The notes under the pieces are model-generated. The model saw nothing but the letters and a program-made list of their open reading frames with translations. It had not been told where the DNA came from and did no database searches. Made by a program: the position numbers and the translations under genes. From an uncultured archaeon (lineage in GTDB: Archaea > Asgardarchaeota > Jordiarchaeia > Jordiarchaeales > Jordiarchaeaceae), in assembly GCA_964510585.1 (NCBI GenBank), contig CAZECW010000202.1:1-29853 (forward strand): DNA of 29,853 nt. Reading direction: 5' to 3'. Of this stretch, positions 1-29,853 are shown piece after piece (positions within the stretch are counted from its first letter, which is position 1; each line of letters opens with the position of its first letter).

Positions 1-243
1 CCTGGAAATAAGCCCTCATAGAGCTCATTTTGCCAAAAGGAGGAACAATGGGGAGGGAACTGGAACCGCCAGAATTCGGCTTTAAACCAAACTCAAGGCG
101 AAACTCCAAGCGATTTGCACCAGAAAACTTTTTACGCCCTATTTTCAAAAGTTTTATTACCTCTAAAAACTATTTTTTAACTTGGGAATGCGGTCAAAAT
201 AGATTCAGCCTCATAAAAAATTTGTGTTTTTGAGGTTAAAAAA

Positions 244-600
244 ATGGCTGAACACATCCCTATAGATGAAATGATAAAACTCATCGAAATTAATGTGGGG
301 AACTGGAAACCAGTAGCGGTTGCCATTATTGATAAAAATTTTAAGATTTGGGCAATGAGGGGGAGTATGCCTCAAAAGATATTAGATCTTTTTGCCAACC
401 AATCACTGGATGAGATGAGGCCAGGTGACAGTATTCATTATGACAGCACATTCCTAATGAAGGTCACTGAAAAAACAGCAGCCATTGTATCCATGTGTGA
501 TGTGAGGCTCTCCATTCTTGCTTCGGCAAATCTAAGGGGAAGAATAAACGCGCTTTCCGAGTTTTACAAGCTAGAAAAGTTTATCGACGACCATTTTTAA
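244..600 (+). CDS. Hypothetical protein, probable roadblock/profilin/longin-like alpha-beta sandwich fold
   Basis: 118-aa ORF with ATG. The pattern helix (IDEMIKLIEIN), strand-strand (VAVAIID-KIWAM), helix, three strands, C-terminal helix matches roadblock/profilin topology. The fold is inferred, not searched. Confidence 0.55.
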   Translation: MAEHIPIDEMIKLIEINVGNWKPVAVAIIDKNFKIWAMRGSMPQKILDLFANQSLDEMRPGDSIHYDSTFLMKVTEKTAAIVSMCDVRLSILASANLRGRINALSEFYKLEKFIDDHF

Positions 601-811
601 GTGATTACTTGTTTGTTTTTGTCTCCGGAGGGGAGGTTTAAGGCTTCTTTTTCCTAGTTCCAAAGCTCAAGAGTTGGGTGAATCTAGCTTCAAACGATTC
701 CTAATCTCCAAATTTTCCCTTTGGTCTTTAAACTGCTTTTCAGGATAATAAATTTATTAACTTAATATTTTTTATTTAAGATTTGTACTAAAGAGAAGGA
801 GAGTGGTTTAA

Positions 812-1981
812 GTGAAGTTTTGGAATAGTGTTGAAAAAGAAATTGTGGAGGATGAACTTGTTTCCCTTGTTCGGGAGTTAATCAAAATTCCAAGCTACGC
901 AGAGATTAAAGATGGGGAGAAGAGAGTAGCTGAATACTTGGCTAACTTTTTTAGAGAAAATGGGCTTTCCCCCGAAATCCGAGAAGTCGGAAGCGGAGTT
1001 AACATAATTGTTTCATTTGGCGCAGTCGAAGCTAATTCTCCCTCATTGATGTTTAACGGCCACCTTGACACGGTTCCGGTGGAAAACATGACTGTCCCTC
1101 CGTTCGATGCAGAAATTAGGGAGGGGAAAATCTATGGAAGAGGAGCCTGCGACATGAAGGGGGGTCTGGGAAGCATGGCTATGGCTTTAGTGGCGCTGAA
1201 AAGGGCTGGAGTTAAACTTAGGGGGAGACTTGTTTTCACTGGAGTTTCTGCTGAAGAGGCTGGAAGCTGGGGAACAAAGGAGATAGTAAACTCTGGGCCG
1301 CTAACCGATTGTGTGATTGTGGGTGAACCAACCAATCTAGAAATAGTTTCTGCATCCAAGGGAATCATTTTGGCAATAATTGATGTTTTTGGAAAAGCTG
1401 CCCACGGAAGCACGCCTGAACTAGGCATCAACGCCATTTACAAAGCCGTGAAACTAATTCAAAAAGTTCAAGAGAAACTTCCCAAAATTTTTGAGAAAAA
1501 AAGGCACCCCCTTTTGGGCTCGCCCACCTTCAATCTGGGAACAATAAGGGGAGGAGAGAGATTCAACATTGTTCCCGAAAAGTGTAACTTGGTATTCGAC
1601 AGAAGAGTTCTACCAGGAGAAACCACGGAGGAAATAAACAAGGAATTCCAAGAAATAATTCAGTCCTTGAAAAGGGAGGACAGTGAATTCGACGCAAAAC
1701 TACAAATGTTGATGGGGCTTCCCCCCATGGACACACCCCTAGAATTGCCATTCATCAAGTGTCTAGGTGAAGCTGTAAAACAGGTGGTTGGCCGCACAGT
1801 TTACTCAGGAATACCGGGAGCTACGGATGCATCAATTTTCTCACAGCATGGAATTCCAGGCATAGTTTTTGGTCCAGGCCACCTGAGCAAAGCTCACACC
1901 CGTGATGAATACGTGGAAATTTCACAGCTCAAACAAGCAACCAAAATTTACGCACTCACCGCACTTAAATACTTAGGCTAA
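812..1981 (+). CDS. M20 family metallopeptidase (ArgE/DapE-like deacylase)
   Basis: Intact motifs FNGHLDTV, GRGACDMKGG, EEAGS, GEPT, G(K)AAHGS and HTRDEY. GTG start follows GGAG. Confidence 0.93.
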   Translation: MKFWNSVEKEIVEDELVSLVRELIKIPSYAEIKDGEKRVAEYLANFFRENGLSPEIREVGSGVNIIVSFGAVEANSPSLMFNGHLDTVPVENMTVPPFDAEIREGKIYGRGACDMKGGLGSMAMALVALKRAGVKLRGRLVFTGVSAEEAGSWGTKEIVNSGPLTDCVIVGEPTNLEIVSASKGIILAIIDVFGKAAHGSTPELGINAIYKAVKLIQKVQEKLPKIFEKKRHPLLGSPTFNLGTIRGGERFNIVPEKCNLVFDRRVLPGETTEEINKEFQEIIQSLKREDSEFDAKLQMLMGLPPMDTPLELPFIKCLGEAVKQVVGRTVYSGIPGATDASIFSQHGIPGIVFGPGHLSKAHTRDEYVEISQLKQATKIYALTALKYLG

Positions 1982-2170
1982 TGGTAACCAAAACACTCTC
2001 CCATAAGTCTTTACCAAAACCGCCTTCTAAAGGGGAGAGAAAAAGTTTTCTTTTTCTAAAATTTTATTAGAAAAACTATTGTTTGTTTACTTTTTCACAC
2101 ACATTTATTAGTGATTGATGTTTATAATTATTTTAAATCGTCAAAAATGGTTGAGAGAGGGACAGGAGTC

Positions 2171-2434
2171 ATGATTGACAAATCGATTCAAATCCTTTGT
2201 GCACTGAAGAATGATGTTTGTGAGACAATTCAGGTAATAATTGATTTGGAGAAGAATGTTATAACTGTTAACCCTGAAAAATGCCTTGAGTGCCCATTCT
2301 TAGAAGAGAAAGTGAGGAAGTCGGTGATAGTATTATCTGGTTCTCCAATACCTGAACTGTATAGAAAAACTCCCACATTTGTGGTAGACTTTGATTTTAC
2401 TTTTCCCAGGAGAACAGTGGAAACTAAACCATAA
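2171..2434 (+). CDS. Small hypothetical protein with 4 Cys (C-x6-C ... CLEC), possibly metal-binding
   Basis: Track ORF 2111..2434. AGGAG directly precedes the ATG at 2171, which favours that start. Confidence 0.55.
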   Translation: MIDKSIQILCALKNDVCETIQVIIDLEKNVITVNPEKCLECPFLEEKVRKSVIVLSGSPIPELYRKTPTFVVDFDFTFPRRTVETKP

Positions 2435-2568
2435 ACCCAGACCAAAAATAGAAGCTTAATATTCAAAATTTAGTGTGGAAGATCTCCCACCTAGAGCCCA
2501 CGCCTAATGGTTTATGAACTGGTAGGGCTTAGCATGTATTTGACTTTAAGGGTTGTCCTTTTCCCATT

Positions 2569-3360
2569 TTAAAGTTTCATGTGTTTTTTGAGAATGGCTG
2601 TTTTTTGGGCGCAGGTTTGGAGCAGTTTTCTTGTTCCTCCTGCTTGGCTTATGACTTCGAGCATTTTTTGGGGATTGTAGATTTTTACTCCCATAACAGC
2701 TGTGACTCCTCTTTCAAATAGTGGCTGGGGAGTGAAGCTAGCCGTGGGCCCAACTAACGCCACTTCACGCATTTCCTTACAGTGCTTTAATACGTTGTCG
2801 ACTGTGTGATTCACAAGGGTGCTTCCAGTTATTATTGCAATGTCCTTGTCCATGCTTAATTCCTCGAGTTGCTCTTCCGTGGCAACTTTAACTATAGGAT
2901 TGGAAATATTTCTTCTCTCTATGACCGTTATTTCCCTAGTTTTCTCCAGTAGCTTGGGTATTACTGGTGCAAAGTAGCCTACCATTAAGATTTTGTCATT
3001 CGGCACCACCAAATCCAAAATGTCAGTATCACTGAAAGGATAAAGGTTAGGCTTACTCTTGAAAGCTATTTGGGAAAGAGCGTTTATTGTCGCTACACCT
3101 ATAGCGGCACTTATTAGGTTTCGGGAAGTGGCAAAAAACATCATATCTCGAGCAGTTGAACCCTGTAATTCACCGGCTTCTTCAAGAGTTTCACATTCGG
3201 GAGGGTCTCCTCGTAGAACGTGCGCTAGTCCCGCTTCTCCACTTGAAAGCATTACTCCCGCATATTCTAGCCCTACTCTCACCTCACAGACTCTAACATC
3301 ATCTAAGCACCAGGCTAACTCCTTTTCCAAGTATTTTATTAGACTCTCAACTGAACCCAT
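2569..3360 (-). CDS. DUF364-family Rossmann-like protein (putative heavy-metal chelation domain)
   Basis: Motifs AAIGVATINAL, ILMVGYF, IITGSTLVNHT, LVGPTAS. ATG at 3360 preferred over the track start at 3387. Confidence 0.85.
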   Translation of the reverse strand: MGSVESLIKYLEKELAWCLDDVRVCEVRVGLEYAGVMLSSGEAGLAHVLRGDPPECETLEEAGELQGSTARDMMFFATSRNLISAAIGVATINALSQIAFKSKPNLYPFSDTDILDLVVPNDKILMVGYFAPVIPKLLEKTREITVIERRNISNPIVKVATEEQLEELSMDKDIAIITGSTLVNHTVDNVLKHCKEMREVALVGPTASFTPQPLFERGVTAVMGVKIYNPQKMLEVISQAGGTRKLLQTCAQKTAILKKHMKL

Positions 3361-3536
3361 ACTAAAACCCCTATGGACAACACTCAATCTTTAAATATGC
3401 ATACTAGGATACCAAACTTGGCTAAAAAATCAAGTGTATTTTTCTAGCAATTATTTATTTTCGGCAATACTTGATCTTTGTACAGATTGAGTGTTGATTA
3501 CATAATTGGGAGTGTATGAATAAATCTATTTATTGG

Positions 3537-5150
3537 TTAGCCTAAGGCTCCTCTAATTTTTCCTGCATAGAGAATCAGTTTTTGGGCTATTTCAAACATT
3601 TCTTCTCCCTGAATAATGTCGAAGAGCCCTTCTTTTTTGATGTCCCCCTTGGAGAGGGTGTGTGCTGAGAGGTACTCTGAAATCATATGCACCACTATTT
3701 CGTTGGACATTTCTGGATTCATATCAACATTGATGAATTCATTAATTTGTTTTAAGTCCTCCTTTACCTGTTCGCAGAGCCTTTTTGGCAGTACTTTTTG
3801 GACTGCGTCCATACAGATGAACCTTGAAGCAAAACTTAAGGATTCTTTTAGGGAAGGATAGTAGGTGTCTAGTAGTTTTTCCAGAGCGTCACTCTTCCAC
3901 TCGTTGACGGCGTTTAGTCCGCGTCCAGTGCCAATAAGTTCGGGAGGAAGCCCTATGCTATAAAGTGTGGCGGTAAAGGGAATAGGCTTAACTTTGGACT
4001 CGAATTTAAGTTCTCCAAATTTTAGAAGCTGCTTAGATATTTCTTTCTCCGTACACATTTTGGCCATCTGTTTAATCGTATCCTGGAAGGATGTTTGTCC
4101 GGTATCTTGGACGTTTATTGGCTTCTCGCGTTGGGAGGGGATCAAATCAAATATTCTTGTATCTAGTAGAATTTCATATAGGCTTTCCCAGTATTTGGCT
4201 GTAAATAGGCTAATTATGTTTACCATTTCATTTTTTTCTCTTTTTGAGAATGAGAGTGGTTTCTGCGATTGCAGTTTTTCTCTTAGCAGAGCAGACATTT
4301 TTTGGGTTTCCCTTCGATCAATATCATATCTTAGGCTTGGAGGAATGGTTAACGTTGATATCCCCGCGTATTCGGCTAGAATATTATCCAGATACTTAGG
4401 GTTACAGAATCCTCTGAATGGTAGAAAACCCGCATTTAAGATAGGGTATATTGGTGTGCCGGTTTCCTCTCTGAGCGCCGCAAGATCCGATATGGCGATT
4501 TTGGTGGCGAGTGTGGAGGGTACGAGTCCACAACTCATTGCGCAATCGGATCTTCCAAGAAATATTCTTAAATATCCTAGGGGAGTCAGCATGGAGGGGT
4601 AGGCTTTAAAATATTCCGAGACAATGTTTGAAATGTTTAGTAGGGAGGGCAAGTCCTTTATGAAGGGGATAATTTGAATGTCCTTAAGTTTAGCCGTTGG
4701 ATCAATAGTTTCCAGGATGTAGTTTTTAAGGATGTTAAAGTTCATTTCAATGCGGGTTAGTTCTTTGGGGAACTCTGTAAGGGGGTGGATGACCTCGTAA
4801 ATTGCCCCTCCATTCGTTTCGTTTCTCAAAATATAGTTTACTTCAATTATTTTTTGGAAAATGGCCATCCTTCTGAAACCAGGCTCATAATTGCCTGGGG
4901 GAACACTTGGTGTAAGATTAATGTTGAAGCTGGGAATTAAACCTTTATCCTTTAGTTTTTTAACTATCTCTTCTATGTGGTTAAAGGGTGTTAGTTTGGA
5001 TGTAAAGTCTATTACTTGCTCTTCTATTCCGAATCCTCCATCTTCACGGGAGGATAGACAGGTAACCGCTTCTTCTATCTCTTCGTCGAAACCGACGTAG
5101 GCTGTAGCGGAATCTGCATCTTGGGTTGCAACGGTGGCGGGAACACGCAT
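3537..5150 (-). CDS. ppcA: Archaeal-type phosphoenolpyruvate carboxylase (PpcA) homologue, apparently catalytically degenerate
   Basis: Colinear family motifs GGFGIEE, DFxxKLTP, RIFLGRSD, LPFRG, LRYD, YSIGLPPELIG and terminal GKIRGALG. The TQHPD motif reads TQDAD. ATG at 5150 gives 537 aa. Confidence 0.88.
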   Translation of the reverse strand: MRVPATVATQDADSATAYVGFDEEIEEAVTCLSSREDGGFGIEEQVIDFTSKLTPFNHIEEIVKKLKDKGLIPSFNINLTPSVPPGNYEPGFRRMAIFQKIIEVNYILRNETNGGAIYEVIHPLTEFPKELTRIEMNFNILKNYILETIDPTAKLKDIQIIPFIKDLPSLLNISNIVSEYFKAYPSMLTPLGYLRIFLGRSDCAMSCGLVPSTLATKIAISDLAALREETGTPIYPILNAGFLPFRGFCNPKYLDNILAEYAGISTLTIPPSLRYDIDRRETQKMSALLREKLQSQKPLSFSKREKNEMVNIISLFTAKYWESLYEILLDTRIFDLIPSQREKPINVQDTGQTSFQDTIKQMAKMCTEKEISKQLLKFGELKFESKVKPIPFTATLYSIGLPPELIGTGRGLNAVNEWKSDALEKLLDTYYPSLKESLSFASRFICMDAVQKVLPKRLCEQVKEDLKQINEFINVDMNPEMSNEIVVHMISEYLSAHTLSKGDIKKEGLFDIIQGEEMFEIAQKLILYAGKIRGALG

Positions 5151-5381
5151 AGATTTACACCCTTTTTTCTCTCCTCTGAGTCCCAACATTTTCCAAAAGT
5201 TTCTACTTAATTATTAATATGTTTAAATTAAAAAAACTTAACCTTAGAAAAAGGTTAAAATGATTTAAATGGGTTAAATATAATTCTAGAAATTAATGTT
5301 TCATGGAACATTTAACATTACAAATTTGAATGTTCTCTGCGAAAATAAATTCTGCTCAAAAATTAAATTCGGTGCAGTATC

Positions 5382-5843
5382 ATGCCTGACATTCATATTA
5401 GGGAGTACAAGTTTGAGGATGGGGATGAGGTGGAAGAACTTTTTCGCCACCACACAGAGAAGCACTTACGTAGATCAACGTCCCTTTTCTACAAAAAGGC
5501 TTTGGACGGAAAGCCTCCAGAGGATGTTGTAGCGGTAGTGGCAATTGCTAATGGTAGAGTTGTGGGATTCAGCGGAGTTAAGTTGCTGGGTGAAGGAAAA
5601 GTTATGTATCCCGCCACGATAGTTCATAGGGATTTTAGGAACAGAGGAATTGGAAAAATGCTGATGAGGAAAAAATTGGAAATAGCCCGCGAAAAGGGAC
5701 TTAGAGAGTACACTTCAATTGTTGGTGAGGAAAATATTGCTTCACGCAGAATGTTAGAAAGTCTGGGAAACTTTGAAATTGTTGAAAAAGGGAAATATGA
5801 TGAAAACAAAAAATGGGTAAAATACGCGAAAAAACTTATCTAA
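5382..5843 (+). CDS. GNAT-family N-acetyltransferase
   Basis: Acetyl-CoA motif A (VHRDFRNRGIG) and C-terminal NIASRRMLESLG. Confidence 0.9.
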   Translation: MPDIHIREYKFEDGDEVEELFRHHTEKHLRRSTSLFYKKALDGKPPEDVVAVVAIANGRVVGFSGVKLLGEGKVMYPATIVHRDFRNRGIGKMLMRKKLEIAREKGLREYTSIVGEENIASRRMLESLGNFEIVEKGKYDENKKWVKYAKKLI

Positions 5844-5989
5844 ACTTAAAAATGCTGGGCATGTTTCTTGGAATAGTTTAAAAGGTGGAGAAAAATATTA
5901 AACTCACAACTCAATTCCCCGTCTCTAAAATACCTTTTCAATCAAGAGAGGGAATTGTTTAAATCAGTTATTTTCAGGATGTGTATCCA

Positions 5990-6850
5990 ATGAGCGGTAA
6001 AACAGAAGCTTCCCGACTTCTCAGTGAAGGTAAAGAACTAATCAAAAAGGGAGACTATGAAAAGGCAGAAAAAATGTTCAAAGAAGCGCTGAAAAAATTT
6101 ACAAAAGAAGGTAACAACCGAGGCGTGGCAGAATCTGAAACACATCTGGGAATAGCTCTACAATATCAAGGAAAGTTGAAACAGGCAAAAGAGCACTTAG
6201 AGAGGGCTCTAAAGCTCCATGAGGATTTAGATTACAAGCCGGGAATCTCAAGAGTGTACACAAATCTAGGGAACATAAATCTACTAACATCTAAAGACTT
6301 TGAGAAGTCTCTTGAACTCCACCAAAAAGCTCTAAATATAGCCAGAGAAGCTAAGGACCAAGCGGGAGAAGCCAGGGCCCTTACAAATATTGGCTATGTT
6401 CAATTTAGACAACAAAAACTGGATGAGGCATTGGATACCCTGAATGAAGCCCTAAAAATCGCAAACAATGCCAAAGACGAACACATTCGCGCCGTCGCGT
6501 TATCCAACATAGGAATAATATTGTTCAACATGAAGCGATACGACGAGGCTCTCGAAAAACACAAGGAAGTGGCGGAGATTTTTGAGAAGTGGGGAAACAA
6601 GAAAAGATTAGCAATAGAACACAGACAAATTGGATTAATCTTGGAAAAGCAGAACAGGTACGATGAAGCTGCTAAACACTACCAGATTTCCCAAAAACTT
6701 TACGATGAAACCGGTCAGAAAAGCGAAAAGAAAATGGTGAAATCTATGTTAAACGCGGTAAAGACCAGAAAGAGGGAATGCCCATCATGCAAAACAGTAA
6801 TACTGGTACCAGAGTTAAAATATTGCCCCATCTGTAACAAGGATTTGTAA
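5990..6850 (+). CDS. Tetratricopeptide-repeat protein with C-terminal Zn ribbon
   Basis: About 6 TPR-like repeats (e.g. ARALTNIGYV, AVALSNIGII, SRVYTNLGNI) and terminal CPSC-x12-CPIC. ATG at 5990 (track start is GTG 5981). Confidence 0.88.
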   Translation: MSGKTEASRLLSEGKELIKKGDYEKAEKMFKEALKKFTKEGNNRGVAESETHLGIALQYQGKLKQAKEHLERALKLHEDLDYKPGISRVYTNLGNINLLTSKDFEKSLELHQKALNIAREAKDQAGEARALTNIGYVQFRQQKLDEALDTLNEALKIANNAKDEHIRAVALSNIGIILFNMKRYDEALEKHKEVAEIFEKWGNKKRLAIEHRQIGLILEKQNRYDEAAKHYQISQKLYDETGQKSEKKMVKSMLNAVKTRKRECPSCKTVILVPELKYCPICNKDL

Positions 6851-7001
6851 ACCAACGAAAGGAGGCAGCTCACTCCACCAATGCACCGCGAAAAAAGTTT
6901 AAACTATTATTTTGGCACATCCCAAACATTGGCAAGTCTTTAAACGTGAGTATGTGTTTATTGTTAATAGCTCCATTTGAAAATTTGGAAGGTTTTAGGC
7001 T

Positions 7002-7412
7002 ATGACTAAGAATAATGAGTTAACTCCAAGAATCGCTGTGGATGCCATAATTGTTAAGGGTGACTGCGTAGTCTTAATTAAAAGAAAGAACCCCCCTTTC
7101 CAAGATTATTATGCCCTTCCGGGAGGATTTGTGGAAGTAGGAGAATATGTTGAGGAAGCGGTGGTGAGGGAAGTTAAAGAAGAAACGGGGTTAGATGTTG
7201 AGGTAGAGAAGTTCTCAGGAATCTATGATGATCCAAAGCGTGACCCTCGAGGACACGTTGTAAGTATAGCATATGTTTGTAGGGTGGTGGGTGGAGAACT
7301 TAAAGCCATGACGGATGCCAAAGACGTTTACTGTATACCCATAAAGGAAATTAAAAATATCAAATTAGCTTTTGACCACGCAAAAATTCTCTCAGACGCT
7401 GGAATACTCTAG
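7002..7412 (+). CDS. Nudix hydrolase (ADP-ribose pyrophosphatase-like)
   Basis: Complete Nudix box GGFVEVGEYVEEAVVREVKEETG, plus RDPRGH and LAFDH. Confidence 0.93.
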   Translation: MTKNNELTPRIAVDAIIVKGDCVVLIKRKNPPFQDYYALPGGFVEVGEYVEEAVVREVKEETGLDVEVEKFSGIYDDPKRDPRGHVVSIAYVCRVVGGELKAMTDAKDVYCIPIKEIKNIKLAFDHAKILSDAGIL

Positions 7413-7451
7413 GTGCTTTTGAGCAGTATTTACCCTTCTTGTTCTGAATTT

Positions 7452-8966
7452 TTAGCTACGTACTCGGTAAACTATCATGTAGGGAAATCCTTGATAGTAA
7501 ATTACTAGTTCCCTTTGGTACAGAGGACTTGTTTCCAAATGCAGTAGGGACGTTAGCGGCACGTAGTTGAAGAGGCTCACGAATATTGCTCCTATGTGTC
7601 CGCTCCTCGCCCAGTCATCAAGCCATGAGGGGATGTCGGGAATCCACAGGCACAGTCTATCAGTGTAGTGTGTAGCCATGGGGTATACGTTGGTGAGTAT
7701 TATTTGCCAGGGATACGTGGTGTTTTTTAGGTACTGGTAAACGGGTAGAGGCTGTAATACTTCTGGATTGGTGCGAACAATGTAGACTCCGATGAAGCCT
7801 CCTGTGATGTTGAGGATTAACAGTAAAACTGCTAAGTTCTTCCTGTTTCTCAGAGGGTTCCCCCTGACAATATTTAGGATGTTTTTTCTATCATGAAACT
7901 CGTCTGTTAGAAATATGGCTAAACCGAATCCTGTAAGGATGCAGAAGGCGGGAAGGGAGGTTTGATTGTACCGGAAGAAATCCACCGGTCTCGAGTTCGG
8001 CATTAGAAGAAGGTAGGCCAGTAGAGAGGAGAGTATCCAGAATAGTAGTGTTCTACCTTGCGGGCTGCTTTTCTCGGCTTGGGATGCCTTATAAAAGTAT
8101 GGCAACAAGAATGCAGGGGTAACTATGGGGATTAGGGCATAAGCTAGGGATTCCAAATAGAATAGTACAAGTTGAAGTGGGTTTGGTGGGGCGAATATAT
8201 TAGAGTAGGGTGTTCTGCTCCAGCTTTGTGTAGACGTGAAAAATAGCCTTATGAAACCCAGCCAATCTCCAGTGTTAATTTTGCTGAAATATAACCAGGG
8301 GGCAGCTGTTAGAAGGGCGCAAATTATTCCCAGATATAGCCATGGGGATTTTAGTGTGTTTCTCAAATTTTTGGAGAGAATTATGTACGCTAAACCCACG
8401 AACAGGATGAGGGCTCCCGGATATCTGGAGAGGAAACTTAAAGTGAGAGAGACTCCGGCTGGCACATAGTATTTGGGATTTTTTTGGGCTCTCACTATGA
8501 ATAGGAGGAATAGAGAAGAAAACAGTATGTAGGGAACCTCACTCAGTATACCCCAAACAATGATGAAAAATGTTAGCCCACAGCTCAGGGCCAGAGCTGA
8601 GAATTTGCCCACAGTTTCACTATACATTTCCTTCCCCAAAAGGTAGACCGCATAAATTCCAGCCAGGGAAATCAAGAAACTAACCATCTGGGCAACAATT
8701 ATGTTTGGCGTGGTAACCAAATAAACCAAAAAGATGGTGAAGGGTAATAGGGGAACCCTTGAAAAGTCCAAAAGCACCTGGAGAGGTTGATAGCACAAAA
8801 AGCCAAAATAAAAGAAATCATTTGCCAGATTAGCATAAACCGCCTCATCCCATGTTAAAGGCACAGGATAGGCTGAGAGCACACCTCTAACAGCATTCAC
8901 AACAATAATAAAGGTAAGCACCCAATCCATTTTCGAACGTAACTGGCTGAGCATAACACTCACCAT
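7452..8966 (-). CDS. GT-C membrane glycosyltransferase, ArnT/PMT-2 (GT83/GT39-like)
   Basis: Many hydrophobic segments, N-terminal loop WDEAVY motif, and LSFLSRYPG and PWLYF segments typical of the family. Confidence 0.85.
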   Translation of the reverse strand: MVSVMLSQLRSKMDWVLTFIIVVNAVRGVLSAYPVPLTWDEAVYANLANDFFYFGFLCYQPLQVLLDFSRVPLLPFTIFLVYLVTTPNIIVAQMVSFLISLAGIYAVYLLGKEMYSETVGKFSALALSCGLTFFIIVWGILSEVPYILFSSLFLLFIVRAQKNPKYYVPAGVSLTLSFLSRYPGALILFVGLAYIILSKNLRNTLKSPWLYLGIICALLTAAPWLYFSKINTGDWLGFIRLFFTSTQSWSRTPYSNIFAPPNPLQLVLFYLESLAYALIPIVTPAFLLPYFYKASQAEKSSPQGRTLLFWILSSLLAYLLLMPNSRPVDFFRYNQTSLPAFCILTGFGLAIFLTDEFHDRKNILNIVRGNPLRNRKNLAVLLLILNITGGFIGVYIVRTNPEVLQPLPVYQYLKNTTYPWQIILTNVYPMATHYTDRLCLWIPDIPSWLDDWARSGHIGAIFVSLFNYVPLTSLLHLETSPLYQRELVIYYQGFPYMIVYRVRS

Positions 8967-9204
8967 AAATGAAAATAGTGGTATCTTTTCTCCAATAAAA
9001 ATTCTTCGATGATTTAAGCTACAAAATAACCCGCAATAGCCTTTTCTTTATGAAAAAATTCTCATCTAAATGTGTAAGGGTACGGAGAAGTAGGACTTGT
9101 AACAAGTATTTAATGCGCAACGAAAAAATGAGGCTCCCCATAAGAAAGTTTCTAAAAGGTTTTTAAAGGGTAATTATTTCTAATATTAAGGAAGCGTTCT
9201 TATA

Positions 9205-9888
9205 CTATTTTGAAAGTTTTCCTTTGATGAGCCACCAGAGGCAGATTATCCCATCTTTCCACCCTATTTTAGCCTTACCCTTTCTTCTATAACAATATGA
9301 TATGGGTACCTCTAATATCCTTTTGCCATTTTTAAGCAGCTTCACCGTTATCTCCGGCTCCAATTCGAACCCCTTGCACTTTAAACTAATTCCGTCGAGG
9401 GCCTTTTTGAAGAAAACCTTATATCCAGTCATTATGTCCGTGATTGAATTTCTGAAAAGGAGGCGGGTGGCCCAAGAGAGAAGCCTGTTCCCGAAGTTGT
9501 GTGAAAAGGACATTCCATCAGCCACGCCAAGAAATCTTGAACCATAAACAGCATCTGCTTGTCCCTTGATGAGAGGTTCAAGTAGGCGGGGTATATCATT
9601 TGGGAAATATTCCAAGTCTGCATCCTGGATAACTATTATGTCGCCGGTTGCATGTAAAAGCCCAGTTTGAATAGCTTTCCCCTTTCCCAGGTTTTTTTTG
9701 TGCTGTAGCAGTTTAATGCCAGTTTGAGTTTTGATTTTTTCTACAGAACTGTCCTCAGACCCGTCGTCAATAACAATGATTTCCTTAGGATACCCCAAGT
9801 CAACTTTCTTGACCAAATCTATGATCTCAAGGATATTGTTCTCCTCATTATAACACGGTATAAGAATTGTTATCTTAATTTCCTCCAC
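9205..9888 (-). CDS. GT2 glycosyltransferase, polyprenol-phosphate sugar synthase (DPM1-like)
   Basis: IPCYNEE, IDDGSED, GKGKAI, QDADLEY, VYGSRF, DIMTGYK, GFELEPE. GTG start follows GGAGG. Confidence 0.93.
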   Translation of the reverse strand: MEEIKITILIPCYNEENNILEIIDLVKKVDLGYPKEIIVIDDGSEDSSVEKIKTQTGIKLLQHKKNLGKGKAIQTGLLHATGDIIVIQDADLEYFPNDIPRLLEPLIKGQADAVYGSRFLGVADGMSFSHNFGNRLLSWATRLLFRNSITDIMTGYKVFFKKALDGISLKCKGFELEPEITVKLLKNGKRILEVPISYCYRRKGKAKIGWKDGIICLWWLIKGKLSK

Positions 9889-9939
9889 GTGTCAACCTCC
9901 AGAGCCTAACGTTCAAGTTGTTTTCCACCTCGACTGGGC

Positions 9940-11016
9940 TTATTTTTCGCCAATTTCAACTGGAGCTTTTTTCTGTGCTAAAAAGTTTGACCCCACACCA
10001 TTGTATATGACTGAGGGAATACCGGTCGCCAAACAGTAGGCAAATCTGACAATGTGATCCAACAGTGCGAAGGCTACCCCTAAACTCAGAGGTAGAAACA
10101 ATGCAAACCCCAAACTAAGGGGCGTTAGGTAGCCAGAACCCAAGCCGAAGGGCCCAGCCAGAGAGAGTATGAAGCCCACACCGAACTCGTAAATTCCGAA
10201 TCCACCAGGTAGCAAAGGAAGCAACTTTGTGAAGAAACCAATGATGGAAGCCAGCAGACATATATCAATTGGTAAAAAGAATCCAGTGCTGCGAGTTACA
10301 AAAATGGTTGAGGTAGCGTCAAGAAGCCATATGGGAAAGGATAATAAAGCCACAACTCCTAGCATTTTAGGCTTGTGATATAGTTGCTCCATACCAGTTT
10401 TGAAACCCACAACAAATAAGTTCAGTTTTTCGTAAAGTTTGGGGGAGATACGCTCCGTAAAACCGATTAATCGTTCACCATACAAAATGAAGGCGAATAT
10501 TAGTCCAACTAGTACAAAGCCAAACACAAAAGCTATTAAAATAAAGTTACGATAATCATCAGGAATCACGGTATTTAGACAAATTATCCCAAAAAGAACT
10601 GATGCAATTAGCACCATCGCAAAAATGTCAAAGATTCTCTCCACAGCAATTGTGGAGGTGCTTTCTCCTAATGAGATTTCTCTATCCTTATCATATAGTA
10701 AGTATATTCTTACAATGTCCCCAATTTTTGCGGGTGTTACCTCATTTACAAACCATCCAGACCAGAGCATCGTTACCGTATAGGGAACACTAACGTTGTG
10801 GTTTGTAGCCTTTATAATTGACCTCCAACGAATCGCCCTCAGCACAAAAGTAAACGTATAAACCCCCACAAACACCATAATCCAGTACAGGTTCATGTTT
10901 TTAATGAGGAACAAGATAAGGTCTAACCCAATGTACTGCACCAGAAACACCAACACTATGGCAGTTACGATCGCCGCCACAACTCTAGCAATTGTCCACT
11001 TAGTTATTCTCAACAT
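9940..11016 (-). CDS. Flippase-like membrane protein (lysylphosphatidylglycerol synthase TM / UPF0104 family)
   Basis: LRAIRW, NEVTPAKIGDIVR, ERIFD, PGGFGIYE motifs and multiple TM segments. ATG at 11016 follows GGAGTG. Confidence 0.88.
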   Translation of the reverse strand: MLRITKWTIARVVAAIVTAIVLVFLVQYIGLDLILFLIKNMNLYWIMVFVGVYTFTFVLRAIRWRSIIKATNHNVSVPYTVTMLWSGWFVNEVTPAKIGDIVRIYLLYDKDREISLGESTSTIAVERIFDIFAMVLIASVLFGIICLNTVIPDDYRNFILIAFVFGFVLVGLIFAFILYGERLIGFTERISPKLYEKLNLFVVGFKTGMEQLYHKPKMLGVVALLSFPIWLLDATSTIFVTRSTGFFLPIDICLLASIIGFFTKLLPLLPGGFGIYEFGVGFILSLAGPFGLGSGYLTPLSLGFALFLPLSLGVAFALLDHIVRFAYCLATGIPSVIYNGVGSNFLAQKKAPVEIGEK

Positions 11017-11395
11017 CGCTACACTCCAAATCAAAATTACATTACCTAAATCTCAGAATAATATAAACTTTTAGATTACAACAATTAAAAACTTTAACCC
11101 CTCCACACAATAAAACTATATTTATAGCCCAAAACTCTCACGCAATGCTTAATTTTACGAATATGAAAGCTGGACATTGATGAAATGAATTTAGACACAT
11201 AATTACAAGGCGCTCACTCCTGGCACGTAAAACAGGAACCCGGCAACTAGAAGTCGCAAGCATAAAGTTTTGAAAAATTTTGTGCAGTTCAAAATACTGG
11301 AAAAATGTTAAGAATTGTTTACCTATTACTGGAAGAGTCTGAAAAACAGGCACCTCTTATTGAAGGGAAAGTTCGAAGGATTGACTAATTCATAA

Positions 11396-12799
11396 TCATT
11401 TTTGTGTTTTTCTTCTGTGGTAGTTGTAGAGTGCTGATAGAACCCTTGCTGCTTTTCTTGGTGTGGAATAAACTGCTATCCCCCTCTTTTCTAATTCTTG
11501 GGCGCTTTTTGTCCATTCTGCTGCGGCGTTTTCTACCGCGGCTGTGGTTCCTATGACAATTGTGGGCTTGTTTATTTTTACATTGTTAAATGCATCTCGG
11601 GGTTCAACTGTTCCCGTAAAGTGGGGTATTATCAAAACTAAAGAGTCTACGGATTCATCTTTAACCATGTATTCTAAGAGTAGGTTGTAGGCTTGTATGA
11701 TTCCCAAATTTTGGCAGGCTGTGAACATATCAACTGGATTATCCACTTTAAGCCAGCTTGCCGATATTTCTCTAATTTTTCTCATGGTTTCTTTTGAGAG
11801 TTCCGCAAGGTCTAAGCCGAATTCCTCGCAGGCATCCACAAGCAATGCGCCCAGTCCACCTGTAAAGGTTAGGATTCCAACCCTATTTCCCGTCAGTGGT
11901 GGAAGCACATTAAACCCTTTTGCTATGTCTGCCCATTCATCTAGGTCTACTGCTTGTATTAAGCCCGCCTGCTTAAAAGCTGCCTTATTAACCTCGTTTC
12001 TGCCAGCAAGCGAACCAGTATGCGCCTGAATGGCTTTTGAACCCTTCTCACTCACACCCGACTTCAGAACGATAACTGGTTTCTTTTGGGAGACATCACT
12101 TGCCACACGCATAAACCTCTTACCATCGCGCAATCCTTCTATGTGCAGGGCTATAACTTTCACAGTTGGGTCGTTTCCCAAATATTCTAGGGTGTCGGAA
12201 AAGTCCACATCGCACATGTTTGCTAAATCAATTATGTGGCTTACCCCTCCGAATACTTCGGAGTAATACTTGGCGCAGGCTATGAAGGTGCCTGTCTGAC
12301 TAACTATGGCAGCTCCACCGGGGATGATATCTTTATGGGGTGCAAAGGCGGTGTCCAATTTTTTCTTCATATTAAGAATTCCCTGAGAATTAGGGCCAAT
12401 TATCCTGATTTTGTACTTTTGGGCGGTTATAAGCATCTCTCTTTCTAATCTCTTACCCTCCTCTCCAGCATCAGAAAAGCCCGCCGCGGCAACTATAGCC
12501 CCTTTAACTCCCTTAGCCCCACAGTCTTCTAAAGCCTCAGGAACCAACTCCCGCGGTACAGCCAAACAAGCCAAATCCACAGTGCCAGGAACCTCAGAAA
12601 CTGAAGAGTAAACTTCGCAGCCATATATCTTTTCACCCTTAGCCCTAGGATTCACTGGATAAATTTCTCCCTCAAAACCGTTAACAAGATTCCAAACAAT
12701 AACATTACCAATCTTCATAGGTGTAGGTGAGGCACCCACCACCGCAACAGAATCCGGCTCCAAAAAACTTTTCAAAGGGGATTCACCAGCATCAGGCAT
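11396..12799 (-). CDS. acdA: ADP-forming acyl/acetate-CoA ligase alpha subunit
   Basis: CoA-binding VAVVGAS, IIGPNSQG, phospho-His motif HTGSLAG, and NPVD. Confidence 0.9.
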   Translation of the reverse strand: MPDAGESPLKSFLEPDSVAVVGASPTPMKIGNVIVWNLVNGFEGEIYPVNPRAKGEKIYGCEVYSSVSEVPGTVDLACLAVPRELVPEALEDCGAKGVKGAIVAAAGFSDAGEEGKRLEREMLITAQKYKIRIIGPNSQGILNMKKKLDTAFAPHKDIIPGGAAIVSQTGTFIACAKYYSEVFGGVSHIIDLANMCDVDFSDTLEYLGNDPTVKVIALHIEGLRDGKRFMRVASDVSQKKPVIVLKSGVSEKGSKAIQAHTGSLAGRNEVNKAAFKQAGLIQAVDLDEWADIAKGFNVLPPLTGNRVGILTFTGGLGALLVDACEEFGLDLAELSKETMRKIREISASWLKVDNPVDMFTACQNLGIIQAYNLLLEYMVKDESVDSLVLIIPHFTGTVEPRDAFNNVKINKPTIVIGTTAAVENAAAEWTKSAQELEKRGIAVYSTPRKAARVLSALYNYHRRKTQK

Positions 12800-13057
12800 T
12801 AAAGTCCCTCAAATAATAAACTATACCTTATTAGATGGGAAAAGCAGTTTCCAAAAGATGTATATAAATTTTGAGACAAGTTATCCCTTTTTTAGCTATA
12901 TTAAGGCGCGAACACTTTTTCAATCAAGTATCTATTGCTACGAGAAATATTTTCATTGTTTATAAGGGACTCATCTTTTGTAGTCCATTTAAACGATTTC
13001 TCGCAGAGTAAAACTTTATCTGAGAGGAGACTGAGAATCCCTTATGGTGGATTTAAT

Positions 13058-13861
13058 ATGGGTAGCAATCCTGGAAGATTGGAGATAGTGAAGAACCTAT
13101 TTTTACTATTGCTCTACTTGCTTGTGAATGTTATGTATGGATATGTGGCAGGTGTCCACCTAACTGAGCCGCACTTTCTATTCACGCCAATTGATTGGGC
13201 TATTCCTTTAAACCCGCCCTCTGTGGTTATTTACATTTACCTGTTCTATAGCTTTGTGTTCTTCGCACTACTTTACTATGCAACCTTACAGAGAGCGTAT
13301 TTTAACCAGTTGATTTTCTCCCTTATCACTATACACCTGGCATCATATGCTGTCTACATCATCTATCCCGTTATGATGATTCGACCCTACTGGGCGCCTA
13401 CAAGCCTTTTTGATTGGATCCTCTGGTACTATGTGAATCCTCAATACCTTCAAAATTGGTTGATTTATAACGCTATTCAGTCAAACCTGGACCCGTTCCA
13501 CTGGTCGCTCTGGATGGTCTACGCCAAAGATACGCCTTTAAACTGCTTCCCAAGCTTACACGCCGCAATATCAACTGTAATAGCTTACGGATTCTGGCAG
13601 GAAAAGAGAAGCTACGGCTGGATATCTTGGCCCATAGCCGTAGCAGTAATGATTTCCACCCTACTTGTGAGACAACACGTCATACTCGACGAAATATCAG
13701 GAGCCACACTTGCCCTAATCGTGGGCTACACATTCTATAAAAAGGTGTTTAAAACACCTAAAAACCAGCCCAAAAGTCCAAAGCCACTCCAAGCCATACT
13801 CATCCTAATAGTTGCAGAGACAGCATTTATTCTATACCTATACGTGTACTTCATACTATAA
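13058..13861 (+). CDS. PAP2-superfamily membrane protein, AUR1/inositol-phosphorylceramide-synthase-like subgroup
   Basis: NCFPSLH and RQHVILD catalytic motifs, YIIYPV segment, several TM helices. ATG at 13058 follows GGTGG (track start is 12935). Confidence 0.82.
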   Translation: MGSNPGRLEIVKNLFLLLLYLLVNVMYGYVAGVHLTEPHFLFTPIDWAIPLNPPSVVIYIYLFYSFVFFALLYYATLQRAYFNQLIFSLITIHLASYAVYIIYPVMMIRPYWAPTSLFDWILWYYVNPQYLQNWLIYNAIQSNLDPFHWSLWMVYAKDTPLNCFPSLHAAISTVIAYGFWQEKRSYGWISWPIAVAVMISTLLVRQHVILDEISGATLALIVGYTFYKKVFKTPKNQPKSPKPLQAILILIVAETAFILYLYVYFIL

Positions 13862-14099
13862 CCGTTATTTGAAATTCACATGTTTAAATTTTGACACTCC
13901 CGCGACTTGGTCAGAGGATTATCCTACCAACGTTTTTTATGGTAAAAAGTTTATGCACCCGCACCTGCGGCAAATTTTTAGGCGTGAATTATTTGATTTG
14001 GGAAAAATTTTCAGTCGCAAAAGGAAGAGCTAACCAAGTTGAGGAGTTAAATATATTATGTCTTTGTGTTTTCAATGTTTTTGTTGAGAGTGATGCCTG

Positions 14100-14498
14100 A
14101 TGCCTGACTGGGTGGAAATCTACAAGAAAGCCCCAGAACTCCTCGACAAGATACTATCGTGGGATGAGGTGGTTCTTTTTAAGGAAGCCTGCTCCTGCGA
14201 ATCAGGGGAAGACTTTAACGACGGCCTACTGGTGCTAACGAATCAAAATATTATTTTCATTAGAAGGGATAGCTTCGAGCCCGTATATGAAGTGGGGTTA
14301 AGAGCTCCAATTAAAAATATTTCATACATAACATATTCTGGTATTTTCTATCAAATGATTGAAATGGAAGTAGAGGTTGAGGGTTGTCTGAAAAAGTTCA
14401 ACTTTATGGACTTTACGACATATGTTAATGGTGAGAGAAAAGTATCTGAAATATGCGAGGAACTTCAAAAAATAATTGATACAGCCACCCAAAAATAA
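14100..14498 (+). CDS. Hypothetical protein, probable PH-like (GRAM/bPH) domain
   Basis: GLLVLTNQNIIFI motif, then further beta strands and a C-terminal amphipathic helix (VSEICEELQKII). Confidence 0.6.
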   Translation: MPDWVEIYKKAPELLDKILSWDEVVLFKEACSCESGEDFNDGLLVLTNQNIIFIRRDSFEPVYEVGLRAPIKNISYITYSGIFYQMIEMEVEVEGCLKKFNFMDFTTYVNGERKVSEICEELQKIIDTATQK

Positions 14499-14583
14499 TT
14501 AATAAGAAGAATCCAGCCCCTTGCAAGCCTTAAATTCGGGTTTAAATCAGATTCTTAGTTTTGAATAGAAAAATTTGATAAAA

Positions 14584-14621
14584 TTTAAATATTTTCTTGA
14601 TGTAAGTTTCAGAAGGAAACT
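14584..14621 (+). promoter_or_regulatory. Putative hsp20 promoter: TATA box with downstream inverted repeat
   Basis: TTTAAATA at 14584-14591 and AGTTTC-N5-GAAACT at 14605-14621, upstream of the ATG at 14660. Confidence 0.45.
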
Positions 14622-14659
14622 GATGGGAGCCCATTTAGTAGTAAAAGAGGTGCGGACTT

Positions 14660-15127
14660 ATGTTTTGGGAACGGGAACCTGAAGACGAGTTTGATAGATG
14701 GATGTACCGAATGATGAGAAGATTCTGGGGAAGATATCCAAAACATTTTACTTTTGAGTTTCCACCCTTCGGAAGGTTAAGGTTTGAACCCCCAACACCA
14801 GAAGTCAGAAGCATATATTCAGACATCCAAGAAACAGATAAAGAAATCATAATAGTAGCCGAACTACCCGGAGTAAAAAAGGAAGATATAAACATTAACG
14901 CCACAGAGAGTCAGGTAGAAATCTCAGCCGAGGTAAAGGAAGAAAAAGAAGAAGAGAGGCTGGAATATATCCAAAAGGAGAGAACACAAAAAAAATTTCA
15001 CCGCTCCTTCAAATTGCCTGTACAGGTCATACCAGAGAAGGCCACAGCAACCTACAAAAACGGCATACTGGAGCTTAGACTGCCAAAAAAGGAAACCAGA
15101 GAAAAAAGACCAATAAAAATAGATTAA
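14660..15127 (+). CDS. hsp20: Small heat-shock protein (Hsp20/alpha-crystallin)
   Basis: DIQETDKEIIIVAELPGVKKEDI, ATYKNGILELRLPK and the C-terminal IKI motif. Confidence 0.95.
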   Translation: MFWEREPEDEFDRWMYRMMRRFWGRYPKHFTFEFPPFGRLRFEPPTPEVRSIYSDIQETDKEIIIVAELPGVKKEDININATESQVEISAEVKEEKEEERLEYIQKERTQKKFHRSFKLPVQVIPEKATATYKNGILELRLPKKETREKRPIKID

Positions 15128-15189
15128 CCTGTGACCACAACCAGACCAAAAAATTTTCCGCAACCCAAAATCAAGATTCAAACTCTTTT

Positions 15190-15609
15190 TTATTCGCCGA
15201 TGATCTGAAGAATTATATTCCTGTTTCTTGCCCTTACGTCTAACTCTATGAAAACAATTTGTTGCCAGGTTCCCAAAAGGAGTTTCTTTTGAGTGTAGGG
15301 AACAGTTAAACTGGGGCCTATCAATGATGCCCTACAGTGGCTGTGCCCATTTCCGTCATGCCACCTTAATTCATGCTCGTAACCCATATTTTTGGGGGAG
15401 ATTCTCTCCAAAATCTTGGGAAAATCCTTCAGCAGTCCCGGCTCATATTCAATGGTGGTAACCGCACCAGTGGCACCGGGAACAAAGATAGTCACGATAC
15501 CACTTGTAGTTTGCGATTCAGAGACAGCCTTTTGTACCATGTCTGTTATATCGATAATCTGGACCTCACCCTGAGTTGAAAAACTAATTTTTTTAGTTTC
15601 AACGGTCAA
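15190..15609 (-). CDS. yjbQ: YjbQ/UPF0047 family protein
   Basis: GATGAVTTIEYEPG, NGHSHCRASLIG, LLLGTWQQI. TTG start at 15609 follows GAGGTG. Confidence 0.9.
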   Translation of the reverse strand: MTVETKKISFSTQGEVQIIDITDMVQKAVSESQTTSGIVTIFVPGATGAVTTIEYEPGLLKDFPKILERISPKNMGYEHELRWHDGNGHSHCRASLIGPSLTVPYTQKKLLLGTWQQIVFIELDVRARNRNIILQIIGE

Positions 15610-15953
15610 CCAAAACACCTCAACCAGCAAATTTATCTAAGTATTTGTAAGCCCCTTAAAATATAAGGATTTTATAAATCGGTTTTAGACTTCCTGATGC
15701 TTCTTGCGTTGTTTAGGCTTGCGAATCCTTAGGGGGAGGGTTACTTGTGTGAAATTTCCCACTTTTGGGAATTTAGTAATAATTGGAAAAATATAACGGA
15801 AACATATTTAAATATGAATTAATCTATACTATATTAGTCGCAAAAATTTAAGCACGTATTGCGAATATCTCAAAAGACACAAGTGAGGAAAAAACAAAAC
15901 AAGCAATCTAACTTAAAAAAATAAAGGGTTATAAGAAAGGTTGGTGTTGTGTT

Positions 15954-16334
15954 ATGCCCAAAAAATGGCGTGAAGAGCTTGAAGGATTATTGAAAGCGAT
16001 GGCTGATGCAGATCCTGATGTTGAAGCGTCCGCCGTAGTTAGAACCGACGGCCTAGTCATGGCTTCTGCATTACCCAAAGATGCAGATGAAGGTTTAATT
16101 GCTGCCATGAGTGCAGCCCTGCTCAACATTGGCAACAGAGCGGTAACTGAATTGAATCGCGGCACCCTTGACAAGGTTATTGTAAGTGGGACGAAAGGAG
16201 ACACCATCCTTCGTGGCGTGGGCTCCGAAGCTGTCCTATCAGCAATCACAAAGCCCGGTGCCAACATGGGGTTAGTTCTGGTTGAAATGCAGAGAACTGC
16301 TGCCAAAATTTCTGATGTGCTACGTTCCATGTGA
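15954..16334 (+). CDS. Roadblock/LC7 (MglB-like) domain protein
   Basis: ASAVVRTDGLVMASAL, IAAMSAALL, ELNRG, NMGLVLVEM. Confidence 0.93.
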   Translation: MPKKWREELEGLLKAMADADPDVEASAVVRTDGLVMASALPKDADEGLIAAMSAALLNIGNRAVTELNRGTLDKVIVSGTKGDTILRGVGSEAVLSAITKPGANMGLVLVEMQRTAAKISDVLRSM

Positions 16335-16361
16335 ACAGGGAGCGTAACAGCAATTAAGCCA

Positions 16362-16408
16362 TTTTATTTCTAAATTCCTATTTTATTTTTCTTTTTGTTT
16401 TAATTTTT
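16362..16408 (+). terminator. Oligo-T tract, likely archaeal intrinsic terminator of the roadblock gene
   Basis: Run of T tracts (TTTTATTTTTCTTTTTGTTTT) starting about 30 nt after the stop codon. Confidence 0.45.
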
Positions 16409-16761
16409 AGTTGTCAGTATTATATTATATATATATTTTAATATTAAGAAAACTTTAAATATCTAAAAGGCTATCCTAGATTAGGAAAGTATAACATTTT
16501 AATAAAGTCATAAACCGTTTAAACTGAAAAACAAATTTGAAAAGTAGTAGCATCATATGAAAAACATTCACAAATCAGTACGACAATAGCTTGATTGTGT
16601 TTCTGAGCCAGATCTCGAAGATAACCATAATTAAAATACTGTCTCAAACCGTGAAGGAGCCCACTTCAAGCGGCCTGTGCCTATAATTTAGAATAGAGCG
16701 CGGTATCATTTGAGAGTGGAAATGGATGGTCATGACTAAAAAATAAGGCGGTGAATGAGAG

Positions 16762-17031
16762 GTGCCCAAAACAATTGTCTTTGAAAGATTGAAAGAGCTC
16801 TTATCCGAGGTTGAGAGGGAGGATCCTAAGGACTTGGAGGTTAAATTGGAAAATTGCTGGGAAGAATGTTGGGCTAAGGAACGCGATTCGGAGCTCCCCC
16901 CAGAGCTTGTATCGGAAAATAAAAGAATACTCCAAGAAATAGCTATAGCCATCGAAACATATCAGGCAGGTATTATTGACACGAAAAAATTGCAAAAAAT
17001 CAAAACACGCCTTATTGAAAATCCGCTCTAA
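16762..17031 (+). CDS. Hypothetical acidic helical protein (89 aa)
   Basis: GTG start with upstream GGTGA and a charged helical composition. No family recognised. Confidence 0.6.
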   Translation: MPKTIVFERLKELLSEVEREDPKDLEVKLENCWEECWAKERDSELPPELVSENKRILQEIAIAIETYQAGIIDTKKLQKIKTRLIENPL

Positions 17032-17450
17032 AAGGTCTAATCAATACTAATTTAGGTCATAATTTTTAGATATTTCAATTTACTCACCGAAGCCTAATCT
17101 AAATCCATAATAAAAGGTGTGTTAGCTAAGATTTGAACTGTTTCTCACAAAATTTATATTAATGAGAGATAAATTGGGCAATCCTTTCGGAATACGCAAT
17201 TATTTTAAGGAATGCTTGAACTCCATATTACACAGATTTAAGAAGCTTGGAAATGCGGAGCCTTTTATTCTTATGCCTACGTTTCTTTGATATGCGACGT
17301 TAATTTGAGATGTGAAAAATTCAATGTATGACGAGTTACTGACAACGCAAATGTTCTAGAGGACCGAATAGAATCCTTGAAATATTTTGTGTTAATAATA
17401 ATTTTTCTTGCGGCAAATATTATGTTTTGATATTTGGGGATTTATTCTTA

Positions 17451-18632
17451 TTAAAAATTAGTGTTAATTTTTTTGTGGAGAATGTTTTGTAAGTCTATTA
17501 CTTTTTGAGTGTATTTCGGCCAATATTTGTCCACGATTTCAATTTCCTTAACGGTTATTTCGTACTGTTCTCTTAGAACTGGACTATTGAGGTAATCTGC
17601 TAGGCTTCTTACTGATTCGATGTTTTCCTTTACTCTTTTATGTATTTTTTCTACGAGTAGTATTTCGTTTCTGGCCTGCACTAATCCAAATTCCAGATCC
17701 TCCAGCGAAAAACTCGGGGGGATTAAGTCGTCCATTTTTATTTCCGACTTTAAATATGATTGGAATTTTTTACCAGCCTCCTCCTCGCTACCCCAAAGAA
17801 TGGCTAAAATTGTAATAAAAGAAGCTTTTATGTGTTCGGCCTCTTTGGCTCTGCATTTAGCCAAGGTAATCAAATCTTGTTTTAATTGCCTAAAAACTTC
17901 AAATAGTACATTGATATTTTCCAAGCGGAAATCGAGTCTATCGCCGAAAGCGTTACTTAAATAATTGGCCAGGCTTCTTATATTGTTTCCAAAAACTACA
18001 AAGTCGTTAATTATTCTTGAAATTTGATTAGAGTAGTCGAAGATATCGGCCTCTCTTTCCACAGTTGAGAAAAAAAGGTTTAACCTTTTCTGTATTTCGT
18101 CCCAGTCATTTTTCTGCTTTTCAATCTCTTCTAGAAATGTATTTAGTACGCCTGATTTCAAGAAACCGGAAACCTTCCCGAGATCCTCCATTTTTTCAAG
18201 TGTATCTTTTATTGTTTCGATAAGTTGTGGGTATATTAACTCTTCTGTGGTTCTCACTTGGAATTTTAAGAACCTCAAATCAATGGCATCTGGGTTTATG
18301 AAATCTTCCAACTTACTTTTTTGACCTAAAATTTCAGAATAATTTGTAATATCAAAGGCAAGGACTAAGTTCGAGAAAAGGTCTAATCCCTTAACAATAA
18401 CCTCAATATAATCCTCCACAAGCAACACTAGTTTTGTAACAACTTCAGCAGAAACCTGGAAAGTTTCAACCAAAAATCCAAATTTATATTTTTCAAATGA
18501 CGCCCCAACCCTCGAAGAAACATTTTTGTCCAGTGAATGAATCGCAAAAACAATTTCTGTTATTATCTCGCAAACTTTTTTCAACAGGTTTTTTACGTCT
18601 ATGTCGAATTTTTGCAAACAAATTTTCCCCAC
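17451..18632 (-). CDS. Hypothetical all-alpha / coiled-coil-rich protein (393 aa)
   Basis: Long uninterrupted ORF in AT-rich DNA with amphipathic helical periodicity. No catalytic motif recognised. Confidence 0.75.
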   Translation of the reverse strand: MGKICLQKFDIDVKNLLKKVCEIITEIVFAIHSLDKNVSSRVGASFEKYKFGFLVETFQVSAEVVTKLVLLVEDYIEVIVKGLDLFSNLVLAFDITNYSEILGQKSKLEDFINPDAIDLRFLKFQVRTTEELIYPQLIETIKDTLEKMEDLGKVSGFLKSGVLNTFLEEIEKQKNDWDEIQKRLNLFFSTVEREADIFDYSNQISRIINDFVVFGNNIRSLANYLSNAFGDRLDFRLENINVLFEVFRQLKQDLITLAKCRAKEAEHIKASFITILAILWGSEEEAGKKFQSYLKSEIKMDDLIPPSFSLEDLEFGLVQARNEILLVEKIHKRVKENIESVRSLADYLNSPVLREQYEITVKEIEIVDKYWPKYTQKVIDLQNILHKKINTNF

Positions 18633-18753
18633 ATAACATCCTACATCTAACTAACTAAGAATTGGGTTACGTTGTGTTTGACCTTAAATATATAATTGTG
18701 CTTAGACTTATTAAAATGATTCCAGGAAATATGAGGCAATAAGTAATTAGTGT

Positions 18754-19959
18754 TTAGGCAGAAAAATCCCTTGTCTTATGCTCATACAACTTTGCTTGGT
18801 TGTTATGCCTTTTTTTTGGTGTTTTTGACTTGTTTATGTCTGTTTTTAGTGTTATTTGTGGTTCTTGGTTGATTGAGTATGTTTCGAGGGTTTGCTGCAT
18901 CTTGTTGACTACTGGCTGAGCTTTTATCTTTAGTCTCTTTTTTATTTGTTTTGCGAGGTTAACTGGGTTTCCAAATGTGGTGTATACTATTGATGGTTCA
19001 ACGGCGCTTACGTATTCTAGTAGCTGGCTAAAGTCCGCGTGGGAGCTGAGCGGAAAGGCAGCGTCAATATTGTAAGCTTGTTGCATGGAGAAAAAGAAGG
19101 AGCTTGTTGCAGCCCAACCGGTGCAAATGGCCACTTTGGGTGGTTTAGGAAGGTTGAAGTCCTTTGCCAGCCTTTCGGGAGCATTTCGACCTAGATAGGA
19201 GGGGGGTAATAAAAGTACGTACTTGTTTCCCTCAATAATTTCTCTCGCCTCCTCTGACTCTATCTCGAAGTACTTTCCCAGTCCGGTCTTGTACCGTTCA
19301 AAAATTCTATTAAACTCAAAAATTTGCTTGGGAACCAGAACGTCACAACTCAGTCCCTTAGATATTAGACTGGTTAGTTCCTGGCACTTTCCAAGAGAGT
19401 AACCTATAAGAGCAAGGGGAACACCATCGGAAACATTTTTCTCTGCATAAGCTAATATTTCGGAAATGATTTCCTCCCTCTCTGGAAAAATATATTCTTC
19501 TGAACCAAAAGTGGCCTCAATCACAAGAACATCACAATCCATGACATCTGCTTTCCTCTCAGTGATACTCTCACAAAAGTTGAGGTCACCAGTATAGCCA
19601 ATCAGGTGCTCCCCTGTATCAATTTTAAACTGTAGAGACCCCATACAATGCCCAGCGTCATAAGCCAAAACATTATACTTATCGGTTCTGAAACCGTGTT
19701 TCCTATCCATTAGAATAGTATTTCCCAAAAATCTTCTGTCTCTCTCCGTCCTCACCAATCTGGCTATCTCATGTGTAATGTTTGAGGCCCCAACCCTAAC
19801 ATTATCACTGGCTTGTATAAGACCAGAAATGTGGTCGCTGTGACCATGAGACACAAGTGCCAAGTTCATAGATTGAAAATCAGCGTTAGCTCTTGGATCG
19901 AGTAAAAATTTGAGACCCTCTGCCTCAACAACTAAACCCCTATCATAGTAGACTCTCAT
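18754..19959 (-). CDS. Beta-CASP metallo-beta-lactamase-fold nuclease
   Basis: SHGHSDH, AGHCMGS, YTGD, VIEATFG, GYSLGKCQEL, LSSHAD. ATG at 19959. Confidence 0.9.
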   Translation of the reverse strand: MRVYYDRGLVVEAEGLKFLLDPRANADFQSMNLALVSHGHSDHISGLIQASDNVRVGASNITHEIARLVRTERDRRFLGNTILMDRKHGFRTDKYNVLAYDAGHCMGSLQFKIDTGEHLIGYTGDLNFCESITERKADVMDCDVLVIEATFGSEEYIFPEREEIISEILAYAEKNVSDGVPLALIGYSLGKCQELTSLISKGLSCDVLVPKQIFEFNRIFERYKTGLGKYFEIESEEAREIIEGNKYVLLLPPSYLGRNAPERLAKDFNLPKPPKVAICTGWAATSSFFFSMQQAYNIDAAFPLSSHADFSQLLEYVSAVEPSIVYTTFGNPVNLAKQIKKRLKIKAQPVVNKMQQTLETYSINQEPQITLKTDINKSKTPKKRHNNQAKLYEHKTRDFSA

Positions 19960-20143
19960 AGGCAACAACCCTTATTAAATTAAACAAGAAACGCCTTTCT
20001 AATTTATTCCTTTAACCATTTTGTGGCTTAAAGTTCAAATGGTTCCAACGGGTTTTTCTACACTCGCAAAATTTTGGAGTGTTTCTTTAAATTATTTTTC
20101 GGCTAGGTGGATGCAACCCTTGAAGGTTCTTCCTCATTAAATC

Positions 20144-21136
20144 TTATGTATTAATTTTGAAAAGCACCTTGTTGTCTTTGAGGTGAGCGGTGACTTTTCC
20201 CAGTTTAATGAGTCTCTGCATGTAGCCGAGGGTGGCACCCTGAAGCATATAGTTACTCTTGTCCACGTTGTAGGATTCCGCGGTTAAATCTTCTAAGGTT
20301 ACACACTTCCTTTTCTCCAAAATATCCAAGAAAATTTGTTCCCTTTTCAGCTTTCTTTCTATGTCTTCCTGTAGCTTTTTGTATGGCTCATTTATGAGTG
20401 GGCCGTGGGCTGGAAGTATAAATTTTAAATCTAATTTTTGCAATCGTTCCAGTGATTTTAGGTATATTGAGATGTTATCAGGTATTTTGTTGTCTGCATC
20501 CAAGATTTCGCGTATCTTTAGTTTGCTCAGTTCTCTCCAACCGTATCCTACGAAGGTGGTTCCTGTTCCAATCACGTGGTCTCCTGAGAACAGAATTTTC
20601 CTATCCTCATCATAGAGACAAATATGTCCGTCGGCGTGACCCGGAGTTTCAATTACTCTTAGATTAAATTTTCCAAATCTGATTATTTCGTTTTCCTTAA
20701 CTTTTCTTTCTACATTTGATTCGTCTATTAAGAGGTTAAAATCCATGTACCTGTCTATCATTTCCTTTATTTTTGGCTCAAACTCTGAATAGAGTAGGCT
20801 GTTTTTGATGCTTAAAATGTGTTGGTGATACTTCTCAATTATTGCTGCAGCTTTATGTGAGGCGATAACAATCGACTTGGATGCATTCTTTATTTTTTGG
20901 TTTCCCCCAAAGTGTTCGACATGTTCATGGGTGTTTATTACTAGTGAAACGTCCTTCAAATTTCTACCTATCTCCTCTAGTTCTGAGACAATCACCTTCA
21001 TTGACCACGCGTCCCCCAATCCAGTATCAATTATGGCTGGCTCTTCACCTTCCAAAAAATAAACATTCAGCTCGGGAGTGGCAGGGAAGGGAAGCTTAAG
21101 CGTGAACATATAAATATCTTCAAAGATTTCCTTCAT
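20144..21136 (-). CDS. MBL-fold hydrolase, LACTB2/glyoxalase-II-like, paralogue 1
   Basis: IIDTG, THEHVEH, TPGHADGH, FSGDHVIG, LPAHGP, and a probable C-terminal winged helix. Confidence 0.88.
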   Translation of the reverse strand: MKEIFEDIYMFTLKLPFPATPELNVYFLEGEEPAIIDTGLGDAWSMKVIVSELEEIGRNLKDVSLVINTHEHVEHFGGNQKIKNASKSIVIASHKAAAIIEKYHQHILSIKNSLLYSEFEPKIKEMIDRYMDFNLLIDESNVERKVKENEIIRFGKFNLRVIETPGHADGHICLYDEDRKILFSGDHVIGTGTTFVGYGWRELSKLKIREILDADNKIPDNISIYLKSLERLQKLDLKFILPAHGPLINEPYKKLQEDIERKLKREQIFLDILEKRKCVTLEDLTAESYNVDKSNYMLQGATLGYMQRLIKLGKVTAHLKDNKVLFKINT

Positions 21137-21232
21137 ATGAACTCACCTCTCCACTAATAGAATTATAAGCATTTAATGGGTGAAAATAAAGATGCTTTAT
21201 TGATTAGAGCCTTCAATCTTTGAGCTCTCTTT

Positions 21233-22219
21233 TCATTTAAGCCTGTAGTAGATTTGGTTTTCTTTTATAACCTTCTCGATTTTTCCAAGCTCCAGGAGCC
21301 TATCAATGTAGGCAAGGGTTGATCCTTTGAGCAGGTGGTCAAGTTGTAATGAGCCGTACACTTTCTGGGTTAAACTTTCTAAGGTTTCCTCACCGCCTTC
21401 AAGGGTTTTCAAAATCATTTGCTCCCTCAAAAGTTTTCGATCCATATCTTCTCTGATTTTCTTGTGAGGCTCAGTGACAATGGGGCCGTGTGCTGGTAAT
21501 ATAAGCTTTATGTCTAAAGGCAACAAGCGTTCAAGTGAATTGATGTAGTGAGTAATGTTCCCATGTTCCACGTTTTTAACACCCATCTTACTTGCCACTC
21601 TATCAACTATCATATCTATAATGCCATAACCCACAAATGGAGTCCCTATGCCGATTACATGATCTCCAGAGAACAGAATTTTCCTCTCCTCATCATAGAA
21701 ACAAATATGACCAGGAGCGTGACCAGGAGTGTGGATGGTTTTAAGAGAGAATTGTCCGAGGTCTATGAGGTCTCCATCGCTTAACTGTTTTTCGACTTTT
21801 GTGGAGCTTATTGAGGATTGAAAGGCCAGGTATCTCTCAGCCACAGCCCGCATTTTAGGATCTATGTCCGCTTCCTTTACTGTGGCGAATAGTTGCAATA
21901 CAAAATCTGAGAAGTTTTGGATAACGTTTGCGGCCTTTTTATGGGCGGAAACTTGGGCTCCTGAATTCTTTTTTATTATTTCATCCCCTGCGAAGTGTTC
22001 TACATGTTCATGAGTATTAAGTATTCTACTAACGTCACTAAGTTTAAGCCCTAAACTGCCCAAAGAATCAGAAATGGCTCGAAAAGATTTCGGGTCACCA
22101 GGCCCCGTATCAATTAATGCGACTTCATCTCCTACAAGTATGTATATATTCATATCAGGGGTCCACGTGAAAGGTAGATTAATTTTTAGCCTGTAAATTC
22201 CTTCAACAATTTTCTCCAA
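21233..22219 (-). CDS. MBL-fold hydrolase, LACTB2/glyoxalase-II-like, paralogue 2
   Basis: LIDTG, THEHVEH, TPGHAPGH, FSGDHVIG, LPAHGP. Colinear with paralogue 1. Confidence 0.88.
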   Translation of the reverse strand: MEKIVEGIYRLKINLPFTWTPDMNIYILVGDEVALIDTGPGDPKSFRAISDSLGSLGLKLSDVSRILNTHEHVEHFAGDEIIKKNSGAQVSAHKKAANVIQNFSDFVLQLFATVKEADIDPKMRAVAERYLAFQSSISSTKVEKQLSDGDLIDLGQFSLKTIHTPGHAPGHICFYDEERKILFSGDHVIGIGTPFVGYGIIDMIVDRVASKMGVKNVEHGNITHYINSLERLLPLDIKLILPAHGPIVTEPHKKIREDMDRKLLREQMILKTLEGGEETLESLTQKVYGSLQLDHLLKGSTLAYIDRLLELGKIEKVIKENQIYYRLK

Positions 22220-22242
22220 CGGAACTCCCTTCTTACTTGAAT

Positions 22243-22404
22243 TTACTCATTGGATTCCGGTTTTGGGTCTGTGTAAGTGGAAAATTGGCTTAGTTCCTCT
22301 TTTGCTATAAGCACTGCACATTCCTTGCAGTACCTTTTTCCTCCGATTGTAACATATTTTCCTTCCTCTAGAATTTTCCCACAGTTAATTACGGCGCACT
22401 TCAT
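22243..22404 (-). CDS. Small treble-clef Zn-finger protein (LIM-half-like)
   Basis: ATG at 22404 follows AGGTGA. Sequence C-x3-NC-GKIL...GGKRYCKEC, 53 aa. Confidence 0.72.
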   Translation of the reverse strand: MKCAVINCGKILEEGKYVTIGGKRYCKECAVLIAKEELSQFSTYTDPKPESNE

Positions 22405-22558
22405 TCCAGTCACCTGTCCAACGCCAATGAATCCAACAAACTTTTTTGTCATTTTAAAGTGTTATAGGGAAACTTTAAACCCTTTCCCTTCACTCATCAC
22501 AAAAACTGGAAAACGCCCCAAAAAGATTCGTGGAGGAAAGCTCTTACAGATGTGGATG

Positions 22559-24073
22559 TTATATTTCCGTGTATAGTTTGAAGGTGATGAGTAAATGCAC
22601 TGATCTGGGTCCGAAAGTAGTGAGTAGATAAATGTTTTCCCTGCTGCCCAACATTAGTTCTCCATTGTGATAGGGGACAGTAATATCTTTTTGCCCATAG
22701 GTGGTTGCTACGATGTGGTCTGGGAAATTGAAATCTGCTCTGTTTTCGGCCGCCATGACTGTGTGTAGTTTCATATCTGGTGACTTTCTCGTCTTTTCCA
22801 CAAACTCGTAGTGGAGTTGGAGAAAGTTTCCAGCCTCATTTTCATTGATTATTAGTGAGGTTGTGGTGTGTTTGGTTCGAATTTGAACCTCGCCATTAGT
22901 AAATTTGGGAAAATTTCTCCTCACACTTGACACTATCTCTTCTAGAGCCGGCTGGACCCATAACAATTGTGTTATGGAAAATGAGTTTAATAGTAAGTCG
23001 AAGTGAAGTTCAATAAAGCTCACACCGCTGCCCTTTATTTCGGTCTCCTCAGTAGGACCAAATATTTGGGTTATGTTGTATGGTTTGGGCAACCGCAAAT
23101 TTTTACCAAAAATCTCTGATTTCTTAGTAATATTTTTTAATTTATACCAGCGGTGCGCATTACGAAAACCCAATATACGTAGCAAGCTCCTCCAAGCCAG
23201 CACCAGTTCTTCGGTGGATTCCCAAAGTCCCCTCACCATCTGCGAAATTTCCATTGTGGGCGTAGCGCTTCCTATAAGAATTCTGCTGAATGAGTTCTGT
23301 ACTAGTCCCGGCTGGGAAAATAGTATTGAGAAAAATTTAGTGGGCGAAACTCCTCCAATGGACCGCGCGTCAACCTCAACCGCGAGATTAGGATGGTATT
23401 TTAAAAGATTAAAGTACTGCAACAAATCGGAACTTATGTCTCCGTTACTGATGATAACTTTGAGTTTCGGGTAAGAATGGAGGAAGCGGTCTATTAATCG
23501 GGGGTCAGTTAATCTCCTATCATTATCAGGTAGGTGCATGTTTCCCGCATCAATCTTCAGTGGAAAATTATGCGAAATGCAGATATCAACTAGGTGTTTG
23601 ATTTTGGGTGCATCCTCCACCAAATTTAACCCCAAGTAGCTTGGATAGATTGCTATTCCCGCAATGGAATCGGGAGTTGTCTTAATATATGAATTCAGTT
23701 CTTTAACAGAATTAGTATCAACGGGGTTAACCGATAAAATAGAGCTGAAAACTTGCTCGTTTAATTTTGCTACTTCAAGCACCCAATCATTGGGGATCCC
23801 ATAAGGTCTTCCAAGCTCCATTCCTTGGAGTAGAACCTTCTCAATTCCACTACACTGTAATTCTAAAGCAAATTCTCCGAGGCCAATCCTCCTATTGTAG
23901 AAGAGGGGATTTCCATTCCGGACTAGACTAAGCAAGTTGCGGACAGATTTCGGTAAGCTTAAATTTTCAAAGATTGGCCAGACCAGGCAGTCCACCATTG
24001 GAAAATCAAAAGGATTTCTAAACATCTCCCCAAATACTGGGCTAAAATCGGGGCAATACAGTCTCTCCAACAT
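22559..24073 (-). CDS. Fusion of a degenerate amidohydrolase-2 domain and a C-terminal YjbQ/UPF0047 domain
   Basis: The N-terminal ~310 aa follow amidohydrolase-2 order (NDWVLEVA, SVNP, GIAIYP, YPKLKVII, RILIGS). The C-terminal ~150 aa contain HTTTSLIINENE, GELMLG and GPR. Confidence 0.75.
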   Translation of the reverse strand: MLERLYCPDFSPVFGEMFRNPFDFPMVDCLVWPIFENLSLPKSVRNLLSLVRNGNPLFYNRRIGLGEFALELQCSGIEKVLLQGMELGRPYGIPNDWVLEVAKLNEQVFSSILSVNPVDTNSVKELNSYIKTTPDSIAGIAIYPSYLGLNLVEDAPKIKHLVDICISHNFPLKIDAGNMHLPDNDRRLTDPRLIDRFLHSYPKLKVIISNGDISSDLLQYFNLLKYHPNLAVEVDARSIGGVSPTKFFSILFSQPGLVQNSFSRILIGSATPTMEISQMVRGLWESTEELVLAWRSLLRILGFRNAHRWYKLKNITKKSEIFGKNLRLPKPYNITQIFGPTEETEIKGSGVSFIELHFDLLLNSFSITQLLWVQPALEEIVSSVRRNFPKFTNGEVQIRTKHTTTSLIINENEAGNFLQLHYEFVEKTRKSPDMKLHTVMAAENRADFNFPDHIVATTYGQKDITVPYHNGELMLGSRENIYLLTTFGPRSVHLLITFKLYTEI

Positions 24074-24119
24074 TTTTACATCTCCACAGAGCTTAATTTT
24101 AATTTTTAATCAGCGGCGA

Positions 24120-24527
24120 CTAGAAGTGAATTTCGTTTCTATAGGGAATAGCTTCTGTTCCACCCACCCCTTGGATGCTATAGCTAGCAATTGTAAGGGC
24201 CATATCTACCATTTCTTCTAAACTCATACCCTCCAAGTATCCCGTTATCAGTCCAGAATCAAATGCGTCGCCAGCTCCGATTGTGTCTATAATGTTTTCA
24301 ACCGGTATTTCCTCAACCACTTCGAATGTGGCTTTTAGAACCGCAGGCTCAGTTAAGATATCCTTGTAGAGGTTGAAGGGATGTTGGGTAGCAGGTTTGG
24401 CTCCTAGGGCTCTATACATTACGGGATATTCTGTAGTTCCTTCAATTTCCCGGTATCTATCTCCCTTTATGAAACTCCAGGCTGCGGGCCTCTCATCATG
24501 TTTCATAACTCTTTTTTCTTGAGCCAT
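24120..24527 (-). pseudogene. Chimeric ORF: SIS-domain sugar isomerase/deglycase N-terminus fused to a PfkB kinase C-terminus
   Basis: HPFNLYKDILTEPAVLKAT resembles the entry to a GlmS/FrlB-type SIS region. It is followed directly by IIDTIGAGDAFDSG...ASYSIQGVGG (PfkB signature 2). Both domains are mostly missing. Confidence 0.65.
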
Positions 24528-24807
24528 TTCTAATACCACTCCAGTATGGGTTAATGGACAAGCTCACCTAAAAATTTAAGCATATTGAAAAAGCTGCTCT
24601 TATTTACTGTGCTTCATCCTTTGAATGTAAAAAATTAGCCGATTTTTATCCAATTTTAATAACAAAAGATAAATTATTTTTTATATTAAAAATATTTAAT
24701 AGTAATATTTTTATTAAAAACATGTTTTTTTCCTGTTTCGAAACTAATATAAGTAACAAATTGGATAATATTGCATAGCAACACAATAAGAGGGTGCGGA
24801 TAGCATA

Positions 24808-25086
24808 ATGCAAAACTCAAAAATCACACAACTCAAATCACTGAAAAGTAGCGTCACCCACTGGTTACACATAGGCAACCTCGTTACAATAGCCTCCTCC
24901 CTAGTAGGTTTGGCCATCGCCTACAGTGCTATGAATTCACTAGCCGTAACCGCACTAGGACTAGTATTCATAGCCTCACTCAGCCTCGAAGTTTTCAGAA
25001 GCAATTTTTTAATCGAGCCGGAGAAGAATGGAACAGCCAAAACGCAGGAAATTAAACAACAAACCAGCCGTAGAAAAAGAAGATAA
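24808..25086 (+). CDS. Small membrane protein (2 predicted TM helices, basic C-terminal tail)
   Basis: ATG follows GAGGGTG. Two hydrophobic stretches and a terminal SRRKRR. Confidence 0.6.
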   Translation: MQNSKITQLKSLKSSVTHWLHIGNLVTIASSLVGLAIAYSAMNSLAVTALGLVFIASLSLEVFRSNFLIEPEKNGTAKTQEIKQQTSRRKRR

Positions 25087-25231
25087 CAATTTTTTCTTTG
25101 TCACTACTTTTATTGGACTTAGCTTTCCTCGGACTCAAACTTTTTTAGTTGAAGCGTAAAAAGAGAGTTTTACTTATTTTTGCTAAAAATTTAAATCTAG
25201 TTAGGGAGAAATACAATAAAAGCAACTAAAA

Positions 25232-26386
25232 ATGGAGGTTAACTTTTTGCCTATTGACTTTGGATTTACCCCCGAACAAGAAGAATTGAGGGCTTCGGTA
25301 AGGGAATGGTGCCAGAAAGAAATCGCACCCCTAGTGGAAGAAATGGAAGCCAAGGAAGAGTTCAACAAGGGTCTTGTCGCCAAATTTAAAAAGAAGTTTC
25401 TGAACATGTGGATTCCCAAGCAGTATGGAGGAACAGAAGCCGACACTGTGGATATTTGCATTGTGGCTGAGGAAGTTGGCTACGTTTGTGGCTCCTGTTT
25501 AACCCTCCTAGAGGTGGGAGGCTTAGGTTGTCTACCCATTGTAATTGGCGGAACTGAGGAACAGAAAAAGAGGTTCCTGCCACCCATAGCCAGTGGAGAG
25601 AAGTTTTATGGATTCGCTTTGACTGATGAGGGCCCAGGCTCTGATCCCGCCAATATGAAGCTAAGAGCCGAAAAAAAAGGTGACGAATATATCCTAAACG
25701 GAATGAAGCGCCTAATTAGCAACTGCGACATTTCAAACAGCATACTCACCTTTGCCAAAACCGATCCCTCAAAAGGAGCAAGGGGCATTAGTGCATTTCT
25801 GATTGATATTGGAACCCCGGGATTTGTGGTTGGAAAGAGGCTGTGGGGTTGGGGTATAAAGGTACACCATACAAACGAGTTAGAATTTCACGACTGCAGA
25901 GTTCCCGCAGATAGATTAATTGGCAAAGAGAATGAGGGATTCGTATACGCCATGAAATGCCTTGACCGAACCAGACTTGTTTTAGCTGCGGGCAATGTGG
26001 GAATAGCTAGAGCGTCCTTCGACATAGCGGTGAAATTTGCGCAGGAAAGAATAGCCTTTGGAAAACCAATATCGGAAAACCAGGCAATAAGCTTTAAACT
26101 TGCCGAGATAGCCACAGAAATTGAAGCCGCACGCCTCCTAGCCTACAAGGCAGCTTGGCTGGACAATAAAAAGGTTCGCCACACCACAGAAACCTCAATG
26201 GCTAAATGGTACGCCTGCGAATTAGCAAGAAAGTCCGCTGAAGCCGCAGTGAAAATATTGGGTGGCTATGGGTGGAGTAAGGACTACCCAGTAATGATAC
26301 ACTTACACGACGCCCTAGGATTCATTAACGCCCAGGGAACTACAGAAATACACAAAATGATAATTTCCAGAGCAATTTTCGACTAA
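25232..26386 (+). CDS. Acyl-CoA dehydrogenase-family flavoprotein with non-canonical active site
   Basis: FTPEQEEL, GSDPA, LNGMK, RIAFGKPI, ILGGYG. The usual YEGT motif reads AQGT. Confidence 0.92.
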   Translation: MEVNFLPIDFGFTPEQEELRASVREWCQKEIAPLVEEMEAKEEFNKGLVAKFKKKFLNMWIPKQYGGTEADTVDICIVAEEVGYVCGSCLTLLEVGGLGCLPIVIGGTEEQKKRFLPPIASGEKFYGFALTDEGPGSDPANMKLRAEKKGDEYILNGMKRLISNCDISNSILTFAKTDPSKGARGISAFLIDIGTPGFVVGKRLWGWGIKVHHTNELEFHDCRVPADRLIGKENEGFVYAMKCLDRTRLVLAAGNVGIARASFDIAVKFAQERIAFGKPISENQAISFKLAEIATEIEAARLLAYKAAWLDNKKVRHTTETSMAKWYACELARKSAEAAVKILGGYGWSKDYPVMIHLHDALGFINAQGTTEIHKMIISRAIFD

Positions 26387-26592
26387 ATTCCCAATTCAAC
26401 CCTATTTTTCCATTTTAACCACCAAACCTGATAAGAAACCAACATTGTTGGATATTCTCTAGGCTGAGTGTCTGGAAATCTTGCACACACAGGACTGTTC
26501 CGCATTAACAACCTTGAGATTATAGTCCGTTGGTCTCCTCCAACTATTTTGCAAGTTGCAGTAATATGGGCTTTGGTGGTTCCCAGAGATTT

Positions 26593-27408
26593 TTAAATAT
26601 TGAATAGGAGTAAGAGTGCTGCTGCGTGGAAACCGGCTTTTCCGAATGCTTTCCTTGCAGAAATATTGGTGTGTGTAGTAAATGAAATAGGTTGATAGCC
26701 CTTGTTGTCCAAGTAGTCCGCCAGTTTCGATATCATATAGGATCCATAACCCCTCCTCCTGAAACTTTTGTGTATTATGGGTATTATTGTGGCGTAATTC
26801 TGGTATCTTGATTTTTTCCAATACGCTACCCCCACTACAATGTTTTCGCGAATCAAAACCCAGTAGATGTCTTCACCAATCTCGGATTCCATGTGCTGAT
26901 AATCCTCTGTTTGAGCTGTTTCTAATTCGAGTTTTTCACTTCGAAGGATTTGAAGTGCATCCTCCAACATGTCTTTAGAAATCTTTGTAAATGTCAACTT
27001 TTCCTTTTGTTCCAATTGCATACTTTTCTCCCTTAATAAAATGGAGCCTGCCAGCTCGAAGGGATAGCCTTTCTCAAGGAGAAAAGAGAGTAGATACGTG
27101 TCATCGCTGCGCACATAAAACCTTTTTGGTGCAAATTGCTTAATTAAAAGGTTAAAAACTTCATCAATTATACCTCTGTATTCCTTTTTAACGTAAAATT
27201 CTATTACACTTTTTCCATACCATGGCACAGGAAATTTTTCTAGATAGATCCAATAAGCTATTATCTCATTTTTAAGGCATAAACCCCAACAAGTACCGTT
27301 CTTAACTGCTAAATCAAAAAAATCCGTGATAAAGGGTAACTTTAATTCCTTGAACCAATCCTCTCTTAATGGCTTAATAGCAGCCAAGTCAAATTGCTTC
27401 AGCTCCAA
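26593..27408 (-). CDS. GNAT-fold acetyltransferase, probably tandem domains
   Basis: FYVKKEYRG and IHKSFRRRGYG motifs, NISARKAFGKAGF. TTG start at 27408 follows GGAGGG. Confidence 0.8.
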   Translation of the reverse strand: MELKQFDLAAIKPLREDWFKELKLPFITDFFDLAVKNGTCWGLCLKNEIIAYWIYLEKFPVPWYGKSVIEFYVKKEYRGIIDEVFNLLIKQFAPKRFYVRSDDTYLLSFLLEKGYPFELAGSILLREKSMQLEQKEKLTFTKISKDMLEDALQILRSEKLELETAQTEDYQHMESEIGEDIYWVLIRENIVVGVAYWKKSRYQNYATIIPIIHKSFRRRGYGSYMISKLADYLDNKGYQPISFTTHTNISARKAFGKAGFHAAALLLLFNI

Positions 27409-27506
27409 GAATCTCCCTCCAAATATGAATTTCCCACCATTGCCTTTATATGTTTTCACAGAAACCCTTAATTATATTATGTCCAAATCGAAGTCTTGAA
27501 TAATGT

Positions 27507-29165
27507 ATGATTTTTGGAGGCGTATCTACGAGACGGCGAACAGATTTTCTGGTCATTGGTTCGGGAATTGCTGGTTTGAGTTTTGCTCTTAAGGCGGGCA
27601 ACCACGGAGATGTTACAGTAGTTACAAAGAAGTCGAGTGTGGAGAGCAGCACCAATTATGCTCAGGGGGGAATTGCCGCTGTTATGGATTTTGAGAGGGA
27701 CAGCTTTGAATCTCACATAAAGGATACCTTAGAGGCGGGAGCATATCTTAACGATGTGGAGATAGTAGAAATAGTAGTAAAAGAAGCTCCCGAAAGAATA
27801 AAAGAGCTGATTGATATTGGAGTGGAATTTGAAAAAAGAGAGAACGGCTCCTTTGATTTAGCCATGGAGGGAGGACACAGTCAAAGGAGAATACTGCACG
27901 TAGCAGACCTCACTGGCGCAGCTATCGAGAGAGCATTGGTGGACGCGTGCGAAAAGCATCCCAACGTCACCATCATTGAAAACGCCATGGCCATTGACCT
28001 CATAACTGCACGCAAGCTTAAACTAAAAACCGACGAAGATGAGTGTCTAGGAGCCTACATTTTCGACAAAAAGTCGGGTGAAATTAGCACCTACCTTGCA
28101 AATGTCACAGTGCTGGCCACAGGTGGTTGCGGCCAAATTTACCTAAACACCACAAATCCCAGCATCTCCACAGGGGATGGAATAGCAATGGCCTATAGAA
28201 TAGGAGCAAAAGTCAGGGATCTGGAATTCGTTCAATTTCACCCCACAGTACTATACACTGGGGAGAAAAGCTCCTTCCTCATCTCAGAGGCAGTAAGGGG
28301 AGAAGGCGGAGTACTTATGACCATCAGTGAATACGAAGAATTCCTAAAATCAGGAGAAAAGGACCCAACAAAGTTCTCTTTTATGAGAAAATATGATGAG
28401 AGAGGGAGCCTCGCTACCCGAGACATCGTAGCCAGAGCCATAGACCGAGAACTGAAAAAAAGTGGAGACCGTTACGTCTACCTCTACCTTGCGCACCTGG
28501 ATCCAGAACACATCAAGGAGCGCTTCCCAAACATTTACAATACCTGCCTATCTTATGGCATAGACATAACAAAAGACCCCATTCCAGTAGTGCCAGCAGC
28601 CCACTACATGGTGGGAGGCGTCGCTGTAAACAAGAATGGACAGGTTATCCGGAGAGATAACCCCAACAAGGTTATTAATCGCCTCTACGCCATAGGTGAA
28701 GTGGCTTGCACCGGGCTACACGGCGCAAACAGGCTGGCCAGCAACTCACTTCTTGAGTCTGTAGTCTTCGCCCACAGAAGCTACCTAGACTCCCTAAAAT
28801 ATTTAGAAAATCCTGTTAAAATTCCATTAGAAGAAATGCCTCTATGGGATGCTTCAAAATACAGACCTATAGATGAAAAAGTCTTTTTAAAACATGATTT
28901 TGACGAAATAAGACGCATAATGTGGAACTATGTAGGAATAGTAAGAAGTAACGAACGATTGCAGAGAGCCATACGCCGCCTAAATCTGCTTGAGGAAGAC
29001 ATAAGCCACTATTACTGGAACTATATCCTAAACGAAGACCTAATAGAACTACGAAACGTAATCCTAGTGGCCCGATTAATCGTAGAAGCATCAATGGAAA
29101 GAAAACAAAACATTGGTTTATTCTACAACATAGACAACGAAAAAAGAGAAAAACCGCCCAACTAA
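27507..29165 (+). CDS. nadB: L-aspartate oxidase
   Basis: GSGIAG, STNYAQGGIA, EGGHS..RILH, FVQFHPT, LISEAVRGEG, PAAHY, GLHGANRLASNSLLE. Confidence 0.95.
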   Translation: MIFGGVSTRRRTDFLVIGSGIAGLSFALKAGNHGDVTVVTKKSSVESSTNYAQGGIAAVMDFERDSFESHIKDTLEAGAYLNDVEIVEIVVKEAPERIKELIDIGVEFEKRENGSFDLAMEGGHSQRRILHVADLTGAAIERALVDACEKHPNVTIIENAMAIDLITARKLKLKTDEDECLGAYIFDKKSGEISTYLANVTVLATGGCGQIYLNTTNPSISTGDGIAMAYRIGAKVRDLEFVQFHPTVLYTGEKSSFLISEAVRGEGGVLMTISEYEEFLKSGEKDPTKFSFMRKYDERGSLATRDIVARAIDRELKKSGDRYVYLYLAHLDPEHIKERFPNIYNTCLSYGIDITKDPIPVVPAAHYMVGGVAVNKNGQVIRRDNPNKVINRLYAIGEVACTGLHGANRLASNSLLESVVFAHRSYLDSLKYLENPVKIPLEEMPLWDASKYRPIDEKVFLKHDFDEIRRIMWNYVGIVRSNERLQRAIRRLNLLEEDISHYYWNYILNEDLIELRNVILVARLIVEASMERKQNIGLFYNIDNEKREKPPN

Positions 29166-29568
29166 ACCAGAAAACAACATTCGACACCAATTTTAAAAAT
29201 CTAAAAATATTAAGACACAATCTCATGCAAGATAAATTTATAGAGGGTAACAAGCTCAAATGTTTCAATTCTCCAATCTTGCTAAGTATATCATCAAAAT
29301 TTCTTGTTAGTAAACCGATTCTCATAGTAAACATTCATACGCTTAAGCGTTTTAGACAGAAATATGAAAAAAGTTTTTCATGGCAAATAAAAAAGTACAT
29401 CAAACCAAAAAAGCTCCGAACCAAATGAAACAGAGCTAAAAGCACAGATTTGGAAAAATTTATAAAAAATTTAATAGTTTCTTTACTTTCAAAGATAGAA
29501 AAATGCTTGTGGCGGTTTTTCGCTGCTGGGCTTTTTCTATTTTTAAAGGATTTGTAAGATGAGTTGAT

Positions 29569-29853
29569 ATGTCTGAACCTGAAGAGTTTAAAGTTGTTGA
29601 AGATTTGAAGCCCGGCCAAAGGGGGCTCAACCTTAAAGTTAGATGCGACTCAAAAAACGAGGCAAGAGACATCGTCTCAAGGAAAACCGGCGAGAATTTG
29701 AGGGTGACCGAAGCCCTTGTGGGTGACGAAACGGGAAGCGTCCTCCTCACCCTTTGGAACGAGGACATTGAAAAAATGGAGCCCGACCACGTCTACAAAC
29801 TAAGCAACGCCTACACAACAGTTTTCAAAGGCTCCCTAAGACTAAACCTTGGA
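29569..29853 (+). CDS. ssb: OB-fold single-stranded DNA-binding protein (SSB/RPA-like), truncated by the window edge
   Basis: Not in the ORF track. My translation from ATG 29569: MSEPEEFKVVEDLKPGQRGLNLKVRC...LVGDETGSVLLTLWNEDI...NAYTTVFKGSLRLNLG. It has the classic GDETG..LTLW OB motif and stays open to the edge. Confidence 0.92.
   Translation, partial: MSEPEEFKVVEDLKPGQRGLNLKVRCDSKNEARDIVSRKTGENLRVTEALVGDETGSVLLTLWNEDIEKMEPDHVYKLSNAYTTVFKGSLRLNLG

What the first reader, a model, noticed from the sequence alone, without database searches (positions are those of the whole stretch)
3537..5150. Full-length PEP-carboxylase homologue with a dismantled active site (candidate pseudoenzyme)
Seen: an intact 537-codon ORF that aligns almost residue-for-residue with Clostridium perfringens-type archaeal PEPC (reference recalled from memory, so verify it). 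Substitutions: catalytic His11 TQHPD to TQDAD (GAT codon at 5118-5120); Arg82 TPRIP to TPSVP; presumed Mg-ligand Glu IPLVED to IPFIKD (a charge reversal); Lys340 IPKNRDR to IPSQREK; TxQS to TIPP; PRAI to VKPI. RSD, PFRG and the C-terminal RG.LG survive. Many targeted losses with no frameshift or truncation argue against decay or sequencing error. Inference: the barrel is kept as a metabolite sensor, a scaffold, or a regulatory subunit of an active PpcA hetero-oligomer.
Basis: partly seen in the sequence, partly recalled or inferred. Interest (0 to 1): 0.8.

Follow-up and report, generated by a model that had tools for sequence, protein, structure and literature searches.

The report
Catalytically dead PEP carboxylase paralogue
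An Asgard archaeon (Freyarchaeia) keeps, beside a normal PEP carboxylase, a second full-length copy that has lost its catalytic residues yet is strongly conserved and always sits next to a DUF364 gene, so it is a repurposed, probably non-catalytic protein that databases wrongly call PEP carboxylase.

Summary
Window 3537-5150 (-) encodes an intact 537-aa archaeal-type PEPC (PepcA) homologue: PF14010 and TIGR02751 are matched end to end, and the AF2 model has TM 0.91-0.94 to 3ODM. The catalytic His11 is Asp. Arg82, the metal-ligand Glu165 (= E. coli E506), Gln270, Arg343, Arg354 and Arg388 are also replaced.

It is not decay. Eleven of 11 genomes of the order carry the orthologue at the same locus, with dN/dS about 0.1, equal to the canonical ppcA that each genome also has elsewhere. 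The two sub-lineages eroded different catalytic residues: Glu165 in one, Asp202 in the other, and His11 became D/T/N/S. Constraint has moved from the catalytic loops to outer helices 91-105 and 129-149. A DUF364 gene lies directly downstream in all 11 genomes, inside a conserved NUDIX-TPR-PEPC-like-DUF364 block.

Best reading: a PepcA-derived pseudoenzyme acting by binding or scaffolding. A new enzymatic activity is the main rival. A hetero-oligomer with PpcA is untested. Novelty: new variant of a known kind. Interest is moderate.

The parts
3537..5150 (-). PepcA-like CDS (537 aa plus TAA stop), protein P0001. The TIM-barrel fold is intact and the PEPC catalytic set is incomplete.
5118..5120 (-). 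Codon 11, GAT = Asp, in place of the family-invariant catalytic His (TQHPD motif). It is D in all 9 close orthologues and T/D/T/N/S in the sister lineage.
4905..4907 (-). Codon 82, AGT = Ser, in place of an invariant Arg (TPRIP). Lost only in this sub-lineage.
4656..4658 (-). Codon 165, AAG = Lys, in place of the metal-ligand Glu (equivalent to E. coli PEPC Glu506).
4545..4547 (-). Codon 202, GAT = Asp: the second metal ligand (equivalent to E. coli Asp543). It is retained here but lost (N/N/A/L/V) in the sister lineage.
4341..4343 (-). Codon 270, CCT = Pro, in place of an invariant Gln (TxQS motif).
4122..4124 (-). Codon 343, AAG = Lys, in place of an invariant Arg (RxR motif). It is variable (K/Q/N/R/A/S) across the clade.
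3984..3992 (-). Codons 387-389, Val-Lys-Pro, in place of the invariant Pro-Arg-Ala (LPRAI motif).
4836..4880 (-). Residues 91-105 (barrel helix alpha3). This is the most conserved stretch of the divergent clade, whereas it shows only average conservation in canonical PpcA of the same genomes.
4704..4766 (-). Residues 129-149 (barrel helix alpha4). It carries the clade-specific invariant residues E135, N139, I140, K142, N143, Y144 and L146.
2569..3360 (-). DUF4213/DUF364 gene (263 aa, P0222), 176 nt downstream on the same strand. It is adjacent to the PEPC-like gene in 11/11 genomes of the order.
5382..5843 (+). GNAT acetyltransferase, divergently transcribed. It is present at this position in the close (same-genus) orthologous loci only.
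5981..6850 (+). TPR-repeat protein, part of the block conserved across the order (33% identity to the L012 counterpart).
7002..7412 (+). NUDIX hydrolase, part of the conserved block (63% identity to the L012 counterpart).

Best explanation
The gene encodes a PepcA-derived pseudoenzyme: a well-folded archaeal-type PEPC barrel that can no longer carboxylate PEP and has been kept for another job.

Shown here:
1. It lacks the catalytic His, one of the two metal ligands and four invariant arginines.
2. It is an order-wide orthologous family in Freyarchaeia/Jordarchaeia-type Asgard archaea, under purifying selection as strong as that on the genuine ppcA each genome also carries.
3. After catalysis was lost on the stem, the remaining catalytic residues eroded differently in the two sub-lineages.
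4. Selective constraint has moved from the catalytic loops to outer barrel helices alpha3 and alpha4 and to the C-terminal helical domain.
5. The gene is always followed by a DUF364 gene, inside a conserved NUDIX-TPR-PEPC-like-DUF364 block.

Inferred:
- The protein acts by binding, not catalysis. It probably uses the newly constrained helical surface for protein-protein contact: its own oligomer, or a partner encoded in the block.
- It possibly still holds an anionic ligand in the residual basic half-pocket (Lys52, Arg195, Arg246, Arg341, Arg533, all retained).
- Its origin is a second, long-type PepcA (nearest active relative in Odinarchaeia) that became redundant beside the resident short-type enzyme.
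For: Loss of the catalytic set:
- Searches show the substitutions.
- hhalign and HMM mapping equate Glu165, Asp202 and Arg246 with E. coli E506, D543 and R587.
- His138, His579 and R587 of E. coli PEPC are reported as important for catalysis (PMC11832675, citing Terada & Izui 1991).

Fold intact: pLDDT 91.3, pTM 0.93, and TM 0.91-0.94 to 3ODM.

Selection:
- dN/dS is 0.07-0.18 in the close clade and 0.10-0.12 in the sister clade.
- The canonical ppcA gives 0.10-0.13.

Distribution: 11/11 genomes of the order have both the divergent and the canonical copy. It was found in none of the other 140 Asgard genomes sampled.

Mosaic erosion:
- His11 became D/T/D/T/N/S.
- Glu165 was lost only in g1 and Asp202 only in f2.
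- Arg343 and Arg388 are variable.
- None of the 26 columns not classed as kept (21 lost, 5 mixed) is invariant across the 14 sequences. Background is 16%, and 30/35 of the kept columns are invariant (Fisher p = 0.013 for the 26, p = 4e-21 for the kept).

Constraint shift with matched taxa:
- Canonical entropy minima sit at the catalytic loops (0.26-0.6).
- Divergent minima sit at residues 91-105 (0.45) and 136-150 (0.63), while the catalytic loops score 1.1-1.7.

Clade-specific invariant residues cluster on helices 92-107 and 129-149 and at positions 446-453 and 489-493.

Synteny.

Phylogeny: (Odin canonical P0052, (f2, g1)) with support 99/98.
Against: - No biochemical data exist.
- Thirty family-conserved positions stay invariant, including polar residues on the catalytic face: Gln10, Lys52 and Arg246. 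Arg195 and Arg341 are also retained, although their location in the barrel was not established.
- Three shared derived residues (Ser74, Asn250, Ser272) also lie on the catalytic face. Together with the previous point, this could equally mean a working, altered active site.
- The invariable neighbour DUF364 belongs to an enzyme family, which suits a two-enzyme pathway as well as it suits a complex.
- I could not map the conserved helices onto the 3ODM oligomer interfaces, because no coordinates were available to me. The 'interface' reading is therefore inference.
- All 11 genomes belong to one order, so part of the synteny may be inherited rather than selected.
Confidence: 0.5

Rival explanations
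1. Neofunctionalised enzyme. The barrel has exchanged Mg-dependent PEP carboxylation for a different, probably metal-independent reaction on a phosphorylated or carboxylated small molecule. It would work in a two-step pathway with the DUF364 enzyme encoded downstream, possibly also with the NUDIX hydrolase.
For: - The pairing with DUF364 holds in 11/11 genomes, with a 17-nt gap or overlap in the sister lineage.
- DUF364 is an enzyme family. Its only characterised member cyclises 4''-methyl-SAM (PMC12930334), and the 3L5O structure paper proposes a catalytic cleft (PMC2954201).
- Half of the catalytic-face residues are strictly kept, and Ser74, Asn250 and Ser272 are shared derived residues there.
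- dN/dS is about 0.1.
Against: - Former catalytic positions are variable within and between the two lineages: position 11 is D/T/N/S, and 165/202 are lost reciprocally, with 343 and 388 variable. A fixed new catalytic constellation would look different.
- The catalytic loops are now among the least constrained parts of the protein, while outer helices are the most constrained.
- No complete metal site remains in either lineage.
Confidence: 0.3
2. Regulatory or structural subunit of a hetero-oligomer with the genome's active PpcA. The analogy is the plant class-2 PEPC hetero-octamer.
For: - Every genome with the dead copy also has an active copy.
- PepcA and bacterial or plant PEPCs are dimer-of-dimer tetramers, and plants do build hetero-oligomers of divergent PEPC paralogues (PMC8100219).
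- The strongest constraint lies on outer helices that could be an oligomer interface. In E. coli PEPC the inter-subunit salt bridge Glu433-Arg438 lies in the equivalent alpha3 region (my own recollection, not checked here).
Against: - The two paralogues come from the two deepest PepcA clades and share only about 26% identity.
- They are unlinked: different contigs here, and about 527 kb apart in the complete F. deiterrae genome.
- Some other Asgard lineages have the same canonical enzyme without the dead copy.
- Gene order ties the dead copy to DUF364, TPR and NUDIX instead.
- The hypothesis was not tested by modelling, because the pair exceeds the 1000-residue limit.
Confidence: 0.12
3. Still a PEP carboxylase that uses substitute residues.
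For: - It scores above the TIGR02751 equivalog cut-off, and sources annotate it as PEPC.
- Arg246 (= E. coli R587), Asp202 and the C-terminal Gly are kept.
Against: - The catalytic His is absent and its replacement is not conserved.
- One metal ligand is missing in each lineage.
- Four invariant arginines are gone.
- E. coli His138 is reported essential for the carboxylation step (PMC11832675, citing Terada & Izui 1991).
- A fully canonical ppcA is present in the same genome.
Confidence: 0.03
4. Recently inactivated gene on its way to becoming a pseudogene, or a sequencing or assembly artefact.
For: Many conserved residues are lost at once.
Against: - There is no stop or frameshift in any of 14 or more orthologues from independent assemblies.
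- dN/dS is about 0.1 in pairs with unsaturated dS.
- The gene is retained across lineages whose canonical PpcA is only 47-50% identical.
- Near-identical DNA occurs in several independent hot-spring metagenome studies.
Confidence: 0.02

Closest known systems
Archaeal-type PEP carboxylase PepcA (Clostridium perfringens, PDB 3ODM; PF14010 / TIGR02751)
   Same: Homologous over the full length (E 1e-83, about 30% identity). Same TIM-barrel plus helical-domain fold (TM 0.91-0.94). Retains Gln10, Lys52, Arg195, Asp202, the PFRG loop Arg246, Arg341, Arg533 and the C-terminal Gly.
   Different: Lacks His11, Arg82, the metal-ligand Glu, Gln270, Arg343/344, Arg354 and Arg388. The catalytic loops are no longer the most constrained regions. 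Outer helices alpha3 and alpha4 carry clade-specific invariant residues. It is fixed next to a DUF364 gene.
Canonical PpcA of the same genome (contig C39, protein P0051)
   Same: Same family and fold, and a similar dN/dS.
   Different: It belongs to the other deep (short, about 490 aa) PepcA clade, shares about 26% identity, has all 13 key residues intact, and is unlinked.
Plant bacterial-type PEPC (BTPC) in class-2 PEPC hetero-octamers (as reviewed in PMC8100219)
   Same: A divergent PEPC paralogue that coexists with the housekeeping enzyme and changes its regulation by forming a hetero-oligomer. It is a conceptual precedent for the 'regulatory subunit' idea.
   Different: BTPC is catalytically active and belongs to the large bacterial/plant PEPC type. 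No association with PpcA is shown here.
Other degenerate PepcA homologues found here (P0102, bacterial; P0127, Woesearchaeota; P0142)
   Same: Full-length PF14010 proteins lacking 6-9 of 13 key residues, including the catalytic His.
   Different: They are independent lineages on the tree. There is no DUF364 neighbour. P0102 sits behind a GGDEF gene near PAS/His-kinase genes.

Membership tests
Archaeal-type PEP carboxylase (PepcA, EC 4.1.1.31; PF14010, TIGR02751) | Full-length sequence match above the curated thresholds | tested here: met
   PF14010 276.3 bits (cut-off 25), covering 1-493/493. TIGR02751 276.9 bits (cut-off 146), covering 1-506/506.
Archaeal-type PEP carboxylase (PepcA, EC 4.1.1.31; PF14010, TIGR02751) | PepcA fold (eight-stranded TIM barrel plus C-terminal helices) | tested here: met
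   The AF2 model has pLDDT 91.3 and pTM 0.93 with 8 strands. Foldseek top hits are the 3ODM chains, TM 0.91-0.94.
Archaeal-type PEP carboxylase (PepcA, EC 4.1.1.31; PF14010, TIGR02751) | Catalytic His of the (T/S)QHPD motif (counterpart of E. coli His138) | tested here: not met
   Asp11 here. His is present in 96% of 107 active-looking PepcAs and absent in all 14 members of the divergent clade. The equivalence to E. coli His138 rests on established knowledge, not on an alignment made here.
Archaeal-type PEP carboxylase (PepcA, EC 4.1.1.31; PF14010, TIGR02751) | Both divalent-metal ligands (Glu of IPLxE = E. coli E506; Asp of RSD = E. coli D543) | tested here: not met
   Glu165 is Lys (K/R/G in the clade) and Asp202 is kept. 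The sister lineage shows the reverse pattern. The mapping is by hmmsearch and hhalign.
Archaeal-type PEP carboxylase (PepcA, EC 4.1.1.31; PF14010, TIGR02751) | Invariant substrate-binding arginines (Arg82, Arg343, Arg354, Arg388; Arg246 = E. coli R587) | tested here: not met
   Arg82 to Ser, Arg343 to Lys, Arg354 to Ser, Arg388 to Lys. Only Arg246, Arg195, Arg341 and Arg533 are kept.
Archaeal-type PEP carboxylase (PepcA, EC 4.1.1.31; PF14010, TIGR02751) | PEP carboxylase activity | not testable with these tools
   Needs an enzyme assay.
Pseudoenzyme (catalytically inactive homologue of an enzyme, retained by selection) | Clear homology and the fold of an active enzyme family | tested here: met
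Pseudoenzyme (catalytically inactive homologue of an enzyme, retained by selection) | Loss of residues essential for the ancestral reaction | tested here: met
Pseudoenzyme (catalytically inactive homologue of an enzyme, retained by selection) | Purifying selection and retention across species | tested here: met
   dN/dS 0.07-0.18. Retained in 11/11 genomes of the order.
Pseudoenzyme (catalytically inactive homologue of an enzyme, retained by selection) | No catalytic activity of any kind | not testable with these tools
   The relaxed, lineage-specific erosion of the old site argues for this, but a new activity is not excluded.

The most novel reading that the evidence does not exclude
The dead PEPC barrel is the non-catalytic partner of the DUF364 protein, and its residual Arg/Lys half-pocket has been re-used to hold an oxyanion or phospho-metabolite. 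One candidate is tungstate or molybdate. DUF364 genes elsewhere sit with Mo/W transport, NifX-like and AFOR genes, and Freyarchaeia express many tungsten-type aldehyde oxidoreductases. That would make it the first PEPC-derived ligand carrier or regulator and would give DUF364 a defined partner.
Probability: 0.12. Interest if true: 0.75.

Novelty: new variant of a known kind. Interest (0 to 1): 0.55.

Why it matters
- **Annotation.** NCBI, JGI and the TIGR02751 'equivalog' model all call this protein phosphoenolpyruvate carboxylase. Metabolic reconstructions of Freyarchaeia/Jordarchaeia therefore count a carboxylase that almost certainly is not one.
- **Biology.** I found no report of a catalytically dead PEPC of either type in the held literature. 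This one is conserved across an Asgard order with a fixed DUF364 neighbour. That offers a handle on a very poorly understood family, in which only one DUF364 enzyme has been characterised.
- **Evolution.** It is a clean example of an apparently redundant enzyme being repurposed. The ancestral active site was dismantled in different ways in the two sister lineages, while a new surface came under constraint.
- **Wider pattern.** At least two further independent degenerate PepcA lineages exist, which suggests the barrel is recurrently recruited for non-carboxylase roles.

Tried and rejected
- **Complex prediction**, PEPC-like (P0001) with the DUF364 neighbour (P0222): verdict 'no answer', score 0.00. 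Not evidence either way.
- **Expression**: no RNA holder was listed for the window gene or for the F. deiterrae orthologue. The supplements of PMC11291895 hold no hit for PEPC or DUF364.
- **Literature**: the 3ODM structure paper and Ettema et al. 2004 are not held. Roles of individual PepcA residues therefore rest on family invariance, on mapping to E. coli PEPC and on my own knowledge. Searches for 'pseudoenzyme' plus PEPC and for Freyarchaeia plus PEPC found nothing relevant.
- **Earlier scan notes**: nothing on this gene or its relatives.
- **ESM Atlas**: only ordinary PEPcase_2 clusters.
- **Rejected, decay or pseudogene**: dN/dS and retention argue against it.
- **Rejected, sequencing error**: the substitutions are shared by independent assemblies.
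- **Rejected, recent duplication of the resident ppcA**: the two copies fall in different deep clades.
the position is not conserved in active PepcAs.
- **DUF364 as an obligate companion of PEPC-like genes in general**: rejected. Thirty-two other Asgard genomes have DUF364 without the PEPC-like gene. There it sits next to Nitro_FeMo-Co, AFOR, heavy-metal ATPase or methyltransferase genes.
- **Small ORF downstream of DUF364**: not detectably conserved between the two lineages.
Full report
**1. What is in the sequence**

On the minus strand an ORF runs from ATG 5150 to TAA 3537-3539. It is 537 codons with no internal stop. An in-frame ATG at 5189 would add 13 residues. All orthologues begin at the MR(V/I)P start, so 5150 is the conserved start.

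The protein (P0001) matches Pfam PEPcase_2 (PF14010) over the whole model at 276 bits. It matches the NCBIfam equivalog TIGR02751 at 276.9 bits against a cut-off of 146. It aligns end to end with the only solved archaeal-type PEPC, C. perfringens PepcA 3ODM, at E 1e-83.

An AlphaFold2 model built on a 61-sequence alignment is confident (pLDDT 91.3, pTM 0.93). It shows the eight-stranded barrel and superposes on 3ODM with TM 0.91-0.94.

**2. The substitutions are real and non-random**

- TQHPD to TQDAD
- TPRIP to TPSVP
- IPLVED to IPFIKD
- TxQS to TIPP
- IPKNRDR to IPSQREK
- PRAI to VKPI

The Asp11 codon is GAT at 5118-5120.

To avoid relying on memory, I aligned 118 full-length PepcA proteins. 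These came from a word-indexed search and an exhaustive search of 1.84 billion representatives. In the 107 sequences outside the divergent clade, 61 columns are at least 85% conserved, and P0001 differs at 20 of them: His11, Pro12, Glu50, Gly51, Gly74, Arg82, Leu163, Glu165, Gly239, Gln270, Ser271, Arg343, Tyr352, Arg354 and Pro387-Arg388-Ala389 are among them.

It keeps Gln10, Asp13, Glu24/27/44, Asp48, Lys52, Arg195, Ser201, Asp202, the PFRG loop with Arg246, Thr266, Asp276, Arg341, Arg533 and the C-terminal Gly.

A PepcA profile aligned to maize and E. coli PEPC (hmmsearch; hhalign against E. coli Ppc) gives three equivalences:
- Glu165 corresponds to E. coli Glu506.
- Asp202 corresponds to Asp543.
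- Arg246 corresponds to Arg587.

From established knowledge, Glu506 and Asp543 are the Mn2+/Mg2+ ligands. [quoted passage not shown] The equivalence of PepcA His11 and E. coli His138 is textbook knowledge plus family invariance. It is not an alignment I could produce here.

One item in the finding is wrong in emphasis. C. perfringens Lys340 is not conserved, and the fully canonical Odinarchaeial protein P0052 also has Ser there. The real loss in that motif is Arg343.

**3. A canonical ppcA exists in the same genome**

A family search of the window's own assembly (3.78 Mb, 217 contigs, 96% complete) finds two PEPcase_2 genes. One is this gene. The other, on contig C39, scores 640 bits. That second protein (P0051) carries SQHPD, LRVPNP, IPLVED, ARSD, PFRG, TLQS, RRKRK and LPRAI. 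It was not flagged at any of the 13 key positions.

**4. Who else has it**

The organism is an Asgard archaeon of the Freyarchaeia/Jordarchaeia group, judging by the source names of near relatives. The DNA recurs in hot-spring metagenomes.

Among 151 sampled genomes of the phylum, the divergent gene is present as follows:
- In all 6 genomes of the window's genus (73-100% identity).
- In all 5 genomes of a second family of the same order (35-38% identity).
- In none of the other 140 genomes.

All 11 carriers also have a canonical copy. In the complete genome of Ca. Freyarchaeum deiterrae the two copies lie about 527 kb apart.

The 35-38% relatives occupy the same locus: TPR gene, PEPC-like gene, DUF364 gene, with NUDIX nearby. 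They are therefore orthologues.

On a maximum-likelihood tree the two divergent lineages are sisters (SH-aLRT 98). Together they are sister to a fully canonical Odinarchaeial enzyme (99), inside the 'long' PepcA clade. The genome's canonical enzyme sits with other Asgard sequences in the other deep clade. The dead copy is thus not a recent duplicate of the resident enzyme. It derives from a second, distantly related PepcA.

**5. It is under selection, and the selection has moved**

Pairwise dN/dS values:
- Close clade: 0.07-0.18. The least saturated pair has dS 0.55-0.65 and omega 0.11-0.13.
- Sister clade: 0.10-0.12.
- Canonical ppcA between the same genomes: 0.10-0.13.

Between the two families of the order, the PEPC-like protein is 35-38% identical, its DUF364 neighbour 41-43% and canonical PpcA 47-50%. 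It evolves somewhat faster than the enzyme but is far from unconstrained.

Across 14 divergent sequences, the 61 family-conserved columns split as follows:
- 35 are kept, and 30 of these are invariant against a 16% background (Fisher p = 4e-21).
- 9 are lost in both lineages: His11, Pro12, Glu50, Gly74, Gly239, Gln270, Arg343, Arg354 and Arg388.
- 3 are lost only in the window's genus: Arg82, Glu165 and Pro387.
- 9 are lost only in the sister family, including Ser201 and Asp202.
- 5 are mixed.

The replacements are not fixed. Position 11 is D in one lineage and T/D/T/N/S in the other. Position 165 is K/R/G. Position 202 is N/N/A/L/V. Position 388 is K/G/E/A/S/P. None of the 26 columns not classed as kept is invariant across the clade.

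So catalysis was lost on the stem, and the remains of the site then eroded independently. The two lineages even lost opposite members of the metal-ligand pair.

I also made a like-for-like comparison, using the same six genomes for both paralogues:
- Canonical PpcA is most constrained at the catalytic loops. Entropy is 0.26 at residues 1-15, 0.28 at 196-210 and 0.28 at 346-360.
- The divergent protein is most constrained at helix 91-105 (0.45) and helix 136-150 (0.63).
- In the divergent protein the catalytic loops are at or above its mean: 1.24 at 76-90, 1.20 at 151-165, 1.12 at 196-210, 1.69 at 346-360 and 1.53 at 376-390.

Clade-specific invariant residues that are rare in active PepcAs cluster in four places:
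- Helix 129-149: E135, N139, I140, K142, N143, Y144 and L146.
- Helix 92-107: R94 and I97.
- Positions 446-453.
- Positions 489-493.

A few also lie on the catalytic face (Ser74, Asn250, Ser272).

**6. Surroundings**

Directly downstream on the same strand lies a DUF4213/DUF364 gene (2569-3360, 263 aa).

In all 11 genomes of the order there is exactly one DUF364 gene, and it follows the PEPC-like gene:
- The gap is 17 nt or an overlap in the sister family.
- The gap is 90-180 nt in this genus.
- Two genomes have an ApbA-type gene inserted in between.

The wider conserved block is NUDIX (63% identity between the families), a TPR protein (33%), PEPC-like (37%) and DUF364 (42%). A GNAT gene is added in this genus.

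DUF364 is not tied to PEPC-like genes elsewhere. Thirty-two other Asgard genomes have it alone, next to Nitro_FeMo-Co, aldehyde:ferredoxin oxidoreductase, heavy-metal ATPase or methyltransferase genes.

The literature gives DUF364 three associations:
- A proposed role in metal (Mo/W/V/Fe) handling (PMC2954201).
- A cofitness link to modABC in Methanococcus (bioRxiv 10.1101/2024.03.05.583561).
- One characterised enzyme, a 4''-methyl-SAM cyclase (PMC12930334).

**7. Interpretation**

What is shown: a structurally intact PepcA homologue lacks the residues needed for PEP carboxylation. It is retained under purifying selection in a whole Asgard order beside a genuine ppcA. Its constraint has shifted from the active-site loops to outer helices, and it is fixed next to DUF364.

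What is inferred: it works by binding rather than catalysis. The conserved helices would form a protein-protein surface, and the retained basic residues may still hold an anion.

My estimates for the readings:
- Non-catalytic binder or scaffold not involving PpcA: about 0.5.
- New enzymatic activity in a pathway with DUF364: 0.3.
- Regulator of PpcA in a hetero-oligomer: about 0.12.
- Residual PEPC activity: 0.03.
- Decay or artefact: 0.02.

The main argument for the pseudoenzyme reading over the new-enzyme reading is that the former catalytic positions are variable and lineage-specific, and the catalytic loops are relaxed. The main argument the other way is that about half of the catalytic-face residues remain invariant and that the partner gene belongs to an enzyme family.

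**8. Comparison with known systems, and novelty**

By sequence and fold the protein belongs to the PepcA family. By the defining catalytic features it fails membership as an EC 4.1.1.31 enzyme.

Plant class-2 PEPC complexes (PMC8100219) are the nearest precedent for a divergent PEPC paralogue acting as a subunit, but that paralogue is active.

I found no report of a dead PEPC in the searchable literature. In my own data at least two further independent degenerate PepcA lineages exist:
- P0102, in a bacterial contig behind a GGDEF gene.
- P0127, from Woesearchaeota, grouping with P0142.

I classify this as a new variant of a known kind: a pseudoenzyme or repurposed paralogue of a known enzyme family. 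Its practical consequence is that current annotations of these genes as PEP carboxylase are probably wrong.

**9. What did not work**

- The complex prediction with DUF364 gave no answer.
- No RNA-seq holder was listed.
- I had no coordinates with which to place the conserved helices on the 3ODM tetramer.

These gaps define the next steps listed separately.

Noticed in passing
L037:5001-6587 (protein P0102): An independent, bacterial PepcA homologue lacks 6 of 13 key residues (His to Ser, Arg to Trp, Glu to Gln and others). It lies 30 nt downstream of a GGDEF gene and near a PAS/His-kinase gene and response-regulator genes. It may be a second, unrelated recruitment of the PEPC barrel, here in a signalling context.
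   Followed up: partly
proteins P0127 (Woesearchaeota MAG) and P0142 (L039:302-1858): Another pair of degenerate PepcA homologues, with 9 and 6 of 13 key residues changed. They group together in the short-type clade. Their genomic context was not informative.
   Followed up: partly
L012:4054-5830 and L014:3823-5598: A TnpB-like (Cas12f1-like_TNB/MJ0013) gene plus a resolvase/HTH gene, i.e. an IS element, is inserted between the NUDIX and TPR genes of the conserved block in the sister-family loci.
   Followed up: no
L005:7790-8803 (also implied in G029:C277): An ApbA/ketopantoate-reductase-like gene is inserted on the opposite strand between the PEPC-like and DUF364 genes in some genomes of the genus. 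This shows the pair need not be co-transcribed there.
   Followed up: no
L003:11063-12328 and L007:12271-13536: A malic enzyme gene and rubredoxin genes lie a few kb beyond DUF364 in two orthologous loci. In the window that side instead carries an M20 peptidase (812-1981).
   Followed up: no
window 3361-3536: The 176-nt AT-rich spacer between the PEPC-like stop and the DUF364 start contains a T-run (GATTTTTTAG) and a TATA-like ATATTTAAAG about 35 nt before the DUF364 ATG. DUF364 may therefore have its own promoter in this genus. No tool was suitable for archaeal promoters.
   Followed up: no
window 5151-5189: An upstream in-frame ATG gives a 550-aa reading that one source (JGI, P0002) annotates. 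The extension is not conserved in orthologues.
   Followed up: yes
window 3967-4602 (+): A 211-aa antisense ORF lies inside the PEPC-like gene. It was not examined further and is most likely a chance open frame.
   Followed up: no
window 20144-26386: Earlier scan notes flag several other enzymes in this window with non-canonical catalytic motifs: an amidohydrolase-YjbQ fusion, LACTB2-like paralogues and an acyl-CoA dehydrogenase homologue. I did not examine them.
   Followed up: no

Follow-up and report, generated by a model that had tools for sequence, protein, structure and literature searches.

The window, the whole 29,853-nucleotide stretch of DNA that was analysed, carries an open reading frame whose product joins an amidohydrolase-fold barrel to a YjbQ/UPF0047 domain through a linker (Table 1). 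The frame begins with MLERLY, the same start as in its homologues. A short chimeric reading frame lies directly upstream of it and a stand-alone YjbQ gene lies elsewhere in the window. Two 151-nt contigs from an RNA-library run (X10), 98% alike, fall at 22599-22955, although they do not prove transcription. Run X1, probably from the source sample, contributed no contigs, owing to filtering and not to absence of the sequence.

Table 1. Positions of the fusion gene, its parts and related genes in the window.
Feature	Position	Strand	Remarks
Whole fusion gene	22559..24073	(-)	open reading frame, 504 aa; stop codon at 22559-22561
N-terminal extension, residues 1-23	24005..24073	(-)	strongly conserved, including L5, Y6, D9 and F10
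Amidohydro_2-fold (beta/alpha)8 barrel, residues 24-315	23129..24004	(-)	Pfam 27.5 bits; VIA Z 25.2 to 3irs
Inter-domain linker, residues 316-349	23027..23128	(-)	lowest conservation of all parts
YjbQ/UPF0047 domain, Arg type, residues 350-504	22562..23026	(-)	Pfam 41.5 bits; Foldseek
Codons at barrel ligand positions	L30 23984-23986; W32 23978-23980; D175 23549-23551; N210 23444-23446; A270 23264-23266	(-)	
Key codons of the YjbQ domain	H402 22868-22870; R478-E479 22637-22642	(-)	also N410-E411, H437, N449 and H453
139-aa chimeric ORF directly upstream of the fusion	24120..24539	(-)	SIS head and PfkB tail; deletion scar
Stand-alone YjbQ, Trp type (GTWQ)	15190..15630	(-)	PF01894 119.8 bits; PGATGA replaces HTT

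The fusion is a real, conserved protein of Asgard archaea. We found 121 full-length homologues with the same start and end at 37-92% identity, every one of them from an Asgard archaeon, and the fusion was present in 62 of the 400 genomes examined, in no fewer than 149 cluster representatives and in more than 100 independent assemblies. Its distribution was confined to Asgard archaea, mainly to Lokiarchaeia-type lineages and to the Jord/Frey-type genus of the window. Members are automatically annotated as 'YjbQ family protein' and several were named thiamine phosphate synthase by JGI, labels that hide the larger half of the protein. The original prediction knew of no described protein with this architecture, and no paper on a barrel joined to YjbQ was found; the family is, however, common in Asgard archaea and carries automatic annotation, and is therefore unstudied and not unseen. 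Several papers that mention 'YjbQ' concern an unrelated Bacillus cation antiporter. An AlphaFold2 model of the single-chain fusion reached a pLDDT of 88.9 and a pTM of 0.87. Mean conservation was highest of the four segments in the N-terminal extension (0.73) and fell to 0.49 in the linker, where pLDDT was 56-78 and where one homologue (P0123) carries a long insertion. Both halves are under purifying selection with dN/dS of about 0.1 (barrel 0.07-0.13, YjbQ half 0.09, linker 0.27), and comparison of the fusion gene with those of two congeners gave 0.095-0.124.

The N-terminal half is an amidohydrolase-fold TIM barrel. Pfam detected Amidohydro_2 (PF04909) marginally at residues 88-209 (27.5 bits, cut-off 26.4), and a precomputed PF04909 match was present in only 3 of the 120 homologues listed. 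Structure comparison of residues 24-313 gave VIA Z scores of 25.2 (3irs), 21.8 (3cjp) and 21.4 (4dlf), and Foldseek matched the barrel to amidohydrolase-superfamily structures with an E value of 1.8e-11. Alignment to stand-alone Amidohydro_2 proteins and inspection of the codons confirmed the assignment of all the barrel motifs quoted in the original prediction, which had proposed that the usual metal ligands of this fold are replaced. DxHxH is represented by D28-C-L30-V-W32 and the beta4 motif by AIYP; D175 and N210 stand in place of the beta5 and beta6 His, and A270 in place of the beta8 Asp. None of the ligands by which an amidohydrolase is recognised (HxH, beta5 His, beta6 His and beta8 Asp) is thus found in the barrel, and in the 121 homologues positions 30, 32, 175 and 210 were never His, nor was position 270 ever Asp.

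Loss of the ligands was not accompanied by loss of constraint. Y59, E71, E233, S269, E275, Q278 and R304 were invariant in the 121 homologues, R61, K173 and D175 were each conserved in 120, and Q83 and R237 also belong to this conserved polar and cationic set, which is concentrated on the barrel's catalytic face. Conservation was 0.71 on that face and 0.59 on the opposite one. The description of the barrel as dead is not supported, given its dN/dS and the conserved residues on its catalytic face, and the ligand-sensing role proposed with it gained no specific support. Judged from the alignments, the fused barrel is a clear natural case of an amidohydrolase barrel whose whole metal site has gone although selection on it remains strong. 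The best structural match, BB4693 of Bordetella bronchiseptica (PDB 3irs/3k4w; Z 25.2 over 262 residues, rmsd 3.0), is an uncharacterised Amidohydro_2-type TIM barrel and was the sole PDB amidohydrolase found by the family profile (E 1e-4). BB4693 is also poor in ligands, with IDFRLRP for DxHxH, IMMTGG at beta5 and GTAYP at beta8, but unlike the fusion it retains the beta6 His (SSHGN), and it is a stand-alone bacterial protein that lacks a YjbQ domain. A search of the literature for BB4693 or 3irs found no paper.

Members of the YjbQ/UPF0047 family are known from bacteria, archaea and eukaryotes and are represented by several crystal structures, and our survey detected YjbQ in 149 of the 151 Asgard genomes and 10 of the 14 controls. 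To our knowledge the family has no established primary function, its only reported activity being a weak secondary one. The C-terminal half of the fusion shares the fold of this family (PF01894, TIGR00149; 1vph, 1vmj, 1ve0, 1xbf and 2p6c). Pfam matched PF01894 at residues 383-492 (41.5 bits, cut-off 27), and Foldseek matched the C-terminal part to 1vph, 1vmj and 1ve0 at E values of about 1e-10 with target TM scores of 0.75-0.82. The half has in common with the family the His of HTT, the NE pair, two later His and the conserved N, P and G. The YjbQ alignment made here places G394, T404, H437, N449, H453, P467 and G476 in fully invariant columns, with H402, N410 and E411 in columns that are nearly so; every residue that is invariant in this alignment is retained by the half. 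Within the fusion family H402, T404, N410, E411, H437, N449, H453 and R478 were present in all 121 members, G476 in 120 and P467 in 118. These residues bear out the motifs first reported for this half (H402-TT, N410-E411, the later His at H437 and H453, and LGSRENI, which contains R478-E479). The fusion differs from the usual YjbQ, which stands alone and is about 140 aa long, in that the domain is placed behind a 315-residue barrel, in that Arg-Glu stands where the common type has Trp-Gln, and in an insertion of 15-20 residues (about 425-445) in which H437 and E443 are invariant.

The YjbQ domain was predicted to form a trimer with an ipSAE of 0.85, compared to 0.00 for the best of three controls; among proteins of solved structure, 20 of 30 one-chain pairs reached the ipSAE mark, against 1 of 23 single chains. 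The prediction runs shared at least 73% of contacts and the pLDDT of the partner was at least 72. Residues 401-403, 408-411 and 474-480 are part of the predicted interface, in which H402 and T403 contact G476, R478, E479 and N480 of the adjacent chain. Trimerisation of the YjbQ module, as originally proposed, is in line with this result, although the score may reflect memory since YjbQ trimers have already been solved. The model suggests that the YjbQ domains form a homotrimer with inter-subunit pockets.

The window also contains a stand-alone YjbQ gene about 7 kb from the fusion, which had been described as canonical. The gene is real, with a PF01894 score of 119.8 bits, but it has PGATGA where HTT is expected and so is not canonical throughout, and it adjoins no amidohydrolase gene. 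Another contig of the same genome carries a YjbQ that has HTT as well as GTWQ. Among 41 stand-alone Asgard YjbQs sampled, 40 were of the Trp type, none was of the Arg type and none adjoined an Amidohydro_2 (AH2) gene.

A different picture emerged from loci in which the two halves occur as separate genes. We surveyed 80 related loci from bacteria and one Atabeyarchaeon, of which 78 could be tested for YjbQ and 76 for PfkB. Stand-alone AH2 and YjbQ genes were immediate neighbours on the same strand, AH2 followed by YjbQ, in 74 of the 78 loci, and a PfkB gene lay upstream of the pair in 50 of the 76. DeoR genes and double-SIS genes of a deaminase/isomerase-like kind were also found upstream, giving DeoR-SIS-PfkB-AH2-YjbQ as the typical operon, a type concerned with phosphates of sugars or amino-sugars. 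A search of 1.84 billion representatives gave P0150 as the best stand-alone match to the barrel, and P0150 is encoded in a PfkB-AH2-YjbQ operon. The AH2-partnered YjbQs had Arg at the position of R478, where ordinary YjbQ has Trp, in 73 of 73 cases. Two proteins chosen solely by their similarity to the fusion (P0153 and P0164) were likewise Arg-type YjbQs abutting AH2 genes, with the order of the two genes reversed at the P0153 locus. The replacement of LGTWQ by LGSRENI, correctly noted in the original prediction, is not degeneration; LGSRE marks the class of YjbQ that is encoded beside Amidohydro_2 genes.

The split pairs, which are uncharacterised and come from Terriglobia, Anaerolineae and Atabeyarchaeia, resemble the fusion in the two superfamilies and their order, in the Arg at the Trp position, and in the SIS and PfkB genes upstream, which also precede the fusion in the sister genome G121. 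They differ from it in the barrel. The split AH2 partners retain all four His in 78 of 78 cases, with Asn at the position of the beta8 Asp in 75 of 78, whereas the fused barrel has none of the four and could accordingly have a different role. That the fusion descends directly from a pair of the P0150 type was considered and was unsupported by a test with family profiles. Profile scores did not single out operon-type AH2 and YjbQ proteins as nearest relatives of the fusion halves, as other AH2 proteins and Trp-type YjbQs scored equal to or higher than those of the split pairs. Many AH2 and YjbQ proteins lie at a similar distance from the halves, and direct descent from a split pair is therefore not shown. 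The operon partners resemble components of SIS plus PfkB pathways (FrlB/FrlD, AgaS and GlmD/NagB-II types). The SIS proteins scored as GlmS-isomerase-domain, GlmD, AgaS or NagB-II-like double-SIS proteins and the kinases as PfkB sugar kinases, but these scores were far below equivalog cut-offs, suggesting a substrate that is not among the known ones. We know of no SIS plus PfkB pathway for sugar-amines or amino-sugars with an AH2 or YjbQ step. The gene pair and its SIS-PfkB operon context are new here, were absent from the original prediction, and are the best lead to function.

We give a probability of about 55% to the reading that the fusion is functional as a single-chain counterpart of the AH2 plus Arg-type YjbQ pair, with chemistry at the YjbQ domain, the barrel as a metal-free module, and a phosphorylated sugar as context. 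The substrate of the fusion, suggested by gene neighbours alone, would be a phosphorylated derivative of a sugar or amino-sugar, and the fusion would act downstream of a PfkB sugar kinase. Chemistry would take place at the inter-subunit site of YjbQ, between H402/T403 of one chain and R478/E479 of the next, where Arg in place of Trp may hold an anionic group. The barrel would no longer be a metal hydrolase, and its pocket (R61, K173, D175, E233, R237, Q83 and S269) may bind or present the substrate or a second ligand. More tentatively, AH2 and Arg-type YjbQ may make up an undescribed two-component enzyme, made as two proteins in bacteria and Atabeyarchaeia but as a single chain in Lokiarchaeia-type Asgards, that performs a new step in the breakdown of phosphorylated sugar-amines or amino-sugars, the fused barrel being a metal-free pseudo- or neo-enzyme. 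If this wider proposal were true, the YjbQ/UPF0047 family, universal in its distribution, would gain its first physiological role, and the fused barrel bears on the origin of pseudoenzyme or neo-enzyme domains. For one class of YjbQ the fusion, the adjacent gene pair and the Trp-to-Arg change name an Amidohydro_2 partner, a SIS/PfkB pathway context and residues to mutate, which makes the question of YjbQ function experimentally tractable.

An alternative that we consider unlikely is that the barrel itself is a catalyst with a rebuilt, histidine-free site and that the fusion is bifunctional, carrying out two consecutive steps. Such a site could be made from K173, D175, E233 and D235, with or without Mg2+ or Mn2+ bound by carboxylates. 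K173 and D175 share one strand and E233 and D235 the next, most of them are invariant or nearly so, and the model places them at the C-terminal, catalytic ends of beta5 and beta7. The dN/dS of the barrel is as low as that of the YjbQ half, and the lactonase LigI, a member of the amidohydrolase superfamily, reportedly needs no metal; the LigI structure 4d8l was among the structural matches to the barrel (Z 18.3). Position 235 varies, however (D in 92, E in 18, N in 9 and T in 2 homologues), and we know of no enzyme of the superfamily that works with all five positions replaced.

In the window the two operon genes upstream of the fusion have been lost to a deletion. In G121 the fusion (8861-10375) is the third gene of a tight operon behind SIS (6604-7869, 421 aa) and PfkB (7870-8814, 314 aa). 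DNA alignment matched 26497..24311 of the window to 4637..6832 of the G121 contig, and 24309..21361 to 8625..11569. A deletion of 1,792 bp with its junction at about 24310 has thus reduced SIS and PfkB to the 139-aa ORF; the operon start and the DNA upstream of it were retained. The SIS identity of the head of this ORF was settled by the DNA alignment to G121. At the protein level BLASTP, Pfam and NCBIfam gave nothing for the head and alignment showed a short, motif-like resemblance, and Pfam detected PfkB alone in the ORF, at residues 75-132. The PfkB tail resembles the PfkB encoded near the fusion in Lokiarchaeia only generically (27-38% over about 55 aa), and a specific link was rejected. 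SIS and PfkB are wholly absent from G120, so that they have been deleted in two of the three genomes of the genus that carry the fusion. The fusion itself had no match in three of the six genomes of the genus, one of which is closed and 100% complete. The locus is unstable within this genus.

This instability raises the possibility, improbable in our estimate, that the gene is a relic heading for loss with no current function in this genome. The deletion, the missing neighbours in G120, the congeners with no match and degraded or split copies in Lokiarchaeia (L041 and L042) are what such a relic would predict. Against it, the frame is intact over 504 codons, its dN/dS is that of a constrained gene, the start of the operon has been kept, and most Asgard lineages have kept the fusion without SIS-PfkB neighbours, indicating that it is not dependent on the SIS-PfkB operon. 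In most Lokiarchaeia loci the fusion has a PfkB kinase gene one or two places upstream. SIS and PfkB are absent upstream in several other Asgard lineages, and in several the fusion has no sugar-related neighbours and is near ribosomal-protein, GTPase or radical-SAM genes. If the fusion works as the single-chain counterpart of the pair, it would in this genome use kinases encoded elsewhere, or it could be the last survivor of a decaying operon. Other candidate partners were rejected. The acyl-CoA dehydrogenase-like genes next to the fusion in the window and in family f19 are only 21% identical to each other, and their presence was taken for a coincidence; a 277-283-aa protein of the f19 ACAD-X-fusion operon (L034 and L035), which has no Pfam or NCBIfam match, was not found when used as a query against the genome of the window; and large unannotated proteins beside P0060 and P0112 were not common to different loci.

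That the fusion is a thiamine-phosphate synthase, as the JGI name and the title of TIGR00149 ('secondary thiamine-phosphate synthase enzyme YjbQ') would have it, is very improbable. A passage in PMC3020362, citing Morett et al. 2008, states that E. coli yjbQ weakly complements thiE, and the same passage describes the thiamine-phosphate synthase activity of YjbQ as weak and secondary. The fusion scored 37.3 bits against the TIGR00149 equivalog cut-off of 67.75, and no thiamine gene was seen in about 30 neighbourhoods examined.

The notion that assembly or gene calling united two separate genes can be dismissed: apart from the metagenomic contig L042, where the halves are neighbouring ORFs with an internal deletion, nothing favours it, while the homologues in 62 of 400 genomes and more than 100 assemblies, the single-chain pTM of 0.87 and a contig from an independent sample that crosses the linker all stand against it. 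This contig, from metagenome run X2, covers 21900-23492 with 0 differences and so bridges the linker. The join, which the original prediction had flagged as a possible assembly chimera, is genuine and the gene is not a chimera. Apparent split forms among the short matches to the fusion turned out to be fragments or degraded copies. L041 consists of pieces of 120 aa and 191 aa, and L042 of 307 and 128 aa with about 58 residues gone. In P0148 a penicillin-amidase-like head is attached to the last 66 residues of the fusion.

The fusion protein has a domain architecture that is both new and conserved, and its loss of the metal site is derived. In Pfam the UPF0047/YjbQ match (residues 383-492) was clear at 41.5 bits against a cut-off of 27 and the Amidohydro_2 match (residues 88-209) was weak at 27.5 bits against 26.4, and NCBIfam detected YjbQ alone, with a score below the equivalog cut-off. 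An AlphaFold2 model made with 32 homologues as input was confident (pLDDT 88.9, pTM 0.87). Residues 24-313 of the model superposed on amidohydrolase-superfamily barrels, with 3irs as the top match (Z 25.2), then 3cjp (Z 21.8), the lactonase-type 4dlf (Z 21.4), decarboxylases and TatD nucleases, and the C-terminal part resembled the solved YjbQ proteins 1vph, 1vmj and 1ve0 (E about 1e-10). These matches to both halves show that the original prediction of a barrel fused to a YjbQ domain, including its domain limits, was correct.

A large protein collection contained at least 149 cluster representatives of the fusion, matching along their full length at 37-92% identity. Every named representative was an Asgard MAG, with no label other than "YjbQ family protein" or "thiamine phosphate synthase YjbQ". 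When 1.84 billion representatives were searched exhaustively, no other family showed the architecture, and each match beyond the fusion family was a plain YjbQ or a plain amidohydrolase with E > 1e-7. No paper on the architecture was found, in agreement with the earlier statement that no described protein of this kind was known. The ESM Atlas contained one cluster for the fusion (134 members, 95% archaeal). The gene was present in 62 of 400 genomes of the phylum and restricted to five GTDB families. The large Lokiarchaeia-type family had it in 50 of 135 genomes. In the genus of the window three of six genomes had it, and it was unmatched in the other three, one of them closed. An independent hot-spring sample yielded a contig that was identical to 21900-23492 with zero differences and therefore bridged the linker, which together with the full-length homologues in many Asgard MAGs demonstrated that the join is genuine and not an assembly chimera. 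Short matches were considered as a split family and rejected as they were fragments or degraded copies. Two degraded fusion genes were seen on Lokiarchaeial contigs (L041 2300-3576 and L042 2072-3387) in the usual Metallophos, coiled-coil and permease surroundings, one in pieces of 120 and 191 aa and the other, which lacks about 58 residues, in pieces of 307 and 128 aa. The metagenomic protein P0148 (247 aa) combined a penicillin-amidase-like first ~180 residues with the last 66 of the fusion family, and the gene call is probably broken or chimeric.

Split neighbor genes for Amidohydro_2 (AH2) and YjbQ provided a functional lead for the fusion. The best stand-alone match to the barrel, P0150, sits in a PfkB-Amidohydro_2-YjbQ operon, and 80 related loci were collected from Terriglobia/Acidobacteriota, Anaerolineae, two "delta proteobacterium" MAGs and the closed Atabeyarchaeia-1 chromosome. 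Of 78 testable loci, 74 had YjbQ 3' of AH2 in the same orientation, separated from it by -4 to 291 nt, and a PfkB kinase gene was located 5' of AH2 in 50 of 76. Farther upstream were a DeoR regulator and a double-SIS protein scoring as GlmD-, GlmS-isomerase- or AgaS-like, and the Anaerolineae loci also contained an Amidohydro_1 gene. P0153, a stand-alone YjbQ chosen solely by its similarity to the fusion, had the identical GSRENIY motif and was followed after 3 nt by an Amidohydro_2 gene. P0164 had the 3' end of an Amidohydro_2 gene upstream and a SIS gene downstream, and P0166, another near barrel, lay within a SIS-PfkB-transporter-AH2 string. In Lokiarchaeia a tagatose-kinase-like PfkB was found one or two genes 5' of the fusion in most loci, within a string, conserved locally, of NMO, PfkB, Metallophos, fusion, coiled-coil protein, permease and PHP; in further Asgard lineages the neighbors were unrelated genes. 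Profile scores did not demonstrate descent of the fusion from an operon-type pair. We favor, at a probability of roughly 55%, a YjbQ-centered trimer whose substrate would be a phosphorylated sugar or amino-sugar derivative produced by a PfkB kinase, and whose barrel, free of metal, would be a binding or second-site module. The main value of the fusion is that YjbQ function becomes testable.

The five canonical ligand positions of the barrel were mapped by alignment with stand-alone Amidohydro_2 proteins and the codons were verified. DxHxH was replaced by D28-x-L30-x-W32, the beta5 His by D175, the beta6 His by N210 and the beta8 Asp by A270. None of 121 full-length homologues had His at the four His positions or Asp at 270, confirming family-wide the predicted replacement of all usual ligands. 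W32 was kept in 120 of 120 homologues, D175, R61 and K173 each in 120 of 121 and R237 in 119 of 121, and Y59, E71, E233, S269, E275, Q278 and R304 were invariant. Conservation was 0.71 on the catalytic-face strand ends and loops compared to 0.59 on the opposite barrel face, and dN/dS against two congeneric orthologues was 0.07-0.13 in the barrel and 0.09 in YjbQ, rising to 0.27 in the linker. The barrel is thus not decaying. Originally proposed to be metal-free and "dead", it is therefore established as metal-ligand-free but not as dead. The nearest solved structure, BB4693 (3irs), is as uncharacterized as the fusion barrel and is also ligand-poor (IDFRLRP, IMMTGG, GTAYP), a structural precedent for a His-poor ligand set in an amidohydrolase-2 barrel. 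The split AH2 proteins (L048-L127) retained all four His, suggesting that the fused barrel may not share their function; 75 of 78 had Asn at the position of the catalytic beta8 Asp, and these YjbQ-partnered proteins too may not be ordinary hydrolases. The main rival to the favored reading is that K173, D175, E233 and D235 form a rebuilt catalytic site in the barrel, the first three of them being among the conserved residues of this family; we consider this possible but rather unlikely.

The YjbQ half of the favored trimer kept every column invariant among aligned stand-alone YjbQ proteins (G394, T404, H437, N449, H453, P467 and G476) as well as H402, N410 and E411, and these ten residues were invariant or nearly so among the 121 homologues. 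The LGSRENI noted earlier in place of LGTWQ does not represent degeneration. Arg was found at the R478 position, where the common motif is G-T-W-Q, in 73 of 73 partnered YjbQs and 121 of 121 fusions, compared to 0 of 41 stand-alone YjbQ genes in a sample drawn across Asgard families (Trp in 40), none of which had an adjoining amidohydrolase gene. LGSRE thus marks an amidohydrolase-partnered YjbQ class. A trimer was predicted for three copies of residues 330-504 with an ipSAE of 0.85 versus 0.00 for the best of three controls, a mark reached by 20 of 30 same-chain pairs and 1 of 23 single-chain proteins among solved structures, with between-run contact agreement of at least 73% and partner pLDDT of at least 72. 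In the modeled interface H402/T403 of one chain faced G476/R478/E479/N480 of the next, placing R478 in an inter-subunit pocket beside H402, where it could plausibly hold an anionic group. YjbQ trimers are among the solved structures, so this prediction may draw on those known structures, and the model supports the proposed trimerizing module as a likeness to those trimers rather than a demonstration of binding. Two Trp-type stand-alone Asgard YjbQ genes (L135 in G173, L158 in G298) had a same-strand Amidohydro_2 gene 1.3-1.4 kb off with one gene between. The window's own stand-alone YjbQ, described earlier as canonical, is a real YjbQ (119.8 bits) but has PGATGA in place of HTT and is therefore missing the first conserved His. 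Another contig of the same genome (C39; L002 1342-1821) carries a YjbQ gene with both HTT and GTWQ, transcribed divergently from that of a 207-aa metallophosphoesterase.

Features of the window at and around the fusion locus
Feature	Position	Strand	Remark
Stand-alone YjbQ	15190-15630	-	
Tandem metallo-beta-lactamase-fold paralogues, 328 + 330 aa	20144-21136, 21233-22219	-	Directly downstream of fusion
69-aa Cys-rich protein	22243-22452	-	Between fusion and metallo-beta-lactamase-fold genes
Fusion gene	22559..24073	-	504 residues, ORF translation
139-aa SIS-head/PfkB-tail chimeric ORF	24120-24539, junction near 24310	-	DNA alignment to congener G121
Acyl-CoA-dehydrogenase-like gene	25232-26386	+	Flanks fusion

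In the congener G121 the orthologue (93% identical) was in a tight operon of SIS (6604-7869), PfkB (7870-8814) and fusion (8861-10375). The window aligned to this contig (L129) on both flanks minus 1,792 bp (G121 6833-8624), a deletion that joined the first ~76 SIS codons in frame to the last ~60 PfkB codons and produced the chimeric ORF. A third congener, G120, was without the entire SIS-PfkB stretch. Beside this deletion the fusion gene could itself be a relic in the window's genome, which we regard as quite improbable given the low dN/dS of both domains. The thiamine-phosphate synthase label goes back to an activity of E. coli YjbQ that is weak and secondary (PMC3020362), and the genomic context of the fusion gave it no support.

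The metallo-beta-lactamase-fold pair was also 3' of the fusion in G120, and at least the first of the pair in G121. The sole match of the Cys-rich protein was weak, to prokaryotic-metallothionein (E 8e-4). In the Asgard family f19 an acyl-CoA-dehydrogenase-like gene (L034 11449-12711, L035 6821-8086), a 277-283-aa protein without family match and the fusion formed a tight operon with gaps of 23-47 nt; the window and f19 dehydrogenase-like proteins were only 21% identical. At the Lokiarchaeial loci L018-L030 a 660-680-aa calcineurin-like phosphoesterase gene was always divergent from the fusion gene, and a 240-250-aa PHP-domain protein recurred near the fusion both there and in f19.

Follow-up and report, generated by a model that had tools for sequence, protein, structure and literature searches.

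An acyl-CoA dehydrogenase-fold protein of an uncultured archaeon from a conserved clade with glutamine in place of the catalytic glutamate

Acyl-CoA dehydrogenases (ACADs) follow a textbook mechanism of conserved acid-base and flavin chemistry, and each documented departure from it (3-sulfinopropionyl-CoA desulfinase, ACAD10/11 and Ch1DH) has given new chemistry. The desulfinase lacks the catalytic Glu, and Ch1DH, a 1,4-dehydrogenating ACAD, has lost both Glu residues and carries an acidic base on helix E, in its N-terminal domain (PMC9293079). ACAD10, ACAD11 and LvaC perform 4-phosphoacyl-CoA elimination with a catalytic Asp, an HCMR motif and a kinase domain or partner (PMC12440821). Here, a gene on a stretch of 29,853 nucleotides (the window, meaning the whole stretch analysed) from an uncultured Asgard archaeon was found to encode an ACAD-fold protein with neither catalytic Glu, belonging to a clade that we refer to as Q-type.

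Gene, fold and catalytic positions of the window protein

The gene was a single stop-free reading frame, present in one copy in 6/6 genomes of the genus, with the following features:

25232..26386, + strand: Q-type ACAD-fold ORF, 384 aa from the annotated ATG start, assigned from domain matches and an AF2 model
25247..26386, + strand: probable true CDS, TTG start, 379 aa, equal to the orthologue length
25235..25239, + strand: GGAGG Shine-Dalgarno-like box, 7 nt upstream of the TTG and kept in 4/4 aligned upstream regions
25185..25196, + strand: A/T-rich box AAAAATTTAAAT, about 50 nt upstream of the TTG and conserved in loci L093, L001 and L010

Translation probably begins at the TTG at 25247 and not at the annotated ATG (25232), because orthologues begin at an aligned TTG behind the conserved GGAGG, the ESM Atlas record starts at residue 6, and residues 1-7 of the AF2 model have a pLDDT below 50. 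Numbered from the TTG, Gln368 of the catalytic site becomes Gln363; numbering from the ATG is kept here. The A/T-rich box may be a TATA/BRE-like promoter element, in keeping with a gene driven by a promoter of its own.

In a Pfam search of the ORF, PF02771, PF02770 and PF00441 all matched end to end and above their cut-offs, giving the helical N-terminal, beta middle and helical C-terminal domains of the ACAD superfamily, and the AF2 model (pLDDT 95.5) superposed on 1ukw, 5lnx and 4l1f with TM scores of 0.94-0.95. The protein was 35-42% identical to canonical short/medium-chain ACADs (Thermus thermophilus 1ukw, Bacillus subtilis MmgC 5lnx, Clostridioides difficile Bcd 5ol2 and MCAD), which have the three-domain fold and the FAD and CoA contact residues in common with it. 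Among NCBIfam models, PimD and IpdE2 scored far under their cut-offs. ESM Atlas returned generic ACAD clusters; a cluster named cyclohex-1-ene-1-carbonyl-CoA dehydrogenase at rank 3 is a weak lead.

Both positions at which ACADs are known to carry their catalytic base were occupied by other residues:

26333..26335, + strand: Gln368 (codon CAG), at the catalytic Glu position of MCAD/SCAD (MCAD E376)
25970..25972, + strand: Thr247 (codon ACC) in L-D-R-T-R-L, at the helix-G base position of IVD/LCAD

In HMMER alignments, the Y-E-G-T of the solved ACADs 1ukw, 5lnx and 5ol2 aligned with A-Q-G-T, so that the Tyr preceding the catalytic Glu in canonical ACADs is replaced by Ala367. Position 247 is the site on helix G that is altered in the T255E/E376G mutant of MCAD and occupied by the base in LCAD/IVD. 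Codon and alignment thus agree with the preliminary description, which had named Gln368 and the Thr of LDRTRL as standing in for the two bases; the altered motifs it listed nearby were all present in the translation, within TDEGPGSD, KRLISN and WGWGIKVHH.

The Q-type clade and its residues

We collected 69 Q-type proteins and compared them with 170 canonical ACADs. At the J-K loop site of the MCAD E376 type all 69 had Gln, as did every orthologue, with Glu in none, and at the helix-G site of the IVD E254/LCAD E261 type the clade had Thr (61/69), Gly or Ser, never Glu. Gln368 was written as CAA 12 times and as CAG nine times in 21 clade gene copies from fetched loci, a set that includes some duplicate contigs or tandem paralogues. 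With both codons in use and Gln throughout, the earlier view that a single-base error is unlikely is borne out, and a phylogeny placed 67 Q-type proteins and one truncated sequence in a single clade with an SH-aLRT support of 100 (120-row tree). Hosts were Asgard archaea, alkane-oxidising archaea, Chloroflexota and Deltaproteobacteria MAGs, and dN/dS values of 0.02-0.09 indicated strong purifying selection on the gene. We regard it as nearly certain, from these comparisons, that this is a real, conserved and selected clade without either catalytic Glu.

None of the curated family models and solved structures searched covers the clade, and nothing on it was found among the literature searched on natural Gln replacement, BKACE with ACAD, or Asgard ACADs. 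All Q-type proteins were annotated plainly as "acyl-CoA dehydrogenase family protein". A locus search with alignment A3 found Q-type genes in 4/80 loci, the rest being mostly canonical ACADs. Tandem ACAD-ACAD fusions of about 770 aa, considered as possible fusions of Q-type and Glu-type halves, were rejected since both halves were canonical and their rank in the exhaustive search was inflated by summed scores.

Besides Gln368, several pocket residues were invariant across the clade. The positions that set it apart from the canonical ACADs were:

25511..25513, + strand: Glu94 on helix E, Glu in 69/69 Q-type proteins against 22/170 canonical ones
25709..25711, + strand: Arg160, followed by Leu161, which stands in for the aromatic residue on the si face (MCAD W166, Bcd F155)
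25841..25843, + strand: Leu204, at the ETF-docking Glu position (MCAD E212, Bcd E198), Glu in 122/170 canonical and 0/69 Q-type proteins
25865..25867, + strand: His212, His in 69/69 Q-type proteins and the Ser of R-x-S-x-T in 128/170 canonical ones
26180..26182, + strand: His317, His in 67/69 Q-type proteins and Phe/Tyr in canonical ones, aligned with MCAD Asn325

Glu94, Arg160, His212 and His317 form a set fixed in the clade and distinct from canonical ACADs. Glu94 was the sole clade-specific invariant carboxylate; by alignment it probably corresponds to MCAD Glu99, which lies on the floor of the acyl pocket and is non-catalytic in MCAD. The neighbours of Asn325, the MCAD counterpart of His317, are Arg324 and Thr326, presumably CoA contacts. 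With Ala367 for Tyr and Gly254 for Gln, the pocket appears enlarged, and together with a buried Glu94 this points to an acyl group that is bulky or carries polar substituents. The extended signature E94-K159-R160-H212-T247-H317-Q368 was exact in 57/70 proteins having Gln at 368; a six-residue form consists of Glu94, Arg160, His212, Thr247, His317 and Gln368.

Cofactor and substrate contacts were matched against the IVD list (PMC12369846). By alignment, the window protein has equivalents of the FAD contacts at S163, R273, Q284, G345, T370 and E372 and of the CoA contacts at S137, D245 and R248. Q-type proteins kept T131, S137, S/T163, D/N245, R248, R273, Q284, G344/G345, G369 and T/S370, in a clade count that covered all the listed contacts but E372, and by alignment the clade retains the FAD/CoA contact residues of the superfamily. 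In Bcd, F155 is the si-face aromatic and E198 serves ETF docking (PMC5691135); F155 was mapped through a gap-free alignment block and the same source, and residues 204-213 were placed in space from published ETF interface residues. Canonical ACADs had Glu204 in 72%, Lys206 in 92% and Phe/Trp161 in 92%, against 0%, 0% and mostly Leu/Tyr/Ile at position 161 in Q-type proteins, and in the window protein Leu204 and Leu161 take the places of the docking Glu and the aromatic. Lys206 was also missing from the helix-G-type ACADs of the same genome, so divergence of the ETF loop also occurs outside the clade and does not strictly define it. A single EtfAB is encoded in this genome, on contig C150, and the Q-type protein is predicted to pass it no electrons.

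When metabolism is reconstructed for these uncultured anaerobes, Q-type genes are scored as β-oxidation dehydrogenases, which is probably wrong for a whole clade that has Gln for the base, fixed residues of its own and no ETF-docking signature. The Q-type signature offers a simple test for sorting such genes from ordinary ACADs and marks a tractable target for enzymology.

Genomic setting and candidate functions

No conserved functional neighbours were found around the window gene or its close orthologues. The sole synteny was with one orthologue and consisted of upstream metallo-beta-lactamase genes, the Freyarchaeum locus compared had nothing in common with the window neighbourhood, and the 29.9-kb window held no second ACAD gene. 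Clade relatives were found in clusters of acyl-CoA genes, many of which included BKACE, SCP-x thiolase, DUF35, MaoC and a Glu-type ACAD, and other clusters held CoA ligases and transferases, enoyl-CoA hydratase with SDR, or HGD-D pairs. In Chloroflexota, two Q-type genes stood in tandem, not a Q-type beside a Glu-type gene. The pathway context is that of relatives 41-47% identical to the window protein, not of the window gene's own locus.

Because Gln replaces the catalytic Glu across a conserved branch, we lean towards a non-canonical role, in which the window protein would belong to a functional, unnamed, monophyletic ACAD-fold subfamily that binds FAD and a CoA thioester, has given up both Glu sites and performs non-canonical chemistry; taken as a whole, we put this reading at somewhat below an even chance. 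That the protein is an active flavoenzyme with non-canonical CoA-ester chemistry we propose with moderate confidence, a non-catalytic partner subunit being less likely. Non-dehydrogenase chemistry and a partner-dependent subunit had both been offered in the preliminary description; the data back its broader view that the protein is no canonical α,β-dehydrogenase, and of the two alternatives they lean to the chemistry.

In the proposed non-canonical mechanism, the acyl-CoA would be held over the flavin in the usual manner, with no carboxylate available to pull the α-proton, so that the usual start of catalysis would be blocked; it is the missing acceptor for this proton that points to a non-canonical transformation. 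The residue set fixed after loss of both Glu would be Glu94, Arg160, His212, His317 and Ala367. One option is a Ch1DH-like reaction with a relocated helix-E acid, for which the candidate is Glu94, lying deeper in the pocket by one turn of the helix. The other is a net redox-neutral reaction of lyase or isomerase type in which the flavin would pass no electrons to ETF, as in the precedents of 3-sulfinopropionyl-CoA desulfinase and ACAD10/11. A further step, which we regard as possible and put forward only tentatively, is that the clade forms a new catalytic class whose reaction is undescribed for the fold, is independent of ETF and serves an uncharacterised BKACE/thiolase/DUF35 acyl-CoA pathway. 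Such a reaction might be a dehydrogenation of the remote or vinylogous kind, or else Glu94 and His212 might serve a redox-neutral elimination or isomerisation, and the pathway would be widespread among anaerobic archaea and bacteria of sediments.

An ordinary ACAD or enoyl-CoA reductase, with the Cα proton moved by a water held by Gln368, by a substrate carboxylate or by Glu94, is unlikely. It would agree with the full fold, the retained FAD and CoA residues, the beta-oxidation-like clusters of relatives and a best NCBIfam similarity to the acryloyl-CoA reductase AcrC, but that score of 343 bits is well under the cut-off of 640, neither known base site has a conserved carboxylate, the ETF-docking signature is absent, and Glu-bearing ACADs are already present in the clusters of relatives. 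The activity of E376Q MCAD falls by several orders of magnitude, which also counts against an ordinary mechanism.

We consider it quite doubtful that the protein is a non-catalytic or regulatory subunit paired with a Glu-bearing ACAD, like FadE26/27, ChsE4/5 or PimC/PimD. Four clusters of relatives do have a Q-type gene no more than a few kb from a Glu-type ACAD lying immediately next to BKACE, and the window protein's own genome carries an orthologue of this BKACE-abutting ACAD at 58% identity. However, the two genes were non-adjacent in most loci and lay on different contigs in this genome, and the Chloroflexota tandems paired Q-type with Q-type rather than with Glu-type genes. In the FAD-less subunits of mycobacterial heterotetramers the residues of the isoalloxazine and adenosine sites are not known to be conserved, whereas in the Q-type protein those of its own isoalloxazine site and of the adenosine site of the neighbouring subunit both are. 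Invariant Gln368, Glu94 and Ala367 point to a working active site, and the low dN/dS likewise argues against a subunit role. The candidate partner in such a pairing is a helix-G-type ACAD of about 418 aa, with its own-genome orthologue on contig C181.

Orthology with 3-sulfinopropionyl-CoA desulfinase is very improbable: the two have in common the ACAD fold and the absence of the catalytic Glu (for the desulfinase, PMC9293079), but the desulfinase equivalog NF042439 (NCBIfam), whose cut-off is 600 bits, scored 203.6 bits, below several dehydrogenase models, the structure 5af7 stood far down the HMMER list (E = 3e-46, against 3.6e-85 for 1ukw), the host archaeon is anaerobic, and no genes of the dithiodipropionate pathway, from which the desulfinase comes, were seen beside the gene. 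The desulfinase parallel drawn earlier thus holds as an analogy and fails as orthology. Finally, although CAG (Gln) and GAG (Glu) are one base apart, a sequencing error or decaying pseudogene is refuted by the conservation data, with Gln in all orthologues and all 69 clade members in two codons, an intact frame under purifying selection and one copy per genome of the genus.

Comparison with known systems

Among described ACAD-fold proteins without the base, the non-catalytic subunits of FadE/ChsE α2β2 complexes and PimC/PimD resemble the Q-type protein in fold. The FAD-less beta-type of FadE/ChsE combines a degenerate FAD site with an adjacent partner ACAD gene; the Q-type protein differs in retaining FAD-site residues, in often being encoded away from a Glu-type gene and in its Q-type tandems. 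Desulfinase AcdDPN7 (5af7) is an analogue in that it is a flavoprotein of the ACAD fold that lacks the catalytic Glu and carries out a non-dehydrogenase reaction, though it is not a Q-type orthologue. Its active site depends on Arg84, and the clade alignment showed no invariant Arg in the N-terminal domain. ACAD10/ACAD11/LvaC likewise have atypical ACAD domains, elimination chemistry and polar pocket residues comparable to those of Q-type proteins; the window protein has Gln at the base position, no HCMR in its translation and no kinase neighbour.

Ch1DH lies on a branch separate from the Q-type clade and has Asn241 and Thr363 at the Glu positions where Q-type proteins have Thr247 and Gln368. 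Its base Asp91, which is followed by Gly, probably corresponds to the hydrophobic Leu98, a mapping drawn from numbering offsets and column chemistry, Leu98 being the only uniformly hydrophobic column in 95-99; by this mapping, the Ch1DH combination of D91 with Asn/Thr at the Glu sites is absent from the Q-type protein, and Glu94 would sit one helical turn earlier. As an ACAD of anaerobes in which both Glu sites have been abandoned, as in the Q-type clade, Ch1DH gives the best precedent for a base that has moved.

Glutamine at the catalytic base position

Full-length matches to three acyl-CoA dehydrogenase (ACAD) Pfam domains were found in the window ORF, and an AlphaFold2 model built from a 58-sequence family alignment (mean pLDDT 95.5) resembled the solved ACADs 1ukw, 5lnx, 4l1f, 1jqi and MCAD, with TM scores of 0.94-0.95. 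When HMMER aligned the translation with 1ukw, 5lnx and 5ol2, A-Q-G-T stood opposite their catalytic Y-E-G-T, and the helix-G base position of IVD/LCAD was held by threonine:

25232-26386, + strand: ACAD-fold ORF, an open frame with a 384-aa translation
25970-25972, + strand: ACC codon of Thr247, at the IVD/LCAD helix-G site
26333-26335, + strand: CAG codon of Gln368, at the MCAD/SCAD-type base position

The observation in the preliminary description that neither known position carries a catalytic Glu stands, and the other altered motifs it listed were found in the translation. Numbering follows the annotated ATG at 25232, which is probably wrong as the start (region 25232-25249); one extra base in the window brings this ATG into frame. 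In three orthologous loci the protein started at a TTG aligned with window position 25247, 7 nt 3' of a conserved GGAGG, and from this TTG all four genes comprised 379 codons. The ESM Atlas copy of the protein begins at residue 6, and residues 1-7 of the AlphaFold2 model were disordered.

Close orthologues (79-92% identical, with source names Freyarchaeota, Freyarchaeum, Jordarchaeum or Lokiarchaeia) all had Gln at position 368. Among 21 clade gene copies in fetched DNA, some of them duplicate contigs or tandem paralogues, the codon was CAA in 12 (for example in the 89%-identical Jordarchaeum gene) and CAG in nine. Pairwise dN/dS among four orthologues was 0.02-0.09; dS was partly saturated, yet the ratio was far below 1. 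Conservation, the use of both Gln codons and low dN/dS bore out the earlier judgement that a single-base error was unlikely, and sequencing error or a pseudogene was rejected given the conserved Gln and dN/dS. A strict orthologue (E <= 1e-120) occurred as a single copy in six of six genomes of the window's genus, and no such match came from the remaining 145 of the 151 phylum genomes sampled.

A clade with a shared active-site signature

Gln occupied position 368 in 70 of 276 ACAD domains collected from two database searches. In a maximum-likelihood tree of 120 rows, 67 Gln368 proteins and one truncated sequence formed a single clade (SH-aLRT 100), here called Q-type; one Gln-bearing protein (P0217) was placed elsewhere and did not have the rest of the signature.

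Residues of the Q-type signature and their state in the canonical Glu-bearing set
Glu94: Q-type 69/69; canonical 22/170
Arg160: Q-type 66/69; canonical, rare
His212: Q-type 69/69; canonical, Ser 128/170
Thr247: Q-type 61/69; canonical, mostly Gly
His317: Q-type 67/69; canonical, Phe/Tyr
Ala367: Q-type 61/69; canonical, Tyr 107/170
Gln368: Q-type 69/69; canonical, Glu 170/170

Clade members came from Asgard archaea, Candidatus Alkanophaga/Alkanophagales, Methanolliviera, Chloroflexota, Deltaproteobacteria MAGs and one MAG labelled Halobacteria, and were annotated by their sources as 'acyl-CoA dehydrogenase family protein'. Ten members were scored against the NCBIfam models and none reached a cut-off (the best model, acryloyl-CoA reductase AcrC, gave 250-345 bits against 640), a PDB search with the clade profile returned canonical ACADs and no clade structure, and no description of the clade was found in the literature searched. 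Fold and family are both known, but the resources searched contain no account of this active-site configuration or of the clade itself.

Gene context in the window, its genome and distant relatives

The window gene appears, from sequence comparison, to have its own conserved A/T-rich putative promoter box and ribosome-binding site, and no conserved functional neighbour was found when orthologue loci were compared. The Freyarchaeum orthologue locus was wholly different from the window's. Upstream lie:

17451-22219, - strand: three tandem metallo-beta-lactamase-fold paralogues, two of Lactamase_B/ODP type, beside a 393-aa ORF with no Pfam match
22559-24073, - strand: 504-aa ORF with a weak Amidohydro_2 match and a C-terminal UPF0047/YjbQ domain
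24120-24539, - strand: 139-aa ORF that may be a gene fragment; its match to the PfkB kinase profile is limited to the profile's final ~60 positions

The metallo-beta-lactamase-fold block, transcribed divergently from the ACAD gene, was syntenic with the locus of one orthologue (L093, 92% identical), where the 504-aa and 139-aa ORFs were absent.

The window's own genome (3.78 Mb, 96% complete, Freyarchaeia/Jordarchaeia-like) contained 16 ACAD-domain genes. Canonical YEGT occurred in three, four had Glu at the helix-G base site, and only the window gene was of Q-type. It also held six genes for beta-keto acid cleavage enzymes (BKACE), nine HGD-D genes (2-hydroxyacyl-CoA dehydratase / benzoyl-CoA reductase-like) and only one EtfAB pair, adjoining a canonical ACAD on contig C150. 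Eight ACADs were long forms of ~507-525 aa (contigs C158, C29, C22, C196, C114, C89 and C98), an unusual expansion; their C-terminal extension, shared as a tail by a 385-aa form on C38, ends in a motif like A-T-Y-x-G-L-x-K-A-x-P-x-x-Y-Y-x-W-x-P-x-W.

Among more distant clade members (41-49% identical to the window protein), the common theme was CoA-thioester metabolism. At four loci the Q-type gene occurred together with BKACE, SCP-x-type thiolases and DUF35/ChsH2 OB-fold proteins; three of the four also had a MaoC dehydratase and an ADP-forming CoA ligase, and three had a Glu-bearing ACAD directly abutting BKACE (386 aa at L006, 418-419 aa at L090 and L091). Elsewhere, the Q-type gene was flanked by the two subunit genes (alpha and beta) of an ADP-forming acyl-CoA synthetase, adjoined a CoA-transferase and three more ACADs, or adjoined an enoyl-CoA hydratase and an SDR.

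L090 4807-6940, L091 1056-3198 and L006 10754-12764 (three unrelated loci): Glu-bearing ACAD then BKACE, gap 0-26 bp
L015 5361-11728 (Deltaproteobacteria MAG): Q-type gene with one HGD-D gene pair on each side
L003 8001-10406 (Chloroflexota): two tandem Q-type paralogues separated by 16 bp, with valS and alaS on either side

The ACAD-BKACE pair, with the thiolases, DUF35, MaoC and CoA ligase nearby, looks like a conserved pathway module, which was not found in the literature searched. A GntR regulator and a branched-chain-type ABC transporter are encoded upstream of the L015 block. The L003 tandem has a housekeeping rather than catabolic context: on its own strand it is preceded by CoA-biosynthesis genes (coaX-like Pan_kinase, CoaBC) and ACPS, and at a greater upstream distance a CoaD-like CTP_transf_like gene runs the other way.

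Electron transfer, cofactor sites and proposed chemistry

In C. difficile Bcd, the si-face residue Phe155 bridges both flavins, and Glu198 pairs with EtfA Arg243 in a salt bridge; these residues correspond to MCAD Trp166 and Glu212 (PMC5691135). A gap-free HMMER alignment block matched them to Leu161 and Leu204 of the window protein.

Positions at the ETF interface
161: canonical set Phe/Trp 92%; Q-type mostly Leu, Tyr or Ile
204: canonical set Glu 72%; Q-type Glu 0%
206: canonical set Lys 92%; Q-type Lys 0%

These replacements suggest that electron exchange between the Q-type flavin and ETF would not follow the usual route, but this is not decisive because the helix-G-type ACADs of the same genome likewise lack Lys206. 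That the protein is still an ordinary dehydrogenase, with the proton taking an unconventional route, is a less likely reading: the ETF signature is missing, and the behaviour of MCAD once its catalytic Glu is changed to Gln counts against it.

Cofactor contacts were transferred from IVD by family alignment and the offset between precursor and mature numbering. Human IVD contacts FAD through T200, R312, Q323, G384, T409 and E411, and CoA through S174, D284 and R287 (PMC12369846). The window equivalents are S163, R273, Q284, G345, T370 and E372, and S137, D245 and R248; all those counted (E372 was not in the count) were conserved clade-wide, so the isoalloxazine site of the protein itself appears intact, as does the site for the neighbouring subunit's adenosine. 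The preliminary description had offered either non-dehydrogenase chemistry or a partner-dependent subunit. A non-catalytic partner subunit is suggested by the Glu-type ACADs near Q-type genes but is improbable: the FAD sites appear intact, residues of the pocket are invariant, Q-type genes occur as Q/Q tandems, and Q-type and Glu-type genes are not adjacent. Non-canonical chemistry is favoured: the best reading is a putative catalytically active flavoprotein that would bind acyl-CoA and act without a carboxylate initiating the reaction at C-alpha.

Such an enzyme might follow the precedent of Ch1DH, described below, or else, by analogy with the desulfinase or ACAD10/11, catalyse a redox-neutral reaction; orthology to 3-sulfinopropionyl-CoA desulfinase was rejected by model score. 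Ala367 and Gly254 would leave a larger pocket beside C-alpha and C-beta. Glu94, the only clade-specific invariant carboxylate, presumably occupies the position of MCAD Glu99. In Ch1DH, a 1,4-dehydrogenating ACAD, both glutamates are likewise replaced (Asn241, Thr363), and Asp91 on helix E, where other ACADs have a hydrophobic residue, takes the gamma-proton (PMC9293079). Numbering offsets and that hydrophobic position point to Leu98 of the window protein as the most likely equivalent of Asp91; Glu94 would then lie one helical turn deeper. Ch1DH and the Q-type proteins share an acidic residue on helix E, but Glu94, at that depth, may bind a polar or cationic substrate substituent rather than serve as a base.
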